In this document: positions 1-64,000 of the stretch, piece after piece
Position numbering within the stretch: position 1 is the first letter of the stretch
How the letters are laid out: every line of letters starts with the position of its first letter
Sequence record: MW233709
Origin: Escherichia phage UPEC01
Reading direction: 5' to 3' (one strand)
Length of the DNA: 64,000 bases
Program-made: the position numbers and the translations under genes
The notes under the pieces: model-generated
The model's database searches: none
Told to the model about the DNA's origin: nothing
What the model saw: the letters and a program-made list of their open reading frames with translations, nothing else

Positions 1-2
1 TG

Positions 3-191
3 TGTGGCGATTACGAAGGCGATGCAGCGTTTAAATTTATCATTAACAAACTGAACATGAAAATGATTCCGGCTGATTACCGTGTTATGCTTTGGGCGAA
101 AGATGATAAATTTGCTACGAAGTTTGAAGGCACACAAGCAAGCTATGTGATTGCAATGGAACAAGGCTCTAGCCACGAATTCCAAGATTAA
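3..191 (+). CDS. 45: sliding clamp gp45, C-terminal fragment (5' end lies outside window)
   Basis: Open frame from window edge ending ...KFEGTQASYVIAMEQGSSHEFQD, stop TAA 189-191; sits directly upstream of gp44 as in T4. Confidence 0.7.
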   Translation, partial: CGDYEGDAAFKFIINKLNMKMIPADYRVMLWAKDDKFATKFEGTQASYVIAMEQGSSHEFQD

Positions 192-249
192 TAAATGGGG
201 CTTCGGCCCCATGGAGTACAAAGTAGAAACTAATATGAGGAAAATAATA

Positions 250-1227
250 ATGGCAACAGTAATTAACGGTTTGACAGTCAACGAATCCGACTTCATGTGG
301 GAACAAAAATACCGCCCAGGTACATTATCAGAGTGTATTCTCCCGGCCCATGATAAAGAAACATTAGAGGCGATTGTTAAAAAAGGTTTGATTCCTAACT
401 TGATTCTGGTCAGTAGTTCCCCTGGTACTGGTAAGACAACAGTTGCAAAAGCTATGTGTGCAGATACGAATTCTGATATGCTGTTTGTTAACGGCTCCGA
501 TTGCCGAATTGACTTTGTGCGTAATGAATTGACTCGCTTTGCATCATCCAAATCAATCGAAGGTCGCCGCAAGGTAATCGTTATCGATGAGTTTGACCGT
601 GCAGGTCTGGCTGAATCACAACGGCACCTCCGTAGCTTTATGGAAGCTTATTCGAGTAACTGTTCAATCATTATGACCGCGAACAATATTGATGGCATCA
701 TCACTCCGTTGCAGTCTCGTTGTCGCGTCATTAAGTTCGGTGAAGCAACTCCGGCTGACCAGACTACCATGATGAAAGAGATGATTCATCGTGCAGTTGC
801 GGTATGTAAAAATGAAGGCGTTGAAATCGAAGACCTGAAAGTTGTTGCTGCTCTGGTTAAGCATAACTTCCCGGACCTGCGTAAGACAATTAACGAGCTT
901 GACCGTTACTCTGCAAAGGGTGTTATCGATTCTGGTATTCTGAGTATCGTGACAAACAATCGCACGCCAATTGATGATGTGATTGATGCCCTTAAGGACC
1001 GTAATTTTAAAGTTCTCCGTGGTCTGGCTCCTAAGCATGCAAATGATTATTCAAGCTTCATTGCAAAGCTGGCTGATGAAATGTATGGCAAACTGACTGG
1101 TGCAAGTATCATCCGCATGTATGAGATTGTAGGTGAGAATAATCAGTATCATGGCATTGCGGCCAATACCGAAGTTCACTTGACTTATCTGTTTGCTCAA
1201 CTGGCTGGGGAAATGAAATGGCTGTAA
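250..1227 (+). CDS. 44: clamp loader large subunit gp44 (AAA+ ATPase)
   Basis: Walker A SPGTGKTT, EQKYRP, SRC motif (QSRCRV); start moved to ATG 250 (MATVINGL) with GAGG RBS; ORF track 151 start is an unlikely N-terminal extension. Confidence 0.95.
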   Translation: MATVINGLTVNESDFMWEQKYRPGTLSECILPAHDKETLEAIVKKGLIPNLILVSSSPGTGKTTVAKAMCADTNSDMLFVNGSDCRIDFVRNELTRFASSKSIEGRRKVIVIDEFDRAGLAESQRHLRSFMEAYSSNCSIIMTANNIDGIITPLQSRCRVIKFGEATPADQTTMMKEMIHRAVAVCKNEGVEIEDLKVVAALVKHNFPDLRKTINELDRYSAKGVIDSGILSIVTNNRTPIDDVIDALKDRNFKVLRGLAPKHANDYSSFIAKLADEMYGKLTGASIIRMYEIVGENNQYHGIAANTEVHLTYLFAQLAGEMKWL

Positions 1228-1796
1228 GTCTCTTTGATGATGACGTTCAATTAAACGAACATGAGGTTGCGTGGAAATCACGCGACTTTAACAAAATTCA
1301 GGAATTGTCCGATTCATACAAAGAGAAAGCAGAAAATGAATTGTTCGCGATTCTTAACGACATAACCGTTAGCAAAAAACCACGGAACCTGATTCAATCG
1401 GAAAACTACAATAAATTCTGGCTGGATAACGCATTGAGTCAACATGTTGATTGCATCATGCAGGTGAACGTGATGAACTTAATCGGTTCCGGGTTAACAG
1501 ACCAGCAGCATTATAATTATTTGCTGCATGCAGTTCCGCAAGGTAAGCGTTACGGCAAATGGGCGAAGGCTGAACCGGATGTAGTCAACGTCCAGCTTGT
1601 GCTCAAGCTTTTAATGAAATATTATACAATTAATGCAGATGATGCTTTGATGTATATGGAAACATTGAAAGTCAAAGGTAGTCTTAAAGATGTTTTGAAA
1701 AAGACAAAAGGTCTGGTAACGGATGAATTCTTAAAGACCGTTACCAGTAATGTGAAAGAACAAAAAGAAATTAAAAAACAAATATTGGAATGGTAA
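1218..1796 (+). CDS. 62: clamp loader small subunit gp62
   Basis: 192 aa, overlaps gp44 stop; strong similarity to T4 gp62 (NEHEVAW, AMNLIGSGL, GKRYGKWAK). Confidence 0.9.
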   Translation: MAVSLFDDDVQLNEHEVAWKSRDFNKIQELSDSYKEKAENELFAILNDITVSKKPRNLIQSENYNKFWLDNALSQHVDCIMQVNVMNLIGSGLTDQQHYNYLLHAVPQGKRYGKWAKAEPDVVNVQLVLKLLMKYYTINADDALMYMETLKVKGSLKDVLKKTKGLVTDEFLKTVTSNVKEQKEIKKQILEW

Positions 1797-1797
1797 A

Positions 1798-2166
1798 ATG
1801 ATTGAAATTACATTAAAGCAACCTGAAGACTTCCTGAAAGTTAAAGAAACTCTGACCCGTATGGGCATCGCAAATAATAAAGACCGTGTGCTGTACCAGA
1901 GCTGCCACATCCTCCAAAAGCAAGGTCGTTATTATATTGTTCACTTCAAAGAAATGCTGCGCATGGATGGTCGTCAGGTTGATATTGACGGTGAAGACTA
2001 TCAGCGCCGTGATTCCATCGCCCAACTGCTTGAAGACTGGGGCTTAATCGCTATCAAAGAAGAAGAGCATAATGAATTGTTCGCAGTAACAAATAACTTC
2101 CGTGTTATTTCATTCAAACAAAAAGACGACTGGAAGCTCGTAGCCAAATATACAATTGGTAATTGA
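1798..2166 (+). CDS. regA: translational repressor RegA
   Basis: 122 aa, near-identical to T4 RegA (MIEITLK.PEDFLKVKETLTRMGIANNKD). Confidence 0.95.
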   Translation: MIEITLKQPEDFLKVKETLTRMGIANNKDRVLYQSCHILQKQGRYYIVHFKEMLRMDGRQVDIDGEDYQRRDSIAQLLEDWGLIAIKEEEHNELFAVTNNFRVISFKQKDDWKLVAKYTIGN

Positions 2167-2167
2167 T

Positions 2168-2383
2168 ATGAAGCATGAAATTGAAACATGTGAACGCCTT
2201 AAAGAAGTATATGGACTTTCCCCAACTCAAACTATTTTTGACCTTTCCGAAGAACTTCAAATAGAATTTCAAAAGGAACTCAATAAATTATTGCATCCTG
2301 GACAGAGAGTCTTCCAGGCTATGGTTAGAACTAAAGATGAAAATGGTAATCCGACCATCGAACGTCGTACAATAGAAATTTAA
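2168..2383 (+). CDS. hypothetical protein (72 aa)
   Basis: ORF starting ATG 2168 overlapping regA stop (TGATATG); followed by terminator hairpin. Confidence 0.45.
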   Translation: MKHEIETCERLKEVYGLSPTQTIFDLSEELQIEFQKELNKLLHPGQRVFQAMVRTKDENGNPTIERRTIEI

Positions 2384-2387
2384 AGCA

Positions 2388-2408
2388 AAGGGACTTCGGT
2401 CCCTTTTG
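2388..2408 (+). terminator. intrinsic terminator hairpin (GGGAC-TTCG-GTCCC + T-run)
   Basis: agggacttcggtccctttt directly after ORF 2168-2383. Confidence 0.6.
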
Positions 2409-2438
2409 TAGTATAATAGCGTCAAGTCATAAAACAAA

Positions 2439-2468
2439 AGTCAATCACTCGACTATAAAGGAAATCAA
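2439..2468 (+). promoter_or_regulatory. candidate gp43 translational operator (small hairpin AGTC-aatcactc-GACT upstream of SD)
   Basis: Resembles the T4 gene 43 autogenous translational operator layout (hairpin then UAUAAAGGAAA then AUG). Confidence 0.4.
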
Positions 2469-5183
2469 ATGCAAGAATTTTATTTAACTATCGAACAAAT
2501 CGGTGACAACCTACTCGAACGATATATTGACAAGAATGGTCATGAACGTGTTCGTGAAATCCCTTATGCTCCATGCTTGTTTATGCACGCCCGCGAAGAC
2601 CAAGCTGCAAAGTATACAGACATCTATAATAAAGGTTGTGTGAAAAAAGAATTCGATTCCATGCGTGATGCATCCCAGTGGATGAAGCGAATGAATGACA
2701 TGGGTCTCGAAGCTATGGGTATGGACGACTTTAAACTCGCATACTTGTCCGACCGTTACCCACACGAAATCAAATATGATTCAAGTAAAATCCGTGTTGC
2801 TAACTTCGATATCGAGGTGACATCTCCTGATGGGTTCCCTGAACCGTCTGAAGCACGTCACCCTATTGACGCCCTGACGCACTATGATTCGGTAGACGAT
2901 AAATTCTATGTCTTTGACCTTTTGGGCTCACCATACGCCACTGTGGAGCAATGGTCTATTGATATTGCTGCTAAGCTGCAGGAAGACGGTGGTGATGAAG
3001 TCCCGGAAGAAATCCTGGAAAAAATTGTTTATATGGCTTTCGATTCAGAAGAAGAAATGCTCCAGCAGTATTTGGTATTCTGGAACGAGAAAACTCCGGT
3101 TATGTTAACTGGTTGGAACATCGAGAAGTTTGATATTCCATATATCTACAACCGCCTTAAAAATGTATTTGGTGAAGCTACAGCAAAACGTCTGAGCCCA
3201 CATCGTCGTACAAAAGTTAAGGTCATTAACAACGGCTTTGGCGAAGAACAAGAAATCATTCAGATTCTGGGTATCTCTGTTCTGGATTATCTGGACCTGT
3301 ATAAAAAGTTCAGCTTCACAAACCAACCGTCTTATTCGTTGGATTATGTTGCGGAATCTGAACTGGGTGTTGGTAAACTCCCGTATGATGGCCCGATTTC
3401 TAAACTGCGCGAATCAAATCACCAGCGGTATATTTCTTATAACATCATCGACGTTTATCGTGTTGTGCAGATTGACCGTAAGCGACAGTTTATTAACCTG
3501 AGTCAGTCAATGGGTTATTACGCAAAAATGCAGATTCAGTCTGTATTCAGCCCAATCAAAACTTGGGATGCGATTATCTTTAACAGCTTGAAGACTCAAA
3601 ACAAAGTTATTCCGGAAACCAAATCGCATGTTCGCCAATCGTTCCCTGGTGCATTTGTTAAGGAACCTATTCCGAACGCATACAAATATGTAATGAGCTG
3701 TGACTTAACATCTCTGTATCCGAGCATCATCCGACAGATTAACATCAGTCCAGAAACGATTGCCGGGTCATTTGCGCCAGCCCAGATGTATGAATACATC
3801 GCAGGAACTGCTGACCGTCCATCTGATACATTTAGTTGTGCTCCAAATGGTATGATGTATTTTAAAGATGTTGCGGGTATTATTCCGACAGAAGTCACCA
3901 AGGTGTTTAATCAGCGTAAAGAGCACAAAGGCTATATGCTTGCGGCTCAACGTAATGGTGAACTGATTAAGGAAGCTCTGCGTAATCCAGGAACTGGCAC
4001 AACCGAACCAGAAGTTGATTATCGTCATGACTTTGATGACAATATGAAAACGACCCTGCATGGTCTGAATCAAACAGTCCTAAATGGTATGCTGTACAAA
4101 GCGCAGATGGAAGAAGTTGCAGGCATGACCGCACAGATTAACCGTAAACTGCTTATCAACAGTTGTTATGGCGCTCTGGGTAATATCTGGTTCCGTTACT
4201 TTGACCTGCGAAATGCAACCGCGATTACATCTTTCGGACAACTTGCACTGCAGTGGATTGAGCGTAAAGTTAACGAATACTTCGATAGTGTTTGTGGTAC
4301 AAGCGGTGAAACTTATGTGTTCTATGGCGATACTGACTCCATTTATATCCAGTGCGATAACCTGATTAAAAAGGTTGGTGGCGAATCTAAATTCCGCGAT
4401 ACAAACCACCTGGTTGACTTCATGGACAAGTTTGCGAAAGACCGTCTGGAACCGGCAATCGATAAAGCTTTCCGTGAGCTGGCTGAATACATGAACAACA
4501 AACAGCACCTTATGTTTATGGACCGTGAGGCGATTGCATGTCCTCCGCTGGGTTCGAAGGGTGTGGGTGGATTCTGGACGGCGAAGAAGCGTTATGCGTT
4601 GAACGTGTACGATATGGAAGGCACACGTTATGCTGTTCCAAAATTGAAAATCATGGGTCTGGAAACTCAAAAGTCGAGTACTCCAAAGGCATGTCAGAAA
4701 GCTCTGAAAGAATGCATCCGCCGTATGCTGCAAGAAGGTGAAGAATCTCTGCAGACATACTTCAAGGAATTCAATAAGGAATTTAATGAGCTTAACTACA
4801 TGACCATCGCAGGGGTATCATCGGTTAACAACATCCAGAAATATAATGAAGGTGGTTTCCCTGGATTTAAGTGCCCGGCTCATATCAAAGGTGTGCTTGC
4901 ATATATGCGTGCAACTAAAGGTCTGAAGACTGTTCCGCAAATCATGGAAGGGGAAAAGGTGTATGTACTTCCTCTTAAAGTCGGCAACCCATTTGGTGAA
5001 ACCGTGATTGCATGGCCATCAGGGATTGAACTCCCGATTGAAATTCGTGACCAAGTCTTGCAGTGGATGGACTACAACACACTGTTCCAGAAGACTTTTG
5101 TCAAACCGTTAACAGGTTTCTCTGAAGCTGCAAAGGTTGATTACGAAAAGAAAGCAACTCTTTTTGATATGTTTGACTTTTAA
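2469..5183 (+). CDS. 43: DNA polymerase gp43 (family B)
   Basis: 904 aa; exonuclease and polymerase motifs incl. YGDTDS, KKRYA, SLYPSII. Confidence 0.97.
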   Translation: MQEFYLTIEQIGDNLLERYIDKNGHERVREIPYAPCLFMHAREDQAAKYTDIYNKGCVKKEFDSMRDASQWMKRMNDMGLEAMGMDDFKLAYLSDRYPHEIKYDSSKIRVANFDIEVTSPDGFPEPSEARHPIDALTHYDSVDDKFYVFDLLGSPYATVEQWSIDIAAKLQEDGGDEVPEEILEKIVYMAFDSEEEMLQQYLVFWNEKTPVMLTGWNIEKFDIPYIYNRLKNVFGEATAKRLSPHRRTKVKVINNGFGEEQEIIQILGISVLDYLDLYKKFSFTNQPSYSLDYVAESELGVGKLPYDGPISKLRESNHQRYISYNIIDVYRVVQIDRKRQFINLSQSMGYYAKMQIQSVFSPIKTWDAIIFNSLKTQNKVIPETKSHVRQSFPGAFVKEPIPNAYKYVMSCDLTSLYPSIIRQINISPETIAGSFAPAQMYEYIAGTADRPSDTFSCAPNGMMYFKDVAGIIPTEVTKVFNQRKEHKGYMLAAQRNGELIKEALRNPGTGTTEPEVDYRHDFDDNMKTTLHGLNQTVLNGMLYKAQMEEVAGMTAQINRKLLINSCYGALGNIWFRYFDLRNATAITSFGQLALQWIERKVNEYFDSVCGTSGETYVFYGDTDSIYIQCDNLIKKVGGESKFRDTNHLVDFMDKFAKDRLEPAIDKAFRELAEYMNNKQHLMFMDREAIACPPLGSKGVGGFWTAKKRYALNVYDMEGTRYAVPKLKIMGLETQKSSTPKACQKALKECIRRMLQEGEESLQTYFKEFNKEFNELNYMTIAGVSSVNNIQKYNEGGFPGFKCPAHIKGVLAYMRATKGLKTVPQIMEGEKVYVLPLKVGNPFGETVIAWPSGIELPIEIRDQVLQWMDYNTLFQKTFVKPLTGFSEAAKVDYEKKATLFDMFDF

Positions 5184-5216
5184 GTGTTTACAACGGCAAT
5201 GGATTGCCGTATGATT
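5184..5216 (+). promoter_or_regulatory. early-type promoter (GTGTTTACAA ... TATGATTA)
   Basis: -35-like GTTTACA and -10-like element with ~17 bp spacer upstream of imm-like ORF. Confidence 0.45.
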
Positions 5217-5252
5217 ACCCCATCAACTGATGAATAACTTGAGGATATTAAA

Positions 5253-5495
5253 ATGGAAACATTAATTGCGGGTACTGTTGTTCTTGGTGCAGGTTCTTTC
5301 TTCCTGGCTGCACTGGCATATTTTCTGCCGTGGATTATCGCGCTACTGCGTGGAACCAAAAGTAATTGCGGAATCTTCTTTGTTAACCTCCTGTTAGGTT
5401 GGACAATGGTCGGATGGTTTATTGCATTTATCTGGGCACTCGTTGCTGAACGTAAATCAAACGCACAAGTAATTATCATCAAGGAATCAAAATGA
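5253..5495 (+). CDS. imm: superinfection-immunity-like small membrane protein (Imm-like)
   Basis: 80 aa, two hydrophobic segments, motif LLLGWTMVGWFIAFIWAL typical of superinfection immunity family; T4 imm position next to gene 43. Confidence 0.55.
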   Translation: METLIAGTVVLGAGSFFLAALAYFLPWIIALLRGTKSNCGIFFVNLLLGWTMVGWFIAFIWALVAERKSNAQVIIIKESK

Positions 5496-5554
5496 AGATA
5501 ATTACAATTATTGTATTGATTGCATTTTTAGTATGTCAATCTATTGGGCAATAA
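5492..5554 (+). CDS. tiny hydrophobic ORF (20 aa)
   Basis: ATGA overlap with previous stop; MKIITIIVLIAFLVCQSIGQ. Confidence 0.25.
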   Translation: MKIITIIVLIAFLVCQSIGQ

Positions 5555-5642
5555 TGACTCCACATATGATTCCAACTTTAATTTTGGGTTGGGTATTTTT
5601 GGGGCTCCAAGCCCGCTATGAATGTTTTAATTAGGAAGCAAA

Positions 5643-6146
5643 ATGAAAAAGTTAGCTATCGCAGCTGTTATGCTGCTATCTGGTTGTGCTTACCAGGGTG
5701 ATGTTGTTAATGCCAACGAGATTGGTAAAGCGCGAATTGCTGCAGACCGTCAGGTGCATAATGGTTCCTTTGATTTCAAAGGTGGTACTGGACTTATCTA
5801 CAAACGCGACAACAATCAATGTGGAAACAACTGCGCGAAATATGCTCAACAAGAAATTGAGTACAAACGCGAGCAAGCTGCGAAGCATGACGAAATCATT
5901 GCCAAGCTGGAAGCAGAAACCAAGCGACAAAATGACCTGGACACTGTTAACCAGATTTCACAGGTCTGCATGTCATACATCAATATGCAGATAAACATCA
6001 TGCGCGCAGAAGCTTATCAGGCAGCGGAGATGGGTTCTCCAAAAGCTAATGAGTACCGCGATATGTATCAGCGTTCTGCTCAAAACCGTCTGAGCTATAT
6101 TAATAAATGTGTAGCTAAAGAGAAAGCACGCCAAGGTATTAACTGA
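5643..6146 (+). CDS. putative lipoprotein
   Basis: Signal peptide with lipobox LLSGC (MKKLAIAAVMLLSGCAYQ), 167 aa. Confidence 0.6.
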   Translation: MKKLAIAAVMLLSGCAYQGDVVNANEIGKARIAADRQVHNGSFDFKGGTGLIYKRDNNQCGNNCAKYAQQEIEYKREQAAKHDEIIAKLEAETKRQNDLDTVNQISQVCMSYINMQINIMRAEAYQAAEMGSPKANEYRDMYQRSAQNRLSYINKCVAKEKARQGIN

Positions 6147-6253
6147 TGTTATTATTACTTCTGATTGTTGTAACAGTAATTGGTTTGCTGCTATTAGAAA
6201 AGCGTAATAAGCATTTGGCTGAAGAAAACTGGAAATGTGGTAACGTTTACTGA
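6146..6253 (+). CDS. small membrane protein (35 aa)
   Basis: ATGA overlap with lipoprotein stop; MLLLLLIVVTVIGLLLLEKRNK... Confidence 0.3.
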   Translation: MLLLLLIVVTVIGLLLLEKRNKHLAEENWKCGNVY

Positions 6254-6337
6254 GTTAATTGCTCTAAAAATACAGTGATATAATTATCCTATCTTAAACC
6301 TGTGAGAAAAATATAATGGTGCCTATGGAAAAAATGA

Positions 6338-7516
6338 ATGTCTATTGCAGATTTGAAATCCCGTTTGATTAAAGCTTCTACATCCAAAATGACTGCGACT
6401 CTTACCAAGTCCAAGTTCTTTAATGATAAAGATGTAGTTCGTACAAAAATCCCGATGCTGAACATTGCAATCAGCGGTGCACTAGATGGTGGTATGCAGT
6501 CAGGTTTGACTATTTTTGCTGGTCCGTCAAAACACTTTAAATCCAATATGGGTTTAACGATGGTCTCTGCATATATGAACAAATACCCCGATGCAATCTG
6601 TTTGTTCTATGATTCAGAATTTGGTATCACAGAAGCATATCTTCGTGCAATGAAAGTTGACCCGGAACGTGTTATCCATACACCAATCCAGTCGGTTGAA
6701 CAATTGAAAGTTGATATGGTTAACCAGCTTGAAGCAATTGAGCGTGGTGAAAAAGTCATTATCTTTATTGACTCAATCGGTAACATGGCGTCGAAAAAAG
6801 AAACAGAAGATGCGATGAACGAAAAAGTTGTTGGTGATATGACTCGCGCTAAATCCCTGAAATCTCTGTTCCGTATTGTTACCCCATATTTTAGTATCAA
6901 GGATATTCCTTGTGTCGCGGTTAACCATACAATTGAGACGATTGAGATGTACAGCAAAACCGTTATGACCGGTGGCACAGGTGTTATGTATTCCGCAGAC
7001 ACCGTATTCATTATCGGCAAACGCCAGATTAAAGAAACTGGTAAAGAACTTGAAGGCTTCCAATTTGTTCTGAACGCCGAAAAATCTCGTATGGTCAAAG
7101 AGAAAAGTAAATTCTTCATTGATGTAAAATTCGATGGGGGTATTGACCCGTATTCTGGCCTGCTTGATATGGCAATGGAAATCGGATTTGTGGTGAAACC
7201 AAAAGTTGGTTGGTATAACCGTGAATATCTTGATGTTGAGACCGGCGAAATGGTCCGCGAAGAAAAATCATGGCGCGCAAAAGATACTAACTGCACCGAA
7301 TTCTGGGGTCCGCTGTTCAAGCACGAACCTTTCCGTGATGCAATTAAACGCCATTACCAACTGGGTGCAATCGATAGCAATGCTGTTGTTGATGCTGAAG
7401 TTGATGCGCTTATTGCCTCCAAGGTTGAAAAATACTCTGCTCCTGAAGGTAAGACAAAACCGTCCGCTGCAGATATCGAAAACGATTTAGATATGATGGA
7501 AGACCTTGATGAATGA
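6338..7516 (+). CDS. uvsX: recombinase UvsX (RecA-like)
   Basis: 392 aa, very high similarity to T4 UvsX (FAGPSKHFKSN Walker A, KDTNCTEFWGPLFKH). Confidence 0.97.
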   Translation: MSIADLKSRLIKASTSKMTATLTKSKFFNDKDVVRTKIPMLNIAISGALDGGMQSGLTIFAGPSKHFKSNMGLTMVSAYMNKYPDAICLFYDSEFGITEAYLRAMKVDPERVIHTPIQSVEQLKVDMVNQLEAIERGEKVIIFIDSIGNMASKKETEDAMNEKVVGDMTRAKSLKSLFRIVTPYFSIKDIPCVAVNHTIETIEMYSKTVMTGGTGVMYSADTVFIIGKRQIKETGKELEGFQFVLNAEKSRMVKEKSKFFIDVKFDGGIDPYSGLLDMAMEIGFVVKPKVGWYNREYLDVETGEMVREEKSWRAKDTNCTEFWGPLFKHEPFRDAIKRHYQLGAIDSNAVVDAEVDALIASKVEKYSAPEGKTKPSAADIENDLDMMEDLDE

Positions 7517-7850
7517 TATCGATTTATCTGATTTAGATAATTTCGAGAAAGATGCGGAGGGAGCTAAGGCTCCTTCTGTACCTTACTACGAAAAAAGTTT
7601 GGAGATTATCCGGCAATCCATGGGAACCGTACGACAGGAAATTCTGTTATCACTCCCTGATGGGTCCAGTCACATTGTGTACGTAACCGGAATTAAAATT
7701 GAACCATCTGGAAAAGTTTCAGTTGATTTCGGCACCCCTTCTGAAGACCGCAAAGCGGAGCTTGCAGTGCATGTAGAAAAGTGTGTTACAATGCAAATAC
7801 AAGATGAAATTGATAAGATTAAAATGAAAAAGAGGTGGTGGAAGTGGTAG
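7506..7850 (+). CDS. 40: gp40-like protein (head vertex assembly chaperone position)
   Basis: 114 aa ORF between uvsX and 41 exactly as T4 gene 40; no sequence motif verified. Confidence 0.55.
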   Translation: MMNDIDLSDLDNFEKDAEGAKAPSVPYYEKSLEIIRQSMGTVRQEILLSLPDGSSHIVYVTGIKIEPSGKVSVDFGTPSEDRKAELAVHVEKCVTMQIQDEIDKIKMKKRWWKW

Positions 7851-9274
7851 AAACTATTTTATCCCAGCTACTCTTTAACAAGGAATATTTTGTTAAAGTC
7901 TGGCCATATCTGAATAACACATATTTTGAAAAGGGTCCAGCAAAGACCCTTTTTAATACGATTAACGAACACGTAAAAGAATATCAAGCGGTACCAACTA
8001 AGACTGCACTTGATATCGCGCTCGACAGTTCTGACCTTTCTGAAGTCGAATATGAAGGCACAAAGAAACTCTTAGGAGTCCTGGCCGATACTCCAGAAGA
8101 CCAGGAATGGTTGGTTAAAGAAACCGAGAAGTATGTACAGAAGTCTGCGATGTTCAATGCCACATCCAGGATTATCGAAATCCAGAGCAATGCCGAACTT
8201 CCGAAAGATAAACGTGATAAACGAATCCCGGATATTGGTGCTATCCCTGACATCATGCGCGATGCATTGTCTATCTGTTTTGACTCTGCTCTGGGCCATG
8301 ACTGGTTAAACGATTACGAAGCTCGATTCCAGACTTATCTGAACAAATCGAAGAAGGTTCCGTTCCGTATTAACATCCTGAATAAAATCACGAAGGGCGG
8401 GGTTGAGTACGGTACAGAGAACGTTTTACTGGCCGGGACGAACGTCGGCAAATCCCTTGGACTTTGTTCGCTGGCGGCTGACTATCTTCAGACTGGTCAT
8501 AATGTGCTTTATATAAGCATGGAAATGGCTGAAGAAGTATGTGCCAAACGTATTGATGCCAACTTGCTGGATGTGTCTCTGGATGATATTGATGAAGGTC
8601 ATGTGTCATGGGCGGAATACAAAAGTAAGATGGAAAAATGGCGTGCAGCCGGGACCCTTGGGACTCTGAAGATAAAACAATATCCAACTGGCGGTGCTCA
8701 TGCGGATACCTTCCGTGCATTGCTGAATGAATACAAACTGAAGCAAGGGTTTGTGCCGGATGTGATTATTGTTGACTACCTGGCAATCTGTGCAAGCTCA
8801 AGACTGAAAACGTTTACCGAAAACAGTTACGGCCTGATTAAGATGGTTGCAGAAGAACTTCGTGGTCTGGCGGTCGAGAAAAATGTGGTCCTGTGGACTG
8901 CAGCGCAGACAACCAGGGGTGCGAACGTTGCAGCTGAGATTGATATGGCTGACATCGCTGAATCTTTTGGTATTGCTCACACGGCCGACTTTATGTTGGG
9001 TGTTGTTGAGACCGAAGAATTCGCTCAAATGGGACTACAGTTAATCAAACAGCTTAAGTCTCGTTACGGCGATAAGAACTACTATAATAAATTCAAGATG
9101 GGTGTTAAGAAAGGTAATCAGCGCTGGTACGAGGTTGATGATGATTCAGCTCCTAAACAAGGCCCTACGGTTAAAGAAGCCACTGGTGAGATGAATCGCC
9201 AGGCTGAAATGAATAGACAAACCAGGGTCAACAGGAGCGACCTGGACGACCTTGCTGCTCAAATGAAATTCTAA
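7835..9274 (+). CDS. 41: replicative helicase gp41 (DnaB-like)
   Basis: 479 aa, Walker A GTNVGKS, similarity to T4 gp41 N-terminus; start codon is GTG-type, exact start uncertain (7835/7838/7844). Confidence 0.93.
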   Translation: MVEVVETILSQLLFNKEYFVKVWPYLNNTYFEKGPAKTLFNTINEHVKEYQAVPTKTALDIALDSSDLSEVEYEGTKKLLGVLADTPEDQEWLVKETEKYVQKSAMFNATSRIIEIQSNAELPKDKRDKRIPDIGAIPDIMRDALSICFDSALGHDWLNDYEARFQTYLNKSKKVPFRINILNKITKGGVEYGTENVLLAGTNVGKSLGLCSLAADYLQTGHNVLYISMEMAEEVCAKRIDANLLDVSLDDIDEGHVSWAEYKSKMEKWRAAGTLGTLKIKQYPTGGAHADTFRALLNEYKLKQGFVPDVIIVDYLAICASSRLKTFTENSYGLIKMVAEELRGLAVEKNVVLWTAAQTTRGANVAAEIDMADIAESFGIAHTADFMLGVVETEEFAQMGLQLIKQLKSRYGDKNYYNKFKMGVKKGNQRWYEVDDDSAPKQGPTVKEATGEMNRQAEMNRQTRVNRSDLDDLAAQMKF

Positions 9275-9295
9275 AGACCTTCGGGTCTTTTTCAT
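9275..9295 (+). terminator. intrinsic terminator hairpin
   Basis: aagaccttcgggtctttttc after gene 41. Confidence 0.6.
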
Positions 9296-9300
9296 TTAGA

Positions 9301-9334
9301 GGTTTACAACACCATAAAAAGGGTGTACTATTAT
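9301..9334 (+). promoter_or_regulatory. early-type promoter
   Basis: GGTTTACAAC ... TATTAT followed by conserved leader CATCAACTACTGATGAGGATAATAAAATG. Confidence 0.5.
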
Positions 9335-9362
9335 CCCATCAACTACTGATGAGGATAATAAA

Positions 9363-9611
9363 ATGTTATTAGTTAATGTGCAGTACCAGTTCAAATCTGA
9401 AGAAGCTCTCCAAAAGTATGCTGATATTTGTGAGCATAATAAAAGAACAGCTGCCATTGTTGGTCTGAAGCCTTTTAAAATTTTGGATTGCTCCTTGAAC
9501 AGAGCAAGACGCTGGTGTAGTGTTGCCTGTCATGCTTCAGTTGAAGGGAATGATTATTTTTTCATTACTTTCAATGCACAAGATTTTCATTTAATTAATG
9601 AATTAAAATAG
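9363..9611 (+). CDS. hypothetical protein (82 aa)
   Basis: ORF with GAGGA RBS in conserved leader. Confidence 0.55.
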   Translation: MLLVNVQYQFKSEEALQKYADICEHNKRTAAIVGLKPFKILDCSLNRARRWCSVACHASVEGNDYFFITFNAQDFHLINELK

Positions 9612-9640
9612 TGTACAAGCCCCTTGTCTTAGGACATAAT
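9611..9640 (+). promoter_or_regulatory. early-type promoter
   Basis: GTGTACAA-N16-CATAAT followed by conserved leader GATTCCATACTGAGTTAC. Confidence 0.5.
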
Positions 9641-9689
9641 GATTCCATACTGAGTTACACAATAAACCAACTGTTAAAAGGAAAACCAT

Positions 9690-9992
9690 ATGTTTAATCA
9701 AACCGATATGAACCGTTACTATTTTGGTCAGTTCGCTCGCCGTGATGAAAACTGTGCTGCTCTTATCGCATCAGGCATTCAAACTGGTAAATTAATAAAG
9801 CTCAAAAGCGATGTTCAACCTTCATCTGTTCGCAGCTCTCTTCGTGAGTATCTGCTTGCAGGCGGGGCAGTATATGTTATCGCTGAACCTTTTGTTAACG
9901 TGTGCGACGATTACACAATTAGTGTGACTGTTATGCACCCAACTACTGGGAAAATTCGTTGTCTGACTATGCACAACTATGAGTTGGCGTAA
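9690..9992 (+). CDS. hypothetical protein (100 aa)
   Basis: ORF with AGGAAAA RBS. Confidence 0.55.
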   Translation: MFNQTDMNRYYFGQFARRDENCAALIASGIQTGKLIKLKSDVQPSSVRSSLREYLLAGGAVYVIAEPFVNVCDDYTISVTVMHPTTGKIRCLTMHNYELA

Positions 9993-10000
9993 GTGAATAA

Positions 10001-10021
10001 AGGGGCTTACAGCCCCTTTTT
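10001..10021 (+). terminator. intrinsic terminator hairpin
   Basis: aggggcttacagcccctttt. Confidence 0.6.
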
Positions 10022-10060
10022 CTTATGTTATAATGACTCTATCAACTACTGGAGAATAAA

Positions 10061-10378
10061 ATGAAAACCATTGATTGCAAGGCAGAATACAAAGTTTATT
10101 ATCATGGGTCAAGTTCTAATGCTGGAATCCAAAATATGCTTTGTCCTCCTGATGCAACTGGTGTTCTGTCAGAAGTTGGGCGTAAGAAAAATTTAGGGCG
10201 TGTGTTTTTTACTGAAGATATTGGTTTGGCGCGTATCTATGCAGGAAGAGCAGCTCGCTCATATGGAGGAGAACCCCGTCTTTATCGTGTGATTGCACCT
10301 GTTGACGTGGTTTGTTTAAATGATACTAAAGGCGCAACAGTTTATCACGCTGACTGGGCCTTCTGTGAGGAAATCTAA
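10061..10378 (+). CDS. hypothetical protein with HGS-like motif (candidate mini ADP-ribosyltransferase)
   Basis: 105 aa; KVYYHGSSSNAG resembles the H-G-S/T NAD-binding motif of H-Y-E class ARTs; assignment is speculative. Confidence 0.5.
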   Translation: MKTIDCKAEYKVYYHGSSSNAGIQNMLCPPDATGVLSEVGRKKNLGRVFFTEDIGLARIYAGRAARSYGGEPRLYRVIAPVDVVCLNDTKGATVYHADWAFCEEI

Positions 10379-10582
10379 ATGTATAAATTAGAGAACGTAG
10401 TATTTATTGGTTGGTTTGAAAATGGTAATATGTTTACCAAAGAAACCGCGCTGGATGTCAGTGACAAAAATATGATTGAATGGGTTACAGTGCAGTATGC
10501 GGAAGTGAATAATGCGCTGGTTAAAGCCTTTGTTAATGACAATAAAGTTTTTGAATATGATGCCCGCATTGAGGAAATCTAA
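10379..10582 (+). CDS. dmd: Dmd-like small protein (candidate antitoxin against RnlA/LsoA-type toxins)
   Basis: 67 aa, position between 41 and 61 as T4 dmd; GWF...MFTKE...YAEVN..ALVKAF recalled as Dmd-like; not database verified. Confidence 0.45.
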   Translation: MYKLENVVFIGWFENGNMFTKETALDVSDKNMIEWVTVQYAEVNNALVKAFVNDNKVFEYDARIEEI

Positions 10583-10924
10583 ATGACTTTTAATCCAGAA
10601 GACCGCGTAAAAGTAACAATCAAAGTGAGTGCCGTTGGCGTTCCATCTTTTGAGCGCTCAAGTATGTTCCATCCCGCAGGTATTCACTGGTATGTTCAGA
10701 AGACTGCTGATAACTATAATGCGCTGGTTGAAGCTTTTGTTGATGACAAGCTAATTCATAAAGTAGACATGCGTAAGGGTACTGCATTGCGTAATCTGAT
10801 TTTGACCGTTGAAGCGCAACTGGTAAATGAAGAAATCTGCCTTACTGATATTGAAGCAGCTCTTCATATTGCACGTGCTGAATATTACAAATTGACTGGT
10901 TTTTCAGTTGAAGGTGAAAAATAA
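10583..10924 (+). CDS. hypothetical protein, tandem paralog of the Dmd-like protein
   Basis: 113 aa; shares YNALVEAFVDDK/NNALVKAFVNDNK segment with preceding ORF. Confidence 0.55.
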   Translation: MTFNPEDRVKVTIKVSAVGVPSFERSSMFHPAGIHWYVQKTADNYNALVEAFVDDKLIHKVDMRKGTALRNLILTVEAQLVNEEICLTDIEAALHIARAEYYKLTGFSVEGEK

Positions 10925-10925
10925 G

Positions 10926-10956
10926 TGTACATCAAAGGGGTAATGCAGTATATTAT
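10926..10956 (+). promoter_or_regulatory. early-type promoter
   Basis: GTGTACA ... TATATTAT then leader CCTATCAACTACTGAGGAG. Confidence 0.45.
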
Positions 10957-10982
10957 CCCTATCAACTACTGAGGAGATTGAA

Positions 10983-11276
10983 ATGAAAAAGTTATTAATC
11001 GCAGCAATTCTTACCGTAGCATCATGTGGTACAGCCCCAGTTACTGCTGGGCTTGATAAAGACCTTTGTGAGTGGTCCATGACTGCGGACCAGACTGATG
11101 TTGAACACCAGATTTATGCTGACATCATGAACATTACTAAACGTGACCACCCAGATATGGTTAAAGAAGTATCTGACCAACTGGCTTCTGGTGACGTTAT
11201 GCAGTATAACTATGTTCTGTATTGCGATGCTTCATTTGACAACAGCAAGATTGTTCAATGGGTTACAGGTGAATAA
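10983..11276 (+). CDS. secreted/lipoprotein, spackle (Sp)-like by position and size
   Basis: 97 aa with signal peptide MKKLLIAAILTVASCG; T4 sp sits between dmd and 61 and is 97 aa. Confidence 0.45.
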   Translation: MKKLLIAAILTVASCGTAPVTAGLDKDLCEWSMTADQTDVEHQIYADIMNITKRDHPDMVKEVSDQLASGDVMQYNYVLYCDASFDNSKIVQWVTGE

Positions 11277-11277
11277 A

Positions 11278-11718
11278 ATGATTAACAGAAATTTAGTTAT
11301 CAAAAAACTTCGTTGTAAAAATCAAAATGCACAAGCATACAGGATGTTTTGGAGCGACGAACCCATTCAATACCTGGGTTATTTTCTTGTTGATAGTGAT
11401 AATAGAATTACGTTTGCTCATAAACTTCTTAACAAAGAATTAAACCATTGGCAAGAACTTATTGCGGTCAAGTCTAAATTATTTTCGCGCAATACAATGC
11501 ACCAATTGGTTTATTTTTTCGCTGACGGTATTCCTGACAAGGTTGAGTTTGATGGGTTTGAATTTAAAGACATCACCCCTGATAATGAATTGAATGACAG
11601 TATTGTTAATATGGGTATCCCGGGTAAGTACATCAAAAACAGTCTTTTGAAACTTCTGGAAACCCCTGTATATTCAGTTGACGACCAGATTTTTAATGCC
11701 TTCATGAAGCGAGATTAG
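11278..11718 (+). CDS. hypothetical protein (146 aa)
   Basis: Start ATG 11278 (MINRNLVIKK) chosen over track start 11143, which overlaps previous gene in another frame. Confidence 0.5.
   Translation: MINRNLVIKKLRCKNQNAQAYRMFWSDEPIQYLGYFLVDSDNRITFAHKLLNKELNHWQELIAVKSKLFSRNTMHQLVYFFADGIPDKVEFDGFEFKDITPDNELNDSIVNMGIPGKYIKNSLLKLLETPVYSVDDQIFNAFMKRD
11677..11713 (+). repeat. 37-bp direct repeat copy 1 (encodes VDDQIFNAFMKR tail)
   Basis: gttgacgaccagatttttaatgccttcatgaagcgag, identical to 12032-12068. Confidence 0.9.
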
Positions 11719-11719
11719 T

Positions 11720-12073
11720 ATGAGTTATTATAATTTTCTGAATTTTGAACTGGCGAGCAATAATGATGGTAATGCTCATTATGAATTTCGTGAGCCACGG
11801 TTTAATCAAGCGATTGGTTATATTATCGTCAAAGATGATGTTATCATAAAGGCTCGCTCATTTATGGTAATGAATGGACCTTATGAAGATACTCGCGGCT
11901 ATCCATTTGATAAAAAGAATGTGCGCGATTGTGCAGCATGGATAACCGGAAACCCCGAAATTGGGGTCATGATATCTACTGAAGCGAATGACATTCTGGA
12001 AGGGGCTTGGGTCAAAGCTCAAGAACAGTCTGTTGACGACCAGATTTTTAATGCCTTCATGAAGCGAGGTTAA
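11720..12073 (+). CDS. hypothetical protein (117 aa)
   Basis: ORF; C-terminal 13 aa identical to that of the preceding ORF. Confidence 0.5.
   Translation: MSYYNFLNFELASNNDGNAHYEFREPRFNQAIGYIIVKDDVIIKARSFMVMNGPYEDTRGYPFDKKNVRDCAAWITGNPEIGVMISTEANDILEGAWVKAQEQSVDDQIFNAFMKRG
12032..12068 (+). repeat. 37-bp direct repeat copy 2
   Basis: identical to 11677-11713. Confidence 0.9.
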
Positions 12074-12074
12074 T

Positions 12075-12296
12075 ATGTTTGTTTTGACCCAATTCTCTAA
12101 AGCAATATATAGTTACTCTTGCCAGTGGGAAGTCTTTATTGATACGCCGTCTCCCAAGTATGGAGTTTTTGGACGAGTAACTACTCAAGCTTATGTTGCG
12201 CGACCGACTAAACGTCAGATTCGTAAACTTAAAAAGGCACATCGTCAACTGATTAAAAGAAGGGAACAATATGAGTGCAATGTGTACGGGCTCTAA
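12075..12296 (+). CDS. hypothetical protein (73 aa), basic C-terminus
   Basis: ORF with lysine/arginine-rich tail (RQIRKLKKAHRQLIKRR). Confidence 0.45.
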   Translation: MFVLTQFSKAIYSYSCQWEVFIDTPSPKYGVFGRVTTQAYVARPTKRQIRKLKKAHRQLIKRREQYECNVYGL

Positions 12297-12462
12297 GATT
12301 TCCGTCTTCCAGATTTTTGAAGAATATGAAATCGTGTCGCAAGACCAAGAAGCAATCCATGCTATCGCTGATGATGGGGTTACCTGGATTATTCCGTTGT
12401 ATCATGAAGACACTTATGAAGTGACTGATGCAAATGGTGATAAAGCTATCTTCGTTGTATAA
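12271..12462 (+). CDS. hypothetical protein (63 aa)
   Basis: ORF overlapping previous by 26 nt. Confidence 0.4.
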   Translation: MSAMCTGSKISVFQIFEEYEIVSQDQEAIHAIADDGVTWIIPLYHEDTYEVTDANGDKAIFVV

Positions 12463-12465
12463 ATA
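12458..12465 (+). promoter_or_regulatory. late promoter TATAAATA
   Basis: Exact T4 late -10 consensus 18 nt upstream of ORF 12483. Confidence 0.5.
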
Positions 12466-12482
12466 GCGGAAAGGGGGGTGTT

Positions 12483-12650
12483 ATGAAAACATTCAAAGAT
12501 TTTATCAACGAAGATATGGTTGCTGGTGATGCAGGTGGAAACCCAACTAATATCGCAACAGGTACCACTTCCGGGGCAGTTGTCAATAAAGGCCCTGAAC
12601 AAATCCCATCAAAAAAGCGTAAGAACAAAGACGATAAACCTACAGTATAA
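12483..12650 (+). CDS. hypothetical protein (55 aa)
   Basis: ORF with strong RBS AAGGGGGG. Confidence 0.4.
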   Translation: MKTFKDFINEDMVAGDAGGNPTNIATGTTSGAVVNKGPEQIPSKKRKNKDDKPTV

Positions 12651-12682
12651 TGGTCCTCCGGGACCATTGAAATGAGGAAACT

Positions 12683-13711
12683 ATGTCATATATTGATAGA
12701 GAATTTGCAGTCAGAGCTTTATCGTATCAACCACGTTATAGAGAAGTCACCGGGAGCACATTTAAAGCAAACTGTCGTTGCAAGGTTTGTGGGGACTCCC
12801 AGAAAGATTCACACAAGGCTCGATTCTGGGCGTATACTAATCCGGCCGATGGCGCGGTTTACGTGAAATGTTTTAACTGTGACTACTCCACGCATATAAG
12901 CAAATACATAAAAGAGTTTGAGCCGGATTTACACCGGGAATATATGGTTGAGAAGTATAAGGAGAATGCCTTTGGGCGACAACGCAATGAAGTCATTGAA
13001 ACTCCGAAAGAACCAGAAAAAACTCCGGTTATCGAACAGCTTGCTTTTTGTGAAAGACTCGATACTTTACCAGAAGCACATCCGATAATTAAGTATGTAA
13101 AAAGTCGATGTATTCCAAGCAATGTTTGGAATCGACTATGGTTTACAAACCAATGGCCCACATTAGTTAACTCCGTTAATCCTGGGACGTATAAGAATGA
13201 AACGAATGAACCACGCTTGGTTATTCCTATCTTCAACGGCAAAAAAGAAATCGAATCTTTCCAAGGACGAGCTCTTCGCAAAGATGCACCACAAAAATAT
13301 ATCACAATCAAAGCTCACCCAGAAGCTTCCAAAGTCTATGGCGTAGACAAGATTGATGAGCGTAAACGCGTATGGGTAATGGAAGGTCCGATTGATAGTT
13401 TGTTTATCCCTAACAGCATTGCGATAACTGGTGGAACATTGTCATTGGAAGCCGTTCCTTATCCAGAAACCAGAGTATGGGTAATGGACAACGAACCAAG
13501 ACATCCGGATACGATTAAACGTATGAAGAAGCTCGTTGAAGCTGGCGAAGCTGTTATGTTCTGGGACAATGCACCATGGCATACGAAAGACATAAATGAG
13601 ATGGTTAAATCAGAAGGAGCAACCCCTGAACAAATCGAATCATATATGGCTGATAACGTTGCCCAAGGATTGATGGCGAGAATGCGACTTTCGAAGTACG
13701 CAAAAGTTTAG
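12683..13711 (+). CDS. 61: DNA primase gp61
   Basis: 342 aa, zinc-binding CxxC...CxNC N-terminus, TOPRIM region, strong similarity to T4 gp61 (PIIKYVK.RCIP, DNEPRHPDTIKRM). Confidence 0.93.
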   Translation: MSYIDREFAVRALSYQPRYREVTGSTFKANCRCKVCGDSQKDSHKARFWAYTNPADGAVYVKCFNCDYSTHISKYIKEFEPDLHREYMVEKYKENAFGRQRNEVIETPKEPEKTPVIEQLAFCERLDTLPEAHPIIKYVKSRCIPSNVWNRLWFTNQWPTLVNSVNPGTYKNETNEPRLVIPIFNGKKEIESFQGRALRKDAPQKYITIKAHPEASKVYGVDKIDERKRVWVMEGPIDSLFIPNSIAITGGTLSLEAVPYPETRVWVMDNEPRHPDTIKRMKKLVEAGEAVMFWDNAPWHTKDINEMVKSEGATPEQIESYMADNVAQGLMARMRLSKYAKV

Positions 13712-13908
13712 GAAGGGATTCCGGTAAAGTAACCAATAATAGAATGGATATGTTCCATTGTGACCTGAGGTAAGTGCACCCCTTGTGTTGCGGCGATGGG
13801 TACAACCAGTAAGTTCCACAGGAAAACATCAAGAGCTAAAAAGCCCATGATGAGCTTCTTGTCTTTCTTACTGGTTAATTTCCAAATCTGATAGAATAAT
13901 GTTCCCAT
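13708..13908 (-). CDS. small membrane protein (66 aa), paralog B
   Basis: Minus-strand ORF with GGTGG RBS; one hydrophobic helix; paralogous to 13917-14114. Confidence 0.5.
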   Translation of the reverse strand: MGTLFYQIWKLTSKKDKKLIMGFLALDVFLWNLLVVPIAATQGVHLPQVTMEHIHSIIGYFTGIPS

Positions 13909-13916
13909 AGTTCCAC

Positions 13917-14114
13917 CTATATAAGGCCGATTAATGCCAGTGAAACATCTACAACTGATTCGAGCGCGACGACTGGTAATATAACACCATGTGCCAATGC
14001 AATAGGGGCAACAATGAAATTCCAGAGTAGAACTAAACAGAGTACCGAAAGGACCAGAATCGTTCGCTTACGACTGCCTTTGATGGCTTGAATTAGACTA
14101 GATAGTTTTAGCAT
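13917..14114 (-). CDS. small membrane protein (65 aa), paralog A
   Basis: Minus-strand ORF with strong AGGAGG RBS; motif LWNFIVAPIALAHGVILPVV shared with neighbour. Confidence 0.55.
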   Translation of the reverse strand: MLKLSSLIQAIKGSRKRTILVLSVLCLVLLWNFIVAPIALAHGVILPVVALESVVDVSLALIGLI

Positions 14115-14198
14115 ACATCCTCCTTTCTTGTATTTATGCTTTAAACCAATACGATATAATTAACATACAAACAACATGAATTGATAAGGAAAAATATA

Positions 14199-14717
14199 AT
14201 GGCACATTTTAACGAATGTTCTCAACTGATTGCTGGTGTTGATAAAGCTCAAGGCGCTTATGATAATGCAATTTTTGAAGGCACTGACCCACTGCAAATT
14301 ATGCTTGATATGCAGAAATCGTTGCAGGTTCGTCTGGCTAAAGAAAAACCAGAATATAACGAACATCCTGATAACCTGGCGACTGCTGGTGAAGTTGTTA
14401 CCTGGCTCCGCAACCAGAAAGATTATATTGATGATGAATTCCGTGAACTGATTACTGCATTAGGTGGCATGTCCAATGGCGAGAAAGCTGCCTCGGCCGT
14501 ATGGAAGCCTTGGAAAGCACAACATGGCGAAATGCAGCAAACCCTAATTAATGATTTATCTCCTGAAGACCAGCTCGAAATTAAATTTGAGATGATTGAT
14601 ATCCTGCACTTTGTTCTGAATATGTTCCATGGCCTTGGACTGACTGCAGAAGAAATCTTTAAATTGTATTACCTGAAAAATGCTGAGAACTTTGCTCGTC
14701 AAGACCGAGGTTATTAA
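14199..14717 (+). CDS. 56: dCTP pyrophosphatase gp56 (MazG-like dCTPase/dUTPase)
   Basis: 172 aa; MAHFNEC...EIFKLYYLKNAENFARQDRGY strongly T4 gp56-like; track start 14181 is a TTG. Confidence 0.85.
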   Translation: MAHFNECSQLIAGVDKAQGAYDNAIFEGTDPLQIMLDMQKSLQVRLAKEKPEYNEHPDNLATAGEVVTWLRNQKDYIDDEFRELITALGGMSNGEKAASAVWKPWKAQHGEMQQTLINDLSPEDQLEIKFEMIDILHFVLNMFHGLGLTAEEIFKLYYLKNAENFARQDRGY

Positions 14718-14998
14718 TGGCTCGTTTAAATAAACGTCAGCTTAAGAAAGCTCGCAAGAAATATATTAACGATATAATTGAAAATGTTAATACCGAAATC
14801 TTCGTAGAACTCTTATCTAATCAACTAAAACATTTATCTAAACATGAAATTGATATGAATACTGAAAATGCTAAAAATGTAATTGAAACTCATAATGCTT
14901 TTGCTAATGCAACAGCAGAATGGATGGCGAATCCTACTGCTGAAAATCTAGCTAAAATGACTGAAGCCAATAAAGCAGTTCAAGCCATCAAATTGTAA
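14717..14998 (+). CDS. hypothetical protein (93 aa)
   Basis: ORF overlapping gp56 stop (TAATG). Confidence 0.5.
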   Translation: MARLNKRQLKKARKKYINDIIENVNTEIFVELLSNQLKHLSKHEIDMNTENAKNVIETHNAFANATAEWMANPTAENLAKMTEANKAVQAIKL

Positions 14999-15000
14999 GT

Positions 15001-15008
15001 TATAAATA
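15001..15008 (+). promoter_or_regulatory. late promoter TATAAATA (soc)
   Basis: Exact consensus ~30 nt upstream of soc ATG. Confidence 0.6.
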
Positions 15009-15039
15009 CACCTGTAATTAAACAACAAAGGAGTTAATT

Positions 15040-15273
15040 ATGGGTGGTTTCGTTAATATCAAAACCTTTACGCATCCAGCTGGTGAAGGTAAAGAAGTTA
15101 AAGGTGTTGAAGTATCTGTTCCGTTTGAAATCTATTCAAATGAGCACCGTATTGCCAATGCTCATTATCAGACTTTTCCTTCCGAAAAGGCCGCTTATGT
15201 CACCGTAGCGTCTAGTGCAGCTGATTGGCGAACTAAGAACGCGGCGATGTTTACGCCTACCCCAGTAGTTTAA
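15040..15273 (+). CDS. soc: small outer capsid protein Soc
   Basis: 77 aa; GYVNIKTF...HYQTFPSEKAAY matches T4 Soc. Confidence 0.85.
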   Translation: MGGFVNIKTFTHPAGEGKEVKGVEVSVPFEIYSNEHRIANAHYQTFPSEKAAYVTVASSAADWRTKNAAMFTPTPVV

Positions 15274-15277
15274 TTAT

Positions 15278-15301
15278 AGGGAACCTTCGGGTTCCCTTTT
15301 T
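15278..15301 (+). terminator. intrinsic terminator hairpin
   Basis: agggaaccttcgggttcccttttt after soc. Confidence 0.65.
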
Positions 15302-15324
15302 GCTTTTAATAGAAGCGGTATAAT
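15298..15324 (+). promoter_or_regulatory. candidate middle promoter (MotA-box-like TTGCTTTTA + TATAAT)
   Basis: TGCTT 13 nt upstream of TATAAT, immediately after terminator. Confidence 0.4.
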
Positions 15325-15349
15325 TATTTCAATTACAGAGGAGAATACT

Positions 15350-15547
15350 ATGTTAAACCGTTGGATTAAACCAAATAAAACTTTAGATGAAGTTATTGCC
15401 CATGATGTCCATTTTAAGTATGGTCTGGGTGTGTTTGATGAGGTTGTCGTACATTCATTCATGATGCACGATGATGATTCTTTAGAATTCAATATTGAAA
15501 TCCGTTGTGATGATGGTAAAGTTGAATTTAAACGAGGTTTTCTATGA
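15350..15547 (+). CDS. hypothetical protein (65 aa)
   Basis: ORF with GAGGAG RBS. Confidence 0.45.
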   Translation: MLNRWIKPNKTLDEVIAHDVHFKYGLGVFDEVVVHSFMMHDDDSLEFNIEIRCDDGKVEFKRGFL

Positions 15548-15885
15548 TTAGTTGGCTCAAGAATTTATTCAAGACCAAACCGAATGAAGGTGTGGTTCCC
15601 GTTAGCCTACCGGATGTTAAGCTAAGAGAATATGTTTACATGGGCGATGGCATGATGGAAGAAGTGGTCAAATCAAAATCAAAAGACCTATATTCTACAA
15701 TGTCAGAAGAAGACTTACAAAAACGTTTAACTCGACTGCAAGAACAAAGAGCTCAAGCCCAAAGCAGTATCGATACTACTTCGATTGTGGTTACCGCTGC
15801 TGCAGTTAGTTCGTGGACTGGTGATTCGTCTTATTCCTCCTATGATTCAGGAAGCTGCGATTCGTCTTCCAGCTCGTGTGATTAA
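15544..15885 (+). CDS. hypothetical protein with Ser/Cys-rich C-terminal tail
   Basis: 113 aa ending SSYSSYDSGSCDSSSSSCD. Confidence 0.5.
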   Translation: MISWLKNLFKTKPNEGVVPVSLPDVKLREYVYMGDGMMEEVVKSKSKDLYSTMSEEDLQKRLTRLQEQRAQAQSSIDTTSIVVTAAAVSSWTGDSSYSSYDSGSCDSSSSSCD

Positions 15886-16080
15886 ATGAGAATTACAAGT
15901 TGGCTTAAAGATTGGTTGGTTACTCCAGGGATTGATGATTCCTGGGTGGCCAGAGCCGAGGAAGAAATGCAGCGCGAAGCTGAAGAATGGGCTGCTACAG
16001 GGCTTAAAGCTATGCAGGAAAAGAAGACCGAACGAGCTGCGCTTAAACTGATGCGTGATATCTACGGAGATAAATCATGA
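15886..16080 (+). CDS. hypothetical protein (64 aa)
   Basis: ORF, TAAATG overlap. Confidence 0.45.
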
Positions 16081-16226
16081 CACAAGAAGAAGCTGAACGC
16101 CGGGCAAAAGAAGCACTGGATTTGCTTTTGAAAATTGGCAGTAAAATGATGGAAGAAAATGAAAAGTACATCAAGGAAAATAAAGTTCCTGATGGTCCAT
16201 TAGTTGGTAAGAGGAAAACATTATGA
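16077..16226 (+). CDS. hypothetical protein (49 aa)
   Basis: ATGA-coupled small ORF. Confidence 0.3.
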
Positions 16227-16711
16227 AAGTATATGAATTAGAATTCTATGTCCGTGATTCTGCTGGGCAAACACGACCTTACGATGCAACAGCCTGTCTT
16301 ATCTTTGCATATAATGGCATGGATTCGGTTACTGAGTTGGAAACAAAATTAATGAACCTGACGATGCCAGAAAACGTTATGCTGAAGGTATTTCATAGAA
16401 AAAACGTTAATGTGGCTGAAGGGTGTCCGTTTACTGTTTCCGAAGCTCTGCATATCAAAGGCTATCGTCACCCGGACCCATATGCAGAAGGTACTGCGGA
16501 TATTTTCTATAAAGATAGAGATAAAATGGCCACTGAACGTCTCCAAGGTCGCACATATCTGATTTCCACTACCGACGACCTTGCTGAAGTTGAACGTCAG
16601 ATTTGGAAGCACTTTGATATCGGCTTGCGCTTTACTTTAACAGAAGAAGCTATTCAAGATACTAAAATGCGTGCTCGTATGTATGGTTACGGTCCTATCG
16701 GTGGCTACTAA
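16223..16711 (+). CDS. hypothetical protein (162 aa; occupies T4 mrh position)
   Basis: ORF with GAGGAAAA RBS; size and position match T4 mrh but sequence not verified. Confidence 0.5.
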
Positions 16712-16890
16712 TGGATTTATTTGAACTTTTTGAAGAGCCTAAAGCTCCTACGGAAGCCCGTGTGGACCTAGTTGACGAACTTGATGCGATTATACAGAAG
16801 CACGGTTTTAGTCTCCCAATGGAAGTTCTGCGCGACCTGGCCTCATATTACGACGACCCACCTCCATGGGCACCGTGGGTGAAACAATGA
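16711..16890 (+). CDS. hypothetical protein (59 aa)
   Basis: TAATG-coupled ORF. Confidence 0.35.
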   Translation: MDLFELFEEPKAPTEARVDLVDELDAIIQKHGFSLPMEVLRDLASYYDDPPPWAPWVKQ

Positions 16891-17120
16891 ACTGGTTAAC
16901 AAATATCCCTACATCGGCGCTGGATATCGACCGGAAATACGCTCATAAGGAAGTCGAGCAACAAAAAATTAATCGCTTGCAAAGGCTTAAGACTGAATCC
17001 GAGACAATTAAAGTCGAAACCCCGATAAAATCGAAAAGTTCTTACTCATCATATCAATCTCCTATTGGCATGGCCACAGACATCGCTATCTTCGGCGTCC
17101 CACTTGGAGTATTTAAGTAG
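16887..17120 (+). CDS. hypothetical protein (77 aa)
   Basis: ATGA-coupled start (MNWLTN) preferred over track start 16866. Confidence 0.4.
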   Translation: MNWLTNIPTSALDIDRKYAHKEVEQQKINRLQRLKTESETIKVETPIKSKSSYSSYQSPIGMATDIAIFGVPLGVFK

Positions 17121-17176
17121 TTTACTTACTTCCCTCCTAATGACATAATGGTCTTTCTTACAACAGAGAGGCCATT

Positions 17177-17737
17177 ATGAACATCATCAAATCTGATACC
17201 GAACCCAACCAGTTAAAATTTAGTGAAATGGAGATAGCTTCATTATTTGAATGCCGTACATCAAAGGTTGATAAAACCTTGCATTCAAACATCAACTCAA
17301 TTATCAAGCCAAGGTTGTCTATACCCGATACAGTCTTGTGGCGCGGGGTAACCCAGCAAGAGATTGATTTGTTAGATGAAGCAAAAGAATCAATGCAACC
17401 TTTTGAATTTGGACGGATAACCTCCTTTACAGAAGACTATGGTATTGCCAGGGATTTTGCTGCAATGGAATATGCATCAAGGACTATCGTCAGATTGAAT
17501 CAGACAAAAGCTTTTTGTTACCATGATGCGATGCGCAAAATCGCGCTTGATGTTCCGCTGGAATTCTTCAATACAGTTTCTGGTTCCGAACAGGCAGCAA
17601 CGTTAAGACGTGAAGAATACATGGACATGATTGATTCTGAGCTTGAATGGTTTGTTCCAGTTGACCAGAAATTCGTGGTGGTTGATGCTGGATTTGTTGG
17701 TGATTATTATGTTCTTGACTGTGTACAAGAGCAATAA
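17177..17737 (+). CDS. putative ADP-ribosyltransferase (ModA/ModB-like), copy 1
   Basis: 186 aa; R-S-E class signature candidates WRGV ... SFTEDY ... SELEWFVP; T4 modA/modB position. Confidence 0.45.
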   Translation: MNIIKSDTEPNQLKFSEMEIASLFECRTSKVDKTLHSNINSIIKPRLSIPDTVLWRGVTQQEIDLLDEAKESMQPFEFGRITSFTEDYGIARDFAAMEYASRTIVRLNQTKAFCYHDAMRKIALDVPLEFFNTVSGSEQAATLRREEYMDMIDSELEWFVPVDQKFVVVDAGFVGDYYVLDCVQEQ

Positions 17738-17781
17738 GACACGTTAAGATGCTCCTATCAACTACTGATGAGGATAATAAA

Positions 17782-18396
17782 ATGCTGTACACTGATGACG
17801 TTTTGAATGGAATTATTGACACTGCCGCTTCTAGTGAGTCTTTTCGTGACCAATGTCAAGCAGAGATTGATGCTCTTTATACAGATAATGAGCAATCAGT
17901 ACTCTGGCAGTGTATGGAAAATAAACCTGACCTGATTCAAGAAGACTTAACCAGGATTATCCGCAACAATCTGAATACTACACCGCCGGCAGCGTTGTTC
18001 CGCGGTATATCAAAGAAAACCATGGAATACCTGGAAGATTTAAGATATGTTGGTGCGACAATTGAGTTCAACCGTGTGATGAGTTTTTCCAGAGACTGGC
18101 AGGTTGCAAGAAATTTCGCATCATATAGTTTCTATGGCACAAGGAATATTTTCTGCATAAACAATGCACCTTATGCGTATAACTATCAGGAAGCAATCTT
18201 TAAAATGATTTGCGGTGCTCCTCCTGAAGAGTTCAATGGTGCATATCCAGAAGCAACCAGGAAGTCAAACTTACACCTAGTTAATGATGAGGATGAGTTT
18301 ATGTTTCCCGCTGGGACTACGCTTCGCGTAGATTTGATTGAGAAACACCCATTGAATAACCTTTATACTGTTTGGCATTTGACTGTTTTGAACTAA
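17782..18396 (+). CDS. putative ADP-ribosyltransferase (ModA/ModB-like), copy 2
   Basis: 204 aa from ATG 17782; FRGIS ... SFSRDW ... EDEFMFPAG (R, S-x-S, E-x-E candidates). Confidence 0.45.
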   Translation: MLYTDDVLNGIIDTAASSESFRDQCQAEIDALYTDNEQSVLWQCMENKPDLIQEDLTRIIRNNLNTTPPAALFRGISKKTMEYLEDLRYVGATIEFNRVMSFSRDWQVARNFASYSFYGTRNIFCINNAPYAYNYQEAIFKMICGAPPEEFNGAYPEATRKSNLHLVNDEDEFMFPAGTTLRVDLIEKHPLNNLYTVWHLTVLN

Positions 18397-18456
18397 CCAA
18401 AGACCTTAGAACCATTATACACGGTAAAAATAAAAGCGTTAAAGGCGAAAAAGTAG

Positions 18457-18484
18457 TGTACATGAAAGATGAATAGTGTATAAT
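18457..18484 (+). promoter_or_regulatory. early-type promoter
   Basis: AAAAAGTAGTGTACA ... TATAAT then leader AATTCCATACTGAGTTA. Confidence 0.5.
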
Positions 18485-18531
18485 AATTCCATACTGAGTT
18501 ATTTAATCGTCCGTAAGATGAGAAAAATATC

Positions 18532-19278
18532 ATGACTTTATCAAAAACCAAAACGCTGAAAGTTAAACGTCGCCTGGAACACACTCAAGCTTCTGCTAAA
18601 CGTCGTGGTAAGGACTTTAACCTGGATTTCAATTACCTGGTTAACATTCTTGACCAAAAAGTTTGTGCTTATTCTGGTGAAGCATTTAATAACTCTATTG
18701 AAGACGAGAAGTTATCATTAGAACGTTTTAACAATGATATTGGTTATATCAAGGGTAATGTTATTCCTGTTAAAAAGAAATACAATACCATGCGTTCTGA
18801 TTGGTCCTTGGATGAGCTTAAACAACGTCGCGATGATGTTGCTGTAAAAATTGCTCGCCCCTCTGCCAAGAAGATTGAAAAGTTAAATCTGACTTCAGAG
18901 AAATGGGAACAGATTAAAAAGTCATATACTCATATCAAGAACATCCAGCACAAACGTGATAATCGCGTTAAGCATTATGCTCAAATGAGTAAATCAGAGC
19001 AGTCCAAAGAAAACCAATTAAAAATGGTTGCTCTGAAGGCTCGCATTGATGGTTCCCGTGTTGCGGAAGGACATGAGCTTACTAAATTGAATGTCCTGCT
19101 CAAAGGTAATGACTGGAAAGTTACCAAGAAATTAACTGATGCTGAAACGCTTTTTGATTGCTATGATAAAATCATTCAAGGTCTTGAGCGTTTTGAGAAG
19201 ATTGGTTTTATTGGTAAATTAAAACTGAAACGTGGTCTGCCTTTGAACGCGTCAATTTTTAAACTGATTAGAGGTTAA
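18532..19278 (+). CDS. Srd-like protein (by position and size)
   Basis: 248 aa between mod-like genes and dda as T4 srd; basic N-terminus; not sequence verified. Confidence 0.4.
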   Translation: MTLSKTKTLKVKRRLEHTQASAKRRGKDFNLDFNYLVNILDQKVCAYSGEAFNNSIEDEKLSLERFNNDIGYIKGNVIPVKKKYNTMRSDWSLDELKQRRDDVAVKIARPSAKKIEKLNLTSEKWEQIKKSYTHIKNIQHKRDNRVKHYAQMSKSEQSKENQLKMVALKARIDGSRVAEGHELTKLNVLLKGNDWKVTKKLTDAETLFDCYDKIIQGLERFEKIGFIGKLKLKRGLPLNASIFKLIRG

Positions 19279-19282
19279 TGTG

Positions 19283-19579
19283 ATGTACTACGCATATGTG
19301 CTGGTTCACAAAGATAAAGATGGTTTTGAACGCCCATTGGAGTATGATGGAAAGGTTACCTTATACACCACAAAACCGGGCGCAGAGTATGAACTTGCCA
19401 ACTATTTATATACTACAAACCGCTATTTACGCATGGGACGTATTGAAACACGGTATACTCCCAGAAAATGGTGGTTTGATAAGCGGGAAACAAAAACTGT
19501 TTTTCCTACTGAAGAACACGCACGAGAATTGAAATTAGTTTTAGATACTTTATATGTTAAGCGAGTAAAATTGGCATGA
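19283..19579 (+). CDS. hypothetical protein (98 aa; dda.1 position)
   Basis: ATG 19283; track start 19280 is GTG. Confidence 0.45.
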   Translation: MYYAYVLVHKDKDGFERPLEYDGKVTLYTTKPGAEYELANYLYTTNRYLRMGRIETRYTPRKWWFDKRETKTVFPTEEHARELKLVLDTLYVKRVKLA

Positions 19580-20904
19580 TTAAATTTGAAGACTTGAACA
19601 CAGGACAAAAAGAAGCTTTTGATTATATCACTGAAGCTATTCAGCGACGTTCAGGGGAATGTATCACTCTGAATGGTCCAGCTGGTACAGGTAAGACCAC
19701 TCTGACAAAATTTGTCATTGACCATCTAGTGCGTAATGGAGTTATGGGAATTGTGCTTGCTGCGCCAACTCACCAGGCGAAAAAAGTTTTATCTAAATTG
19801 TCTGGTCAAACCGCGAATACAATCCATAGTATCCTGAAGATTAACCCGACCACATATGAAGACCAAAACGTTTTTGAACAACGCGAAATGCCTGACATGT
19901 CAAAATGCAATGTTCTGGTTTGTGATGAAGCAAGTATGTATGACGGGTCTCTGTTTAAGATTATTCTTAACTCTGTTCCTGAATGGTGTACTATTCTTGG
20001 GATTGGTGATATGCACCAGCTGCAGCCAGTTGACCCAGGAAGCACACAACAAAAGATAAGCCCATTCTTTACGCATCCTAAGTTCAAACAGATTCATCTG
20101 ACTGAGGTCATGCGAAGCAATGCTCCTATCATTGAAGTGGCGACAGAAATTCGTAATGGTGGTTGGTTCCGTGACTGTATGTATGATGGTCATGGTGTAC
20201 AGGGTTTCACCTCACAAACCGCTTTAAAGGATTTCATGATAAACTATTTCAGTATTGTAAAAGATGCTGATATGTTGATGGAAAACAGGATGTATGCGTA
20301 CACGAATAAATCAGTTGAAAAACTGAACAATATTATTCGTCGCAAGCTCTATGAAACGGATAAAGCATTTTTACCGTATGAAGTCCTGGTTATGCAAGAG
20401 CCACACATGAAAGAGCTGGAATTTGAAGGCAAGAAATTCAGCGAAACCATTTTTAATAATGGTCAGTTGGTTCGCATCAAGGATTGCAAATACACTTCCA
20501 CAATTCTCCGTTGTAAAGGTGAATCGCACCAGTTAGTGATTAATTACTGGGACCTGGAAGTTGAGTCAATTGATGAAGATGAAGAATATCAGGTTGACCG
20601 CATCAAAGTTTTACCAGAAGACCAGCAACCGAAATTCCAGGCATATCTGGCTAAAGTTGCTGACACATACAAACAGATGAAAGCCGCTGGTAAACGTCCA
20701 GAGTGGAAAGACTTCTGGAAAGCTCGCCGGACCTTCTTGAAAGTTCGGGCTCTTCCGGTCAGTACAATCCACAAGGCCCAGGGCGTTTCAGTAGACAAAG
20801 CATTCATCTATACCCCATGCATCCATATGGCCGAAGCTTCATTAGCGAGCCAGTTGGCTTATGTTGGAATCACACGAGCGAGGTACGACGCATATTATGT
20901 ATAA
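19576..20904 (+). CDS. dda: Dda DNA helicase (SF1)
   Basis: 442 aa; NGPAGTGKTT Walker A, strong similarity to T4 Dda throughout. Confidence 0.95.
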   Translation: MIKFEDLNTGQKEAFDYITEAIQRRSGECITLNGPAGTGKTTLTKFVIDHLVRNGVMGIVLAAPTHQAKKVLSKLSGQTANTIHSILKINPTTYEDQNVFEQREMPDMSKCNVLVCDEASMYDGSLFKIILNSVPEWCTILGIGDMHQLQPVDPGSTQQKISPFFTHPKFKQIHLTEVMRSNAPIIEVATEIRNGGWFRDCMYDGHGVQGFTSQTALKDFMINYFSIVKDADMLMENRMYAYTNKSVEKLNNIIRRKLYETDKAFLPYEVLVMQEPHMKELEFEGKKFSETIFNNGQLVRIKDCKYTSTILRCKGESHQLVINYWDLEVESIDEDEEYQVDRIKVLPEDQQPKFQAYLAKVADTYKQMKAAGKRPEWKDFWKARRTFLKVRALPVSTIHKAQGVSVDKAFIYTPCIHMAEASLASQLAYVGITRARYDAYYV

Positions 20905-21142
20905 AGTACATAAAGAAGATTTAGATAATCTTATCTACGGTATTCAGGACGCGGTTGAATTTTTCGAAGATAATTCGACTATCGTCGTGCAGGGTAATTA
21001 CGTTTTACTGGAACTGAATCTTATTCGGAAACGTATGGCCGCGATTGAATATTTTAACAATGAAGAGCCAGGGATTTTTATCTCTGATTATGTTGCTGGT
21101 GAAATTCAGAAATTAAAAGAGATGTGCGATGGTTGCTGGTGA
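20897..21142 (+). CDS. hypothetical protein (81 aa); C-terminus altered by 40-bp tandem duplication
   Basis: Start ATG 20897 overlapping dda stop; alternative start 20861. Confidence 0.4.
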   Translation: MYKVHKEDLDNLIYGIQDAVEFFEDNSTIVVQGNYVLLELNLIRKRMAAIEYFNNEEPGIFISDYVAGEIQKLKEMCDGCW

Positions 21143-21172
21143 AATTCAGAAATTAAAAGAGATGTGTGATGA
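21093..21172 (+). repeat. 40-bp tandem duplication (2 copies, 1 mismatch)
   Basis: gttgctggtgaaattcagaaattaaaagagatgtg(c/t)gatg x2 at the ORF 20897 / dexA junction. Confidence 0.9.
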
Positions 21173-21852
21173 TTGATGCTATTATTGACTTTGAAACTCT
21201 GGGAAACGGCTCGAAGGGAGCCGTTATTGACCTGGCGCTGATTACATTCGAATCTGACCCTGCTATTGTGGAATCGTTCGAAACCCTGGTTAATCGCGGC
21301 AAACGCATTAAGTTTAGTCTCGAATACCAAAAAGGAAAACGTCTGTTTGATACAACAACCATGGGTTGGTGGAAAAAGCAATCAGCAGAAGCTCGTGTTA
21401 ACCTGACTCCTTCTGCACATGATGTTGATACTCTGACCGGTATCCAACAGGCGATTGACTATCTGAATGGTAATGGAATTAACAAATACGAAAGCCTTAT
21501 GTGGTGCCGTGGGATGTCTTTTGACTTCCCGTTGTTTGTTGACCTTATCCGCGACCTACAGCGCAATGAGGGGATTCCTGAGCGTGAATTGAATACCTAT
21601 AACCTGGAGCCGGTTGTATTCTGGAACCAGCGAGATATCAGGACAGCCATCGAAGCCTTGTCACTCGTCCGTAAGATGTGTGAAACCCCATTACCGAAAG
21701 GGACTTTAGATGGATTTGTGGCGCACGATTCGGTACATGACTGCGCGAAAGATATTTTGATGTTGAAGTATGCCCAGCGCTATGCTCTTGGTTTAGATGA
21801 AGTTCCTTCCGAAGAAGATGCAGACCCATTATCTTTGCCGAAAAAACGATAA
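21169..21852 (+). CDS. dexA: exonuclease A (DexA)
   Basis: 227 aa; IIDFETLG DEDD-type exonuclease start, size and position as T4 dexA. Confidence 0.8.
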   Translation: MIDAIIDFETLGNGSKGAVIDLALITFESDPAIVESFETLVNRGKRIKFSLEYQKGKRLFDTTTMGWWKKQSAEARVNLTPSAHDVDTLTGIQQAIDYLNGNGINKYESLMWCRGMSFDFPLFVDLIRDLQRNEGIPERELNTYNLEPVVFWNQRDIRTAIEALSLVRKMCETPLPKGTLDGFVAHDSVHDCAKDILMLKYAQRYALGLDEVPSEEDADPLSLPKKR

Positions 21853-21858
21853 AAAGTA

Positions 21859-21888
21859 GTGTACAAGGCCAATGGAAAGAGACATAAT
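21859..21888 (+). promoter_or_regulatory. early-type promoter
   Basis: AAAAAGTAGTGTACAA-N16-CATAAT then leader CATCAACTACTGATGAGGATAACAAAATG. Confidence 0.5.
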
Positions 21889-21919
21889 CATCTCATCAAC
21901 TACTGATGAGGATAACAAA

Positions 21920-22177
21920 ATGATTACTTCTTTTGAAATTGGCCAACAATATGAAATGTCCGCTCTTCAAGCTGCTGAAGCAGGTCTGACTAAAGCGTTT
22001 GAATGTGCATTTGCAAATATTCGTGGTAAAATCTTTACTGTCAATAAAATTGCGGTATATGATAAAGAAACTGATATGAACAAAGGCATCTACCTGAACG
22101 TGTCAAATGCAAAAGGTCGTCGTGAAATTATGGTTGTACAACCTAATCAACTGGCGATGTTCAATAAGGTTGCATAA
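21920..22177 (+). CDS. hypothetical protein (85 aa)
   Basis: Start ATG 21920 after conserved leader; track start 21872 lies inside the promoter/leader. Confidence 0.5.
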   Translation: MITSFEIGQQYEMSALQAAEAGLTKAFECAFANIRGKIFTVNKIAVYDKETDMNKGIYLNVSNAKGRREIMVVQPNQLAMFNKVA

Positions 22178-22932
22178 TGAAACCAGAATTTATTGACTTT
22201 GATGTTGTAAGTATGTATGTTCGCCCAATTAAACCATTAAAACTTGAGAAACAAAATATGACTATTGAAATTAACAAAACTTATCAACTGATTGAACCTA
22301 TTATTCAAAACGCAGCTATGGTTTCTGGGTATAATACTCTGACTGATGCTTTAGGTGAAGGTGAATTTATTGTTGAAACTTTTGTAAAAAGTAACTGGTT
22401 TGATAAAGCATATATTCTACATGCACGTCGCCTTGATACAAATGAAGTAGAAAAAATTATGGTTTATGAAGCTGAGATTGAACTCTTCAAAGAAGTTGAA
22501 GAAACTCCTATCAAAGTTGGTAAAACCTATCAGCTTATTGAAGATGATAGTCAGTTTGGAAAGACTGTCGCAATGCATGCTGGTTGGCGGGTACTGAAAG
22601 GTATTTTTGGATTTGCTCCATTTACCGTTAAAACAGTTAAGTACCACAATCACCAAAGCATCTTTGAATTTACTGCAGTCAATGAATCAGGTGACAATCT
22701 TGAAGCTATCCTTTATCCGCGTGAATCTGTGCTGCTGGAAGAAGTTAGCGAGCTTGGCGACCCTATTGACTTGCTATGTAAACCAGTTCAAATCAAACGC
22801 CCATTTAACAGTTCCATTTGTGGTTGGGTAACAGACCAGTGGATTGAAGATGGTGTTGAACTCCTGAACGTTGTTCATTGTGGTAGTTTTACTGTTGTAC
22901 CACGTTCCATGGTTGTTGAAATTTTTAATTAA
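22177..22932 (+). CDS. hypothetical protein (251 aa), paralog family with 23009
   Basis: Internal repeat (KTYQLIE twice); C-terminal ...TDQWIEDGVELLNVVH.GSFTVVP. Confidence 0.55.
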   Translation: MKPEFIDFDVVSMYVRPIKPLKLEKQNMTIEINKTYQLIEPIIQNAAMVSGYNTLTDALGEGEFIVETFVKSNWFDKAYILHARRLDTNEVEKIMVYEAEIELFKEVEETPIKVGKTYQLIEDDSQFGKTVAMHAGWRVLKGIFGFAPFTVKTVKYHNHQSIFEFTAVNESGDNLEAILYPRESVLLEEVSELGDPIDLLCKPVQIKRPFNSSICGWVTDQWIEDGVELLNVVHCGSFTVVPRSMVVEIFN

Positions 22933-22936
22933 ATTT

Positions 22937-22966
22937 GTGTACAAACTCGTGGGGCCAGAGTATAAT
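22937..22966 (+). promoter_or_regulatory. early-type promoter with -10 inside a palindrome
   Basis: GTGTACAA ... gtggggccagagTATAATggtcccac. Confidence 0.5.
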
Positions 22967-23008
22967 GGTCCCACTGGAGAATAAACTTATTAATCAAGAG
23001 AGAAAATT

Positions 23009-23500
23009 ATGAAAGTTGAAGCTGGTGATATTGTACGCGTTTCTAAAGAATCTCGTTCTAAAGCTGCTGGTCGTTTTGTTGAGGTTGTGGGTCTTCGCAC
23101 TAATTTAGTAGGTGGAATTAAAGAAGTTAAAGTGCGTATTATTCCTAAAAATGGCCAGACTGAAACTCAATTGGCTTATGTACATCCTAAATTCCTGGAA
23201 TCAACTGAATTTACTGGATATATCGCTCCTGTGGTTGAAGAAGTTGAAACCATTGACCAGTCTCATGTTGGGGTTGATTTTAAATGGAAATTAGGTAAAG
23301 GTGTCTTTTTCGTTTCACCTAAACCGTTTGAATACAATTGCAAGTATGGTCCGACTTATGAAACCACTAGCATGTCTGGTTATATCACAGACCAGTGGGT
23401 TGAAGAAGGGGTTAAACTGTATAATATTGTGTTCCTTGGAACCTTTAAGGTTGTTCCTGAAAGTTTTATCGTTGAGTATGCTGATATTCATTTTGCCTAA
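23009..23500 (+). CDS. hypothetical protein (163 aa), paralog of 22177 C-terminal domain
   Basis: ...TDQWVEEGVKLYNIVFLGTFKVVP. Confidence 0.55.
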   Translation: MKVEAGDIVRVSKESRSKAAGRFVEVVGLRTNLVGGIKEVKVRIIPKNGQTETQLAYVHPKFLESTEFTGYIAPVVEEVETIDQSHVGVDFKWKLGKGVFFVSPKPFEYNCKYGPTYETTSMSGYITDQWVEEGVKLYNIVFLGTFKVVPESFIVEYADIHFA

Positions 23501-23550
23501 ATTATAAAATAATGATAGGGTAATTTTGCCCTATCAATGAGGAGAATATT

Positions 23551-23781
23551 ATGTTTAATGAAGATTGCGTGACCACTTCCCTGACCGCTGAAGAGTTCTG
23601 GGAAACCGCTGAAAGTGATAAAGTGATTGTTAAGAAAAACATCAATGAATTTCTTTGCACCACTGATATCATTTATGTGTATGCGTATGAAGGCGCGGAA
23701 TTACCTAGCTATGCACTGTTCCGTGAAGAATCAGAAGATGGCACAGATTTTTGGAAGGAGACTTATCATGTTGAAATTTGA
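23551..23781 (+). CDS. hypothetical acidic protein (76 aa)
   Basis: ORF with GAGGAG RBS. Confidence 0.45.
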   Translation: MFNEDCVTTSLTAEEFWETAESDKVIVKKNINEFLCTTDIIYVYAYEGAELPSYALFREESEDGTDFWKETYHVEI

Positions 23782-24142
23782 AACTGATAAATGGTATTAT
23801 TTTAAAGATAATGTTGCTGAAAGCAGATTTCGTTTGTTATGCTCTGATAATGATAATATAGCTGATGCTATAATCAATGGTGAAGGATTTAGACCAGTCG
23901 GAATTGAAGGTGGTGATGTATATCGGATAGAATTTTCGACCGGTGGAATAGAGAGAATATTCATAAAGGAAGATGAGCGTCGTTTCTTTGAAGAAGAAAA
24001 AGATGACGATACTGAAGACGAATGCGAAGACGCTGATGAAGCATTTGAACCAAGCGAATTCCCTTTGACTAAAATCACCATTTCTAATAACTCTGAAGCC
24101 TGGACCGTTTACCAGATGTTGAAAGCACACTTTAAGGAATAA
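23768..24142 (+). CDS. hypothetical protein with strongly acidic C-terminal segment
   Basis: 124 aa from ATG 23768; EEEKDDDTEDECEDADEAFEPSEFP. Confidence 0.45.
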   Translation: MLKFETDKWYYFKDNVAESRFRLLCSDNDNIADAIINGEGFRPVGIEGGDVYRIEFSTGGIERIFIKEDERRFFEEEKDDDTEDECEDADEAFEPSEFPLTKITISNNSEAWTVYQMLKAHFKE

Positions 24143-24143
24143 C

Positions 24144-24320
24144 ATGCCACTTTATGATTACAAATGCCAATCCAATGACTGCGCGAAAGAATACGAAAAA
24201 ATCAAGAAAATCTCTGAAAGAGATAATGATGTTTGCCCTGATTGCCATCGGCTGGCTGTTCGGTTAGTCTCGGCTCCTAAACATGTTAATGGCGGTTTTT
24301 ACGACCTGCTGACTAAGTGA
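24144..24320 (+). CDS. zinc-ribbon protein (FmdB-like CxxC...CxxC)
   Basis: 58 aa MPLYDYKCQSNDC...CPDCH. Confidence 0.5.
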   Translation: MPLYDYKCQSNDCAKEYEKIKKISERDNDVCPDCHRLAVRLVSAPKHVNGGFYDLLTK

Positions 24321-24326
24321 GGAATT

Positions 24327-24587
24327 ATGAAATACATTAATCGTTCTATTGCAGCACTGGTACTGGCGGTTTCATTGGCTGGTTGTACTGATGCAGATAA
24401 TGCCATTCGTGTATTAGATGCAAACGGCTATGAGCAAATCCAAATCACCGGATATAATTGGTTCTCTTGCGGTAAAGATGATTTTCAACACACAGGTTTT
24501 ACAGCCGTGGGCCCAACTGGTAAGAAAGTTGAAGGAACCGTTTGTTCTGGATTGCTGTTTAAGAATTCAACCATCCGATTCGAATGA
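24327..24587 (+). CDS. putative lipoprotein (86 aa)
   Basis: Signal peptide and lipobox LAGC. Confidence 0.5.
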   Translation: MKYINRSIAALVLAVSLAGCTDADNAIRVLDANGYEQIQITGYNWFSCGKDDFQHTGFTAVGPTGKKVEGTVCSGLLFKNSTIRFE

Positions 24588-24594
24588 GGATATT

Positions 24595-24993
24595 ATGTTT
24601 AAAATTGGAAAGAGTTATTGCATTAAAGATTTAGATGGCTTCCTTAAACATGTCGGTATGCCTGGTAGCATTTTGAACCAACAAGGAACCTCTATCATTG
24701 ATTTGGTTACTACCAAAGAGTTTTCAGTCACTAAGATGGAAGCAAATGTTGTTACGGAATTTAGTACTATAGATGGAACTGGATTTTCTTTCCATAGTCG
24801 TAATGGAACCGGTCTTATTTTTGGTGATGAATTTAAATATTTTGAAGAAGTCCCGGAATGTGATTCTGAAATAACCGAACAGGAATCAAAAGAGGATATC
24901 GTTGTTACCGGCGGCGATGTTATTATTACGGTTAAAACTGAAGCCGGCCGTCTACAAGCTATTAAAATGTTAGAGCAGCTTCGATTCAAATAA
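24595..24993 (+). CDS. hypothetical protein (132 aa)
   Basis: Start ATG 24595 with GAGGA RBS; track start 24418 overlaps previous gene. Confidence 0.5.
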   Translation: MFKIGKSYCIKDLDGFLKHVGMPGSILNQQGTSIIDLVTTKEFSVTKMEANVVTEFSTIDGTGFSFHSRNGTGLIFGDEFKYFEEVPECDSEITEQESKEDIVVTGGDVIITVKTEAGRLQAIKMLEQLRFK

Positions 24994-25012
24994 AAGGCCT
25001 TCGGGCCTTTTT
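24993..25012 (+). terminator. intrinsic terminator hairpin
   Basis: aaaggccttcgggcctttttg. Confidence 0.65.
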
Positions 25013-25036
25013 GCTTTAAAATATGTGACTTATAAT
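25010..25036 (+). promoter_or_regulatory. candidate middle promoter (MotA box TTTGCTTTA + TATAAT) for gene 39
   Basis: TGCTT 14 nt upstream of TATAAT; T4 gene 39 is MotA-dependent. Confidence 0.5.
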
Positions 25037-25058
25037 ACCTCCATACACAAGAGGAAAG

Positions 25059-26891
25059 ATGATGATTAATAATGAAATTAAAGTACTCTCGGACGTCGAG
25101 CATATCAAAAAACGTTCCGGGATGTATATTGGTTCCAGTTCAAATGAAGCGCATGAGCGATTCTTGTTTGGTGAATATAAGTCTGTAAGCTATGTTCCTG
25201 GTATTGTAAAACTGATTGATGAAATTATCGATAACTCTGTTGATGAAGCAATTCGCACCAGTTTTAAATTTGCCAATAAAATTGATGTTCAAATTAAAGA
25301 TAATCAGATTTCGGTTTCTGATAATGGTCGTGGTATTCCTCAAGCAATGGTTACAGACCAAAACGGTGAACAAATCCCTGGCCCTGTTGCAGCATGGACT
25401 ATTCCAAAAGCCGGTGGCAACTTCGGTGATGATGCTGAACGTAAAACTGGCGGGATGAATGGTGTCGGGTCTTCTCTGACCAATATTTTCTCTGTATTGT
25501 TCACCGGGATTACCTCTGATGGAGCAAACGAAATTACTGTTAACTGCTCCAACGGTATGGAAAACAAAGGTTGGTCCACCAAGAAATCTAAGGGCAAAGG
25601 TACAACTGTTATATTTGTTCCAGATTTTAGTCACTTTGAAGAAAATAGTCTGTCCCAGATTTATCTGGATATTACATTGGACCGTTTACAGACTCTCGCG
25701 GTTGTTTATCCGGATATTCAGTTCACCTTTAATGGTAAAAAGGTTGATGGTAATTTCAAGAAGTTCTCCAAGCAATTCGGAACCGAAGTTGTTATCCAGG
25801 AAACTGATACAGTATCAATGGCTTTTACGACCAGCCCGGATGGTTTCCGTCAGTTGACTTATGTCAACAACATTCATACAAAGAATGGCGGACACCACGT
25901 TGAATGTGTTATGGATGATATCTGTGAACACCTTCAGCCTGCGATTAAGCGCAAATATAAAGGCATCGAGGTGACCAAGGCACGAGTTAAAGAATGCCTC
26001 ACCATGCTTATGTTCATCCGCGATATGAGCAACATGCGATTTGATTCCCAGACCAAGGAGCGATTGACTTCTCCGGCTGGTGAAATTCGAAATCACATTA
26101 AGATTGATGCTAAGAAAATCGCACAAGCTATTCTGAAAAATGAACCGCTGATTATGCCGATTGTTGAAGCTGCATTGGCTCGTAAATTGGCTGCAGAGAA
26201 AGCAGCAGAGACCAAGGCGAATAAGAAAGCTTCGAAGGCCAAGGTGCAGAAACACATCAAGGCAAACGAATGGGGCAATGATAAGCTGGAAACGACTCTA
26301 TTCCTGACCGAAGGGGATTCTGCAACTGGTCCATTTATCAAGGTTCGCGACCGTGAATTGCAAGGTGCTTATCCATTACGTGGTAAGTTTAAAAACACAT
26401 GGGGTCTGAAAGCTGTTGAAGTTATGAAGAACGCTGAAGCCTTTGATGTGTGTGCAATTACTGGGTTAACGATTGGACAACCGGCCGAGAATATGAATTA
26501 CCGAAACATTGCTATCATGACAGATGCGGATGTGGATGGTGTCGGTAGTATCTATCCATCGTTATTGGCGTTTTTCAGTAACTGGCCAGAGTTGTTCCAT
26601 GAAGGACGAATTCGCTTTGTGAAAACACCTGTTATTATTGCACAGCTCAAAGATAAACAAGAATGGTTCTATTCTCTTCCTGACTATGAAGAAGCTAAGG
26701 ATAAACTTCCGAAGCACACCATCCGATATATCAAGGGGCTTGGTTCTCTGGAAGATTCCGAGTACAAACGCGTATTGCTCGAACCGGTATTCGAAGTTGT
26801 TCAATTGCCCGACAACTGGAAAGAACTGTTCGAAATGCTATTCGGTAAAGATTCCCAGCAGCGTAAAGACTGGATGAATGCGACGCTATAA
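25059..26891 (+). CDS. 39: DNA topoisomerase II large subunit (gp39 fused with gp60 region; GyrB-like)
   Basis: 610 aa; GHKL ATPase motifs (IDNSVDEA, GMNGVGSS), TOPRIM region; continuous ORF without gene 60 split. Confidence 0.93.
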   Translation: MMINNEIKVLSDVEHIKKRSGMYIGSSSNEAHERFLFGEYKSVSYVPGIVKLIDEIIDNSVDEAIRTSFKFANKIDVQIKDNQISVSDNGRGIPQAMVTDQNGEQIPGPVAAWTIPKAGGNFGDDAERKTGGMNGVGSSLTNIFSVLFTGITSDGANEITVNCSNGMENKGWSTKKSKGKGTTVIFVPDFSHFEENSLSQIYLDITLDRLQTLAVVYPDIQFTFNGKKVDGNFKKFSKQFGTEVVIQETDTVSMAFTTSPDGFRQLTYVNNIHTKNGGHHVECVMDDICEHLQPAIKRKYKGIEVTKARVKECLTMLMFIRDMSNMRFDSQTKERLTSPAGEIRNHIKIDAKKIAQAILKNEPLIMPIVEAALARKLAAEKAAETKANKKASKAKVQKHIKANEWGNDKLETTLFLTEGDSATGPFIKVRDRELQGAYPLRGKFKNTWGLKAVEVMKNAEAFDVCAITGLTIGQPAENMNYRNIAIMTDADVDGVGSIYPSLLAFFSNWPELFHEGRIRFVKTPVIIAQLKDKQEWFYSLPDYEEAKDKLPKHTIRYIKGLGSLEDSEYKRVLLEPVFEVVQLPDNWKELFEMLFGKDSQQRKDWMNATL

Positions 26892-26894
26892 ATA
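26887..26894 (+). promoter_or_regulatory. late promoter TATAAATA
   Basis: Exact consensus overlapping gene 39 stop, followed by 20-bp palindrome. Confidence 0.45.
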
Positions 26895-26933
26895 GATACG
26901 GGAGAATATTCTCCCGTCTTATAGGAGAAGTCC

Positions 26934-27086
26934 ATGAAAAAGTGGTGGGTTACGTTGTCAAATGGCGAATACGGTTATCTGTGGGCCGATACTAAACCCC
27001 TGTTTGCATCCTTTGTCACCATTATGTGCGAGACCTGGGATGGTGAATACTATACCGCGTATGGGCAAGTCTATAAAGTTGAGTAG
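26934..27086 (+). CDS. hypothetical protein (50 aa)
   Basis: ORF with AGGAGAAG RBS. Confidence 0.35.
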   Translation: MKKWWVTLSNGEYGYLWADTKPLFASFVTIMCETWDGEYYTAYGQVYKVE

Positions 27087-27088
27087 CC

Positions 27089-27112
27089 AAAAGGACCTTC
27101 GGGTCCTTTTTT
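27089..27112 (+). terminator. intrinsic terminator hairpin
   Basis: aaaaggaccttcgggtcctttttt. Confidence 0.65.
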
Positions 27113-27288
27113 ATTATGTACAAGCCATAAAAATTGCGTTAAGATGTCCTTGAGGTGAAAATATGATTATGTCTGACGGAAGTTTAGTTAATCTACATTT
27201 TTTATTATGTACAAGCCATAAAAATTGCGTTAAGATGTCCTTGAGGTGAAAATATGATTATGTCTGACGGAAGTTTAGTTAATCTACA
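27107..27288 (+). repeat. perfect 91-bp tandem duplication (2 copies) covering promoter, RBS and first 12 codons
   Basis: 27107-27197 identical to 27198-27288. Confidence 0.95.
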
Positions 27289-27538
27289 GAATGTTGCTCG
27301 TTGTATTATGGAAGCAGGCCTGAGGAAGGTGCAGGAGCTCCCAGATAGCGACAGGAAGCGAAGTTACTTGTTGGCTGTAAGAGCATCAGCCATGAGCATT
27401 AAGGCTGGCCAGAAGGTTCCTGAGGAGCGAATTGAAGCACTCCTTGCATTGATATACCATGGCCAAGAACATAAAGCTACCATGCGTAGTATGAGAAAAA
27501 TATTACAGGAGATTGGAAATGACGAACTTCAAAGTTAA
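27254..27538 (+). CDS. hypothetical protein (94 aa)
   Basis: Starts in second copy of the 91-bp duplication; first copy gives a truncated 28-aa ORF (27163-27249). Confidence 0.5.
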   Translation: MIMSDGSLVNLQNVARCIMEAGLRKVQELPDSDRKRSYLLAVRASAMSIKAGQKVPEERIEALLALIYHGQEHKATMRSMRKILQEIGNDELQS

Positions 27539-27722
27539 TATGGAACTGTTTGATAAGGCTATCCATAAAGAGTACCGTGTTATCCAACGATTTTTTGATA
27601 TAAGAGAAGCTGAAGAGTTTAAAGAACGCTTCAAAGAAATCCGTATTAAAATAGCTTCAGACACCGCAACAAAGGATGAACTTCTTGAAGTTGCAGAATT
27701 AATCAAACGTAACATAAAGTGA
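27513..27722 (+). CDS. hypothetical protein (69 aa)
   Basis: ORF with AGGAG RBS; alternative start 27540. Confidence 0.4.
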   Translation: MEMTNFKVNMELFDKAIHKEYRVIQRFFDIREAEEFKERFKEIRIKIASDTATKDELLEVAELIKRNIK

Positions 27723-27729
27723 GAAAAAC

Positions 27730-29964
27730 ATGATTTTAGAAACTGAAAAGGAAACAATCCTTGGTAATGGTGCCAAGGCATCAGCATTCACAATCCAGGC
27801 ATCTCCAAAGGTGTTTAAGATTCTGACCAGCGACCTTTATACAAACAAGGTGCGTGCGGTTGTTCGTGAGCTGATTACCAATATGATTGATGCTCATATG
27901 CTCAATGGTTGTCAGGATAAATTCATTGTGCAAGCTCCTGGTGAACTGGACCCACGTTTTGTATGCCGTGACTTTGGTCCGGGTATGAGTGATTTCCAGA
28001 TTCGTGGTGATGAAAATACCCCAGGTCTGTATAACAGTTTCTTTGCATCATCCAAGGCTGAATCCAACGATTTTATTGGCGGCTTTGGTCTGGGCTCTAA
28101 ATCTCCGTTCAGTTATACAGAGACGTTTAGCCTGATTTCATATCACGATGGTCAAGTTAATGGTTATGTCGCTTATATGGACGGCGATGGCCCACAGATT
28201 AAACCAACCTTTAGCGAACCAATGAAACCTGGTGACCGCACGGGGATTGAAGTTGTTGTCCCGGTTGATAGTAATGATTTTGGTAAGTTCCGCTACGAGA
28301 TTGCATATATCATGCGTCCATTTGCTGGACTGGCTGAAGTGCAAGGCGTAAGCGAAATTGAATACTTCCCGGAATTTGATGATTATTATGCTCCAGAGCG
28401 TATTAATTATAGCAGCCCAGAACGTTATGGTCTTTATGCAATTTACGGTGGAATTGTTTATCCAATTGCCGACGGTTATACAAAGAAAACCTGGATGACT
28501 GCCAAAAACGATGTTGTCTTTATTAAGTTCCCGATGGGTTCGTTGGATATTGCACCTTCTCGCGAAGCATTATCACTGGATAAACGTACGGTCGCAAATA
28601 TCGTTGAACGTATTGAATCCCTTGATAAGAAAGTCATGGAAGATGATTGTAAGAAATGGCAGGAATCAGAATGTATCCGCCACACGTATCGCGAATTACA
28701 GAGTCTGAGTTATGAAGCTCGTAATTTTCTGAAAGCTCGTAATGCTGAAACGAAATTTACGAAATCGCAATTGACCTTTAACCAGATGTATGAAATGTTC
28801 GAGCTGGACAAAGACCTTATTAATGCCGGGGTTGTCTATGATATCTATAGCACTACCCGTCTGAAACGTCTGCGTAACTCAAGCTCGAACACGAATACTG
28901 CAAGTCTGACGAGCATGTTTGGTATTCAGAATAATACCTTGAACATTGTTATTGACGATGCTAAAGGGCGAATTGCGATGATTCGTGGTATCAGTTCAAT
29001 GCTATATGACACCAGCGCGAAAGCCAAAAAGCTCAAAGCATCTGGTAAAGTCCCGACTGTACAAGGTAGTAGTCTATTGTTCGTTGACCCAACCAGCGAA
29101 ATTCAAACACGTCTGATGGTTCAACTTCAAGAACGATTTAAAGGCGATACAGTTAATATCTATCGTACGTCTGAACTGACCGCCCTTGTAAAAGACTGGA
29201 TTCCGGTTGCTGACCCGAAAGCGCGCGTTAAGTCAAAGACTCCATCATTGATTCGTTGGACTAAAACTAATGGCAAATGGCAGTCTGTTGAAGAATTTAC
29301 ATGTGCAGCTGATGCAGAGGAAATCGATGGTTATGCTGTATTCATTAACCGCAGTAGCATTTCCCCGTTGAATCAAGAATATGGCACCACGACCTTCGGG
29401 ACCCAGACATTGTGTAAACTGGCAAACCTGTTGGAAATCAATGAATTCTGTGTTATTCGTCCACAGCTTCAGAAAAAGATTACCAAGCTGGCGCAGTGTG
29501 ATTGTCTGATTGAAGCTGCAGTCAATCGTTATGTGGAATTGATTGATGCGGTTGATGCGGACCAGTACATTGCCGCTTCAAGCCGTTCGCGTTATTATAT
29601 TCCTATCCTGTCTGAATATGCAGAACTGAATTTTATGTTCAAGTATTTTTATGCAAAAGATGTTCAGAAAGATGTGAATACTGACTATGCCGAATTAATG
29701 CAGTTCAATAAGTTCTTTGCTTATAACGCATATAACAGTGGAACAGTTGATAAGACCATGCAGGAAACTCTGGTCCTTTGTAATAAGATTTATGACGACC
29801 TGACCAAAAACGCTTCGGTAACAAGCGATAAAATGGTTTTTGAATTTGAAAAGAATCACCCGATTGTTTCACACTTTTTATATAACCGTAACGCCATGTC
29901 AACTGAACAAGTACAGAACGTTGCTCAAATCATGAAGGCCGTGGAAGCGGCCAATAAGGAATAA
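27730..29964 (+). CDS. rIIA: rIIA protein (GHKL-ATPase-like N-terminus)
   Basis: 744 aa; Bergerat-fold motifs ELITNMIDA, DFGPGMS, GGFGLGSKS; position between 39 and rIIB as T4. Confidence 0.8.
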   Translation: MILETEKETILGNGAKASAFTIQASPKVFKILTSDLYTNKVRAVVRELITNMIDAHMLNGCQDKFIVQAPGELDPRFVCRDFGPGMSDFQIRGDENTPGLYNSFFASSKAESNDFIGGFGLGSKSPFSYTETFSLISYHDGQVNGYVAYMDGDGPQIKPTFSEPMKPGDRTGIEVVVPVDSNDFGKFRYEIAYIMRPFAGLAEVQGVSEIEYFPEFDDYYAPERINYSSPERYGLYAIYGGIVYPIADGYTKKTWMTAKNDVVFIKFPMGSLDIAPSREALSLDKRTVANIVERIESLDKKVMEDDCKKWQESECIRHTYRELQSLSYEARNFLKARNAETKFTKSQLTFNQMYEMFELDKDLINAGVVYDIYSTTRLKRLRNSSSNTNTASLTSMFGIQNNTLNIVIDDAKGRIAMIRGISSMLYDTSAKAKKLKASGKVPTVQGSSLLFVDPTSEIQTRLMVQLQERFKGDTVNIYRTSELTALVKDWIPVADPKARVKSKTPSLIRWTKTNGKWQSVEEFTCAADAEEIDGYAVFINRSSISPLNQEYGTTTFGTQTLCKLANLLEINEFCVIRPQLQKKITKLAQCDCLIEAAVNRYVELIDAVDADQYIAASSRSRYYIPILSEYAELNFMFKYFYAKDVQKDVNTDYAELMQFNKFFAYNAYNSGTVDKTMQETLVLCNKIYDDLTKNASVTSDKMVFEFEKNHPIVSHFLYNRNAMSTEQVQNVAQIMKAVEAANKE

Positions 29965-29965
29965 T

Positions 29966-30940
29966 ATGTTTAATATCAAATGTATGTCTAAAGCCGAACA
30001 AGCTGATGTGGTCCAGATGTATTCAACGGGCAATTATACCCAGCCTGAATTGGCAGAATATTTTGCTGTGTCCGTTGACACCATTCGCCGCGTTTTGAAA
30101 AATGATAAAGAATCAAAATTAGCTAAAACCATTTCTGCATCACTGAAAGCAGCTGTTGGTGTGGCGATTAATGCTCCGGTGACAGTAACGGTTGAAGTCC
30201 CGGTTGTTGAAGATACAATCGGTGGAAGCCGCCCGGAAATCGTATGGAACGCATCGAGTAAATTCGTTTCCATCACTGAAGGCCGTACAGTCTGGAACGC
30301 AACAAAAGACCATAAACACTTTGATGATATTATTCAGGCATTGATTGAATTCCGTTATGAAGATGCTATTGAGTATATCTCAATCAAAGCCGCGGTGCAA
30401 AAATATGTGAAAGGTGATGTGCGTATTGAAGGTGGTAGTCTGTTCTATCAGGGAATTGAACTGCGCTCTGGTTTGGTTACTCGTATCATCGATTCAATGC
30501 AAAATGGCGAAGACTTTGAATTCTATCTGCCATTCCTTGAAAATCTCCTTGAGAACCCAAGCGAAAAAGCAGTACAACGTTTGTTTGACTTCCTGGTTGC
30601 GAATGATATCGAAATCACCGAAGACGGTCATTTCATCGCATGGAAAATGGTTCGTTCAACCTACAAAGATTGTCACTCAAACACATTCGACAACAGTCCT
30701 GGTCAATATGTTAAAATGCCACGCTCTCGTGTGAATGACAATGACGAACAGACCTGTTCAACTGGGCTGCACGTTTGTTCTAAAGGTTATATCGGAAGTG
30801 GTTTTGGTCATGGTGATGGGCGCATCGTATCCTGTAAAGTTCACCCGCGTGATGTTGTAAGTATCCCGGTAGATTATAACGATTCCAAAATGAGGGTCTG
30901 TGGTTACCTGGTTCTTGATGATGTAACTGAACAATTTTAA
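29966..30940 (+). CDS. rIIB: rIIB protein
   Basis: 324 aa; N-terminus MFNIKCMSKAEQADVVQMYSTGNYTQPELAEYFAVSVDTIRRVLKN matches T4 rIIB. Confidence 0.85.
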   Translation: MFNIKCMSKAEQADVVQMYSTGNYTQPELAEYFAVSVDTIRRVLKNDKESKLAKTISASLKAAVGVAINAPVTVTVEVPVVEDTIGGSRPEIVWNASSKFVSITEGRTVWNATKDHKHFDDIIQALIEFRYEDAIEYISIKAAVQKYVKGDVRIEGGSLFYQGIELRSGLVTRIIDSMQNGEDFEFYLPFLENLLENPSEKAVQRLFDFLVANDIEITEDGHFIAWKMVRSTYKDCHSNTFDNSPGQYVKMPRSRVNDNDEQTCSTGLHVCSKGYIGSGFGHGDGRIVSCKVHPRDVVSIPVDYNDSKMRVCGYLVLDDVTEQF

Positions 30941-30973
30941 ATTAATCGGGGCTTCGGCCCCTAATGAGGCTTT

Positions 30974-31171
30974 ATGTTAGGTTTCCAAGCACGTGTAGTT
31001 GAAGAGTATGACCAGCTGGTTTTGAAAATTAACGCTCTTGAAGAGTTTATTAAGGGTGGAGTTTTTGAAACTCTCGATGCTCGTCAACAAGGTCTTTTGA
31101 ATGCCCAGTTAGATGCAATGAGTGCTTATGCTCATGTACTGGCAATTCGTATCTCTTATTTTGGTGAATAA
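30974..31171 (+). CDS. hypothetical protein (65 aa)
   Basis: ORF after GGGGCTTCGGCCCC hairpin. Confidence 0.45.
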   Translation: MLGFQARVVEEYDQLVLKINALEEFIKGGVFETLDARQQGLLNAQLDAMSAYAHVLAIRISYFGE

Positions 31172-31174
31172 ATT

Positions 31175-31444
31175 ATGATTAAGCATTTCAATGTGTCAGA
31201 CCGTGACATCAAAGTTTCAAATCTCCGGGGTCACCATTACGCAGGAATAGTTTACTGTGGTAAGCTCATTAAGCATGAAGGTGATGTTCACTATGGCTGG
31301 TTGGAATGTGATGAAGTAGTTGTTGGGGAATTCCCTGACCCGGATTCTGATACATTTGATGCTAATGACCGTTTGTACTATGGCGAGCTTCATATCCGAG
31401 GAATCGTCGGTATCGATGAGGTTCAAGATGATTCAGAAGAGTAA
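31175..31444 (+). CDS. hypothetical protein (89 aa)
   Basis: ORF. Confidence 0.45.
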   Translation: MIKHFNVSDRDIKVSNLRGHHYAGIVYCGKLIKHEGDVHYGWLECDEVVVGEFPDPDSDTFDANDRLYYGELHIRGIVGIDEVQDDSEE

Positions 31445-32021
31445 AACATGGGAGCATCTGAAAAAGATGCCCTCCTTTCTTTATACAAAGGAAGACTTAA
31501 CCCCCGAATCCCTGCAAAAGATTGTAGATACAGCCAGGTATTCATTGCGTAAAGACCCGGGTCAGGACCGTGAGCAAGTCATGCAAAGATGTATGGTGGC
31601 TACAATGGCTGAACAAGCTATTGCTAAATGGACTTCAGGTTTTTTATGCGGCGGCGACGAAGATTACGATAATCCTTATTCCTTTGCATTTGATGTAGTT
31701 TCGAAAGAAGGGGTGAGAATCGAAGTCAAGACACATCAATCTGGCTCCAAATGGATATCCGTGCATACTGGTCACCAGGGTGATTATCCACATGGTTACG
31801 GGGTCAATCTTGGTCCTTTTATGCAACACAAGCTTGCCGACCTTATGATTATGTTCAATGTAAAAGAGACTATCAAAGGGTATAGATTTAAACCAAAATT
31901 CCTTGCTGGACCTGGTGCTTTCGTTCCTGAGTCTGGTCTTGTGCAGAAGTCACAAGGGGATGGCTGGTACCTCCGTTCTTGTTCAGAAGAAAAATTTCCC
32001 TATCACCGGTTTACAAGCTGA
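31428..32021 (+). CDS. putative PD-(D/E)xK-like nuclease (DenB/endonuclease IV candidate by position)
   Basis: 197 aa from ATG 31428; FAFDVVSKEGVRIEVKTHQ resembles D...E.K motif; T4 denB lies next to rIIB. Confidence 0.4.
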   Translation: MIQKSKTWEHLKKMPSFLYTKEDLTPESLQKIVDTARYSLRKDPGQDREQVMQRCMVATMAEQAIAKWTSGFLCGGDEDYDNPYSFAFDVVSKEGVRIEVKTHQSGSKWISVHTGHQGDYPHGYGVNLGPFMQHKLADLMIMFNVKETIKGYRFKPKFLAGPGAFVPESGLVQKSQGDGWYLRSCSEEKFPYHRFTS

Positions 32022-32068
32022 ACCAACCATGTAATAATGTCCTCATACCAACAAATGAGGACATTATC

Positions 32069-32344
32069 ATGGAACACGTTACTACTCATCACATCAAACA
32101 AATTCTTATTCAAGCACTCAAAAACAACAACATCAATTTTCCAACCCATGAAATTTTTGATGTGTTATTCAACGAAGTCCAGGGTCAAGTTGCATATTAT
32201 GACGTTATCGTTTATCTTTCAGAATTTGAAGTCTACCACCTGACTGAAATTGCTTTCTATCTCTATCGTGGGACTGCAGATTTTACTGGGGTCGTGAATG
32301 CAGTTGGCGCATATAAAGAAGTTAAAGAACAAATGCACAATTAA
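32069..32344 (+). CDS. hypothetical protein (91 aa)
   Basis: ATG 32069; SD lies within a 13-bp inverted repeat. Confidence 0.45.
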   Translation: MEHVTTHHIKQILIQALKNNNINFPTHEIFDVLFNEVQGQVAYYDVIVYLSEFEVYHLTEIAFYLYRGTADFTGVVNAVGAYKEVKEQMHN

Positions 32345-32354
32345 TTAAAAAGTA

Positions 32355-32384
32355 GTGTACATCAGTATGGAGTCTATGTATAAT
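32355..32384 (+). promoter_or_regulatory. early-type promoter
   Basis: AAAAAGTAGTGTACA ... TATAAT then leader GATTCCATACTGAGTTAC. Confidence 0.5.
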
Positions 32385-32418
32385 GATTCCATACTGAGTT
32401 ACCAAACTGGAGAATAAA

Positions 32419-32574
32419 ATGAAACCTGCTCAATATGCAATGACTTTATACCTTGAAGTTAATGGCGATATTACTGAATTTTTTAAATTAATGCAACAGC
32501 GCGGAAAAAGTTTTGCAGTTACTGAGCGTCAATTTTACGCTTGCCGTAAAAATACATACAATCGTTATGCGTGA
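32419..32574 (+). CDS. hypothetical protein (51 aa)
   Basis: ORF with GGAGAATAAAATG leader. Confidence 0.35.
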   Translation: MKPAQYAMTLYLEVNGDITEFFKLMQQRGKSFAVTERQFYACRKNTYNRYA

Positions 32575-32584
32575 GGAAAACAGA

Positions 32585-32851
32585 ATGGATATTAAATTAT
32601 ACTACGCCAAACACAAAGTTACAGGTATGGTTGTTGCTGCTATGTATGATGCGTCAGGTGATGGTGATGATATTACTACAGAATTGTCTCTTTCTGAATG
32701 TAAATTTCTTCGCCCGCTAGTTGCCTCAAAGCGTGATTTAAAAAAGCTTATTGATGGAAAACTGGATAATGTTGATGGCATAGATATTCTTTATGACCTT
32801 CGCACCGCATTGCACAGGGGTCTGATTGAAATAAAAGAGGTGATATTTTGA
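32585..32851 (+). CDS. hypothetical protein (88 aa)
   Basis: ATG 32585 with AGGAAAA RBS. Confidence 0.45.
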   Translation: MDIKLYYAKHKVTGMVVAAMYDASGDGDDITTELSLSECKFLRPLVASKRDLKKLIDGKLDNVDGIDILYDLRTALHRGLIEIKEVIF

Positions 32852-32942
32852 GCAGCAAAACCTGGTGTCTTATCTGGATGTTGTGTATCCCAGTAATTTG
32901 CGTTTGTTTTAGTTTATTATTAATGAAACTTGCATAAAAGAG

Positions 32943-32970
32943 TGTACATCTCCGGTGGTTGTAGTATAAT
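32943..32970 (+). promoter_or_regulatory. early-type promoter
   Basis: AGTGTACA ... TATAAT then CCTATCAACTACTGGAG leader. Confidence 0.5.
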
Positions 32971-32996
32971 GAACCTATCAACTACTGGAGATGATT

Positions 32997-33113
32997 ATGA
33001 AAAAGTTACTTAAAGCCATTTGGAACATGTTTGTACTGTTTGTTGTCCTGAGCATTTTCCCAATTGTTTTTATGATTGACCATGTACGCGTTTACTTTAA
33101 CTATTTCTTTTGA
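32997..33113 (+). CDS. small membrane protein (38 aa)
   Basis: MKKLLKAIWNMFVLFVVLSIFPIVFMI... Confidence 0.3.
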   Translation: MKKLLKAIWNMFVLFVVLSIFPIVFMIDHVRVYFNYFF

Positions 33114-33123
33114 GGATAATATT

Positions 33124-33330
33124 ATGAATTACAATTCACAATTTCAGAAATCTAATCGTCGCTTTGACTTTATGTTCAAGTTTATTGTGGCAATGATTAT
33201 CCTGATTTTCATTGGTGCCATTGCAATGATTGGTTTCCAGCTCTGGATTGCTGCTGAAGTGTTCACACAAATCCAGGATAATGGTTTGAAGTCTGTTGTT
33301 GATGTAATTTGGAATGGTGCTAAGCAATGA
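33124..33330 (+). CDS. small membrane protein (68 aa)
   Basis: ATG 33124 with GAGGA RBS; one TM helix. Confidence 0.45.
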   Translation: MNYNSQFQKSNRRFDFMFKFIVAMIILIFIGAIAMIGFQLWIAAEVFTQIQDNGLKSVVDVIWNGAKQ

Positions 33331-33572
33331 AACTTTTTAAAGACATTGCAGTTGGTGAAAAATTTGTCCTGGGTAATGGTCAACAACTGATTCGCATTTC
33401 GCCTTTAATGGATAACAGTGAGCGCCCTGTGCGTACTGAAAACTGTTTGGATTATCCTTTTTATCAGAAACGTTTTGCAATTGAAAATAATACTGAGTGC
33501 TTCACAGTTGATGAACTGATGGAATCATCAGAAGAAGTTGACTTGTGGGATGGCGCGGTAGATGTAGAATAG
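33327..33572 (+). CDS. hypothetical protein (81 aa)
   Basis: ATGA-coupled ORF. Confidence 0.45.
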   Translation: MKLFKDIAVGEKFVLGNGQQLIRISPLMDNSERPVRTENCLDYPFYQKRFAIENNTECFTVDELMESSEEVDLWDGAVDVE

Positions 33573-33601
33573 TGTACAAACTCATGGGAGCAGAGTATAA
33601 T
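33572..33601 (+). promoter_or_regulatory. early-type promoter
   Basis: GTGTACAA ... gggagcagagTATAATgttccc. Confidence 0.5.
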
Positions 33602-33639
33602 GTTCCCGTGGATAATAAAATTTAATTGAGGAAAATATT

Positions 33640-33984
33640 ATGTCTAAAGTATTTTTTGGTAATCGCAACATTATGTTCTTTAAACAGATTAGCATATCAG
33701 AAGCATTTGATTTAAGTTATTCAGGTGGTACAAAAGCTGTTAACCTTAAAAATTTGATGTCTGCAGAATTTGCATTCTATCAGGACCCTGAAACTGGTTT
33801 CTATAAATTTATTAAGTTCCGCATGACTATGGACCGCGATTATCGCGATGTTTATTATACAAGTTATGAAAGTGTTGTGAATGCAATTCGTGAAGCTTAT
33901 GGGTTGGATTCGTTGTCTCTTGACCGTCTGTATAATGCAAGCCTTTACACCAGTGGATTTATTTTAGAACAACTACAAAAATAG
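33640..33984 (+). CDS. hypothetical protein (114 aa)
   Basis: ORF with GAGGAAAA RBS. Confidence 0.5.
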   Translation: MSKVFFGNRNIMFFKQISISEAFDLSYSGGTKAVNLKNLMSAEFAFYQDPETGFYKFIKFRMTMDRDYRDVYYTSYESVVNAIREAYGLDSLSLDRLYNASLYTSGFILEQLQK

Positions 33985-34013
33985 TGTACAAACTCTTGGG
34001 GTCAGAGTATAAT
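33984..34013 (+). promoter_or_regulatory. early-type promoter with -10 inside palindrome
   Basis: GTGTACAA ... ggggtcagagTATAATgacccc. Confidence 0.5.
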
Positions 34014-34057
34014 GACCCCACTGGAGCACAAAACTTTAACTTACTGAGGAAATTAAT

Positions 34058-34507
34058 ATGACTACTTACATGACCCGTCGTGACGTACTGAATGCTGGTG
34101 CTACCACTGTTGCTTATATCCATAATGGTAATTATGTTGCCGGTCGCCCAACTAAAGAAGCTATCGCTCAACCAGGTTTTTATTTCGTGGTTAAAGGTGA
34201 AGGCGAATCACGTATTGTTGCTGCACGTTTTTATGTTGGTAACCAACGTTCACAACAAGGGTTTGACACTGTATTAAGTCACATCCGCAAACAACGTTCA
34301 CAATTGTCTCGCACAATGGCGAACAATGGTGTTATCTATGAAGTCCTGTTTGTTCCAGTTTCTAAAATGAAACCCCTGACAACTGGTTATGGTAAAGGTC
34401 AAATTGCGATGGCGTTCACTCGCTCACATAGTTCTGATTGCCAGACCCTTTCAGAAATGAATCGCATGCTTGCTGATAACTTTAAATTCATTCTGCAGAG
34501 CTATTAA
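34058..34507 (+). CDS. hypothetical protein (149 aa; Ndd candidate by size/position)
   Basis: T4 ndd (151 aa) lies between denB and stp/ac; sequence not verified. Confidence 0.4.
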
Positions 34508-34508
34508 T

Positions 34509-34682
34509 ATGAGACATTTCTTTACAATGGGTTACCTATTTGTTTTAGCCCTATTTGTTATTACAGGAGCCTTTATAGCCTTTGGTGCTCCATTTAATGA
34601 TAAAGTTGCTGTTACTATGTGCTTTAGTGGTGGGTATATCTGTTTTGAACGCTTATGCAAAATGTGTGGTATATATGAGTAA
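34509..34682 (+). CDS. small membrane protein (57 aa)
   Basis: ATG 34509 ([25 protein letters not shown]). Confidence 0.35.
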
Positions 34683-34755
34683 TTTCCATAACGAACATGT
34701 GATGCAATGGCATCGTCATAATCTGAAATTAACCGGCGTCTTCGGACGTCCTTGA
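34675..34755 (+). CDS. stp: Stp-like 26-aa peptide
   Basis: [26 protein letters not shown]; matches my recollection of T4 Stp (26 aa) in sequence, length and position next to ac/52. Confidence 0.55.
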
Positions 34756-34762
34756 GGAAAAT

Positions 34763-34918
34763 ATGAATAAATTTGTTCATGGTGTAGCTTTTTTCTGCTG
34801 GTCATTTTTATTTGTTGGAACATTAATAACTGGTGAAACTTCAGTATTTCTGCAGTCAACAGCTCAAGGTGTATTAGCAGTTTTATCACTATTTAAATTA
34901 TTGGATAAAAATGATTAA
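34763..34918 (+). CDS. small membrane protein (51 aa; ac-like by size/position)
   Basis: GAGGAAAA RBS; hydrophobic. Confidence 0.4.
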   Translation: MNKFVHGVAFFCWSFLFVGTLITGETSVFLQSTAQGVLAVLSLFKLLDKND

Positions 34919-35051
34919 GAAAATCCTGGGCTACTCGTTAGCCCTTGCTGCCTTATTGGTGGCGCTGTATTACGGAGTTGTGTTTGCGTTAGTGCAGGTT
35001 GTGCTTTTTATTTCTGATGCTATAATGGCGGTACATTCGTTAATCTGGTAA
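34911..35051 (+). CDS. small membrane protein (46 aa)
   Basis: overlapping ORF, hydrophobic. Confidence 0.3.
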   Translation: MIKKILGYSLALAALLVALYYGVVFALVQVVLFISDAIMAVHSLIW

Positions 35052-35059
35052 GGTGATAT

Positions 35060-36439
35060 ATGTCTGACGTTTTAAGTATGATGTCCAAACAGTTCAGTGA
35101 TTCCATGGGGACCCTTAACCCCCGCAGTCTAAAAGACATTATTGATGTGGAAGCATTGTCATATGCTATCTACACTGTGGAAGGTCGCGCCATCCCAAAC
35201 ATGATTGATGGTTTTAAACCAGTTCACAGATTTGTTATGGCGAGAGCATTAGACCTGGCGCGTGGTGATAAGAATAAATTCCATAAGGTTGCCTCCATTG
35301 CAGGTGGCGTAGCTGATTATGGTTATCACCATGGCGAAGCATCAGCGGAAGAAGCAACTTCTGGTCTGGTCGCAACATATAAAAATGAATACCCCATGTT
35401 TGATGGGCAAGGCAACTTTGGTTCCAGAATGGTGCCAGAAGCATCATCAGCTCGTTATGTATTCGCACGGGTTTCAAAGAACTTTTATAACTTGTTTAAG
35501 GATACAGAATATGCTCCGGTCCATCCTGATGAAGAACATAAGCCTCCTGCTTTTTATCTTCCTGTTATTCCTACTGTATTACTTAACGCCACTTCTGGGA
35601 TTGCTGTTGGCTTCGCTACTGATATTCTTCCTCATTCGTTCCAGGACGTCAAGGAAGCTGTTAAAGCTATCGTGGAAGGTCGTGAGCCGGTTGCTCCGAA
35701 AGTAAAATATCCAGAATTCCGCGGTAAAGTGGTTGAGCTGGAAGAGCCTGGTAAGTATGAACTTCATGGCACATACAAAATGACCTCCAGGACCCAAATG
35801 GAAATTACTGAAATCCCGGTCCAATGGAACCTGGAAAAGTATACAAGTAAAATCCTGGACCCGCTGGAAGAGAAAGGTTTTATCACCTGGAAAGATAACT
35901 GCGGCGAGCATGGTTTTGGGTTTAAGATTAAATTCCGCAAAGAATACAAGTTGGATGGTACCGAAGAAGAAAATCATGAAAAAATCATGAAAGACTTTGG
36001 TCTGATTGAGAAGCTCTCCCAGAACTTAACAGTGCTTAATCACAAAGGCAAGCTGGCTGAATACACCAACACGCTTGACCTGATTCGCGATTTCGTTGAT
36101 GTCCGTAAGACTTATGTTCAAGTGCGAATTGACAGTAAGATTAAAGAAACTGAAGCAGCATTTAAACTGGCCCGGGCAAAAGTCTTCTTTATTAAAGAAG
36201 TGATTGACGGTAAGGTTGTTATCCAGGGGAAACCTCGTAAGAAGTTGATTGAGGAACTCCAGGCGAGTGAAATATATGGCGATTATGCAGAGAAGTTAGT
36301 GGCGATGAACATCTACCATATGACCTCTGATGAAGCCAAGAAGCTTGCAGACGAAGCAAAGGCTAAGAAAGCTGAGCATGAGTACTGGAAGACAACTGAT
36401 GTTAAAACTGAATACCTTAATGATTTGGAGGCTCTATGA
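35060..36439 (+). CDS. 52: DNA topoisomerase II medium subunit gp52 (GyrA-like)
   Basis: 459 aa; KPVHRFVMARALDL breakage-reunion region with catalytic Tyr context. Confidence 0.93.
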   Translation: MSDVLSMMSKQFSDSMGTLNPRSLKDIIDVEALSYAIYTVEGRAIPNMIDGFKPVHRFVMARALDLARGDKNKFHKVASIAGGVADYGYHHGEASAEEATSGLVATYKNEYPMFDGQGNFGSRMVPEASSARYVFARVSKNFYNLFKDTEYAPVHPDEEHKPPAFYLPVIPTVLLNATSGIAVGFATDILPHSFQDVKEAVKAIVEGREPVAPKVKYPEFRGKVVELEEPGKYELHGTYKMTSRTQMEITEIPVQWNLEKYTSKILDPLEEKGFITWKDNCGEHGFGFKIKFRKEYKLDGTEEENHEKIMKDFGLIEKLSQNLTVLNHKGKLAEYTNTLDLIRDFVDVRKTYVQVRIDSKIKETEAAFKLARAKVFFIKEVIDGKVVIQGKPRKKLIEELQASEIYGDYAEKLVAMNIYHMTSDEAKKLADEAKAKKAEHEYWKTTDVKTEYLNDLEAL

Positions 36440-36534
36440 GTTTTGGAGTTGAGTTTGCATTGCTTTGTATTTTCGCGGCAATCGCAGGTGTGATTGTTGG
36501 TATGTTTATTGGTAATAAGATAGATAAAGACTAG
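36436..36534 (+). CDS. small membrane protein (32 aa)
   Basis: ATGA-coupled to gp52 stop. Confidence 0.3.
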   Translation: MSFGVEFALLCIFAAIAGVIVGMFIGNKIDKD

Positions 36535-36555
36535 GACCCTTCGGGGTCCTTTTTT
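36533..36555 (+). terminator. intrinsic terminator hairpin
   Basis: aggacccttcggggtcctttttt. Confidence 0.65.
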
Positions 36556-36569
36556 ATTTTAAAAAAGTA

Positions 36570-36599
36570 GTGTACAAACCCCTTGTCTTAGGACATAAT
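36570..36599 (+). promoter_or_regulatory. early-type promoter
   Basis: AAAAAAGTAGTGTACAA-N16-CATAAT then GATTCCATACTGAGTTAC. Confidence 0.5.
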
Positions 36600-36648
36600 G
36601 ATTCCATACTGAGTTACACAATGAATCACAAAAACTTTGGAGAATAAA

Positions 36649-36864
36649 ATGTTTACTGCACAACAGAATGAAGGTCAAGAATACATCAACGCTAAATTCA
36701 AATCTAACAAAGAAGCTTGCTATTATTACTTTGACATGTTCAAACTGGCAAACTCTAAAGAAGAACGTAAACAAGCAATTGATGTGATTGTTTCTACTTC
36801 CCATATGAAACGTACTGTGGTACAATCATATGCATCAAATTATATGAAATCTATTAAGGGATAA
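36649..36864 (+). CDS. hypothetical protein (71 aa)
   Basis: ATG 36649 after GGAGAATAAAATG leader. Confidence 0.45.
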   Translation: MFTAQQNEGQEYINAKFKSNKEACYYYFDMFKLANSKEERKQAIDVIVSTSHMKRTVVQSYASNYMKSIKG

Positions 36865-36866
36865 TT

Positions 36867-37475
36867 GTGAACAAGTTAAATTATATCGTTAAATGCTCCC
36901 AGAATGCGCTGCATGAGACTGATGTCAATGCTTTGGTGTTTGTATACAAAAACAACTTCGTGAGTCCAGAGGTTGTTTTAGACCAGCAGAACACATCAAT
37001 TGATAGCGTACAGACATTGTTGAATAACAACTATGTTGAAGCTTCTGGTGATGGTTTGATGATTACAGAAAAGGGTGTTGACCTTATTCTGGATGCAGCT
37101 GAACTTTGGGCGAATGAAAATAATCCTGACCTTCTGGAAGTGAAGAAGACAAGAACAAAACGCGGTGTGACTGATGAAATGGAAGCGACTGCAGAATATA
37201 TCAAAGAGCAATTGTTGTCTATTGGTATTGACTTTAAGAGCATTTCAGAAGACCGCAGCAATCTGATTGTGAAGTTCAAGCGTATCAAGACATTAAAACA
37301 GATTGATGTTCGTCGTGATGGTCAGATTCGCGTACATGCGTATAATACTGAACAAAAGATAGTAAAACAGTTTACAGACGTGGGATTTAGCGTTAAAGTA
37401 GGTGGATTGAATACCTACATTGACAACGTTATGTCAACTGAAAACATTCAACATGTTATTAACATCTTAAAGTGA
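36867..37475 (+). CDS. motA: middle transcription activator MotA
   Basis: 202 aa (GTG start); SGDGLMITEKG and KQFTDVGFSVKV...ENIQHVINIL align with T4 MotA domains. Confidence 0.75.
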   Translation: MNKLNYIVKCSQNALHETDVNALVFVYKNNFVSPEVVLDQQNTSIDSVQTLLNNNYVEASGDGLMITEKGVDLILDAAELWANENNPDLLEVKKTRTKRGVTDEMEATAEYIKEQLLSIGIDFKSISEDRSNLIVKFKRIKTLKQIDVRRDGQIRVHAYNTEQKIVKQFTDVGFSVKVGGLNTYIDNVMSTENIQHVINILK

Positions 37476-37485
37476 GGAAATTGTT

Positions 37486-37662
37486 ATGAACATCTATCTG
37501 ATTAAGTACCTAAAAGATGGTAAAGAACGTGATTACCAAATCCCCGCAAAAAATGAATATGATGCGTGTGTTCGCCTTGGTCAGATTCATGGTGATGACC
37601 GTGAATATCGCAATGATGTTGAAATTGAAATCCAATCTGTAACTTTGAAAGTGAGAGGCTAA
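37486..37662 (+). CDS. hypothetical protein (58 aa)
   Basis: ORF with GAGGAAA RBS. Confidence 0.35.
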   Translation: MNIYLIKYLKDGKERDYQIPAKNEYDACVRLGQIHGDDREYRNDVEIEIQSVTLKVRG

Positions 37663-37664
37663 TC

Positions 37665-37997
37665 ATGAATAAGCTGAATATTGTTAATGAATTGCGCGCT
37701 TGTGTAGAACCTACTCAAGAGGGTTGGGATGTTTGGTATCATGGCGCTTACCTTGGAACTATTGTCAAGGTCAAAGCTGGTCAGTATCTTATCCATCGTC
37801 AGGATGATGCAGTAGCTCCGTTTGGTGCACGCAAGAACTTCATGGCAGCGATTGGTGCCTTTGTTCCAGCAGCATATGAAGTATATAAAGCTGACTATAA
37901 AGAATACCAGGAATCACAACCAGTTATTCGCTCAATTGGTGTTAATAAAGCTCAACAGAAAAGTCTGTGGCAACGTGTTAAAGGTTGGTTCAAATGA
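37665..37997 (+). CDS. hypothetical protein (110 aa)
   Basis: ORF. Confidence 0.45.
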   Translation: MNKLNIVNELRACVEPTQEGWDVWYHGAYLGTIVKVKAGQYLIHRQDDAVAPFGARKNFMAAIGAFVPAAYEVYKADYKEYQESQPVIRSIGVNKAQQKSLWQRVKGWFK

Positions 37998-38332
37998 TTC
38001 CTATGGAACTAAACTGGGATGGCGAAGGCCATTCCCTTAAATTGATTGAAGAGCAACGTAACGCTTGGGATGAGCGCTGTGCCTTGGTGAATGGTATTAA
38101 GGTAATTTATAACCTTCATCTCCAGATTGATAATGTTCCTCTTGAGTTTGGTATGCAGTTATCACGTTTTCTTGAGATTATTACTATAGAAAAAGTATCC
38201 ATAACTTCGTATGGTGTATGCCAAACAGTTGATATCAAATTGACTTCTTCTGACAAAGGCGAGTTGATTGGTATTGGTGATAAAATTCATGAATTCGTGA
38301 AATATAATGGTTATAAGGTGATTATCAAATGA
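37994..38332 (+). CDS. hypothetical protein (112 aa)
   Basis: ATGA-coupled start. Confidence 0.45.
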
Positions 38333-38817
38333 ATCCATTAAAAGGTAAAGCATTATCCTTTAAAGAACGGATGACCTTGTTAGATAAAGCTCTTTCTCGT
38401 GAGACTCCTGAAAGTCTCGCTGCTAAATTACAGGCATATGGTGATTACACTGAATATACCGAAGAAGACGTTCTGAAAGAAGTCCCAGAAATCTGTTGGC
38501 AGATTGCACATTGGAATAACAATGAAAAATATCAGCGACGGATTGTATGTGCAGCTAACCGCTTTAAGCTAAAAGATGGTGGGACTCTGGTTATTCCTGG
38601 AGCCAGACATTATTCAAAAGATATGGCAGAAGTGCTTGACCAGGTAAGTGATAAACTTGTGTCAGACCATGTTTGTGGTGATAATCAAGGATTTATTGAC
38701 CAATACAGCAATTACTGGACCCGCGAAGAAGCAATGATTATTGCGACTTATGCAAATCAGGTGCGCATTGAACGTGGCGGTAGTGAGAAAGAACTTTATT
38801 CAGAGGACCTTTACTAA
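38329..38817 (+). CDS. hypothetical protein (162 aa)
   Basis: ATGA-coupled ORF. Confidence 0.5.
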
Positions 38818-39095
38818 TGAATCTTAAGCAACTCCAGATTGATGCAATCGAAAACCATATTAATCATATCAAACGTCTGAACACCATGATGGAAGACAAT
38901 TGGGGAACTTATGTCAACCAACCCGGTTGGGATGCTTTAGACCATGAATATATAAAGGATATTAGTGATAACACATATAGAGTTAGAGAAGGCCTGAAAC
39001 CCTTCCTGCGTGATATGTATATTGCAACAAATAAAGCAATTATTAACTATCTTGAATACCAATTAAGGGAATTGCATGAACAATCTTGTAGCTAA
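38817..39095 (+). CDS. hypothetical protein (92 aa; arn-position candidate)
   Basis: Same length as T4 Arn and located between motA and asiA; only mildly acidic, unverified. Confidence 0.4.
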   Translation: MNLKQLQIDAIENHINHIKRLNTMMEDNWGTYVNQPGWDALDHEYIKDISDNTYRVREGLKPFLRDMYIATNKAIINYLEYQLRELHEQSCS

Positions 39096-39184
39096 ACACG
39101 ATTTCAATAAGGCGTCTGTCCATAAGGACAAGAAGAAAACAGAAATGCAGTCCAAACGTAAGCAGAAGCACAAGGGGAATCACT

Positions 39185-39349
39185 ATGAGTCATAATTTAG
39201 AGAACGCCATCACTGGTCAGCGTATACGCGAGCAAGAGTGCTTTGATGAATTCCTTGGGGCTGATTTTAAGTTCCAGGAACCAATTGAAGATATGTATCA
39301 GACATATGCTGCACAGATGGAAAATCATGTGTACAACCCAGAGGAATAA
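39185..39349 (+). CDS. hypothetical protein (54 aa)
   Basis: small ORF. Confidence 0.3.
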   Translation: MSHNLENAITGQRIREQECFDEFLGADFKFQEPIEDMYQTYAAQMENHVYNPEE

Positions 39350-39407
39350 TAGTACAATATCCTTACTGAATAATTGAATGTCTTATTGAATACTTGAGTA
39401 AATTAAA

Positions 39408-39683
39408 ATGACTAAATTTGAAATCGTTTCTGAAATTGTTACTGTAACTTCAATTTTGATTAAAACCGACCGGGAAGATATTACGATGAAGCGTGATGTG
39501 TTTATCGCGTTTTTGAATGAGTTGGGATTGAGGAATGAGAATGGGAATGAGTTAAACAACGTATCGTTTAACAAGTTGTTTAAAAGTTTATCTGAAGATG
39601 AAATTGAACAAATCATTGAACAATTTAACGAAGGATTCGAAGATATACATCGTTATCTTATGATGTATACCTCCGGATTCTAA
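39408..39683 (+). CDS. asiA: anti-sigma70 factor AsiA
   Basis: 91 aa; VTSILIKTDREDI...FIAFLNELG...FNEGFEDIHRYLMMYT aligns with T4 AsiA. Confidence 0.85.
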   Translation: MTKFEIVSEIVTVTSILIKTDREDITMKRDVFIAFLNELGLRNENGNELNNVSFNKLFKSLSEDEIEQIIEQFNEGFEDIHRYLMMYTSGF

Positions 39684-40333
39684 CGTGTACGTCCGAGCGT
39701 ACGACCTGCTTGTCCACACATAGCAGAAAGCCTATCAAAACCAAGGTTAGGTTTTTGCTTATACCAGTACAGTGAGACTGTACCTGCATAAACGTTCTCT
39801 AGATTAAAGAATGGGCAGCTGAACATATATTCGAAGCTGCTTTTTTTCTTTGTTGGTAAGAATACAGATTCCGTACCGGATTCAAAATAATTACCATTAA
39901 CCCCTGCCAAATATTCCGCTGAAGTCTTATCTATTGGAAACCCACCCAAATTTTTCTCGTCGACTGATTCAGGTAATATCCCCTCGTACCCCACCATATC
40001 CACGAAGTAGTTAAGGTTAGTTGGTCTAAAAGAATATATCGCTGTAAAGTCAGCTCCGCTTGATGAGTGAACTATCTGGATTTGCTCGATAGCTGCAATT
40101 TTAAATCTGTTATCCTGGTCTTGCCTTATCATTTCTGTGTACGAGGCATATGAAGCATCCCTATACGCATCTAAAATTGCATCACCTTTATACCAGATTA
40201 CCGCCATTAAAAATAATAGAACAATAACTAGTACCCGGGAAAAGACAACTTTCCCGGTCGCATTATCTTTAAAAATTCTATCAAGAAGTCCAAAAAGTAG
40301 GTCGGGGATTGAGATTCCTACTTTTGGTTCCAT
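39680..40333 (-). CDS. t: holin T
   Basis: 217 aa; LLFGLLDRIFKDNATGKV, single N-terminal TM, C-terminal ...CGQAGRTLGR as T4 holin. Confidence 0.9.
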   Translation of the reverse strand: MEPKVGISIPDLLFGLLDRIFKDNATGKVVFSRVLVIVLLFLMAVIWYKGDAILDAYRDASYASYTEMIRQDQDNRFKIAAIEQIQIVHSSSGADFTAIYSFRPTNLNYFVDMVGYEGILPESVDEKNLGGFPIDKTSAEYLAGVNGNYFESGTESVFLPTKKKSSFEYMFSCPFFNLENVYAGTVSLYWYKQKPNLGFDRLSAMCGQAGRTLGRTR

Positions 40334-40351
40334 ACTTTTCTCCTTTAAAGA

Positions 40352-40359
40352 TATTTATA
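40352..40359 (-). promoter_or_regulatory. late promoter TATAAATA (minus strand) for t
   Basis: tatttata on + strand 20 nt upstream of t start. Confidence 0.5.
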
Positions 40360-40370
40360 GCGCAAAAGTA

Positions 40371-41144
40371 TTATAGCCAGGAGCCATAGATAGTGCCTGT
40401 AGCACCCCATGTCGGTGAACTTCCGAATACTGCTCTACCAGGAGCACCACCCCCCGACCTGGATAAGTGATTGCCCCATCCGTCGCCACCAGCGCCACCT
40501 GCATCACCTCCATTACCACCGCCAAATTGACTTGTATTACCACCACCACCTGGGCCGTCATAACTAGCATTACCGCCAGGCCAATTAACGCCACCGCCGC
40601 CGAGACCAAATGGTCGACCGCCTCCCCCACCTGCGGTAGAATTTGCAGGCCAACTATTCTGTAATGATACGGCACCGCCGCCGCCACCACCAGAGGCTAT
40701 CACACCATAATTCCAAATGCGAAGTCGTCCACCAATATCATTTTGGATTACGTCGCCACCATTAGTGCCTGGGCTTCCATTTACGCTACCATTACCACCA
40801 CGGCCCCACATATGAACGCCACCATGAATATTCAAAGTAACATATTCGTTAGGGGTATCACCGTACATAAAGAACAACGGAACATCTTTAGTATATGATA
40901 CTAAGTTGCCTGTGATATTAAACACTATAGGAGCACCGCCGGCTTCAAAACAACGGTCACGGAACCATTGACCATTAAAGTTATGGTCAGCTCCAAGAGT
41001 GTGAATTACTTCAACAGAACGGCCGTTCATATTGCTCATCCAAAACGGAATGCTCATTCTTAATCGTTGGGCCGCTCCACCCATCCAATTTTGTCCTGTA
41101 TTAGCTACTGCAGACCCTCCAACCCACGGTCCTACTACTGCCAT
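40371..41144 (-). CDS. 38: gp38 tail-fibre adhesin, T2-type with glycine-rich motifs
   Basis: 257 aa from MAVVGPW; conserved N-terminus ([22 protein letters not shown]) plus multiple poly-Gly motifs separated by variable segments. Confidence 0.85.
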
Positions 41145-41175
41145 ATAAACCTCCAAGGGGCCGAAGCCCCTCTTA

Positions 41176-44100
41176 TTATTTCAACAATGATTTAACTAAT
41201 TTTTTAAGCTCTTCAATCTCTGATTTAAGTTCTGCAATTTCTGCAGTATGCTCGTTGATTGCAGCTGTATTTAAACCAATTACACCGTTATAGTTCAAAC
41301 GAAGTAAAGCTTCACCATCCAGGTCGCCTTCAACTAATTCTGGTAAAATAGCTTGAACTTCTTGAGCTATCAAACCAGCGTTAGGTTCCCATTTCTGATT
41401 ACCTTCTTCATCTGTTCCACGTTTCTGCATATAAGTGTAACCGTTAATTTTAGAAAGCTTCTCAGAAGCATTTTCAAATTTAACGAGGTTCTTTTTAACA
41501 CGAATATCAGAGCGGACATAAACATCACGGACATACGTTGAATAGCTGTCATTCGCCTGAACTAAATGACCATGAGAAACGATAGCTCTTCCGGTTTCTG
41601 TCCAAAAAGCACCAGTTGAATCCCAAAGTCCAGGATGAGATTGATAGCCTGCGCCCCAGCTTGCAATATGTATACTATTGGCAACCATGTTAATTCGACC
41701 ATCACCACCGTGTGATAAGCCTGTATCGTTGTCACCGATGGCGATACTCGGAGTGCCAAGTCCGTTAACAGTACCAACACCGATTGCAGGAGTTTGAATC
41801 AAAGTAGGGCTATAGAATAGTCCAGACGAATGGAATTCAAAAATACCTACAGGCCCATCGCCGCGCTCGGCATTACCTACTCGAATTATAGCTTGTCCCC
41901 AGGCTTGTGGTGTACGTCTAATACCAAGGTCAACAGAAGTAGTATATCCTTGACCAGTAATTACAGAACGGCCTTTAATAATAGGATAATAACTATCTTC
42001 GCCAACGCTACCAAAATCAAGGAAATAAGGTGCTTCTAAGCCCCATTGGTCGCCCCACGCACCAGATTTACGCGCAACCCAGTGAGCACCGTTCATATGA
42101 ATTCGGTCACGGTTTATATTGAATATACTAGTGCCCTGTGGAGATAGAATAACTTCACCGTTAGGGTTGATATTAATACCGCCTTGAGATTGGAAACTCC
42201 AGAAGGCAAGTCCGTTATCAGCACCGCCATTACCGACATACCAGTTATCAGCACCACCTTTTTTACCCTTAACATAGCCCGCTTCATCTGCTGGATAATC
42301 AATAACAACAGCATCCGAGTTGGTTTTAAGAGTTAAACGTCCGGTCATCGTGTCGCCTTCTTTTGAAACACGAGTAGCTATTGCATCGCGAATATTTGTA
42401 GTGTCTCCTGCTGAAGTGAACGTTTTCCAGATATCAGAGAAGATGTTACCATTTTTAGCAATAGTAGCTTCACCACCACCAACCTGAACATTATCGGGGA
42501 AGTTAACTGTACCATCAGCATTAAATCTTGAGGTATGGGCTTGTGTTCCATCTTCTTTAAGATGATGAATAACGAATGTACCTGAATTAATTTCAGTACC
42601 TAAAGACCAAACAGCTTTACCGTTTAAAAACTTCTGTTTGACAATCGGATAATATTTACTTACAGCGTCATCATCAATTTCTTGGAAAATAGGAGCAGCC
42701 TGGCCGTATTGAATATCATATCCACCTGCGCCTGCGCCGTGTCCACCAAATTTAATAAAACCATTTTCAGCAAAAGTTGTATGGCTCAAATCTAGGTCCG
42801 GAATAACCACCTTACCAGTATCTAAAGCCAAACTAAACGGGCGAAGTGGACCGATGTCCCCGGTTTTACCCTCACCAAAGGCTGTTGGAATAATATGAAG
42901 ACTTCCTTCTGAACGACGGAAAATAGCGGCGTAATCGTCGTTCCAAATTCTAAGAGCATTGACCGCATTACCAGCAATAGTGCCGGAGACGTTAACTTCC
43001 TGACCGACATTTATACTTTCGTTTACGCCCAAAGTTCCATTTAAATGGCTTTGAATAGAACCTGAAGTCAGACGTTGATAATATTGAATCCAGCTAGTGT
43101 CATCAGATATTTCCATTACGTTTTTACGGTCGCCATCAACATTAGCAAAGGTATTACCCCAAACGCTGATAGTCATATTATCAACTGAACTATTTCCTGT
43201 AGTATTTCCTTTGAACAACAGAGTAGATGCATTGTTGCGGCCGTCGATATTAACCGAACCGCCGATAACATTAATATCACCTGGAGTAACTAACAATCCG
43301 CCAGCGGTGTTAACGTTTGTAGTGCCTTTACCACGGAAATAGTGGTGGTAATTACCGCCTTGGTAATAACCCAAAAGAGTTTGACCATCACCGTATGCGT
43401 TATTATCATGGTAAGTAACTACAGTTGCCAGAGCATAGTTTTCAGCCGGAGGAGTAGTCAAATCAGTACCATTTACAGAATAACCCATAACCATTTTTCT
43501 AAGACTAGTAGTTTCCGCCGGACCGGAAAGGAAAGTTTTTGTACCGTTGTTTACCGTAAAAAAATATCCATCTTGATGCCATTTAAATCCGGTGTCATTA
43601 TCACCGAGGGCAATTGAAGCTGTTCCTAATTCAGAATATCCTTTGGGGCCGCCTGGGGTGCCTATAGAAATGGAATGGCCCGCTTTCAATCCACCAGACC
43701 ATGTAAACGACCATAGATAGGCCTCTAACCCGTCGCCAGCGTACCAAGTTATTCCATCATTATCTTTAACTTCATGGAAAATACCAGCTCCTACCGCATT
43801 GCGCATCGAACGAAGATGGTTAATTGCTGTTTCGCTTTCGGTTAAAGGAGTGTTGTCAGCCATTGAATAGATATCATAATCACCATCTTTCTTAGCATTG
43901 GTAATAACTTTATCAGTCATAACTGTCGGCGATGAAATAGATTTCCAAGCATTAACTATAGGAGAGGTCAAAATACCATCACCGGAGAAAGAATAGCTGT
44001 GCTCACCGCCTGCTGCGTAATCTTGTACTCGAATATTAACTACCTGGGTTGTCAAACCGGCATTATTTGGAGAAAAGATAATCCCACGTTCACGGTCATT

Positions 44101-44478
44101 GCCATCAAAGAAACGAAGGTGCGAAGTAGAAGCGCTCTTAGAAATCAGTTCGCCACCTTCAGTCATTATCTGACCTGCTGCAATAATATCACGAGTTACA
44201 CGAGCAATTCCAGTTAAATTAAAATTACCTGTCTGGGTAAATGTGCCATTGATGGTATAATCACCGGTTTGATTATAATTGCCTTTATGAATAACGTTAC
44301 CATCGATATTGCCACCCTTAGCAAAACCAAGGTCAATAATAGCTCCGGTATCATCCTTTGTGAATAACAAGCGGTCTTTCAAGTTAATTGCGAGTTCACC
44401 TTCAGCCAATACAGTTGGGGTTGGGCGGACACCAGCAATTTTACTTCTTTTAAATTGTATTTGTTTTAAAGTAGCCAT
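41176..44478 (-). CDS. 37: long tail fibre distal subunit gp37
   Basis: 1100 aa; N-terminal [14 protein letters not shown]-terminal intramolecular-chaperone-like domain ending in coiled coil. Confidence 0.9.
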
Positions 44479-44486
44479 AATGCCTC

Positions 44487-45134
44487 TTAATAATATCCAA
44501 AGTCTTGTACGGAGTCTTTAAGAACGATTTGGTCAAAACGAGGCACGTGAGCCGGGTCTGATGCAGGGTTCCTAGAGAAAAAATTGGGCGCTGACAAGTT
44601 TCCTGTCATTGATTGTAATGTACTATTATTTAGTTCCACCTGTTGCTGGTTAGTTACGTTTCCTAAACCAACTTGAGCTTTCGACGGAGTGTTCCCTGGA
44701 GAAAATACACGACCCGAATCATCATAAACTTGACGAGCCAGCGTATCACCCATAACCGTGAATCTTTTGGCTCCGGTTGTAGTATCAGGGTCAAAAATAA
44801 TAAATGGCGTGCCTGTTTCGGTTTCGAAACCAAACGGACCTTTTATACGGAATGAAGCCGTAAATGGTGCACCACCAGTTCTTGCTCCCAACTTAATCCC
44901 ATAACCATTTGTATCGTTAAAGGTCAGACCTTGTTCGAAATATACGTTTGCTTTATAATTACCACCAAGAGCCTTTGAAACGAAATCGTTATCTACTGCC
45001 TGCGGCTTATTATATTCGGAATAAATTTTATAAGTTTTGTAATATACATCATTACTAACTGGTGTTAAAGGGAAATTACCCTGATGCCAAAGGACTGAAC
45101 CTCCAGCGGTTGAACCTAATTTTAAATCAGCCAT
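44487..45134 (-). CDS. 36: long tail fibre distal connector gp36
   Basis: 215 aa; MADLK.GST.GGSV.WHQGNFPL ... NFFS.NPAS.P.HVPRFDQIV.KDSVQDFGYY. Confidence 0.9.
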   Translation of the reverse strand: MADLKLGSTAGGSVLWHQGNFPLTPVSNDVYYKTYKIYSEYNKPQAVDNDFVSKALGGNYKANVYFEQGLTFNDTNGYGIKLGARTGGAPFTASFRIKGPFGFETETGTPFIIFDPDTTTGAKRFTVMGDTLARQVYDDSGRVFSPGNTPSKAQVGLGNVTNQQQVELNNSTLQSMTGNLSAPNFFSRNPASDPAHVPRFDQIVLKDSVQDFGYY

Positions 45135-45170
45135 TTCAAATCCTCTTCGGTCAGCTTATTCATTATTCAA

Positions 45171-45178
45171 TATTTATA
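45171..45178 (-). promoter_or_regulatory. late promoter TATAAATA (minus strand) for gene 36
   Basis: tatttata on + strand; T4 has a late promoter before gene 36. Confidence 0.55.
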
Positions 45179-45181
45179 ACG

Positions 45182-45204
45182 AAAAAAGGACCCGAAGGTC
45201 CTTA
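45182..45204 (-). terminator. intrinsic terminator hairpin after gene 35 (minus strand)
   Basis: aaaaaaggacccgaaggtcctt on + strand = hairpin + U-run on minus transcript. Confidence 0.5.
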
Positions 45205-46332
45205 TTGTTTTTCTCGAAGTTCGGCTGCATAAATCTTGCCTGCACGTGGAGCTTGTGCATCCGGGAATGTTACAATTGTATTGCCTGTATTTGTTGCATC
45301 GTTTGCATATGACATCCTTATGCCGTTGACACCAAATTCAGCTGGTTTGAACGCTGAGTCACCTCTGGTTATCTCACCAATAACAATATTACGTATTGAC
45401 CCTGTTCCAGTAGCTACAGTTCTTGATGTTACTACCGTAAAGCCATCAGCTCCTGCTGGAATCTCGACATATCTTTCAAAACTCGCCCATGCACCAGCTG
45501 GAACGTTTGTTGCAATATCGATGTTTGTATTTGATATAGGAGAAGTGCTAGGGCTTTTAAAGAATCGAACCGAAGTCCTTACAGTCCCGGCGGCTTTCAG
45601 AGCAGCATCAAATGACATCTGAAACTTCAGATAAAGCATATCCAAAGGCAAAAGGTTATAGCCAGTCATAGGAGTCACCAGGTCCTCTGTGGGGAACCTT
45701 TTAATTGTGGTTGGTGTTCCATCACCTGTTGATGAATACGTGCTCTCGTCTTCCGTTATGCGCACAGGATAGCCTGTTGCTCCTATATCACTAAAGGTAT
45801 CATAAACAACTTCGAGCGGTGTTGAAACATCTTCAACCAACTTCCCGTCATTATACTTAACGTGCTCCGAAACAATTACGTTCCTGCCAGTTATGTAAAA
45901 AGCCGAGTATGATGTGTCAACTTTATCAATCAACCATTTCTCGGGGAATGCTTTTGACCCCTTTAATCGCATCCAGTCAATTAATGTCTGTGAAGCGTTT
46001 AGTTTCCCAGAAGAAATAAAAGCAATCAATCTTCCGGCTGGAACAGATTCCACAAAGGTAATTAATGCCTGACTGATTGCATCATGTGTGCTAGTTAATG
46101 AATAGTTTTTCGTGTTAACAATTTTATTCGTAGTTGTATCAATTTCCAATAGAGTCAGACCATTACCAAAAGTAGTTGGTCCAATTCGTTCATCCTGAAA
46201 TTTGATATACGATTTCACCGTGGAAAGAGTACAGCTCCCTGCTATACTCATTTTAAATTTAACGGCATTATTTTCTGATATAACTGGCGTTTGGACGTAT
46301 CCTTGTCCAAACTCTGCCATAAATTTTTCCAT
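45202..46332 (-). CDS. 35: long tail fibre hinge connector gp35
   Basis: 376 aa ORF between 34 and 36 in the conserved late operon; size as T4 gp35. Confidence 0.8.
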   Translation of the reverse strand: MEKFMAEFGQGYVQTPVISENNAVKFKMSIAGSCTLSTVKSYIKFQDERIGPTTFGNGLTLLEIDTTTNKIVNTKNYSLTSTHDAISQALITFVESVPAGRLIAFISSGKLNASQTLIDWMRLKGSKAFPEKWLIDKVDTSYSAFYITGRNVIVSEHVKYNDGKLVEDVSTPLEVVYDTFSDIGATGYPVRITEDESTYSSTGDGTPTTIKRFPTEDLVTPMTGYNLLPLDMLYLKFQMSFDAALKAAGTVRTSVRFFKSPSTSPISNTNIDIATNVPAGAWASFERYVEIPAGADGFTVVTSRTVATGTGSIRNIVIGEITRGDSAFKPAEFGVNGIRMSYANDATNTGNTIVTFPDAQAPRAGKIYAAELREKQ

Positions 46333-46340
46333 ATTACCTC

Positions 46341-49300
46341 TTATTCAATCCATTCAAACTTAACGGATTTAGTGGTCGGGTCTGGGATGATACGCACGTT
46401 ACCGATACGCAACCAATCAAGAATGGTTAAGTTCCCCATCGTTGTGTTGTCAGCCGGTAATGCACCAACATCCTCTGCAGACGGAGGGTTATCCGCGGTA
46501 TAAACCATTGCGAAAGTCGTCCATGCTGATTTATTTTTCTGCCATGTACGAGTATAACGAATAGTACCACCGTTCAATCCAGTTGGATAACAAACCCAAT
46601 CTTGATAGCACGAATCCAGCGTATTACCAAACTGAGTTAATGTACCAGGATATTTAATTTGTTTATCACGAACAGAATAGTCAAACCATGTACCACGAAG
46701 TTTTTGCCCAGAACTACCCAAAACCTCATCGCCGAAAGAACCATCATCCAAACGATAACGAATAGCAGGAGAAGCAAAAGTTCCGTTTTCGGTTAACCAA
46801 CCAGAGGCATTCCAAACTTCATCAGTCACCCCAGCAGGTTTGGTTTGAACTGTATCAATGTTTACCTGACGTTTTAACTTCATTGTCCAATAGCCAGGGA
46901 ACTGACTATAAGTCGGTTCATCATTAATATCAACAGACCAGAAGCCGACAGTATCAGCAGTTGGGGCTTGTGCGATAAGACTTGGTTTCGTACCGAATAC
47001 ACGGACCGGAGCATTCACACGGAGCACACCAGACATTGTATCGCCCGCTTGGTTAACAAAGTTTCTATCAACAATCTCAACAGCGTTTTTCTCGGTCAGG
47101 ACTTTAAATGCACCGCCACCATTTGCTATGATATTACCAGCATCAAGAGTTTTGAGCACCAAATTCTGCGAGTTATCACCCAGGGCTAGAGTTGCGCCAG
47201 AAGCTTCACCCGTCGTGGTTGCAATAGTACGACCATTTAGAACGTAATTATTTTTGGCTTGAACATCGTTTCCGGCACTAAGGTTGTTCAGTACAGCAAC
47301 ATTACCCGAGGCGGTGTTTAATGTCAATACGTTAGTCGTATCACCAATAGTCATTGTCGTTCCGGTGGAAGGAGCAGTGATTTTCCACTTGTTAGTTCCA
47401 TTAACAACATTCACAGTTCCGAACGTCGAAGTACCAGCCGTTACATCAGTAAACACCGCAGTGCTCGTCGATACAACCGGAGCAGAGATATTTGTCTGCT
47501 TAGTAAGGGTTAATACACCTTCAACAGTCTGAGCAATATCACGACGAATAAACTGGGTCGAATCGAGGTTATCCAGTTTTTCAGCATTAACAGCCATCGC
47601 ATTTATCGGTAAGAAGTTTTGCAATACGCGGTTTAATTCGTAAGGCGAAACTGCATATCCAGATTTCGCATAGCTAACCAGTTTACTTGGGTCCGGGGTA
47701 TATACACCACCCTCATATGTAAATCCTGCACCGGTCGTTGTAGTTGCGGCCGAAGTAGCTGTGCCAGAAGATAAACGAACAAATCCGCGCAGTGTTTCAG
47801 ATGCTTCCCAAGTTGTTTCTGTTTGTGCAATATATTTCAGCGCAGACGGACTGATGGCCAAGACTTTTGATGTGCCTGCTGTTGCTTCTGCGTTTGTCGC
47901 GATGCGAACAATACCTTCGGCATTTTCAGTAGCTTTTTTCGACATCAATTTAAGCGGGGTAACGATTGTTTTATCGTCAGTGCCGGTATTGACTTCACCC
48001 TGAGTTGCTAATCTTGCTGTACCACGTTGAGTCTCATTTGCTTCAAGAATATTCAGGCTATAATGGTCCCAGAGCGTCCCTGTTTCTACTAAACCACTTA
48101 ATGCATTAACAGAAGTACGAGCAGTATTATTAAATCTAGTTTTAATTTTTAATGGAGTTGAGATACGAGTATCATCAGTTCCAGTATCAAATTCTGATTG
48201 CGTAGCAATCTCGGCTATGCCGGTTAACGTTTCTGATGCTTTACGGTCATTTAACGTTTTAGGAGTCACAGCTCTGGTATAATCGGTTCCTGCATTTGTT
48301 TCTGTCTGAGTGGCAATCTCGATTAAACCAATACGAGAATCAAGAGCTGTTTTACGATGCAACATCTCCGGAGTAACAACAGCGTTTGACCAGCCAGCTT
48401 GTGATGTACCTGCAATTACTTCACTTTCAACGGCCAGAATAACTGCGCCCTGTTGAGTGTAAGTAGCTTTGTATTGGTCAAGAGCTTTCGGAGAAATTAC
48501 CAGATTAGTGGTATTCTTATTATAAACGTTTGTACCATTTAATTCACGCGAAGCAGCTGGAGTTGCACCAGTGGTCGGGACGTAAGTCACGATACCGGAC
48601 AGCGATTCTGAGCCCTGACGCGCTTGCAGTTTCTTTGGAGTGATAATTGTGGTATCATCTACACCTGCATCAGTTTCTTGCTGTGTGGCGAGTTCTGCGA
48701 GCCCACGTCTCGTTTCTGTTGCCGTACGTTCATTGAGTTTTTTCGGAGAAATAATTACATCGTCAACAAATGCAAAATCACTGTTCTGATTTACCTGGGC
48801 AGTCGTTGCGATTCTGGCAATGCCTCGTTGGTTCTCTTTAGCAACACGGTTGGCCAAAGTCTGAGGAGTAATTGCTAGTTCTTTTTCTGGGTTATTTTCA
48901 TGGTCAACGTTTGCCTGAGTCTGGTTTGCCAGGGCAATAACACCAAGACGAGCACGCGTGGAATCATTTAATGAGTCAACTCGTTCAACAGTCGGAACGT
49001 TTTGAGCAACAACCCAATAACTTGTTCCAGACACTTTATCTTCTGCATAAGACAATTCAATAACCGGAGTATAACTGATGTCACCATTAAAGGTCAATGA
49101 ATCAACAAATACCCAAGTTGTATCTGGTGGATACTCGGAGCGTTTAGGGAATTGCAACAATTTAATGTCGGATGCAATCTTATCACCAGCAGCAGCTCTT
49201 ATATTAACAGTCTGTGATTTGCGGAGATAGTTCAGTGCAATTTTAACAATGTCACCTTGCAAAACATCCGTTGGCAAATCGATATTAATCGTCGCTGGAG

Positions 49301-50297
49301 TTGAGTTATCTTCACCAAATACAATGACACTTTCGTTCGGTAAAAGTTTAACGTTATCACGAATAACGCGAAGACGAGTTTTAAAATCACCGTCCCAAAC
49401 ATACCAAAGTTTTTCGGCGGCATTATAAACAAAGAAGCCATCACCTGTGGTGCGGAATTCCATTTGATGCTGTCCAGCTTTACCAAGACTGGAACTGGAG
49501 TCAAAGGTTTCAACCATCAGGTGGAATGTTGGTCCCAGGCCATCGATATCAACAGATTTGACAATATCACCCTGATTCGCATACTTAGGAAGAATGAAAG
49601 TAATCGGTGCACCAGTTGTATAACGACGCATAATAAAGTCGCCGGCTTGTGCATGGAAACGACCAGTTGATGGTTCTACTCTGATGCCACGTTCTTCGTT
49701 GCCAGCTTCCCAAAATTGCCATAAGCGGTTTGAAAAGATAAGCATGTTATAAGAGAATGGTTTGGTAATTAAAACTTCTGAATACTGATTACCAAAACGA
49801 ACAATCTTTTGGTTACCGCCGCCTGGTACGTTGCTTGACTGCACTTTAATTTCGTTGTAACCAACATTGCCGCCGATATCTTTAATAACGATGGTATCGC
49901 CATCGACCGGGTTTGTAGGTAATGTAAATGTGGTAAAGCTTGCAGCTGAGTCGACTGCGATAAATTCACCGGAGCTAAGCTGACGAGTTGGAGATGCAAC
50001 AGTTTCCCATTTAGGGTCAGTACGAGTTGCCAACCAATACTGAGGGGTAAATGCTCCTGCTGGAGCATCAATATCACGTTGAGCAACCCAAATACGGTTA
50101 TCATTAATAACTGCGAAGTTCTTTTTGTATCCACGCGTTGCATCATATTGTTGAACTGTGTTTTCTTCTATAAAGAAATCTACGTTAACGCCGTCTGACA
50201 AAACTGAGTAATCAGCTTTCGCGACATTAATGACTTTCTCACCAGCAGCATCGAGACCGGATGTTGCTCTGAATGCTGGTTTTAAAATATCGGCCAT
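46341..50297 (-). CDS. 34: long tail fibre proximal subunit gp34
   Basis: 1318 aa; first gene of the 34-38 late operon, repeated beta-rich segments. Confidence 0.9.
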   Translation of the reverse strand: MADILKPAFRATSGLDAAGEKVINVAKADYSVLSDGVNVDFFIEENTVQQYDATRGYKKNFAVINDNRIWVAQRDIDAPAGAFTPQYWLATRTDPKWETVASPTRQLSSGEFIAVDSAASFTTFTLPTNPVDGDTIVIKDIGGNVGYNEIKVQSSNVPGGGNQKIVRFGNQYSEVLITKPFSYNMLIFSNRLWQFWEAGNEERGIRVEPSTGRFHAQAGDFIMRRYTTGAPITFILPKYANQGDIVKSVDIDGLGPTFHLMVETFDSSSSLGKAGQHQMEFRTTGDGFFVYNAAEKLWYVWDGDFKTRLRVIRDNVKLLPNESVIVFGEDNSTPATINIDLPTDVLQGDIVKIALNYLRKSQTVNIRAAAGDKIASDIKLLQFPKRSEYPPDTTWVFVDSLTFNGDISYTPVIELSYAEDKVSGTSYWVVAQNVPTVERVDSLNDSTRARLGVIALANQTQANVDHENNPEKELAITPQTLANRVAKENQRGIARIATTAQVNQNSDFAFVDDVIISPKKLNERTATETRRGLAELATQQETDAGVDDTTIITPKKLQARQGSESLSGIVTYVPTTGATPAASRELNGTNVYNKNTTNLVISPKALDQYKATYTQQGAVILAVESEVIAGTSQAGWSNAVVTPEMLHRKTALDSRIGLIEIATQTETNAGTDYTRAVTPKTLNDRKASETLTGIAEIATQSEFDTGTDDTRISTPLKIKTRFNNTARTSVNALSGLVETGTLWDHYSLNILEANETQRGTARLATQGEVNTGTDDKTIVTPLKLMSKKATENAEGIVRIATNAEATAGTSKVLAISPSALKYIAQTETTWEASETLRGFVRLSSGTATSAATTTTGAGFTYEGGVYTPDPSKLVSYAKSGYAVSPYELNRVLQNFLPINAMAVNAEKLDNLDSTQFIRRDIAQTVEGVLTLTKQTNISAPVVSTSTAVFTDVTAGTSTFGTVNVVNGTNKWKITAPSTGTTMTIGDTTNVLTLNTASGNVAVLNNLSAGNDVQAKNNYVLNGRTIATTTGEASGATLALGDNSQNLVLKTLDAGNIIANGGGAFKVLTEKNAVEIVDRNFVNQAGDTMSGVLRVNAPVRVFGTKPSLIAQAPTADTVGFWSVDINDEPTYSQFPGYWTMKLKRQVNIDTVQTKPAGVTDEVWNASGWLTENGTFASPAIRYRLDDGSFGDEVLGSSGQKLRGTWFDYSVRDKQIKYPGTLTQFGNTLDSCYQDWVCYPTGLNGGTIRYTRTWQKNKSAWTTFAMVYTADNPPSAEDVGALPADNTTMGNLTILDWLRIGNVRIIPDPTTKSVKFEWIE

Positions 50298-50328
50298 GTG
50301 CTTTATCCTTATTGATTTGGTATATGTG

Positions 50329-50336
50329 TATTTATA
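50329..50336 (-). promoter_or_regulatory. late promoter TATAAATA (minus strand) for gene 34
   Basis: tatttata on + strand 32 nt upstream of gene 34 start. Confidence 0.6.
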
Positions 50337-50365
50337 TTGCTTTAAAATTTTTATGCTAATATAAT
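50337..50365 (+). promoter_or_regulatory. candidate middle promoter (MotA box ATTGCTTTA + TATAAT) for rnh
   Basis: TGCTT at 50338-50342, -10 TATAAT at 50360-50365. Confidence 0.4.
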
Positions 50366-50393
50366 CGAGTCAACTAATTGAACAGAGGTTCAT

Positions 50394-51338
50394 ATGAATT
50401 TAGATTTTTTACTCCCTGAAGAAGACCGTCAAAAAGAAGGTTTTCAGTTACTCGATTTTAGTCAGCTCATCATGGCTGCAGCCTTCCAGGAATTCGGCAA
50501 AGACGCTGGTTATCCAAAGGTAACAACCGCAATGACCCGGCACCTGGTTCTGAACTCCATCAGAAAAAATATTGTGCAGTTCAAGAAGCTCGGTTATACG
50601 ATTCCAATTATTTGTGTTGATAACTCGAAGAATGGCTATTGGCGCCGGACGAAATCTTATTATTATAAGAAAAACCGTGCGAAAGCTCGTGAAGAGTCTC
50701 AATTCGATTGGGAAGGTCTACATGCTGCCATGCACATCATCATCGATGAAATGGAAAAACATATGCCTTACATCGTGATGAATATAGATAAAGTCGAGGC
50801 TGATGACCATATTGCGGTATTAACGAAGTTGCTCACCGGTCTAGGGCATCCGGTTATGATTGTTTCTTCGGATGGTGACTTTACCCAGTTGCATAAATTC
50901 CCTGGGGTAAAACAATGGTCCCCGATGCAGAAAAAATATGTAAAAACAAAATCTGGCGATGCCCTTATGGATTGCGTAACAAAAGTTGTTAAAGGCGACA
51001 AAAAAGATAACGTGTCAAGCATCAAAGTTCGTGGTGATTTTTATTACACTCACGAAGAAGGTGAACGTACTCCACCGACCCGTGCTGCTGAGCTTGAACA
51101 AATTGCGCTCAACTATTACGACCACGACGTCTTGAAAACGCTTTTAACAGAAGAGCAATATAATAGATTCTGTGAAAACCAATTGCTGATTGATATGGAC
51201 TTTATCCCAACGGAAATATCCGCTTCAATCTTAGAACGATATAATAACTACGTTATTCCAGCAAAAAGTAAAGTTTATCCTTACTTTGTTAAGTCTGGTC
51301 TGTCTAAACTAACTGCAAATATTGCTGAATTTTATTAA
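50394..51338 (+). CDS. rnh: RNase H / 5'-3' exonuclease (FEN family)
   Basis: 314 aa; GYWRR..YYYKKNR.KAREES, SSDGDFTQLHK, KGDKKDNV match T4 RNase H. Confidence 0.93.
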   Translation: MNLDFLLPEEDRQKEGFQLLDFSQLIMAAAFQEFGKDAGYPKVTTAMTRHLVLNSIRKNIVQFKKLGYTIPIICVDNSKNGYWRRTKSYYYKKNRAKAREESQFDWEGLHAAMHIIIDEMEKHMPYIVMNIDKVEADDHIAVLTKLLTGLGHPVMIVSSDGDFTQLHKFPGVKQWSPMQKKYVKTKSGDALMDCVTKVVKGDKKDNVSSIKVRGDFYYTHEEGERTPPTRAAELEQIALNYYDHDVLKTLLTEEQYNRFCENQLLIDMDFIPTEISASILERYNNYVIPAKSKVYPYFVKSGLSKLTANIAEFY

Positions 51339-51346
51339 GGTATATT

Positions 51347-51616
51347 ATGAAAGAGAAAAAAGTGAAAGTTGAATTTTGTCCTGATACCCACGGCGCTGAA
51401 CTGGCCAAGCTGATTAAAGCTGCTTCCGATACTAAATTAAAAATGGAAGCATACGCGGACGAAATTAAAGACCTTAAAGATAAGGCAAAAACTGAATTAG
51501 GTGTTGACGGCAAGATGTTCAATACGCAGCTCGGCCTGTATCATAAAGGCACTCGTGAACGTTTTGAAGATGAAAAAACCGAAGCTGTGGAGCTCTATGA
51601 TGTCCTCTTTAGTTAA
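51347..51616 (+). CDS. dsbA: DsbA-like dsDNA-binding protein
   Basis: 89 aa, position between rnh and 33 as T4 dsbA. Confidence 0.7.
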   Translation: MKEKKVKVEFCPDTHGAELAKLIKAASDTKLKMEAYADEIKDLKDKAKTELGVDGKMFNTQLGLYHKGTRERFEDEKTEAVELYDVLFS

Positions 51617-51890
51617 TTTCGATACACAGAAAACTGAATCGCCTTCCGGGGCGATTAGTAAACAGCAAAACGGGCTTGATATTGAAGCCATGGTTGAGTC
51701 AACTGAAATGTCTTATCTGGAAGCTACGACTGCCTGGTTGGAAGAACGTGGTGTTCCTGAGGGTAATTTTGCTCGATATATCCCGGCAGGAATCATTGAT
51801 AAGATTATGAACGAAGCATATGATGATAACTTGCTTCGTCCGAGTATGTCTCGTACACAGAAAACTAATACGCTGGACTTTTTGTTATGA
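51597..51890 (+). CDS. 33: late transcription co-activator gp33
   Basis: 97 aa from ATG 51597; MSYLEATTAWLEE ... LLRPS..R..KTNTLDFLL matches T4 gp33 C-terminus. Confidence 0.8.
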   Translation: MMSSLVNFDTQKTESPSGAISKQQNGLDIEAMVESTEMSYLEATTAWLEERGVPEGNFARYIPAGIIDKIMNEAYDDNLLRPSMSRTQKTNTLDFLL

Positions 51891-52555
51891 TTACGATTCG
51901 CATGCCTCCAAATAACAACCGATATATAAATGGTAAATCAGTATACCAACTGTACTTATCCATCAAACAGCATTTTTCGGGTCGTTATGATATTATCAAA
52001 TATAACTGGACCATGCGAATCTCCGATAGTGCTTATCAAAAACGTCGCGATAAGTATTTTTTCGAAAAGCTTAGCGATAAGTACACTCTCAAAGAATTAA
52101 CGTTAATATTCATGTCAAACCTGGTTGCGAACCAGGATGCATGGATAGGCGATATAAGTGATGCCGATGCTCTGATATTTTATAGAGAATACATTGGTAG
52201 ACTTAAAAGAATTAGACAAGTATACGAAGATGATATAAAGAACATCTATTACTTCAGTAAGAAAGTCGAAGTCAAATCGCTCCAAGAGATTTTCGAGTAT
52301 AATACTAAAGTGAACACAAGTTATATTTTCAAACTTCTCCAATCGAATGTTATCTCATTTGAAACGTTTTGTTTGCTTGATTCATTTTTAGGTATTATAA
52401 ATAAACATGATGAACAGACTAACGACTTGGTTTGGGAAAAGTATTCAACCAAACTAAATGCCTATAAGAAAATCTTAAATATAGATTCTCTTGAAGCTCG
52501 TAAATTGTTCATCGAGACCGTTAAAAACTGTCAAATAACGCTTCAATCACTTTGA
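51887..52555 (+). CDS. 59: helicase loader gp59
   Basis: 222 aa; MITIRMPP..RYINGKSVY.LY..IKQH ... FMSNLVANQDAWIGDISDADAL as T4 gp59. Confidence 0.9.
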   Translation: MITIRMPPNNNRYINGKSVYQLYLSIKQHFSGRYDIIKYNWTMRISDSAYQKRRDKYFFEKLSDKYTLKELTLIFMSNLVANQDAWIGDISDADALIFYREYIGRLKRIRQVYEDDIKNIYYFSKKVEVKSLQEIFEYNTKVNTSYIFKLLQSNVISFETFCLLDSFLGIINKHDEQTNDLVWEKYSTKLNAYKKILNIDSLEARKLFIETVKNCQITLQSL

Positions 52556-52615
52556 AGTATAATTAATACGTAATCAAAACAACTGCTAAAAATCAAATAA
52601 TCTAAGGAAAATCAT

Positions 52616-53527
52616 ATGTCTATGTTTAAACGTAAAAACCCTGCTGACCTGGCTGCTTCCCTTAACGCTCTGAAAGGTGGTGCTGGTTTCTCTTCTGACG
52701 ATAAAAAAGAATGGAAACTGAAAGATACTGATGGTGTCGGCTCTGCGGTTATTCGTTTCCTGCCTTCTAAGAATGAAGAAAATCCATCTCCGTTCATCAA
52801 GCTCGTTAACCACGGCTTTAAAAACGCGGGTCAATGGTATATTGAAAACTGTACTTCTACTCACGGTGATTATGAAAACTGTCCTGTGTGTGCGTACATG
52901 AATAAGAATGACCTGTACAATACAAACGAATCCGAATATCGTAAACTGAAGCGTAATACTTCTTACTGGGCTAACATCCTGGTCATTAAAGACCCTGCTG
53001 TTCCGTCTAATGAAGGTCAAGTATTCAAATACCGCTTCGGCAAGAAAATCATGGACAAAATCAACCAGATGGTTGAAGTCGATGTTGACATGGGTGAAAC
53101 TGCTATCGATGTAACTTGTCCGTTTGAAGGTGCGAACTTCGTACTGAAATCTAAAATGGTTTCCGGTTATAAAAACTACGATGATTCCAAATTCATGAAC
53201 CAGTCTGAAATCGCTGGTATCAATGATGAAGCATTCCAGAAAAAACTTTGGGACGAAATGTCTGACCTGAATGAATTGCTGGTATTTAAATCTCTTGAAG
53301 AGAATCAGAAGAAATTCTCTAAAGTAATGGGTACGGCTGCTCTCGGTGGTGCTGCTTCTAAAGCTGCTGCGCAAGCCGATAAACTGGGCGCTGACCTGGA
53401 CGATTTTGATAAAGATATGGAAGACTTCACTTCCAGCAAACCTGCTAAGTCTGAACGCACTGCGACTGCTCCAAGCACTCCAGAGCCTTCTGATGATGGT
53501 CTTGACGACCTTCTGGCTGGCCTTTAA
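52616..53527 (+). CDS. 32: single-stranded DNA-binding protein gp32
   Basis: 303 aa; FLPSKN, zinc site C..H..C..C ([14 protein letters not shown]), acidic C-terminus DDLLAGL. Confidence 0.95.
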
Positions 53528-53530
53528 TAT

Positions 53531-53556
53531 AAGGGGACCTTCGGGTCCCTTTTTTA
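53531..53556 (+). terminator. intrinsic terminator hairpin
   Basis: aaggggaccttcgggtcccttttttatttt. Confidence 0.7.
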
Positions 53557-53569
53557 TTTTCAAAAAGTA

Positions 53570-53599
53570 GTGTACAAGTCCCTTGAGCTAAGGCATAAT
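53570..53599 (+). promoter_or_regulatory. early-type promoter
   Basis: AAAAAGTAGTGTACAA-N16-CATAAT then GATTCCATCAACTACTGA leader. Confidence 0.5.
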
Positions 53600-53637
53600 G
53601 ATTCCATCAACTACTGATAACAACTGAGGAAATAAAA

Positions 53638-54000
53638 ATGGAAATCGGCAAAAAATATGAGTTCAATCCACATCGTATTAAATCTTTCATTGATATTAGT
53701 TCATCGAATGCTAGTATGGTTGACATCATCCAAGAAAATGGCGGTTGGTTTGAAGTTAAATCAATATCAAGTGCAGACGGCTATGATTATGTAACCGAAA
53801 TCATTTGTGCTAATGGTGCAATCTATAATGATGATGGCATGGGTGATGATTATTTTGAACTTAGTGAAGAAGAGTTTTATTGCTTCCGTGAATACTCTAG
53901 TTATACAAAAACACCTTCAGGGGCGGTTTCTATTAATTGTGTTGTAGATGTTAATAACGTCGACCAAATCATTGAACTTCTACAAAAAGCTTTCAAATAG
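53638..54000 (+). CDS. hypothetical protein (120 aa), paralog family with 54350
   Basis: DGYDY...DDYFELSEEEF. Confidence 0.5.
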   Translation: MEIGKKYEFNPHRIKSFIDISSSNASMVDIIQENGGWFEVKSISSADGYDYVTEIICANGAIYNDDGMGDDYFELSEEEFYCFREYSSYTKTPSGAVSINCVVDVNNVDQIIELLQKAFK

Positions 54001-54002
54001 CA

Positions 54003-54033
54003 GTTTACAACGGGTCTATGATTATGTTATTAT
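54003..54033 (+). promoter_or_regulatory. early-type promoter
   Basis: AGTTTACAA ... TATTAT then CCTATCAACTACATGAGGAAAATAAAATG. Confidence 0.45.
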
Positions 54034-54062
54034 AGACCTATCAACTACATGAGGAAAATAAA

Positions 54063-54290
54063 ATGGCTAAGGTTAATATTGATATCGTTGATTTTGAATA
54101 CACTTACGAAGTTATTCGTAATCGGTATCCTTCTTTGTGTATGACTTACATTAAAGATACTGAAGTCTTTGGTATTCAAATTGAAGTCCAAGGTCCTCTT
54201 GAAGATATTACCCGCTTTATGCAAAATGAATATTGTGACGGTATGTACCCAGAAGACGCTGAATTTTATATGGGTTTGATTCAAGCTTAG
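54063..54290 (+). CDS. hypothetical protein (75 aa)
   Basis: ORF. Confidence 0.45.
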
Positions 54291-54319
54291 TATACAAACC
54301 AACTGGAACATGATAATAT
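54290..54319 (+). promoter_or_regulatory. early-type promoter with -10 inside palindrome
   Basis: GTATACAA ... ggaacatgaTAATATgttcc. Confidence 0.45.
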
Positions 54320-54349
54320 GTTCCCTCAATTGAATATGAGGAAATTAAA

Positions 54350-54718
54350 ATGATGGAAACTGGTAAATTTTACGTATTAGACCCTGCTGCCAAAAAACAA
54401 TTCATCGCTGGTAGTCCTGATGACAATTCGCGTATGATTAAGTTGATGGAACAACATGGTAGTTCCTTCAAAGTCCTGGACATGTGCTTTATTGATGGCG
54501 ATTATTTTGTTGAAAAAGTTGAAATGAAAGATGGCACCATCCTGGATAGTATGGATGGTGCTGATGAGTACTTTGAACTCGCTGAATGGGAATTCCGTCA
54601 CTTCATAGAAGTAGATGGTGATGCTCCTGATGTTGATACCCAAACCATTCATGTGCAAGTCAATCACAAAAATGCAGCAGAAGTCATTGCACTGATTAAA
54701 GCAACTTTTGGGGTCTAA
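54350..54718 (+). CDS. hypothetical protein (122 aa), paralog of 53638
   Basis: DGDYFVEKV...DEYFELAEWEF. Confidence 0.5.
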   Translation: MMETGKFYVLDPAAKKQFIAGSPDDNSRMIKLMEQHGSSFKVLDMCFIDGDYFVEKVEMKDGTILDSMDGADEYFELAEWEFRHFIEVDGDAPDVDTQTIHVQVNHKNAAEVIALIKATFGV

Positions 54719-54719
54719 C

Positions 54720-54974
54720 ATGACTAAAGATGATTTCCTGGATGCAGTAGAAAAAGCAAGCGAACAGTTTGAAGTAATGGGTGTACGAGTTCATAAAGAC
54801 AGAAATTATGGTCTGGATGTTCAAACATACTCATTATGGCTTGTTGGTGAGCACAGTCTTGCAACCAATCTGGTGATGGGTATGGATGTTCATCCTTTAT
54901 TAGTTAAGTTCAGAAGTATGGAAAAAGCCACCAAGGAAATGATTAAACTTGGCAAATGGCTTGATAAAATTTAA
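54720..54974 (+). CDS. hypothetical protein (84 aa)
   Basis: ATG 54720; track start 54708 is TTG. Confidence 0.45.
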   Translation: MTKDDFLDAVEKASEQFEVMGVRVHKDRNYGLDVQTYSLWLVGEHSLATNLVMGMDVHPLLVKFRSMEKATKEMIKLGKWLDKI

Positions 54975-54980
54975 AAAGTA

Positions 54981-55010
54981 GTGTACAACCAAATGGGGCT
55001 ATGACATAAT
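54981..55010 (+). promoter_or_regulatory. early-type promoter
   Basis: AAAAAGTAGTGTACAA-N16-CATAAT then GGTCCCATACTGAGTTA. Confidence 0.5.
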
Positions 55011-55051
55011 GGTCCCATACTGAGTTAACAACTAAAACCCTGGAGAATAAA

Positions 55052-55291
55052 ATGAAATTACAACGTGAGAGCATCAAAGATTCAGAAGTTAAAGGCAAAT
55101 GGTACTTCACAATCCAGGGTAACAATCCAGAAGCTCTGGAAAAAGCTGAAGAAACTTTATGCGCGATGGGTTGGAAAGATGAGTGCGATGGTTGCCCTCT
55201 TTATGAAGATGGTAGCTCATCTGGTTTCTGGATTCACCACTCTGACGTTGACCAATTTAAAGCTGACTGGAAAGTTGCTAAGAAAGCGTGA
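55052..55291 (+). CDS. hypothetical protein (79 aa)
   Basis: ORF after GGAGAATAAAATG leader. Confidence 0.45.
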   Translation: MKLQRESIKDSEVKGKWYFTIQGNNPEALEKAEETLCAMGWKDECDGCPLYEDGSSSGFWIHHSDVDQFKADWKVAKKA

Positions 55292-55301
55292 GGAAAATAT
55301 A

Positions 55302-57077
<1,776 letters not shown>

Positions 57078-57078
<1 letters not shown>

Positions 57079-57275
57079 TGAATATTCGTATAGTAAACAA
57101 TAGATACGGCACCAATGAGGTGCTGTTTGAAAAAATGAACATAAGTCTCGATGAACTGCCTAAAGAGAAAACAACGATTTTTGTCCAGGGTAAAGAACTT
57201 TATGTTATGCGTGTTATTAAATCGTATGAATATGATGATTTCAATCGGTCTATCTGGTTTATTGTCGAGGTATAA
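57078..57275 (+). CDS. hypothetical protein (65 aa)
   Basis: TAATG-coupled ORF. Confidence 0.45.
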
Positions 57276-57336
57276 TGAAAATTCAAATTGCCGGTATTTT
57301 ATTTCTGGCCGTAATGGTCGGGCTTAACTTCCTACT

Positions 57337-57636
57337 ATGAAAGCCTGTCGGGTTGTTAACAAATATCAATCCGACTTTGATGTGAATATTCAACGGGGTA
57401 CCATGTGGGGAAATCCATATAAAGATGGTACCCGAGAAGAAAACATAAAGAACTTTAAAGAATATTTCATAGCAAAGATTAAATCGGGTGAAATCAAAAG
57501 AGAACATCTTGAAACTCTCCGCGGAATGCGATTAGCCTGCACATGCAAACCGAAGTCATGTCATGGCGACGTTATCGCTCTGGTCGTTAACAAACTTTTC
57601 AAAGACACCTTTTCGCTCGAGGATTTGGGTACATAA
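57337..57636 (+). CDS. DUF4326-like protein
   Basis: 99 aa; MWGNPY ... ACTCKP.SCHGDV pattern recalled for DUF4326 family; unverified. Confidence 0.4.
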   Translation: MKACRVVNKYQSDFDVNIQRGTMWGNPYKDGTREENIKNFKEYFIAKIKSGEIKREHLETLRGMRLACTCKPKSCHGDVIALVVNKLFKDTFSLEDLGT

Positions 57637-57695
57637 ATACGATTCCGCTTCAGGGCACTGTGATATAATTATTTAAAATTTAATGAGAGGAAATT

Positions 57696-57941
57696 ATGAA
57701 TTTACGATTTAAACGCCAGTCAGGCGAAGTCATTTTTGAAATGCCACAATTTACCGAACAGGATTTACCTGCACCAAATTCTTATATCACTATTGACGGA
57801 ATCAAATTTCTGGCCAAACGACATGAACGTGTCTACTGTCATGATTCAGCCGGTGATGTCCAGTCATATTTTGACATCACTGTCCAGTCAGAAGAAGAAT
57901 ATAATGATGAAATGACTTCGGAACTACCAGAGACAATTTAA
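57696..57941 (+). CDS. hypothetical protein (81 aa)
   Basis: ORF with GAGAGGAAA RBS. Confidence 0.45.
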   Translation: MNLRFKRQSGEVIFEMPQFTEQDLPAPNSYITIDGIKFLAKRHERVYCHDSAGDVQSYFDITVQSEEEYNDEMTSELPETI

Positions 57942-57974
57942 GGTTCCCAACCCTTTTGAACTATAGAGGAAAAC

Positions 57975-60230
57975 ATGCAAGTACAAAAAAGTAGTGGTGT
58001 ATCCCAAGATTTTGATGGCCAGAAAATTATTAAAGTTCTTTCTTGGTCATGTGAAGGAACCAATATCGACCCATACGAATTATACGAAACAATCAAACCA
58101 CATCTGCGCGATGGCATGACTACTCGCGATATTCAGACGGTTATCATCAAAGTGTCTGCTGGGCTTATCTCGGTTGAAGAACCAGATTACCAATATGTTG
58201 CAGCCAAAGCTACGATGTTTGCTCTGCGTAAAGATGTTTACGGACAATTTGAGCCGCGTTCTTTTATTGACCAGATTTCTTATTGTGTTAATGAAGGCAA
58301 ATACGACCCGGAGCTGTTGTCAAGCTACTCCGCCGAAGAGATTACTTATCTGGAATCTCGTATCAAACACGAACGTGATTTTGACTTGACTTATGCAGGC
58401 GCGATGCAGCTTAAAGAAAAATACCTGGTTAAAGATAAAACCACTGGGAAAATCTACGAGACTCCGCAATTCGCTATCATGGCTATCGGCATGGCACTGC
58501 ACCAGGATGAACCAACGGACCGCCTGAAGCACGTTTGCCGTTTTTATGATGCAGTATCCACCCGACAGGTTTCGTTGCCCACACCTATCATGGCGGGCGC
58601 CAGAACACCTACCAGGCAGTTCAGTTCATGTGTGGTTATCGAAGCGGCTGACTCCCTGAAGTCAATTAATAAGACTGCTAATTCAATCATCGAATATATC
58701 AGTAAGCGTGCAGGTATCGGTATCAACGTTGGCATGATTCGTGCTGAAGGTTCGAAAATCGGTATGGGCGAAGTCAAGCATACTGGTGTTATTCCGTTCT
58801 GGAAACATTTCCAAACGGCTGTTAAATCATGTTCACAAGGTGGAATCCGTGGCGGCGCTGCTACTGCTTATTATCCTATTTGGCATTTGGAAGTTGAAAA
58901 TTTACTCGTTCTGAAGAACAACAAGGGCGTTGAAGAAAACCGCATCAGACATATGGACTATGGTGTCCAGCTGAATAACCTGATGATGGAACGACTGGCT
59001 AAGAATGATTACATCACTCTGTTTAGTCCACACGAAGCTGGCGGTGAATTGTATTATTCATATTTTGATAACCCGGATAAATTCCGCGAGTTATATGAAG
59101 CCTTAGAAAAAGACCCGACAGTTCGCAAGAAACGTATCAAAGCAAAAGATGTATTTGAATTATTCATGACCGAACGTTCCGGTACGGCCAGGGTTTATCC
59201 GCAGTTCGTCGATAACGTGAATGACTACACTCCGTTCATCCGTGACAAGGCTCCGATTCGTCAATCAAACCTTTGCTGCGAAATTGCAATCCCGACTACT
59301 GATGTGAACAGCGAAGACGCTGAAATCGGATTGTGCACATTGTCCGCATTTGTTCTGGATAGTTTTGACTGGCAGGACCAAGATAAGATTAATGAACTGG
59401 CCGAAGTTCAAGTTCGGGCTCTTGACAACCTGTTGGACTATCAGGGTTATCCGGTTAAAGAAGCTCTGAAAGCCAAAAAACGCCGCAACCTGGGTGTTGG
59501 GGTTACTAACTATGCTGCATGGTTGGCAAGCAATTTCGCTTCCTACGCTGATGCAAACGATTTAACGCATGAACTGTTTGAGAGATTACAATATGGCCTT
59601 ATCCGTGCATCAATCAAGCTCGCCAAAGAAAAAGGACCTTGCGAATATTATTCAGACACTCGTTGGGCTCGAGGCGAATTACCTATCGACTGGTACAATA
59701 AAAAGATTGACCAAATCGCAGCTCCAAACTACGTTTGTGACTGGGCGCAGTTGCGGGAAGACCTGGTTGAACATGGCATCCGTAATAGCACATTATCAGC
59801 ACTTATGCCTTGTGAGTCATCTTCCCAAGTTTCTAACAGTACAAACGGTATCGAACCTCCGCGTGGACCAGTCTCTATTAAAGAGTCAAAAGAGGGTTCC
59901 TTTAATCAAGTCGTGCCCAATATTGAGCACAATAAAGGATTGTACGATTACGCATGGGTGCTAGCTAAGCAAGGTAACAAACCTTATCTGACACAAGTCG
60001 CGATTATGCTGAAATGGGTATGTCAATCAGCTTCAGCGAATACATATTATGACCCGCAGAATTATCCGAAAGGAAAAGTTCCGATGTCTGTTATGCTTGA
60101 CGACCTGATGTACTTCTGGTATTTTGGTGGAAAAAACCTTTATTATCATAACACTCGAGATGGTTCCGGAACAGACGATTACGAAATCGAAGCTCCTAAA
60201 GCAGAAGACTGCTCCGCCTGTAAACTTTGA
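57975..60230 (+). CDS. nrdA: ribonucleotide reductase large subunit NrdA
   Basis: 751 aa; ATP-cone N-terminus, active-site NLCCEI and C-terminal CSAC redox pair. Confidence 0.95.
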   Translation: MQVQKSSGVSQDFDGQKIIKVLSWSCEGTNIDPYELYETIKPHLRDGMTTRDIQTVIIKVSAGLISVEEPDYQYVAAKATMFALRKDVYGQFEPRSFIDQISYCVNEGKYDPELLSSYSAEEITYLESRIKHERDFDLTYAGAMQLKEKYLVKDKTTGKIYETPQFAIMAIGMALHQDEPTDRLKHVCRFYDAVSTRQVSLPTPIMAGARTPTRQFSSCVVIEAADSLKSINKTANSIIEYISKRAGIGINVGMIRAEGSKIGMGEVKHTGVIPFWKHFQTAVKSCSQGGIRGGAATAYYPIWHLEVENLLVLKNNKGVEENRIRHMDYGVQLNNLMMERLAKNDYITLFSPHEAGGELYYSYFDNPDKFRELYEALEKDPTVRKKRIKAKDVFELFMTERSGTARVYPQFVDNVNDYTPFIRDKAPIRQSNLCCEIAIPTTDVNSEDAEIGLCTLSAFVLDSFDWQDQDKINELAEVQVRALDNLLDYQGYPVKEALKAKKRRNLGVGVTNYAAWLASNFASYADANDLTHELFERLQYGLIRASIKLAKEKGPCEYYSDTRWARGELPIDWYNKKIDQIAAPNYVCDWAQLREDLVEHGIRNSTLSALMPCESSSQVSNSTNGIEPPRGPVSIKESKEGSFNQVVPNIEHNKGLYDYAWVLAKQGNKPYLTQVAIMLKWVCQSASANTYYDPQNYPKGKVPMSVMLDDLMYFWYFGGKNLYYHNTRDGSGTDDYEIEAPKAEDCSACKL

Positions 60231-60268
60231 TATAATTATGCTCATGGATGAGCTATTGAGGAAATAAA

Positions 60269-61447
60269 ATGAGTACAGTTTTTAATACCACTCCAGTGGA
60301 TGTTTTAGCCGAGCCGATGTTCTTCGGTTCTGGATTGGGGATTGCACGTTATGATATCCAGCGCCATAAAGTTTTCGAAGAATTAACAGAAAAGCAATTA
60401 TCATTCTTCTGGCGACCTGAGGAAGTCAACCTGATGATGGATGGAGCTCAATTTAATAAGCTTCCTGAACATCAACAAAATATTTTTACCAACAACCTGA
60501 AATACCAATCACTTCTGGATAGTATCCAGGGTCGTGCTCCAGCTGCAGCATTAGCCGCATTAGTTTCTGACCCGAGTCTTGATACATGGATTCAGACCTG
60601 GACATTCAGCGAGACAATTCACTCTCGTTCTTATACGCACATCATGCGAAATCTCTATACGGACCCGGCGAAGGTATTCGACGAAATCCTGTTAGATGAT
60701 GCAATCATGAAGCGCGCAGAATCCATTGGTCATTACTATGATGATGTTCTGAATAAAACTCGTCAATGGCAAAACCAGATTGCTTTTGTTGAACTGGCCA
60801 AAGAAACTCCCGAAGCGGACGAACGTTTGGAACGAGCTATCAAACAAGAAGCTATCGCCAAACGAGCATTGATGAAGTCTCTTTATCTCTGCCTGCATGT
60901 TATTAACGCCCTGGAAGCTATTCGTTTTTATGTATCTTTTGCATGTACTTTCAACTTCCATAAGAACATGGAAATCATGGAAGGTAATGCGAAGATAATG
61001 AAGTTCATCGCCCGTGATGAACAGCTCCACCTTAAGGGGACCCAATATATTCTTCGTCAGCTGCAAACTGGTGTTGACGGTGACGAATGGGTTAAAATCG
61101 CACACGAATGTGAAGCAGAAGCCGCAGCCATTTTCATGGAAGTTAATCGCCAGGAAAAAGAATGGGCCGTGCATCTGTTTAAAGATGGTGGGCTCCCTGG
61201 GTTGAGCGTCGAGATTCTTAACCGGTTCATCGATTACCTGACGGTTTCTCGTATGAAGCAATGTGGTCTCCCTTGTGAAATCGTGTTAGAATCTACTAAG
61301 CACCCGATTCCATGGATTCGCGAATATCTTAACTCTGATAATGTGCAATCTGCACCACAAGAAGTTGAGTTGTCTGCTTACCTGGTAGCCCAGATTGACA
61401 ATGACGTCGATGAGAATGTTCTTGCTGGTTTCCGTAAATATCTATAA
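60269..61447 (+). CDS. nrdB: ribonucleotide reductase small subunit NrdB (intronless)
   Basis: 392 aa continuous ORF with di-iron/tyrosyl radical motifs (FSETIHSRSY, EGNAKIM.FIARDEQLH). Confidence 0.95.
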   Translation: MSTVFNTTPVDVLAEPMFFGSGLGIARYDIQRHKVFEELTEKQLSFFWRPEEVNLMMDGAQFNKLPEHQQNIFTNNLKYQSLLDSIQGRAPAAALAALVSDPSLDTWIQTWTFSETIHSRSYTHIMRNLYTDPAKVFDEILLDDAIMKRAESIGHYYDDVLNKTRQWQNQIAFVELAKETPEADERLERAIKQEAIAKRALMKSLYLCLHVINALEAIRFYVSFACTFNFHKNMEIMEGNAKIMKFIARDEQLHLKGTQYILRQLQTGVDGDEWVKIAHECEAEAAAIFMEVNRQEKEWAVHLFKDGGLPGLSVEILNRFIDYLTVSRMKQCGLPCEIVLESTKHPIPWIREYLNSDNVQSAPQEVELSAYLVAQIDNDVDENVLAGFRKYL

Positions 61448-61449
61448 GG

Positions 61450-61469
61450 AAAGGGCTTCGGCCCTTTTT
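61450..61469 (+). terminator. intrinsic terminator hairpin
   Basis: aaagggcttcggccctttttg. Confidence 0.6.
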
Positions 61470-61473
61470 GCCC

Positions 61474-61884
61474 ATGAAACAAATCGCTGATGAATACAGT
61501 TTTATAAAATACGCGGAGTTAGAGTTAGTCGATGGTAAAATCCCTATTCTTACTCTCGCGAACAAGAAAAATGTTATCTATGCTATTTCAGTTGATGATG
61601 AACTAGTGTATATTGGTAAGACGAACAACCTTAAGAAGCGTATCAACTATTACCGGACTGCGATTAACCGAATCGACCAGACGAGCGATTCAAACAAATC
61701 CCGGATGATACATGAAGCTTTACAAGAAGGTAAAAAGGTGGTATTCTATGCACGACAATGTTTCAATCTGTCAATGACCAATGAACTTGGCACAATGTCA
61801 GTCGAAACGATGTCTCTGGAAGAGCCGATGTTCATCAAGCTTTTTAATCCCCCGTGGAATTACCAACATAAGGTGAAGAAATGA
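61474..61884 (+). CDS. denA: endonuclease II (DenA), GIY-YIG family
   Basis: 136 aa from ATG 61474; VIYAI...VYIGKT (GIY-x9-YIG), ...ARQCFNLSMTNELGTM...FIKLFNPPWN as T4 DenA. Confidence 0.8.
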   Translation: MKQIADEYSFIKYAELELVDGKIPILTLANKKNVIYAISVDDELVYIGKTNNLKKRINYYRTAINRIDQTSDSNKSRMIHEALQEGKKVVFYARQCFNLSMTNELGTMSVETMSLEEPMFIKLFNPPWNYQHKVKK

Positions 61885-63017
61885 TTGAATTATATGATAA
61901 CTTAATGAAGCTTTGCGCCGAATCCGATAAAGGTAAGTTTTTCTATACGGATTTTGTTTCTCCATTTGAAACTAAGTTCCGCATCTTTAGCTATAACTAT
62001 GCTTCCTATAGTGATTGGCTTCTTGATGATGCGCTGGAGTGTCGTGGCATTATGTTTGAAATGGATGACAATGGTCCAGTTCGCATTGCCGCCCGTCCTA
62101 TGGAAAAATTCTTTAATCTGGGTGAGAATCCAATGACCATGGACCTTAACCTTGATGAGGTTGTCCTGGTTACTGCAAAAGCTGATGGTAGCTTGGTTTC
62201 TACTTATATGGACCAGACTAATATCGCCTTTAAATCCAAAGGGTCAATCAAAAGCTCCCAAGCTGCTGAATCCTTGCAGGTGTTTAAACAAGAGCATCGC
62301 AGTGCATTCAGGGCTCGCGTAACTGAAATCACTGAAGCTGGTTATACATGCAATATGGAATATGTTGCACCAACCAACCGCATTGTTTTGCCTTACCAGG
62401 AACGTGACCTGATTTTACTGAACGTTCGCCATAATGAAACTGGTGAATATATTCCTTATCAGGAACTGTTCAAAGATGCTGCGCTCCGTCCTTTCCTGGT
62501 TGAAGCATATGACCCGGCGAGCATTGAGAATGTTCGTGGTATGAAAGAGATTGAAGGCTTCGTCTATGAGCTGGCAAGTGGTCAGAAGTTCAAGATGAAA
62601 ACAGAATGGTATTGTGCTCTGCATCATACTAAAGACTCCATTAATAATAATGAGCGACTGTTTGAAGTTGTTGTTGCTGGCGGGGCAGATGATGTTATTG
62701 CCATGTTTACTGGCGATACTTATGCTCGCGAAAAAGTTAATGCCTTTACTGTAACGCATCTGGATTATCTGTCCAATACATTGGGATTGTTGCTTGATGC
62801 TCAGAAACAACTGGCAGGAAAAGACCGACGCGAGTTTGCGATTAAAGGTCAAGAGTTGTGCAAACCATACCCGGGATTGTTCTCCGTATTAATGAACACC
62901 TATCAACGCCCACAGGAAACTGAACAAACGATTGCTCAAATCAATAAAGTTTTCCTTAAAAATCATAAACTTTACATTCCGTCGGACTACCAAGCGGAAG
63001 TAATCCTTCCTGAATAA
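61881..63017 (+). CDS. 63: RNA ligase 1 / tail fibre attachment protein gp63
   Basis: 378 aa; FRIFSYNYASYSDWLL.DALECRGIMFEMD, nucleotidyltransferase lysine motif KADGSL. Confidence 0.9.
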   Translation: MIELYDNLMKLCAESDKGKFFYTDFVSPFETKFRIFSYNYASYSDWLLDDALECRGIMFEMDDNGPVRIAARPMEKFFNLGENPMTMDLNLDEVVLVTAKADGSLVSTYMDQTNIAFKSKGSIKSSQAAESLQVFKQEHRSAFRARVTEITEAGYTCNMEYVAPTNRIVLPYQERDLILLNVRHNETGEYIPYQELFKDAALRPFLVEAYDPASIENVRGMKEIEGFVYELASGQKFKMKTEWYCALHHTKDSINNNERLFEVVVAGGADDVIAMFTGDTYAREKVNAFTVTHLDYLSNTLGLLLDAQKQLAGKDRREFAIKGQELCKPYPGLFSVLMNTYQRPQETEQTIAQINKVFLKNHKLYIPSDYQAEVILPE

Positions 63018-63027
63018 TAAAAAAGGG

Positions 63028-63056
63028 GTGTACAAGCCCCTCCTTTCTATACATAA
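63028..63056 (+). promoter_or_regulatory. early-type promoter
   Basis: GGGGTGTACAA ... CATAAT then GGTTCCATCAACTACTGATGAGGA leader. Confidence 0.45.
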
Positions 63057-63088
63057 TGGTTCCATCAACTACTGATGAGGACTAAAAC

Positions 63089-63322
63089 ATGTTAAACTTA
63101 ATTACAAATGAAAGAGTTACACAGGCATATGGTGACAGTAATGACGGAATCTATGTCTACAAGGGAGACCGCCGGATTGGTTTCATTACTGACCTGAAGG
63201 CCAAATTGTTAAAAGAACTGAAAGCTCAAACAGGTGATTCTGGGTTTAGAGCAAGAGCCAAAAAGAAAGATGAACGCCTGGGTGCCAACTCTTTTGGTCC
63301 CCGGGGTTACAACCGCTACTAA
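63089..63322 (+). CDS. hypothetical protein (77 aa), paralog of N-terminus of next ORF
   Basis: YGDSNDGIYVYKGDRRIGFITDLKAKL vs YGDRHDGIYVYKGTKKIGLMTDLRKKL. Confidence 0.45.
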   Translation: MLNLITNERVTQAYGDSNDGIYVYKGDRRIGFITDLKAKLLKELKAQTGDSGFRARAKKKDERLGANSFGPRGYNRY

Positions 63323-63335
63323 TGAGGAAAATATT

Positions 63336-63839
63336 ATGGATATGCAACTGATTTCAAATGAAATGATTGTCAATGAATATGGTGACCGTCATGACGGAAT
63401 TTATGTCTATAAAGGGACCAAGAAAATTGGTCTCATGACTGACTTGCGGAAAAAACTCGCCTCCGATAAAAAGTTGAAGGCGAAACAAAAAGAATATCGT
63501 GATAAAAAATCAGAAGAGCGGAAAGAAGCACTGCATGAATCTGTTCCTGAAATGGTTGACTTCTTAAAGAACCATTTGGTTAAATATGATGCAGAAGTGT
63601 TCATCAATCAGACCCAACCTAATGTGCATATCAATGGATGTGTTTGTTATGTTGTGGTTGAACCCCTGACACTTCAACACCGTCTGGGAATTAAACACCC
63701 AGTGTTGACCCAGGATGATATGGCGGATGAAGTTGGTAATCAGTTCCGCATTTCAGCATCTGACAGTACAAATCACATCCTCCTGAATGGTTTATCCCAG
63801 GATGATATTGTTGAGGTAATCATCAAGTTATGCAAATAA
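63336..63839 (+). CDS. Alc-like protein (by size and position)
   Basis: 167 aa from ATG 63336 (same length as T4 Alc), directly after gene 63 as in T4; sequence unverified. Confidence 0.45.
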   Translation: MDMQLISNEMIVNEYGDRHDGIYVYKGTKKIGLMTDLRKKLASDKKLKAKQKEYRDKKSEERKEALHESVPEMVDFLKNHLVKYDAEVFINQTQPNVHINGCVCYVVVEPLTLQHRLGIKHPVLTQDDMADEVGNQFRISASDSTNHILLNGLSQDDIVEVIIKLCK

Positions 63840-64000
63840 GTAATCTCACTGCAGGGCTTATGCTCGCCCTGGTAGTAACTGCTGGTAGTGGTTTCTATCT
63901 AAAAGCAAAAGTGGATAATCTCAAGACAGCGGTGGCGGAAGTCACCAAAGTCGCAGAAGATAATGCGAAAAATCTACAATCAGTAAAAGACCAGGTTAAT
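63830..64000 (+). CDS. i-spanin-like protein, N-terminal fragment (3' end outside window)
   Basis: N-terminal TM helix LTAGLMLALVVTAGSGFYL followed by coiled-coil-like sequence; T4 pseT.3 position. Confidence 0.35.
   Translation, partial: MQISNLTAGLMLALVVTAGSGFYLKAKVDNLKTAVAEVTKVAEDNAKNLQSVKDQVN

Follow-up and report, generated by a model that had tools for sequence, protein, structure and literature searches.

The open reading frame at positions 10061–10378 of the window (the whole stretch of 64,000 nucleotides of Escherichia phage DNA that was analysed) encodes a protein of 105 residues that we regard, with high confidence, as an ADP-ribosyltransferase (ART)-fold homologue of Arr, an enzyme that modifies rifampicin, and that very probably ranks, as a distant relative of Arr, among the smallest NAD-dependent ADP-ribosyltransferases known. 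The best explanation of the data is a self-sufficient ADP-ribosyltransferase domain of approximately 100 residues, belonging to an Arr/Tpt1-like branch of minimal ARTs, which would be transcribed from an early promoter, made together with the dmd product and used as a host-takeover or counter-defence effector; taken as a whole, this account appears reasonably probable.

Phage ARTs such as Alt, ModA/B and AcrIF11 are central to host takeover and immune evasion. The present family, conserved at 60–100% identity, has members in more than 600 sequenced phages of the T4-like group, which infect Escherichia, Klebsiella, Acinetobacter, Aeromonas and Vibrio and some of which are of therapeutic interest. 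It represents the ART fold pared down to approximately 95 core residues and devoid of a catalytic acid; identifying the target of the protein could uncover a weak point of the host or a counter-defence chemistry not seen so far. The identification as an ART is not new, having been made in a comparative-genomics paper of 2022 (PMC9503650, matched to the present family by description) and in several GenBank annotations: proteins of Acinetobacter phages and of Pantoea phage Phynn are named ‘putative ADP-ribosyl transferase’, that of Klebsiella phage KLB25 ‘rifampin ADP-ribosyl transferase’, and homologues 70–73% identical to the protein carry independent annotations as ‘ADP-ribosyl transferase’. 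Literature searches returned no experimental characterization of any family member. What is added here is the confirmation by structure prediction and profile comparison, the placement of the protein in the Arr-like branch, its distinction from both Arr and Tpt1 orthologues, and the recognition that the linkage with dmd is lineage-specific.

The gene and its local signals

The window is a T4-like (Tevenvirinae) segment, to which Escherichia virus TH41 is 99.6% identical over positions 9300–11300, with VR20 and SP18 (Gaprivervirus) also close. The local gene order is uvsX, 40, 41, goF, an ORF of 100 codons, the ART gene, dmd, an ORF of 113 codons encoding a Dmd-like protein, sp, two ORFs with an AdfA-like tail, and 61 (table 1). 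The 105-residue product, including the stretches KVYYHGSSSNAG, VFFTEDIGLARIYAG and GGEPRLYRV, is the exact translation of the ORF, as the initial annotation had it. That the ORF is a genuine gene, and not a chance one, is established by the Shine-Dalgarno sequence and the promoter match that precede it, by a dN/dS ratio of 0.10–0.11 against the Mosigvirus and RB16 orthologues (dS being saturated at greater divergence), by an end-to-end match to phrog_2110 (E = 1e-58, PHROG), by homologues of 96–110 residues in 115 protein clusters and by the presence of the gene in 609 phage records as detected by tblastn (Escherichia, 215; Klebsiella, 116; Acinetobacter, 68; Aeromonas, 62; also Vibrio and others).

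The promoter match agrees with the consensus at 10/12 positions, is the best sigma70-like match of the region and presumably works as an early promoter. The ART gene and dmd are probably carried on one transcript, and the promoter-like site together with the shared transcription unit suggests early expression of both.

Table 1. Features of the ART gene and of its surroundings (positions in the window).
Feature	Positions	Strand	Remarks
goF	9363..9611		
100-aa ORF (phrog_17014)	9690..9992	+	between goF and the ART gene, 5' of the terminator
Terminator-like hairpin	9999..10019	+	AAAGGGGCTTACAGCCCCTTT followed by a T run; 9 pairs, 5 GC; closes the upstream unit (goF, 100-aa ORF)
Match to sigma70-type (T4 early-type) promoter	10006..10034	+	CTTACA-17 nt-TATAAT, extended -10 TG; overlaps the hairpin
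Shine-Dalgarno GGAG	10051..10054	+	6 nt 5' of the ATG
CDS, 105-aa minimal ART-fold protein (phrog_2110; Arr-like module)	10061..10378	+	
Codons of H15-G16-S17, strand-1 H-G-[ST] motif	10103..10111	+	invariant in the family; aligned to Arr HGT (H19, Arr-ms)
Codons of the E38-V-G-R41-K-K-N44 loop	10172..10192	+	nearly invariant, basic; aligned to Arr E-x-G-R; low model confidence
Codons of F49-x-T51 (strand 2) to Y60-A61-G-R63 (helix)	10205..10249	+	F-X10-Y pair; F49 aligned to Arr-ms catalytic-site Y49
dmd	10379..10582	+	directly after the ART stop (TAA-ATG); antitoxin against RnlA/LsoA
113-aa ORF (phrog_23762)	10583..10924	+	between dmd and sp
ORF, phrog_8539	11143..11718	+	
ORF, phrog_4122	11720..12073	+	

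Fold, signature residues and relation to Arr and Tpt1

The initial annotation had proposed, on the strength of the HGS signature, that the protein is an ART, a proposal that a different fold would have undermined. The AlphaFold2 model built from the family alignment (pLDDT, 84.8; pTM, 0.77) comprises six strands and two helices, and the split beta-sheet of the ART fold, with its six core strands and helices, is present in it; the only disordered part is the loop of residues 38–41, where E38 to R41 fall below a pLDDT of 50. Foldseek comparison of the model with the PDB placed Arr first (probability, 0.98; TM, 0.52) and three Tpt1/KptA entries next, with weak E-values (0.04), while the third match of a fold search in BFVD was a phage protein of 94 residues that shares 34% identity (E = 2.7e-7) and bears the name ‘Rifampin ADP-ribosyl transferase’. 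Thus, the predicted fold sustains the proposal.

The sequence of the protein alone gave no match in Pfam, NCBIfam, PADLOC or the PDB sequences, so that the link to Arr has to be drawn through profiles or intermediate sequences. For this comparison an Arr-3 sequence, which agreed at 100% identity with genes annotated as arr-3, was used, and 112 Arr proteins were gathered. With hhalign, a narrow alignment of T4-like members gave 38% against the single Arr-3 sequence, and the profile of the broad family gave 96.6% probability against the Arr profile (E = 5.4e-10, 75 columns), pairing H15-G-S with the HGT motif of Arr, E38-x-G-R41 with its E-x-G-R and F49 with its active-site Tyr. In addition, the Pfam Arr-ms model (PF12120; gathering score, 25 bits) is matched within the shared module by 28 of the 54 multidomain relatives, several of them above the gathering score and with a best E-value of 1.8e-9; the matches of distant relatives, at 27–31 bits, cover only positions 1–67 of the 99 of the model. 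Two T4-like members reach E = 0.08 with the same model, and the protein of the window gives no match. Homology with Arr is therefore established by the profile–profile match and by the Arr-ms matches of the multidomain relatives.

Arr (PF12120, NF033144; PDB 2HW2/9IAF) is an H-Y-D enzyme (H19, Y49, D84) in which the HGT motif has a role in NAD binding, D84 lies within a DPN[VL] motif and is 100% conserved, and the rifampicin cleft is walled by two helices (PMC6092378; PMC8120803 for the triad and the cleft). The NAD-binding HGT and the strand aromatic (H19 and Y49) have their counterparts in H15-G16-S17 and F49 of the phage protein, which is however shorter by approximately 35–45 residues. The Tyr of Arr is replaced by an invariant Phe in the T4-like members, the DPN motif is found in 111 of 112 Arr proteins as opposed to 2 of 136 members of the phage family, and the hhalign alignment stops just before it. 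Residue 84 of the phage protein corresponds to residue 89 of Arr-3, leaving unmatched approximately 40 C-terminal residues of Arr, including the helix (alpha2) of the rifampicin cleft. Moreover, the relatives score approximately 25 bits with the NCBIfam Arr equivalog model NF033144, as compared with its cutoff of 130 bits, and the protein itself does not match it. From the lack of DPN, the missing C-terminal portion and the low equivalog scores, the phage family is, as judged from the alignments, Arr-like and no Arr orthologue. While Arr is the product of a resistance gene, the phage family is encoded by a gene of lytic phages and by a module of polyvalent proteins. That the protein is nevertheless a true Arr-type enzyme, inactivating a rifamycin-like inhibitor of RNA polymerase, another diffusible antiphage compound or an immune signal, is highly improbable for the same reasons, namely the near absence of the catalytic DPN[VL] (D84), the end of the chain before the rifampicin-cleft helix and the scores far below the equivalog cutoff; furthermore, there would seem to be no obvious ecological ground for a rifamycin resistance shared by coliphages and by Aeromonas and Acinetobacter phages.

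An alternative is a Tpt1/KptA-like enzyme acting on RNA ends, which would transfer ADP-ribose onto a 2'- or 5'-phosphate and serve either the repair of RNA or the capping or marking of its ends in the conflict with the host over mRNA decay. The third signature position is non-acidic in both families, and Tpt1 (an H-H-h ART) is active without a catalytic acid (PMC8120803). However, the N-terminal winged-helix RNA lobe of Tpt1, which carries three of the four residues of the catalytic R-H-R-R tetrad (PMC8120803), is wholly missing from the phage protein, a single domain in which about 12 residues precede HGS and in which the tetrad is absent; at the second signature position, Phe takes the place of the His of Tpt1; and no significant sequence match to the C-terminal NAD lobe of Tpt1 was found, the sequence being nearer to Arr. 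The pI of 7.65 is not strongly basic, and the gene neighbourhoods are variable. Thus, judging by the missing RNA lobe and by the Phe in place of His, the protein is no Tpt1, and a Tpt1/KptA-like function is unlikely.

Conservation was evaluated in 37 diverse T4-like members and in the 99 relatives with complete domains that could be aligned among the 244 further ones retrieved by a profile search of 1.84 billion representatives. Invariant in all 37 T4-like members are H15, G16, P30, E38, R41, N44, L45, F49, T51, D53, L56, A57, Y60, A61, R63, G70, G91 and A92. The 99 distant representatives retain [FY]-Y-H-G-[TS], L-P-P, T33, E38-x-G-R-K-K-N-L, V-F-F-T and A57, as well as I-Y-A-G-R-A, G-G, P72, P79 and G91. 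HG[ST] is kept in 37/37 T4-like and 99/99 distant sequences (136/136 for the family), which takes the motif far beyond a chance tripeptide and disposes of the concern, expressed with the initial annotation, that it may not be conserved among homologues. The [FY]-X10-Y pair is found in 114 of the 136 members and E-x-G-R in 120. At position 49, aligned to Y49 of Arr, Tyr occurs in only 2/99 distant members, so that the aromatic ring is kept and the hydroxyl lost.

No conserved acid is found at the third signature position among the 37 T4-like or the 99 distant members. The residue initially put forward as the catalytic acid, E71 of GGEPRLYRV, is variable in both alignments and cannot be maintained in that role. 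D88 is present in 26% of the distant members and E103 is conserved in the T4-like branch only; both were rejected as the catalytic acid, neither being conserved across the broad family. A Glu at position 84 is found in 53% of the distant members and is absent from the protein of the window, and position 93, T/S in the family, is Glu in 18%. Since H-H-h ARTs are active and also lack the acid, its absence is no bar to membership of the ART superfamily. Of the initial reading as an H-Y-E enzyme of the diphtheria toxin/PARP type, the ART assignment thus stands and the class does not: with an invariant F49, the F49-X10-Y60 pair and a third position lacking a conserved acid, the affinity suggested by the H15/F49-X10-Y60 signature is with the Arr/Tpt1-like minimal ARTs and not with the classical H-Y-E toxins or PARPs.

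Other phage ARTs have other signatures. AcrIF11, a phage anti-CRISPR ART of 132 residues (PDB 6KYF) with N250 of Cas8f as its known target, is of the H-H-D type with D115 as the catalytic acid, and by this description differs from the present protein with its lack of a conserved acid. Alt, ModA and ModB of T4, the ARTs of T4-like phages that act in early host takeover, belong to the R-S-E clade and are much larger; their signature is unrelated to that of the protein, and none of them ranked high when the fold was searched.

The module in other proteins and the proposed reaction

Among the 99 representatives with complete domains, the module stands alone in 45, and is C-terminal in 28, internal in 19 and N-terminal in 7. 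It is hosted, for instance, by a tape-measure-type protein of 3,924 residues and by a lambda-type portal fused to the Arr-like module and a 2H/Acb1-like phosphoesterase, and in proteins of 1,955 to 3,735 residues it adjoins a separate ART-PolyVal domain, with a NUDIX domain directly after it in one case. Other domains of the module-bearing proteins are LPD23, ddrB-ParB, Toprim, GNAT, CHAP and DUF7178. The recurrence of a self-contained unit of approximately 100 residues in these multidomain proteins shows that 105 residues are a sufficient and complete unit, which answers the reservation, voiced when the protein was first singled out, that it may be too short for an ART fold.

Polyvalent proteins were interpreted by Iyer et al. 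as multi-effector polypeptides that are injected with the DNA (PMC5512222); that work covers the H-Y-D ART-PolyVal domain, without a second, Arr-like one. ART-PolyVal (PF18760) is, like the present protein, an ART with His as the first signature residue and is found in the same giant injected proteins of phages and conjugative elements, but it is an H-Y-D domain of approximately 140 residues, separate from the Arr-like module. Among the 37 T4-like members its model gave a single sub-threshold match (E = 0.25), and in three proteins (P0128, P0131 and P0148) the two domains adjoin each other within one polypeptide, so that ART-PolyVal and the Arr-like module are distinct families.

The embedding of the module in injected polyvalent proteins argues for a catalytic effector that would act early in infection. 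As each giant polyvalent protein contains one copy of it, an enzyme is favoured over a stoichiometric binder. The opposite possibility is that of a catalytically dead ART fold, serving as a sponge or decoy for NAD+ or an ADP-ribose signal, or as a stoichiometric inhibitor of a host protein. It would agree with the lack of a conserved catalytic acid, because of which the protein could indeed be a weak enzyme or a mere binder, and with the observation that the invariant residues are of NAD-binding types only. Besides the single copy, however, the activity of the acid-less Tpt1 (PMC8120803) and the strict conservation of H, F and Y as in active enzymes speak against a dead fold, which appears improbable. 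We regard the protein as probably catalytically active.

We infer that the protein uses NAD+, that it is catalytic, what kind of acceptor it modifies, that it is expressed early and that it acts against the host; these points can be combined in the following scheme. The NAD+-binding cleft would be made up of strand 1 (H15-G16-S17) and the F49…Y60 aromatic pair, which corresponds to the Y-X10-Y of diphtheria toxin and PARP. If Arr, diphtheria toxin and PARP are a guide, the NAD ribose and the carboxamide would be contacted by H15-G16-S17, and the nicotinamide would be sandwiched by F49 and Y60. The E38-x-G-R41-K-K-N44 loop, for which binding of the NAD phosphate or of the substrate is envisaged, would hold, together with R63, the pyrophosphate and/or an anionic acceptor. 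After expulsion of nicotinamide, one ADP-ribose would be transferred to the host target (mono-ADP-ribosylation). The acceptor would more likely be a non-protein nucleophile (an RNA or DNA end or a small molecule), with a protein side chain, modified through substrate-assisted catalysis, as the other option. The former is favoured because no Glu/Asp is conserved and because the nearest relatives modify a small-molecule hydroxyl (Arr) or an RNA phosphate (Tpt1); RNA/DNA or a small molecule is thus slightly favoured over protein as the target. The enzyme would be provided as a solo early protein in T4-like phages, and delivered within injected polyvalent, portal or tape-measure proteins in other phages. 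A more general proposal, which we consider possible but doubtful, is that the module represents a widespread class of acid-less minimal ARTs acting on a non-protein acceptor (a terminal phosphate of RNA or DNA, or a small molecule, for example a nucleotide immune signal) and would be a counter-defence or takeover tool of the first minutes of infection.

In five of the fusion proteins (P0151, P0148, P0128, P0131 and P0130), the module is in tandem with ART-PolyVal, is followed by NUDIX or lies between the portal and the 2H/Acb1-like phosphoesterase, and these recurrent fusions suggest a coupling to the processing of ADP-ribose or of nucleotide signals. A divergent solo homologue of 136 residues is encoded at positions 6001–6411 of a jumbo-phage-like metagenomic contig (L007), which also encodes a protein with a cREC domain and a fused RNA polymerase beta/beta' of 2,556 residues that carries a LAGLIDADG insert; the solo form is therefore not confined to T4-like phages.

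The dmd neighbourhood

The gene 3' of the ART gene, initially described as that of a Dmd-like antitoxin, encodes an authentic Dmd, which scores 74 bits against Pfam PF17587. Dmd is an established inhibitor of host RnlA/LsoA. Iyer, Burroughs, Anantharaman & Aravind (2022) predicted a pair formed by a ‘p0068-family ART’ and Dmd in Escherichia, Shigella and Salmonella phages, placed p0068 in the H-Y-[EDQ] clade and interpreted the pair as a toxin–antitoxin system (PMC9503650). That pair fits the present locus, by its description alone; yet the family studied here lacks a conserved acid and its linkage to Dmd is lineage-specific.

According to this published proposal, the ART would be the toxin and the adjoining Dmd the antitoxin of a phage-borne type II pair. 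The contiguity of the two genes is in its favour, the ART stop abutting the dmd start in the window and overlapping it by 4 nt in Mosigvirus NBG1, as is the finding of the same order in Gaprivervirus SP18 and in many Escherichia/Shigella phage records. However, ART genes whose products are 60–73% identical to that of the window lack a Dmd-like neighbour in RB16, Klebsiella Slopekvirus (KLB25), Aeromonas phiAS4 and Acinetobacter Konradin; in T4, gene 41 is immediately followed by dmd, the ART gene being absent from this interval; and the Arr-like module is fused into injected polyvalent proteins without Dmd. The gene content of the 41–61 interval also differs among T4, NBG1, SP18 and the window, so that insertion there can produce a chance adjacency. 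A role of Dmd as obligatory partner of the ART was rejected on the neighbourhoods in these four other lineages and in T4. As the lineage-specific linkage argues against a toxin–antitoxin pair, a reading we hold to be quite unlikely, the two genes are interpreted as neighbours, in some lineages only, in a region of changing content that is occupied by small accessory genes of the early class. The suggested early expression and the variable content of the 41–61 interval jointly point to the preferred host-takeover or counter-defence role.

The ART gene of RB16 and that of Klebsiella Slopekvirus are flanked by the gene for a protein of 290–300 residues and by an ORF of 55–58 codons (phrog_7619), near srd/HNH and RNA ligase 2. 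In Aeromonas phiAS4 it is located between capsid-related genes, and phrog_7668 and an HD phosphohydrolase follow; in Acinetobacter Konradin, ORFs of 45 and 40 codons come after it. No likeness to Dmd was detected in the ORFs 3' of the ART gene in RB16, Slopekvirus, phiAS4 or Konradin. Thus, the neighbourhoods vary by lineage and offer no consistent pointer to the target of the ART.

Related proteins of 250–300 residues (phrog_7439/7204) are encoded directly 5' of the mini-ART gene in RB16, Klebsiella Slopekvirus and Aeromonas phiAS4 (L001, 1567–2472; L004, 1593–2462; L003, 1683–2441, respectively), and may be accessory partners of the ART in these lineages. Their role as a universal partner was rejected, as they are found in 203 of the approximately 609 ART-carrying records and have no homologue in the window.

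Some of the surrounding ORFs deserve mention in their own right. The one between goF and the ART gene (phrog_17014) is also found in SP18, has no T4 counterpart and gave no match in Pfam or NCBIfam. In the product of the ORF that follows dmd (phrog_23762), residues ~30–65 resemble the C-terminal half of Dmd (E = 1.7e-3 with Pfam, 9e-6 with the PHROG Dmd family), and the protein may be a paralogue of Dmd, or a fusion, that differs in toxin specificity. The ORF is absent from SP18, where sp directly follows dmd, and its absence probably explains the 82% coverage of the segment by several near-identical phages. Finally, the products of the two ORFs belonging to phrog_8539 and phrog_4122 end with the same stretch of approximately 16 residues, SVDDQIFNAFMKR[DG], a match to the very C-terminal end of the AdfA family of Pfam (anti-DarT factor A, T4 gene 61.2); at the position of 61.2, they look like two otherwise different proteins that share a C-terminal module.

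Follow-up and report, generated by a model that had tools for sequence, protein, structure and literature searches.

Two adjacent T-even phage genes with an identical coding tail as probable tandem relatives of the anti-DarT factor AdfA

The locus described here raises the question of why two adjacent phage genes, which we call A and B, end in exactly the same stretch of DNA when a BLASTP alignment of their products is limited to the 13-residue tail. The window that was analysed is a stretch of 64,000 nucleotides from Escherichia phage UPEC01 (record MW233709), in which positions 11677-11713 and 12032-12068 form an exact direct repeat of 37 nt, GTTGACGACCAGATTTTTAATGCCTTCATGAAGCGAG, with the two copies 355 bp apart. 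Both copies encode the peptide VDDQIFNAFMKR, followed by one residue and a stop codon, the product of gene A ending in SVDDQIFNAFMKRD and that of gene B in SVDDQIFNAFMKRG. An earlier, sequence-only reading of this DNA had noticed both the identity and the shared C-terminal peptide, and the two observations were confirmed here, the first as an exact match of 37 nt and the second from the translations. The similarity extends further, to 49 nt (11674-11722 against 12029-12077, with 46/49 matches and 3 mismatches), and then takes in the stop codon and, one spacer base later, the next gene's ATG. Only two exact repeats in the 64-kb window are longer, and no match to the repeat appeared in 100 dinucleotide-preserving shuffles of the window, even when up to three mismatches were allowed. 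A segment of the upstream gene sp, VEHQIYADIMNITKRD (11099-11131), was considered as a third copy of the tail and discarded, its nucleotide identity of 76-79%, worth about 11 bits by our estimate, being probably due to chance. The features needed for the argument are the following:

10379..10582, plus strand: dmd, an antitoxin gene of the same operon (annotations; PMC9391042)
10983..11276, plus strand: sp (spackle), the conserved left anchor of the slot (annotations of relatives)
11278..11718, plus strand: gene A, 146 aa, phrog_8539, JS98 orf30 family (open reading frame; PHROG match at 3.5e-91)
11677..11713, plus strand: tail copy 1, VDDQIFNAFMKR plus the first base of the final Asp codon, exact 37-nt repeat
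11711..11722, plus strand: A/B junction, with GAGA, TAG at 11716-11718, one base, and the ATG of B at 11720-11722
11720..12073, plus strand: gene B, 117 aa, phrog_4122
12032..12068, plus strand: tail copy 2, VDDQIFNAFMKR plus the first base of the final Gly codon, exact 37-nt repeat
12066..12077, plus strand: junction of B and the next gene, with GAGG, TAA at 12071-12073, one base, and ATG at 12075-12077
12075..12296, plus strand: gene of 73 aa with a DUF7279 domain (Pfam PF23945 at 3.3e-20)
12683..13711, plus strand: gene 61, DNA primase, the conserved right anchor of the locus (annotations)

The region is 95-98% identical to that of Gaprivervirus phages, such as TH41, VR20 and SP18, and the phage is of the VR20/SP18-like T-even type. 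Its genes run from 41 through a pair of small genes, dmd, a Dmd-like paralogue, sp, A and B to the DUF7279 gene, a gene of 63 aa, 61.1 and 61. A and B occupy the slot between sp and the primase gene 61, A starting 2 nt past the stop of sp and B lying directly after A, and the slot is the same in all relatives. The T4 gene in the slot next to sp is 61.2, identical with adfA, which encodes the anti-DarT factor A (PMC9391042, PMC11257639/PMC11825919). The name anti-TA island has been given to the region, which comprises dmd/61.5, tifA/61.4 and adfA/61.2 (Srikant et al. 2022, PMC9391042). For the DUF7279 gene, the annotations of VR20 and VR7 give a similarity to T4 gp61.4 (TifA), and the homologue of gene B is annotated as '61.2' in T2 and labelled 'similar to T4 gp61.2' in VR20. 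In JS98, MX01 and VR26, the DUF7279 gene comes directly after A, without B.

When followed across phages, the tail proves to be the invariant C-terminal motif of the AdfA family (T4 gp61.2, Pfam PF23813), with the consensus (I/V)DDQIFNAFM(K/N)(R/K)(D/G), which is present in A and B. The AdfA (gp61.2) proteins of RB27, RB33, HX01 and several uncultured contigs end in S(I/V)DDQIFNAFMN(R/K)(G/D), the primers used to clone adfA of RB69 encode ...QIFNAFMNRG, and the Pfam AdfA model, at its final positions, aligns with the tail of B. The same tail ends the B homologues of Tequatrovirus (those of RB27, RB33 and T2, in the last of which it is the gene annotated '61.2') and the A family of Dhakavirus and Gaprivervirus (JS98, MX01, VR7 and VR26), as well as three divergent types from metagenomes, namely A2 (P0035, P0063 and P0067), P0049 and P0056. 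All three of these lie directly after sp, which is marked in the metagenome contigs carrying divergent slot genes by PF25676 matches, and ahead of gene 61. Every gene type found in the slot (AdfA, B, A, A2, P0049 and P0056) ends in the tail. Among GenBank phages, tail DNA occurs in 751 places in 554 records, all of T-even type, and the bodies of AdfA, B and A in 487, 332 and 85 phage records, respectively, those with A being all of Gaprivervirus or Dhakavirus type. Phage DCP80, with four tail matches, and phage 04086, with an internally triplicated A gene, were left out as apparent assembly problems.

The sequence-only reading had proposed looking for either gene without the tail. A profile search run exhaustively over 1.84 billion representative proteins (1.84e9) yielded B types, a fragment of a frameshifted B, AdfA and a single spurious protein, and nothing else; no tail-less relative was among them. 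P0069 (968 aa) was rejected as a relative, being a repeat lipoprotein matched spuriously via a short Cys-containing repeat. Outside these phage genes, no protein ending in the motif was found in IMG/VR, the JGI metagenomes or the genomes of GTDB; mimicry of a host protein was likewise discarded, given that DQIFNAFM has only chance internal occurrences in the JGI metagenomes and GTDB (in an aminotransferase, a histidine kinase and short ORFs).

Whether the two genes have anything else in common is a matter of remote similarity. Judged by profile comparison, B is solidly homologous to the C-terminal half of AdfA: residues 125-209 of AdfA align with positions 31-117 of phrog_4122 at E=9e-8, a search of 5.8e9 proteins with the B profile retrieves AdfA proteins of 210 aa at E=1.6e-5, covering 78% of B, and in the exhaustive search of 1.84e9 representatives the match to AdfA reaches 4.3e-8 over two matched stretches. 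Against Pfam PF23813, the score of B is 21.4 bits, confined to residues 102-117 and below the gathering threshold of 27 bits, and A gives no AdfA match; RB27 gp61.2, as positive control, scores 450.6 bits. A precomputed match to PF23813 is present for the Tequatrovirus B homologues.

A is probably homologous to B and AdfA as well, on weaker evidence. With the tail removed, the best local hhalign alignment of every pair among A, B and the two AdfA halves falls on the same hairpin, G-(Y/F)-h-h-V-x-D-(D/N)-x-I, at P values of 7e-5 to 6e-3. For A against B and both AdfA halves, these values range from 2e-3 to 6e-3, and the alignments of A with the AdfA halves cover about 70 columns at 2e-3 to 3.5e-3, the profile alignments being low in diversity (Neff about 1.7-2.9) and the scores of A weak. 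Independent AF2 models of A (mean pLDDT 68.9, body 76-88) and B (81.5) have a common order of elements, b1-b2-b3-b4-(b5)-alpha-beta-C-terminal helix, and carry the hairpin motif on b3-b4 in both cases. In Foldseek searches of BFVD, the A and B families are reciprocal best non-self matches (B family for A at E=3.6e-5, A family for B at E=7.4e-4), a 157-aa Yersinia phage protein is among the best matches of both, and a 212-aa protein of AdfA length is found by B at 1.6e-3 and forms part of the same set of reciprocal matches; these alignments use amino-acid identity, so that the identical tail helps, and have TM values of 0.43-0.55 with high rmsd. Among solved structures and curated families, none was informative on the fold of A or B.

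The two genes resemble AdfA in their place next to sp, on its downstream side, within the dmd-61 operon, in the identical C-terminal DDQIFNAFM and in their predicted fold elements, and B aligns with AdfA residues of about 125-210, including the helix bearing the specificity residue 164. This residue, counted from the published start codon, lies within NIN(H/R)IAS, for which the aligned segment of B is its conserved KNVRDCA helix; opposite His164 of AdfA stands Asp70 in B, and Asn in the B of Tequatrovirus. The architecture differs too: A (146 aa) and B (117 aa) consist of one domain each, whereas AdfA, with about 210 aa, looks like a tandem of two A/B-like domains. In gene A, this single domain comprises a fast-evolving, beta-rich N-terminal body and a conserved C-terminal region of 36 aa including the tail, a region that A and A2 have in common even though their N-terminal bodies are very different. 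The earlier description of the two ORFs as otherwise unrelated does not hold in view of these profile matches, the order of elements in the AF2 models and the Foldseek results, from which B emerges as a remote AdfA paralogue and A as a probable one; the statement that no similarity was seen outside the tail is correct at the level of BLAST, and fails at the level of profiles and structure. Paralogy with broader similarity, which the same reading had named as the finding that would speak against it, is what these comparisons point to.

Purifying selection has acted on the tail peptide over the long term, while the bodies diverged almost beyond recognition. In about 40 copies of the tail from four genera, all nucleotide changes within DDQIFNAFM are synonymous, and the only amino-acid variation is at the first position, V or I, and at the final three. 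When the B orthologues of Gaprivervirus and Tequatrovirus are compared, identical codons are used at about 45% of the conserved residues in the body and at 6/11 in the tail, and the synonymous sites in the C-terminal 36 residues of A and A2 are likewise saturated. Since the synonymous sites of the tail are as saturated as those of the gene body, there is no extra constraint at the nucleotide level, and core variation that is all synonymous, and saturated between genera, indicates selection on the peptide. The frameshifted B of L060 has a tail with M replaced by L and an altered end. Of the functional C-terminal tag suggested by the sequence-only reading, what stands is the selected peptide; nothing supports a degradation or targeting tag.

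As to what the peptide does, AF2 predicts a short helix with low confidence (pLDDT about 50-55). A classical amphipathic helix was rejected, the hydrophobic moment of the tail being no higher than that of shuffled sequences, and so were clamp-binding (PIP-like or beta-clamp-like) and SSB-tip-like motifs, whose hydrophobic spacing does not fit. The tail may be a protein-protein interaction helix used in a step common to the family, for instance docking to a conserved site of the toxin or to a shared partner, with the variable beta-domain, to which the helix bearing AdfA residue 164 belongs, setting specificity; this family-wide role is put forward with low confidence. A bolder version, in which the tail would be a universal effector or docking helix of hypervariable anti-toxins, carrying out inhibition or recruitment at a conserved toxin site or on a partner from phage or host once the beta-domain has picked the target, and, at the same time, a selected in-frame recombination joint by which T-even phages in co-infection exchange, accumulate or lose anti-defence cassettes, seems to us rather unlikely.

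A different account of the same peptide would make it a mobile C-terminal tag, be it a degron, a targeting signal or a docking signal, grafted by recombination onto truly unrelated proteins. The finding that BLASTP detects nothing beyond the tail fits such a tag, and is opposed by the common predicted topology of the bodies, their hairpin motif, their reciprocal Foldseek matches and the match of B to half of AdfA, well past the tail. The tail is preceded in the B family by a linker of variable length, with indels of 0-9 residues, as a graft might be (in the A family it follows a conserved segment of 23 residues), and it is modelled with low confidence by AF2; however, it is confined to one family and one locus throughout IMG/VR, the JGI metagenomes and GTDB. 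The conserved 36 residues that A and A2 carry on such different bodies, which would suit grafting, are saturated at synonymous sites, which speaks against any recent event. The polar end of the tail (K/N-R-D/G) is unlike ssrA-type C-terminal degrons, which end in nonpolar residues. Finally, AdfA(R164H) with a C-terminal T18 fusion still bound DarT1 (published strain list), so its binding to DarT1 is independent of a free C-terminus. We consider a mobile tag decidedly unlikely.

The identity of the two copies at the level of DNA is a separate matter. For two independent encodings of VDDQIFNAFMKR with the codon usage of the window, 6.3 nt differences would be expected, and the probability of none is about 1e-4, a value which the constraint of a ribosome-binding site on the Arg codon roughly doubles by our estimate. 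Both copies also have the non-preferred codons GAC, GCC, AAG and CGA in common. A similar case is RB27, where the tails of AdfA and B show 0 differences and the bodies are about 27% identical. Across 12 distinct two-copy genomes, the tails within a genome differ by a mean of 2.75 per 36 nt, with a range of 0-6, and orthologous B tails between genera by a mean of 5.4 per 36 nt. MN01 and L060, with 6 differences between their own tail copies, show that conversion is not universal. Among close Gaprivervirus relatives, the tails of A and B are mosaic combinations of the same synonymous states. These mosaic states, together with the improbable identity, point to episodic gene conversion between the direct repeats, and on these strong statistics we infer that gene conversion homogenised the two tails of the window, which would represent the fully homogenised extreme.

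Old paralogy alone, with slow evolution or codon bias rather than gene conversion behind the DNA identity, would draw on the very strong constraint on the peptide and on the differences between genera, which are mostly between A/T- and G/C-ending codons, as fits compositional drift. Common base composition could indeed account for part of the within-genome likeness of tails across genera, but it cannot explain their exact identity, and the 6.3 differences expected where none are seen, the shared non-preferred codons, the RB27 pair and the mosaic states of close Gaprivervirus genomes make this account very unlikely. A homing endonuclease as the driver of conversion was also rejected: the endonuclease annotated in RZ sits downstream of gene 61, away from the tails.

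Besides encoding the peptide, the end of the repeat overlaps the ribosome-binding site of the next gene. The last codons (Arg plus Gly or Asp) form a GAGG or GAGA Shine-Dalgarno sequence, followed by the stop, one base and the next ATG; at the A/B junction, GAGA makes a weak Shine-Dalgarno sequence within the last codons of A, in a layout that is identical in every relative examined. The Arg codon of the tail is always CGA or AGA, both rare in the window, a limitation that fits its double use as part of a ribosome-binding site. This overlap involves the last two or three codons of the tail and accounts for about the last 10 nt of the repeat only. A second reused junction, TGAGGAAATCTAAATG, is seen in the same operon at 10366 and 10570.

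A reading in which the whole repeat is a nucleic-acid element serving the downstream gene (ribosome binding or coupling, a promoter or an RNA structure), the peptide being a by-product, would find its best arguments in this compact arrangement of Shine-Dalgarno sequence, stop, single base and ATG, in the restricted Arg codon and in the reuse of a second junction. It leaves most of the repeat aside, where the other codons are as saturated synonymously as the gene body and the amino acids are invariant. Folding z-scores of both tail copies and of those of RB27 against shuffles range from -0.1 to +1.1, Rfam covariance models gave no match at E<=1 between 10000 and 14000, and scans for promoters and terminators revealed neither a terminator nor any promoter-like site that the two copies have in common. 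In L062, moreover, the next gene has its own upstream ribosome-binding site with an 8-nt spacer, and the tail is still kept as ...FMNRG. Such an element is, in consequence, highly improbable as an explanation of the repeat.

The contents of the slot vary among relatives. AdfA is found alone in T4-type contigs, PYps32T and HX01, and together with B in RB27, RB33, L026, L038 and L049; B is found alone in T2; A is found alone in JS98, MX01 and VR26, and together with B in this window, VR20, VR7, MN01 and L045. In each genus, the presence or absence of B amounts to precisely one repeat unit, consisting of the B body and one tail, which matches the product of unequal exchange, or of a crossover during co-infection, inside the tail. 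The B cassette would thus be gained and lost by way of the tails. In T4, recombination at short homologies is known to reshape this locus, giving amplifications and deletions (PMC9391042). The footprint of recombination between gene cassettes that had been read from the repeat is in this sense partly borne out, by the identical synonymous sites (P about 1e-4) and the one-unit indel of B, but it is not an inert scar between unrelated cassettes. An unselected remnant of one past event of illegitimate or homologous recombination, however well it suits an exact direct repeat flanking a cassette-sized unit in phages that recombine at short homologies (PMC9391042), is extremely improbable with a peptide invariant in at least six body types from Tequatro-, Mosig-, Dhaka- and Gaprivervirus and uncultured T-even-like contigs, and with core substitutions that are all synonymous.

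The explanation that we favour, and hold as a whole to be likely, is that A and B are tandem, very diverged paralogues of AdfA whose tail is under both selection and gene conversion. In this mechanism, A and B would be single-domain AdfA paralogues standing in tandem in the sp-61 slot of the anti-TA island, and purifying selection holds the tail peptide while the bodies diverge, with its last two or three codons doubling as the Shine-Dalgarno/stop/ATG junction of the next gene. The direct repeats so maintained in a recombination-prone genome would undergo episodic gene conversion, leaving identical copies in this lineage, and would also serve as the crossover point for loss and gain of the B cassette. 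Peptide selection combined with gene conversion and unequal crossing-over would in turn produce the patchwork presence and absence of slot genes in T-even phages. Tandem paralogy in an already known anti-defence family, together with concerted evolution, thereby accounts for most of the initial observation.

Parallels to this arrangement exist elsewhere in T-even phages. Tetart, Desplats and Krisch are said to have described in 1998 how the T-even tail-fibre adhesins (gp37/gp38) recombine at 'His-box' and glycine-rich motifs flanking hypervariable segments. By analogy, conserved coding motifs there have a double role, as working peptides and as the homology at which variable segments are exchanged between co-infecting phages, although the locus and the protein family are different. 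Arbiol et al. reportedly showed in 2010 that PeSL cassettes mediate modular shuffling in T4-type genomes. PeSLs are intergenic and consist of an early promoter and a stem-loop. They resemble the present case in having repeated sequences at cassette boundaries, in hyperplastic regions of T4-type genomes, but here the repeat is coding, with neither a stem-loop nor a promoter common to both copies; a regulatory cassette of the PeSL type was rejected on these grounds, together with the folding scores given above. The closest parallel in position is the anti-TA island itself (PMC9391042), which is the same operon of small, fast-evolving and translationally coupled genes, with recombination at short homologies. 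Contrary to the evolution experiments in T4, where incidental microhomologies of 6-10 bp were used (PMC9391042), the homology here is a coding repeat of 37-49 nt kept by selection on the peptide.

What is added is modest: the grouping of A, B and the other short types with AdfA, the invariance of the tail across all of them, and the tail as a recombination joint. The finding extends a known family and a known recombination behaviour and overturns nothing, and the 37 nt offer a natural example of peptide selection acting together with gene conversion and unequal crossing-over. AdfA belongs to the small number of phage proteins characterised as inhibitors of toxin-antitoxin defence, and our results suggest that it is part of a wider set of short paralogues, comprising A, A2, B, P0049 and P0056. 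In the annotation and literature searched, the kinship of these short types with AdfA is not recognised, and they are treated as unrelated hypothetical proteins. They are candidate inhibitors of other DarT variants or of other toxins, and the tail is the part of these proteins most worth mutating. In the literature searched, T2 is counted as a phage without an adfA homologue; despite that status, it carries B.

Around dmd, the operon that carries the two adjacent AdfA-like genes A and B holds further repeats and a segment resembling their tail, the 12-residue C-terminal peptide encoded by the 37-nt direct repeat:

10366-10381 and 10570-10585: exact repeat TGAGGAAATCTAAATG, 16 nt, at two consecutive gene junctions
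10509-10542 and 10716-10749: patch of 34 nt, 91% identical between dmd and the next gene (113 aa)
11099-11131: tail-like segment VEHQIYADIMNITKRD, inside sp

The 16-nt repeat is a second instance, within this operon, of a common gene end joined to a ribosome-binding-site junction. The ORF at 10061-10378 and dmd have the protein end ...EEI in common, and in both of them the stop codon directly abuts the next ATG.

The gene following dmd is probably a tandem Dmd paralogue, a reading suggested by the weak matches of its 113-aa product to Dmd (Pfam, E=1.7e-3; phrog_2102, E=9e-6). The 34-nt patch reads NNALVKAFVNDNK in dmd and YNALVEAFVDDKL in this neighbour.

Nucleotide identity between the segment inside sp and the tail is 76-79%, the peptide of this segment is also tail-like, and the segment is kept in every Sp protein that was examined (T2, RB27 and RB33 among the sources). 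We estimate its match to the tail at about 11 bits, a non-significant score, and the likeness is therefore probably due to chance.

Among the comparison loci, those of phage T2 (L028) and of an uncultured T-even-like contig (L060) include the following regions:

L028, 1378-2041: sp / 61.2 region of phage T2
L060, 4437-4794: B gene split by a frameshift into ORFs of 63 and 68 aa

Phage T2 has a 3'-truncated sp (92 aa, C-terminus ...NNHR) and lacks AdfA, the gene annotated as 61.2 being the B-type paralogue; this deletion took place without the use of the tail repeat. In the contig, the tail of the frameshifted B has drifted to DDQIFNAFLKRGE, and the gene for A2, the divergent A subtype, located upstream of the split B, carries DDQIFKAFMNRG. 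Two other records show odd arrangements that look like assembly artefacts around the repeat-rich A/B locus: in phage 04086 (L010, 2501-3358) the C-terminal half of A is triplicated internally, with X residues present, and in the 141-kb record of phage DCP80 (L027) genes 44 and 45 come after B.

Elsewhere in the window, repeats are found both dispersed and in tandem:

9620-9663 and 36579-36622: dispersed exact repeat CCCCTTGTCTTAGGACATAATGATTCCATACTGAGTTACACAAT, 44 nt
21851, 32346, 36562, 53562 and 54973: dispersed motif AAAAAGTAGTGTACAA, related to the 44-nt repeat
9338, 17757, 21895 and 63064: dispersed motif ATCAACTACTGATGAGGATAA, related to the 44-nt repeat
27107-27197 and 27198-27288: exact tandem duplication, 91 nt

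The 44-nt repeat, whose core is found again at 32380-32402, and its related motifs look like repeated intergenic promoter/RBS cassettes. The tandem duplication appears to be a doubled gene start with its regulatory region, since within the 91-nt unit lie a TGTACA...TAAGAT segment resembling a promoter, an RBS and a start (ATGATTATGTCTGACGG...). A terminator-like hairpin sits immediately before it.

Follow-up and report, generated by a model that had tools for sequence, protein, structure and literature searches.

The window analysed here is a stretch of DNA of 64 kb, in which two minus-strand open reading frames (ORFs) sit between gene 61 (primase) and gene 56 (dCTPase). The two genes are referred to below as type A and type B, and the interval contains the following features.

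12683..13711, plus strand: gene 61 (DNA primase), convergent on type B; identified by phrog_47 DNA primase (E=6.7e-95) and by the VR20 annotation.
13708..13908, minus strand: type B gene, 66 aa with an ATG start (ORF scan); a PHROG 2024 member of the JS98/VR5/Marfa type; probable second cistron.
13913..13917, minus strand: Shine-Dalgarno sequence of type B, GGTGG, 4 nt from the ATG at 13908 and overlapping the type A stop codon TAG.
13917..14114, minus strand: type A gene, 65 aa with an ATG start (ORF scan); a Dam.1-like PHROG 2024 member; probable first cistron.
14119..14124, minus strand: Shine-Dalgarno sequence of type A, AGGAGG, 4 nt before the ATG at 14114 (from the sequence).
14131..14138, minus strand: late-promoter-like box CATAAATA, read from the sequence; the T4 consensus is TATAAATA at -13..-6.
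14134..14160, plus strand: middle-promoter-like element for gene 56, a MotA box and TATAAT read from the sequence.
14199..14717, plus strand: gene 56 (dCTPase), divergent from type A; identified by phrog_173 (E=3.8e-46), Pfam dUTPase_2 and the VR20 annotation.

The sequence-only reading of this DNA had described two minus-strand ORFs of 65 and 66 aa with AGGAGG and GGTGG ribosome-binding sites, and both were confirmed in the sequence and in the ORF scan. A hypothetical protein deposited for phage UPEC01 has exactly the type A sequence, and an AGGAGG or GGAGG before the first copy was kept in nearly all of the relatives whose upstream regions were compared. The intercistronic gap from type A to type B is 8 nt. 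The convergence on gene 61 with overlapping stop codons, which had also been described, was seen in full: the gene 61 stop TAG lies at 13709-13711 and the type B stop TAA is the complement of 13708-13710, with an overlap of 4 nt between the ORFs and of 2 nt between the stop codons. On the plus strand opposite type A and type B, the window ORF scan found no overlapping ORF of at least 60 aa.

We found that the two proteins are indeed paralogs, as had been proposed. They were aligned by BLASTP at E=2e-7, with 50% identity across a conserved core and approximately 28-36% identity overall, and both matched the same 65-position profile, phrog_2024 (6e-28 over residues 1-64 for type B; 1.8e-26 over residues 1-65 for type A). 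A recent tandem duplication was considered and discarded, as the overall identity of the copies is low and each is far nearer to single-copy genes of other genera. Judging from these identities, type A and type B are old, anciently diverged copies of one family. The dN/dS ratio was 0.05-0.07 for type B and approximately 0.3 for type A. Type B differed from its VR25/VR26 counterparts by 10 synonymous and 2 non-synonymous changes, and in comparison with more distant relatives 41 of its 66 third-codon positions differed, while second positions differed at only 5-15. By this measure of substitution patterns, both genes are under protein-level purifying selection, and chance ORFs were rejected because the differences are mostly synonymous and concentrated at third codon positions (dN/dS 0.05-0.3).

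The PHROG 2024/T4 Dam.1 family consists of phage proteins of 57-74 residues. T4 itself encodes a 66-aa homologue, to which type A is 52% identical (tblastn, E=1e-12); its gene, on the opposite strand, is flanked by dam and gene 61 and overlaps the latter by 4 nt. This homologue is named dam.1 in T4T (HM137666; locus T4Tp032, ADJ39749.1) and is unannotated in the reference AF158101, where its region is 17.70-17.95 kb, + strand. The sequence-only reading had treated the pair as a stand-in for dam, and it had named beforehand, as a finding that would speak against its proposal, homology to a T4 accessory gene that it had failed to recognise; T4 dam.1 is such a gene. Because T4 carries this homologue in the same place alongside dam, the pair is not a dam replacement. 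The accompanying statement that the window encodes no Dam methyltransferase did stand: no T4 Dam homologue was found in the window (best tblastn E=1.6), and the sole [DNS]PP[YFW] match to the DPPY-type motif in window ORFs of at least 100 aa was NPPW, in an unrelated 148-aa segment. Among the fetched T4-type loci, dam was present in only four. On these sequence comparisons, what is constant in the 61-56 interval is the PHROG 2024 gene, and what varies is dam.

We sought relatives of both genes by tblastn, which returned approximately 724 phage records for type A (T4 at the same position included) and approximately 126 for type B. These relatives span many Tevenvirinae genera and are always convergent on gene 61. 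The opposite-strand, gene 61-convergent arrangement was found in the window, in T4T and in six further genera; the antisense position beside gene 61 was encountered in Kanagawavirus, Mosugukvirus, Gelderlandvirus and Moonvirus. The A+B tandem is already in GenBank (VR25, VR26), with both genes annotated as hypothetical proteins. Family members were also found in unrelated surroundings that lack gene 61. Two non-T4 members belong to temperate phages and are sited in the accessory region after the tail genes; one of the two is 1.5 kb from a lysozyme gene and a DUF2730 gene. In the E. coli yegD prophage, no further gene separates the family member from the attachment site.

The window proteins had no match in Pfam, NCBIfam or PADLOC. 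A HMMER search over 1.84 billion representatives gave only 17 matches, one of them a spurious repeat protein, with no larger or annotated relatives among them. Two scans of GTDB species genomes found no family member, and every contig returned by an IMG/VR scan with a divergent profile was 144-178 kb long, as T4-type genomes are. No published paper on dam.1 was found, nor a relevant one in the T4 ribosome-profiling and small-protein literature. The locus is an uncharacterised but ordinary conserved T-even gene family, already catalogued.

The number of intact copies was found to differ among the relatives. In VR20, the closest annotated relative of the window phage, type B is disrupted and is a pseudogene with a nonsense codon and a 2-nt deletion. 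The type B of EAWsc9 is likewise a pseudogene, having lost its start codon and 85 nt, and that of the SP18 group has apparently decayed; type A is retained in the SP18 group, as it is in VR20 and EAWsc9. None of the relatives examined is without a copy: T4 has a type A-like one, and JS98/VR5 have type B. Because type B has decayed in VR20 and EAWsc9, this pattern of gene loss suggests that the copies are functionally redundant.

The upstream region of type A was characterized by a candidate late promoter. The box CATAAATA would place the minus-strand transcription start near 14125, approximately 6 nt beyond the box, with a leader of only ~11 nt. Single deviations at -13 are documented among T4 late promoters (PMC2988020, PMC1524935); the window box has C at this position, and the documented common variant is A. 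Of the 23 upstream regions examined, 21 have an ATAAATA that precedes the start codon of the first (or sole) copy by 20-29 nt, and it is conserved although the flanking sequence differs widely among relatives. Across the 64 kb window ATAAATA occurs 11 times against an expectation of 19.6 +/- 4.4, and most of the other copies stand in front of ORFs, soc and a minus-strand ORF of 1318 aa among them. Type B is not preceded by an ATAAATA in the window, in VR25 or in VR26, and a strong sigma-70 promoter was not found. Because type B is without a box of its own and lies 8 nt behind type A, the two genes appear to be co-transcribed, possibly with translational coupling, and they probably form a bicistronic late operon, the predicted late expression of the pair following from the promoter motif.

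On the other strand, the gene 56 element consists of TTATGCTTTA at 14134-14143, an 11-nt spacer and TATAAT at 14155-14160, and it adjoins the late box of the minus strand back to back, overlapping it by ~4 nt. We take TTATGCTTTA to be a MotA box according to the T4 middle-promoter consensus. Only weak hairpins were found on the two strands, with no convincing intrinsic terminator on either, and Rfam gave no match at the locus.

It was noted in the sequence-only reading that each protein has one hydrophobic helix, and hydropathy and AlphaFold2 agreed on a single helix of membrane-spanning length, ~27 residues (about 15-41), in each. The AlphaFold2 model of type A has helices at residues 2-13, 15-41 and 51-62 (mean pLDDT 75.7), and the type B model has the same three-helix architecture (pLDDT 74.1). 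Both window proteins carry the family signature W-N-x4-P-x-A-x3-G-x2-L-P followed by an acidic residue, with W31, N32, P37, A39, G43, L46, P47 and E52 present in both. Across 21 diverse members P37 was invariant and W31, N32, G43, L46 and P47 were at least 90% conserved, and the motif WN..P..A..G..LP was kept down to ~25-30% identity. The conservation peaks at the outer helix end and the loop, not over general hydrophobicity.

Most of the 21 family members have 4-8 Lys/Arg on the N-terminal side of the helix and 0-2 on its C-terminal side. The C-terminal segments of the window proteins contain no Lys/Arg and 1-2 Asp/Glu, and their last residues are LALIGLI in type A and FTGIPS in type B. Together, the charge distribution and the AlphaFold models indicate that these are predicted N-in/C-out bitopic inner-membrane proteins; the very hydrophobic tail of type A may alternatively adopt a re-entrant or hairpin topology. 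A sequence search of the PDB gave only insignificant transmembrane-helix matches to acetylcholine receptors, and Foldseek gave no match against the PDB and only family members against BFVD.

Taken as a whole, we consider it reasonably likely that the locus is a late antisense operon of the Dam.1 family whose products act at the membrane or envelope. The gp55-type late box (CATAAATA, 14131-14138), back to back with the gene 56 promoter, would start transcription ~6 nt downstream, and the transcript would cross type A and, 8 nt later, type B, converging on the 3' end of the primase gene 61. The short basic N-terminal segment of each product would remain cytoplasmic, followed by the one transmembrane helix (~15-41) with the family signature at its outer end, and the acidic amphipathic C-terminal tail of ~24 residues would lie at the periplasmic face. 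Because the conservation is concentrated at the outer helix end and the loop, we infer that late in infection the proteins would bind a specific membrane or periplasmic partner.

Our best guess for the process would be cell-envelope control or lysis timing. A lysis or envelope role is weakly suggested by the two temperate-phage members of the post-tail region, one of them near a lysozyme gene, and by matches of three of the 21 members to PF11351 GTA_holin_3TM, which are sub-threshold and in the same register. T4 lysis and lysis-inhibition genes have been extensively mapped, and to our knowledge neither an r locus nor a lysis locus has been placed in the dam-61 interval. As a separate observation that speaks against a lysis role, the pair is not beside lysis genes in T-even genomes. 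A bolder extension, which we regard as unlikely, is that the Dam.1 family is an overlooked near-universal late T-even component, tuning for example holin T/antiholin RI or another late envelope event. Were this the case, sixty years of T4 genetics would have missed dam.1, which is absent from the reference annotation and perhaps masked by redundancy or host dependence, and the A+B tandem would be a naturally maintained pairing of two specificities.

The sequence-only reading had proposed superinfection exclusion, holin/antiholin-like or toxin-like functions as candidates, all of which are conjectural. One question is whether the proteins are instead true holins or pinholin-like hole formers that build up late in the inner membrane and trigger lysis. 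They are small and membrane-anchored with a late-promoter motif upstream, and homologues carry the automated labels 'holin family protein' (EAWsc9) and 'Holin' (UniRef/BFVD, for the OE5505 homologue). However, the weak PF11351 matches (E 0.03-0.1) score 13-15 bits against a 24.8-bit cut-off and occur in three distant relatives only, and the window proteins match no holin model, even at E up to 10, with no holin hit in Pfam, NCBIfam or PHROG. No bridging holin-domain homologue was found among 83 matches or the 1.84 billion representatives, the charged C-terminal cytoplasmic tail is missing, and the conserved polar and proline motif suggests specific binding over hole formation. The neighbours in T-even genomes are primase and dCTPase with no endolysin adjoining, and only the E. 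coli prophage homologue lies within 1.5 kb of lysozyme. T-even phages already use holin T. Hole formation thus appears quite improbable; the database holin label itself was rejected as unsupported, with no Pfam-annotated link to PF11351 among the 83 matches. The proteins might otherwise be moron-like membrane factors for host interaction, excluding competing phages or inhibiting a membrane-bound host defence or stress system. The yegD prophage member occupies a typical moron position, close relatives differ in the number and type of their copies, a common trait of accessory host-range genes, and sp and dmd lie in the same T4 accessory region as this gene. This reading is nevertheless doubtful: the proteins match no PADLOC model and neither the Imm nor the Spackle families (Pfam, PHROG), and the presence of at least one copy in every examined Tevenvirinae locus is more like a core function than a moron. 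An early exclusion of the Imm/Sp type is argued against because the only promoter motif found upstream is late-type, and ill-suited to that timing.

The remaining alternatives place the function partly or wholly in RNA. A late antisense RNA into gene 61, or blocked read-through to gene 56, could tune primase and dCTPase with the peptides incidental, and for this speak the convergent layout with overlapping stops, the lack of a convincing intrinsic terminator on either strand and the precedent in T4, where some sites are transcribed on both strands, one at a different time from the other (PMC2988020). We consider this very improbable given the strong protein selection (dN/dS 0.05-0.3, with the motif kept to ~25-30% identity), the family members that exist without gene 61 nearby and the absence of an Rfam match, and a purely RNA-level function was rejected on dN/dS. 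A type I toxin-antitoxin-like module, in which a small hydrophobic toxin is held by antisense RNA, is scarcely credible: the peptides are small, hydrophobic and single-helix, and early gene 61 read-through would be antisense to the pair, but Rfam showed no dedicated antisense RNA gene and no convincing plus-strand promoter was found inside the ORFs. Tandem same-strand genes, a strictly lytic phage, a late motif and a specific conserved motif are also atypical of Hok, TisB and Ibs-type toxins.

With the late antisense operon of the Dam.1 family as the preferred reading, a small antisense late gene, not dam, would be what T-even phages conserve between primase and dCTPase. The T4 reference annotation lacks dam.1, although the gene is under purifying selection across many genera and also occurs in a prophage of E. 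coli. In the best-studied phage, dam.1 is an inexpensive and well-defined knockout target, and the natural variant series (A only, B only, A+B, and A with a decayed B) is a ready test of redundancy. Otherwise, the family is one more among many conserved T4-type genes without an assigned function.

Compared with known systems, the resemblance to phage holins (PF11351 and the T7 gp17.5-type single-helix proteins) is generic, both being small phage membrane proteins with late, in the window proteins predicted, expression; the window proteins differ in having no significant sequence or fold match to holins and no charged C-terminal tail, and in lying outside a lysis cassette. T4 Imm, Sp and RI are likewise small T-even proteins at the inner membrane or periplasm, and the Sp gene is ~1.4 kb from gene 61 in VR20. 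However, none of the three is homologous to the window proteins, Imm and Sp are early proteins, and RI differs in its larger periplasmic domain and its releasable signal-anchor.

Within the family, the Dhakavirus/Gaprivervirus phages JS98, IME08 and VR5 and the Klebsiella phage Marfa carry a single gene that is 73-81% identical to type B and abuts gene 61 as the window type B does. In these phages it is the sole copy and has its own late box (AATAAATA or TATAAATA), whereas in the window the late box stands before the inserted or retained type A, not before type B. The Gaprivervirus phages VR25 and VR26 possess the intact A+B tandem with the 8-nt spacer and the same promoter, and their proteins are 91-97% identical to those of the window. 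The VR phages are low-temperature phages. T4 Dam.1 shares with the window the family profile, the antisense strand, the convergence on gene 61 with a 4-nt overlap, and the upstream ATAAATA (T4 box GATAAATA) and AGGAGG. It has just ~22-28% identity to type B, the copy abutting gene 61, and T4 has one copy with dam between dam.1 and gene 56, where the window has two copies and no dam.

Two minus-strand ORFs lie between gene 61 and gene 56, as the sequence-only reading had described, and the features of the region were located as follows.

12458-12465, plus strand: perfect late box TATAAATA, 17 nt before the ATG of the gene 61.1 homologue
12483-12650, plus strand: gene 61.1 homologue, 55 aa
12683-13711, plus strand: gene 61 (primase), from ORF scan and family matches
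13708-13908, minus strand: type B, ORF of 66 aa
13917-14114, minus strand: type A, ORF of 65 aa
14131-14138, minus strand: late box CATAAATA, read from the window sequence
14134-14160, plus strand: middle-promoter-like element of gene 56, with TTATGCTTTA, which we take to be a MotA box of the T4 middle-promoter type, an 11-nt spacer and TATAAT
14199-14717, plus strand: gene 56 (dCTPase), from ORF scan and family matches

Both ribosome-binding sites named in that reading are present, each 4 nt from its ATG (AGGAGG for type A; GGTGG for type B, sharing bases with the type A stop codon), and 8 nt separate the two cistrons. Type B overlaps the convergent gene 61 by 4 nt, with 2 nt common to both stop codons. 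The proposed paralogy was confirmed by pairwise BLASTP (E=2e-7, core region) and by a common 65-position profile, phrog_2024 (the T4 Dam.1 family), matched by type B at E=6e-28 and by type A at 1.8e-26. Type A and type B are real genes, since their substitution pattern is protein-coding, the ORF scan gave no competing plus-strand ORF and an Rfam search of the locus gave no match. The dN/dS of type B was 0.05 against VR25/VR26 (10 synonymous, 2 non-synonymous changes) and that of type A approximately 0.3 (34 pairs); against remoter relatives of type B, about 41 of 66 third-codon positions were changed and only 5-15 second positions. Across the 61-56 interval, Escherichia virus TH41 is 98.7% and vB_EcoM_VR20 (Gaprivervirus, Tevenvirinae) 96.9% identical to the window. 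Overall, we are highly confident of the identity of the pair, its family membership, its synteny and its coding status.

The pair had been read as standing in place of dam, and the absence of Dam from the window was borne out (tblastn of T4 Dam, best E 1.6). It was noted that NPPW, the sole [DNS]PP[YFW] motif in window ORFs of at least 100 aa, lies near the C-terminus of a 148-aa open segment (~61438, plus strand); this segment has no similarity to T4 Dam, and the motif is probably coincidental. Among the 724 phage records with type A relatives (tblastn) was T4 itself, whose homologue (AF158101, 17747-17935; 52% identity, E=1e-12) is encoded opposite to the early genes and is a T4 accessory gene that the reading had failed to recognise. 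The ORF is without annotation in the T4 reference record; the T4T record names it dam.1 (66 aa), with dam on one side and gene 61, overlapped by 4 nt, on the other. Thus dam and a homologue of types A and B coexist in T4, and replacement is not the explanation.

In every annotated locus fetched, including Kanagawavirus, Mosugukvirus, Gelderlandvirus, Moonvirus and one metagenomic T4-like contig, the small gene is antisense to and convergent on gene 61, while dam was present in only four T4-type loci and was lacking in the T4-like loci L009-L011, as in all other genera among those fetched. Therefore, the small antisense gene is the conserved occupant of the 61-56 interval and dam a variable insert. 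In L009-L011, which are IMG/VR contigs, Dam.1 closely matches the T4-group copies yet no dam was found within 2.5 kb, and the small-gene promoter directly abuts the gene 56 start. In another locus (L008), approximately 660 nt of extra sequence separates dam from dam.1. The window also has a 93-aa ORF between gene 56 and soc (14717-14998, plus strand; phrog_5782 'virion structural protein', E=4e-16), where T4 has the homing endonuclease segF, whereas VR20 has only a 181-nt gap; the gene 56-soc interval is thus also variable among close relatives.

Copy number differed among the phages compared.

Window, VR25, VR26: types A and B both intact
VR20: A intact; B interrupted by a nonsense codon (codon 2) and a 2-nt deletion
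EAWsc9: A intact; B without its start codon and 85 nt
SP18-type phages: B match limited to residues 28-66, which suggests a type B remnant
T4-type phages and loci L013/L014: type A-like alone
Dhakavirus, VR5, Marfa: type B alone

The VR20 pseudogene (L005/L001, 2707-2905) begins ATG TGA, and that of EAWsc9 (L002) has ATA for ATG, the same 2-nt deletion as VR20 and the 85-nt deletion. A recent tandem duplication was rejected because types A and B are only ~28-36% identical and each is far nearer to single-copy genes in other genera. Type B, with relatives in 126 records (tblastn), shares 73-81% identity with the lone copy found in JS98, IME08, VR5, Marfa and related Klebsiella phages, and 57-64% with its counterparts from Enterobacter, Pectobacterium and Salmonella phages. 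The tandem is either an ancient pair from which lineages lost different copies or the product of acquisition by recombination. Type B has decayed repeatedly in phages with type A, and no examined locus lacks both copies, two observations that speak for overlapping function.

Of 23 upstream regions compared, 21 have ATAAATA 20-29 nt ahead of the start codon of the leading or sole copy, amid very different flanks and followed by AGGAGG-type ribosome-binding sites; the other two carry ATTAAATA. The T4 late promoter consensus is TATAAATA at -13 to -6. Among the 50 T4 sites listed, 32 match it perfectly, A replaces T at -13 in nine, and a single deviation occurs in most of the others (PMC2988020); in T4 relatives there is little conservation of the -13 T (PMC1524935). 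The box at the corresponding T4 site is GATAAATA and that of the window is CATAAATA. The window contains 11 ATAAATA copies (eight with the full consensus) against 19.6 +/- 4.4 expected, with at least 11 in all 100 shuffles, a scarcity consistent with selection against stray late promoters. Most copies lie 16-39 nt upstream of an ORF start; among these ORFs are soc and a 1318-aa one on the minus strand, probably a tail-fibre gene. On this sequence evidence the phage clearly uses this promoter type. No separate late box was found upstream of type B in the window or VR25/VR26, from which we infer that one late mRNA, with its start near 14125, carries both cistrons; late bicistronic expression of the pair seems likely. 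A search of both strands gave no convincing intrinsic terminator after the pair, so the late transcript probably continues antisense into gene 61.

The gene 56 element overlaps the minus-strand late box by ~4 nt, and middle and late promoters appear to stand back to back upstream of gene 56. TTAAAGC, the complement of GCTTTAA, occurs at the corresponding place in related phages. The T4T record notes that the gene 56 transcript primes the T4 replication origin oriA, and by analogy this promoter region could be the equivalent of the oriA region. The late box before the gene 61.1 homologue, which overlaps the stop codon of the ORF upstream, suggests that genes 61.1 and 61 are expressed both early and late.

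Family members are 57-74 aa long. AlphaFold2 (pLDDT 75.7 for type A, 74.1 for type B) gave both proteins a short N-terminal helix, the single long hydrophobic helix that had been anticipated (~15-41), a loop (42-50) and a 12-residue amphipathic helix (51-62). Most of 21 diverse members have 4-8 Lys/Arg in the N-terminal part, and 0-2 Lys/Arg with 1-3 acidic residues after the hydrophobic core; by the positive-inside rule, an N-in/C-out topology is fairly probable. Conservation is highest in the outer end of the transmembrane helix and in the loop, where the motif W31-N32-x4-P37-x-A39-x3-G43-x2-L46-P47 precedes an acidic residue; this pattern points to binding of a specific partner and not to nonspecific harm to the membrane. 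Family members in EAWsc9 and UniProt are labelled 'holin'. We found these labels unsupported, as PF11351 is reached by three distant relatives only, below threshold (13-15 bits against a 24.8-bit cut-off), no bridge from the family to the holin domain turned up among 83 homologue hits, and the proteins are without a charged C-terminal tail or lysis-cassette context. No match was found for the window proteins in Pfam, NCBIfam or PADLOC, no PDB relatives by sequence or fold search, and no paper on dam.1. The product would be a late-made N-in/C-out inner-membrane microprotein that may bind a membrane or periplasmic partner; for a role in envelope or lysis-timing control we have a modest and tentative lean.

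When 1.84 billion representatives were searched exhaustively with a profile, only 17 matches turned up, all small proteins save one spurious repeat protein. Two lie outside T4-type phages (phrog_2024, E ~6e-11 for each): one on a contig, with a lambda-J-like tail-tip gene to one side and a serine recombinase to the other, and one as the last gene of an E. coli prophage inserted in yegD, 1.5 kb from a lysozyme and a DUF2730 gene. Of 5426 complete E. coli genomes, 25 carry this prophage. One such locus is:

1899398-1920548, E. coli EC28 chromosome NZ_CP049101.1: yegD prophage locus (L048)

The prophage is AT-rich, with a GIY-YIG nuclease also in the module, and a related metagenomic contig carries the same module adjoining a serine recombinase (L032, L030 with L048). 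The family thus extends beyond T4-type phages; scans of GTDB genomes gave no further members. Several GenBank labels on family members appear to be annotation-transfer errors: 'dCTP pyrophosphatase' (CGG4-1 BI049_gp026, SEA1), 'DNA packaging ATPase' (SAKp28, vB_YenM_P8) and, as the feature annotated at the family match in SHP1 and phage 04086, 'thymidylate synthase'.

The pair is real and was correctly described, yet it is neither a dam replacement nor new. Identical or near-identical proteins are already deposited, with the same tandem in VR25/VR26, and type A and type B both belong to a T-even family that is catalogued but uncharacterised. The value lies in recognising a conserved, directly testable gene that the T4 reference annotation omits.

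Follow-up and report, generated by a model that had tools for sequence, protein, structure and literature searches.

Two adjacent genes in Escherichia phage UPEC01 (sequence record MW233709) very probably encode a tandem pair of arginine-specific mono-ADP-ribosyltransferases of the Mod family. In the stretch of 64,000 nucleotides that was analysed (the window), they occupy positions 17177-17737 (ORF1, 186 aa) and 17782-18396 (ORF2, 204 aa). Both of them, like the neighbouring genes, the early-type promoter, the Shine-Dalgarno sequences and the catalytic motifs described below, lie on the plus strand. We put at roughly 90% the probability that both products are active enzymes of this specificity that are made early and modify host proteins. 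A preliminary description of this DNA had proposed tandem R-S-E ADP-ribosyltransferase genes in two adjacent ORFs of these lengths, and the proposal is supported by family profiles, conserved residues, predicted folds and a position matching that of T4 modB and modA. By its sequence, ORF1 would be a Gaprivervirus-specific lineage of the family in the upstream ('modB') slot, and ORF2 a family member in the downstream ('modA') slot. No biochemical work on the window proteins, or on any Gaprivervirus Mod protein, was found in the literature, and we infer the enzymatic activity, arginine specificity and early timing of both proteins from sequence and structural models.

Each ORF begins behind a recognizable ribosome-binding site: GAGAGG at 17166-17171, 5 nt before the ATG of ORF1 and part of a GGAGG-like block that is conserved in the upstream alignment, and GAGGA at 17770-17774, 7 nt before the ATG of ORF2 at 17782. 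A start of ORF2 at the ATG at 17749, which would give 215 aa, was rejected: it lacks a good Shine-Dalgarno sequence, and the conserved 'MLY' N-terminus falls at 17782. Homologues of ORF2 from eight genera all begin with MLY at the position equal to 17782; because of this conserved start and the GAGGA ahead of it, we take the 204-aa reading as correct. In the family alignment, ORF1 is about 20 residues shorter at its N-terminus than other members (21 aa shorter than T4 ModB), with a reduced N-terminal helical region, and the AlphaFold2 model predicts disorder for its residues 1-11.

Both proteins match PHROG 832, 'RNA polymerase ADP-ribosylase', ORF1 with an E-value of 6e-27 over residues 9-171 of 186 and ORF2 with an E-value of 1e-38. 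The Pfam family Mod_ADP_RT (PF26816) is the precomputed label of the cluster representatives P0001 and P0002, which are 94% identical to ORF1 and 98% identical to ORF2, respectively; it also labels syntenic gene pairs on metagenome contigs. The search against ADP-ribosyltransferase profiles suggested in the preliminary description was thus positive for both proteins. Our scan of both proteins against Pfam-A gave nothing above threshold and only sub-threshold matches to DRAT, Sld5 and FTR; the copy scanned apparently does not contain PF26816, and the family call rests on PHROGs and the precomputed Pfam labels. The DRAT family (PF07357, dinitrogenase reductase ADP-ribosyltransferase) scored 12.4 and 16.2 bits, below its gathering threshold of 25 bits, with E-values of 0.006 and 0.087 for the two proteins, a signal that appears to reflect the shared R-S-E core only. 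NCBIfam and PADLOC scans of both proteins gave no meaningful match.

In pairwise BLASTP comparisons, T4 ModB is 32% identical to ORF1 (E 6e-23, 78 bits) and 35% identical to ORF2 (E 2e-28, 94 bits), and T4 ModA is 27% identical to ORF1 (E 8e-13, 50 bits) and 34.5% identical to ORF2 (E 2e-19, 69 bits). ORF1 and ORF2 share 27% identity with each other (E 9e-18); the two copies are indeed highly diverged, as had been noted, to an extent similar to that between T4 ModA and ModB (30% identity). A word-indexed homologue search returned few relatives, and an exhaustive search of representatives returned 77 clusters at E <= 1e-3; the nearest relatives of ORF1 are nearly all metagenome proteins without product names (cluster members). 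That the motifs arose by chance in ORFs unrelated to ADP-ribosyltransferases has next to no probability: the purely sub-threshold DRAT match in Pfam-A would fit such a view, but it is refuted by the profile E-values, by pairwise E-values down to that of ORF2 against T4 ModB and by the fold matches described below.

An arginine motif, a Ser-x-Ser-like element and an acidic E-x-E-like element had been pointed out in R-S-E order in both ORFs, and all are present: LWRG, SFTEDY and SELEW in ORF1, and LFRG, SFSRDW and EDEFMFP in ORF2. In ORF1, Arg56-Gly57 (17342-17347, on predicted strand 54-57) aligns with R73-G74 of T4 ModB and would supply the NAD-binding arginine of the R-S-E triad; Ser83-Phe84-Thr85 (17423-17431, on predicted strand 82-85) is the S-x-S/T element, with Ser83 invariant; and Glu155-Leu156-Glu157 (17639-17647) aligns with E171-Q-E173 of T4 ModB and is the E-x-E element with the putative catalytic glutamate. 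Both of these glutamates are invariant, and Glu157 opens the predicted strand 157-160. The corresponding elements of ORF2 are Arg74-Gly75 (18001-18006, on predicted strand 71-75), an invariant column aligned with R72 of T4 ModA and R73 of T4 ModB; Ser101-Phe102-Ser103 (18082-18090, on predicted strand 100-103), with an invariant serine; and Glu170-Asp171-Glu172 (18289-18297), with two invariant glutamate columns and Glu172 opening the predicted strand 172-175. The motifs align column for column with R72, S96, E163 and E165 of T4 ModA and with R73, S99, E171 and E173 of T4 ModB, the latter set being equivalent to R56, S83, E155 and E157 of ORF1 and to R74, S101, E170 and E172 of ORF2.

None of the five residues (the arginine, the glycine, the serine and the two glutamates) varies among 23 homologues from nine genera; a lack of such conservation in orthologues would have counted against the preliminary description. 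The R-S-ExE columns are also invariant in an 18-sequence alignment, and in 49 representatives they are at least 90% conserved, the Arg-Gly of ORF1 without exception. Given this alignment and conservation, the quoted motifs are not chance strings. The R73A/G74A change in T4 ModB abolished both ADP-ribosylation and RNAylation (PMC10468400), and E173 of T4 ModB is reported as essential in bioRxiv 10.1101/2025.07.11.664405, citing Tiemann 2004.

AlphaFold2 models built from the 18-sequence alignment reached a pLDDT of 88.0 and a pTM of 0.81 for ORF1, and a pLDDT of 92.9 and a pTM of 0.86 for ORF2. In these models, the arginine strand is followed by the serine in the next core strand, then a long helix, and then the strand opened by the second glutamate, a layout that we take to be the canonical R-S-E arrangement of C3-like structures. 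Foldseek comparison with the PDB gave 82 matches at E <= 1e-3 for ORF1 and 106 for ORF2, and the best 50 matches listed were all R-S-E ADP-ribosyltransferases for both models. Among the matches listed are HopU1, iota toxin Ia, C3bot, C3lim, CDTa, Plx2A, Certhrax, Vis, XopAI, VIP2 and Tre1, with C3, Certhrax, CDTa and VIP2 as the top fold matches of ORF2. The ORF1 model superposes on predicted Mod proteins of other T4-like phages with TM-scores of 0.75-0.92. Both proteins are thus predicted to carry the R-S-E ADP-ribosyltransferase fold. At the sequence level, a search of PDB chains with the single window proteins found no relatives; a 49-member family profile searched against PDB sequences had as its best match the arginine-specific Vis toxin (E 0.01), with the YRG, STS and ExE motifs aligned. 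The PDB chain search turned up no experimentally determined Mod structure, in agreement with bioRxiv 10.1101/2025.07.11.664405.

The toxins C3bot, iota Ia, CDTa, VIP2, Certhrax, Vis and HopU1 share the predicted fold of the window proteins, in which strand 1 bears the arginine, strand 2 bears S-x-S and the E-x-E loop precedes strand 5, but they are only 8-15% identical to them in sequence, with TM-scores of about 0.5. Unlike the toxins, the window proteins have no secretion or translocation domains and would act, as phage early proteins, inside the infected cell. C3 enzymes, which are asparagine-specific, have Q-x-E, whereas the window proteins have E-x-E. Among R-S-E enzymes, E-x-E rather than Q-x-E goes with arginine specificity, and this is the reason to expect that both window proteins modify arginine. 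The R-S-E clade also includes T4 Alt and the VIP2-family ADP-ribosyltransferases that are packaged in phage heads and modify host proteins (PMC9503650), and the same review describes Mod as the 'Mod family of the RSE clade'. T4 Alt is large and packaged in the virion, in contrast to the window proteins, which are stand-alone catalytic domains of about 200 aa predicted to be expressed after infection. A search of the window with the Mod profile revealed no Alt-like gene.

A putative sigma-70 promoter of the T4 early type, recognized by a pattern scan and by its sequence, lies at 17120-17149, upstream of ORF1. It consists of a -35 hexamer GTTTAC (17120-17125), a TG (17141-17142) located 15 nt past that hexamer and a -10 element CATAAT (17144-17149) located 18 nt past it. 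The combination of GTTTAC with an extended -10 is what we take to be the T4 early promoter class, which makes early transcription by unmodified host polymerase the likely mode of expression. In an upstream alignment of nine genomes from eight genera, which includes the T4 region upstream of modB, three elements stand in register and unchanged upstream of the first ADP-ribosyltransferase gene: GTTT, the TG and the TATNAT core. ORF1 and ORF2 are probably co-transcribed, because the gap between them is only 44 nt and a scan of this gap found no convincing terminator. A second promoter-like site, TGTACA-16-TATAAT, is found before srd at 18457-18484.

Both genes are under purifying selection, with dN/dS of about 0.1 against the related phage VR7 (0.070 for ORF2 and 0.107 for ORF1, the latter from 29.5 synonymous and 14.5 non-synonymous differences). 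These values bear on the idea that one copy is a catalytically dead paralogue, either a pseudo-enzyme or a decaying duplicate, as might be imagined since one of two tandem paralogues often loses activity and one gene suffices in several genera. We regard such a loss as highly unlikely because the R, S and E-x-E residues are intact and invariant in both proteins and both genes are under this selection; in addition, each gene has its own Shine-Dalgarno sequence, and the pair is retained in further lineages at 40-60% identity.

Upstream of the pair lie a Mrh/modA.3-like gene (16223-16711; PF24070, phrog_1234), a modA.2-like gene (16711-16890; phrog_1647) and a small Gaprivervirus ORF (16866-17120; phrog_14077), in line with the VR7 annotation of this region; downstream lie srd (18532-19278; phrog_1400, E 1e-98), dda.1 (19280-19579; PF25693) and the dda helicase (19576-20904; phrog_325, PF18343). 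The transcript order in T4 is modA.2, modB, modA, srd, dda.1 and dda. The preliminary description had placed the pair at the position of T4 modA/modB upstream of srd-dda; the slot and the neighbours are indeed the same, and the order needs correction, modB preceding modA in T4. T4 ModB (NP_049636, 207 aa) belongs to the same family, occupies the slot of ORF1 and has the same early-type promoter upstream; T4 ModA (NP_049635, 200 aa), of the same family and with the same catalytic residues, occupies the slot of ORF2, directly upstream of srd. A pair of ORF1-type and ORF2-type genes with the same neighbours also occurs on two metagenome contigs (182 and 200 aa on one, 183 and 204 aa on the other). 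Rfam and tRNA scans of the whole window were empty.

Judged by its sequence, the window belongs to a Gaprivervirus, a VR7-like T4-type coliphage, with DNA about 95% identical to that of VR7, a classified member of this genus. The 1.4-kb stretch that holds the pair is 94-96% identical to coliphages TH40, MN01, VR7, VR20, VR25, VR26 and others. In Escherichia phage vB_EcoM_VR7 (NC_014792 / HM563683), the RefSeq record names the upstream gene modB (561 nt; YP_004063703) and the downstream gene modA (615 nt; YP_004063702), with the product 'RNA polymerase ADP-ribosylase'. The VR7 genes agree with those of the window in length (186 and 204 aa), in order and in their neighbours, namely mrh.2, mrh.1, srh, modA.4, modA.3, modA.2 and the small ORF upstream and srd, dda.1 and dda downstream; they are one and the same gene pair in a sister isolate. 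They differ from the window genes by point differences only (44 and 24 nt substitutions, mostly synonymous), and ORF1 is 94% identical to its VR7 counterpart as a protein. Further upstream, VR7 carries segF between gene 56 and soc, unlike the window, which does not have segF. Since the VR7 record already names modB and modA, the pair is known; the genes, their family, motifs and position are already annotated in near-identical genomes.

[quoted passage not shown] Under strict orthology with the T4 genes, ORF1 would be ModB, with S1, EF-Tu and trigger factor as targets and RNAylation of S1 and L2, and ORF2 would be ModA, directed at alpha Arg265. We consider this doubtful. The slot order, modB then modA, matches that of T4, and the best T4 match of ORF1 is ModB (78 vs 50 bits); but ORF2 too scores higher against ModB than against ModA (94 vs 69 bits), and its N-terminal block EQSVLWQCME is ModB-like. 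A survey of the slot between modA.2 and srd across T4-like genera found two Mod genes in Tequatrovirus, Mosigvirus, Dhakavirus and Gaprivervirus, and a single gene in Gelderlandvirus (S16), Jiaodavirus (pKp20), Winklervirus (X20, Virsaitis27) and Karamvirus (CkP1), so that the split of labour seen in T4 need not be ancestral.

A neighbour-joining tree with uncertain deep branches (Kimura distances, 191 columns, 500 bootstraps) places ORF2 in a slot-2 clade with proteins of RZ, Dhakavirus and Mosigvirus and two metagenome proteins (bootstrap 96%). This clade joins T4 ModA at 32% and T4 ModB at 0.6%, which favours strict orthology in so far as ModA is the preferred partner; T4 ModA itself sits on a very long branch and has S-A-S where the others have S-F-S/T. 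Within the window, ORF2 is plausibly, with weak support, the orthologue in the ModA slot. ORF1, on the other hand, groups with T4 ModB at 0-2%, lies apart from it in the tree and is 26-29% identical, in the tree alignment, to T4 ModB and to the Dhakavirus and Mosigvirus slot-1 proteins, all of which argues against strict orthology. These Dhakavirus and Mosigvirus proteins pair with each other at 100% and adjoin the single-copy proteins, in a wider grouping at 46%. By phylogeny, no clear one-to-one orthology links either window gene to its T4 counterpart, and outside Tequatrovirus the names ModA and ModB are positional, taken from gene order. By position, ORF1 would correspond to T4 ModB and ORF2 to T4 ModA; phylogeny weakly supports the link of ORF2 to ModA and does not support that of ORF1 to ModB, and the T4 targets therefore cannot be assumed for either gene. 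Their transfer to ORF1 and ORF2 amounts to a positional guess, and we would not expect the full mapping to hold.

In our reading, ORF1 is a distinct Mod lineage: it could be an orthologue of ModB that has evolved fast, or else a replacement. It may be a third, lineage-specific Mod subtype that took the place of the ancestral slot-1 gene and has its own host target or substrate preference, a serious possibility to which we nevertheless give less than even odds. The separate clade of the window, RZ and P0015 proteins (bootstrap 99%; 81% with P0029 and P0034) points in this direction, as do the shortened N-terminal helical region of ORF1 and the gap in its relatives: among 927 matching phage records, identity to ORF1 is at least 90% in 32 records, all in Gaprivervirus, and then falls straight to 32% or less elsewhere. 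Relatives of ORF2, by comparison, exist at 64-67% and 52% identity. Phage RZ has a counterpart of ORF1 that is 94% identical and a counterpart of ORF2 that is 67% identical, and the slot 1 and slot 2 genes thus appear to have been exchanged independently, which also fits a replacement. However, a tree of this shape could also come from rapid divergence of one orthologue, neighbour-joining with about 190 columns has little power at such depth, and the catalytic residues and fold are unchanged. With less confidence still, we suggest that the ORF1 type, comprising Gaprivervirus together with a few metagenomic relatives such as P0015, P0029 and P0034, could be a third Mod subfamily swapped into the modB slot, with a target or NAD-derived substrate unlike those of T4 ModA and ModB.

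Whatever their exact relation to the T4 genes, the two proteins can be accommodated in one scheme, in line with the preferred reading of two active arginine-specific enzymes. Host RNA polymerase would transcribe both genes right after infection from the one conserved early promoter. In each enzyme, the strand-1 Arg-Gly and the Ser-x-Ser/Thr of strand 2 would bind NAD+, after which the second glutamate of the E-x-E loop would drive ADP-ribosylation of arginine side chains in host proteins, a contribution to host takeover. The divergence of the two copies had been read as a sign of distinct host targets, and by analogy with T4 this is a reasonable reading.

Mod ADP-ribosyltransferases are a textbook part of host takeover by T4. 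[quoted passage not shown] The Gaprivervirus slot-1 enzyme is a reasonable pick for surveys of the substrate range of Mod enzymes. If the reading of ORF1 as a third subfamily is true, the two slots of modB and modA would form a cassette in which host-takeover enzymes can be exchanged.

Mod-family ADP-ribosyltransferase genes in the slot between modA.2 and srd vary in number with the genus of the phage. Comparison of loci L005, L007, L009, L010 and L011 with L002, L003, L004 and L006 reveals a single Mod gene in this slot in Gelderlandvirus, Jiaodavirus, Winklervirus and Karamvirus, versus two in Tequatrovirus, Mosigvirus, Dhakavirus and Gaprivervirus. Some Tequatrovirus genomes also contain a third, shorter member of the family. 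In Escherichia phage VEc20 (L008, 2019-2504) this gene, which encodes 161 amino acids, adjoins a gene annotated as thioredoxin and is distant from the modB-modA locus; phage ACG-C40 has a similar protein, also of 161 aa. The small phage gene modA.2 is itself misannotated in the public record of Salmonella phage vB_SalD_ABTNLS3 (L003, 1312-1500), where it is labeled 'molybdenum ABC transporter periplasmic molybdenum-binding protein ModA', a label that evidently arose because the gene names clash.

Upstream of the Mod pair, the window and its close relative VR7 differ in the presence or absence of a mobile gene at the dCTPase-soc position: VR7 carries the homing endonuclease segF, whereas in the window the dCTPase gene (14181-14717) and soc (15040-15273) flank an ORF of 93 aa (14717-14998), whose match to phrog_5782 is confined to its first 48 residues. 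A Mrh.1-like protein (15544-15885; phrog_2031) has an unusual C-terminal tail rich in Ser, Asp and Cys (…GDSSYSSYDSGSCDSSSSSCD). The first Mod gene is preceded by an 84-aa ORF (16866-17120; phrog_14077, E 4e-43) that follows modA.2, shares 25 nt with its end and corresponds to VR7ORF023c in VR7; T4, in contrast, has no gene at this position. At the other end of the pair, the 135-nt gap between ORF2, the downstream Mod gene, and srd contains a strong sigma-70-like site (18457-18484; TGTACA, 16 nt, TATAAT; 10 of 12 matches), and the occurrence of this site in the gap suggests that srd has its own promoter.

The histories of the two Mod genes differ inside Gaprivervirus. When the locus of Escherichia phage vB_EcoM_RZ (L006, 1601-2820) is compared with the window (17177-18396), the upstream gene, ORF1, is 94% identical to its counterpart, but ORF2 is only 67% identical and is nearer to the Dhakavirus type. 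DK-13 and P479 display the same contrast between ORF1 and ORF2 against the window, including the affinity of ORF2 to the Dhakavirus type. Because ORF1 in all three phages is close to that of the window while ORF2 is divergent, these sequence comparisons suggest a recombination breakpoint in or close to the 44 nt that separate ORF1 from ORF2.
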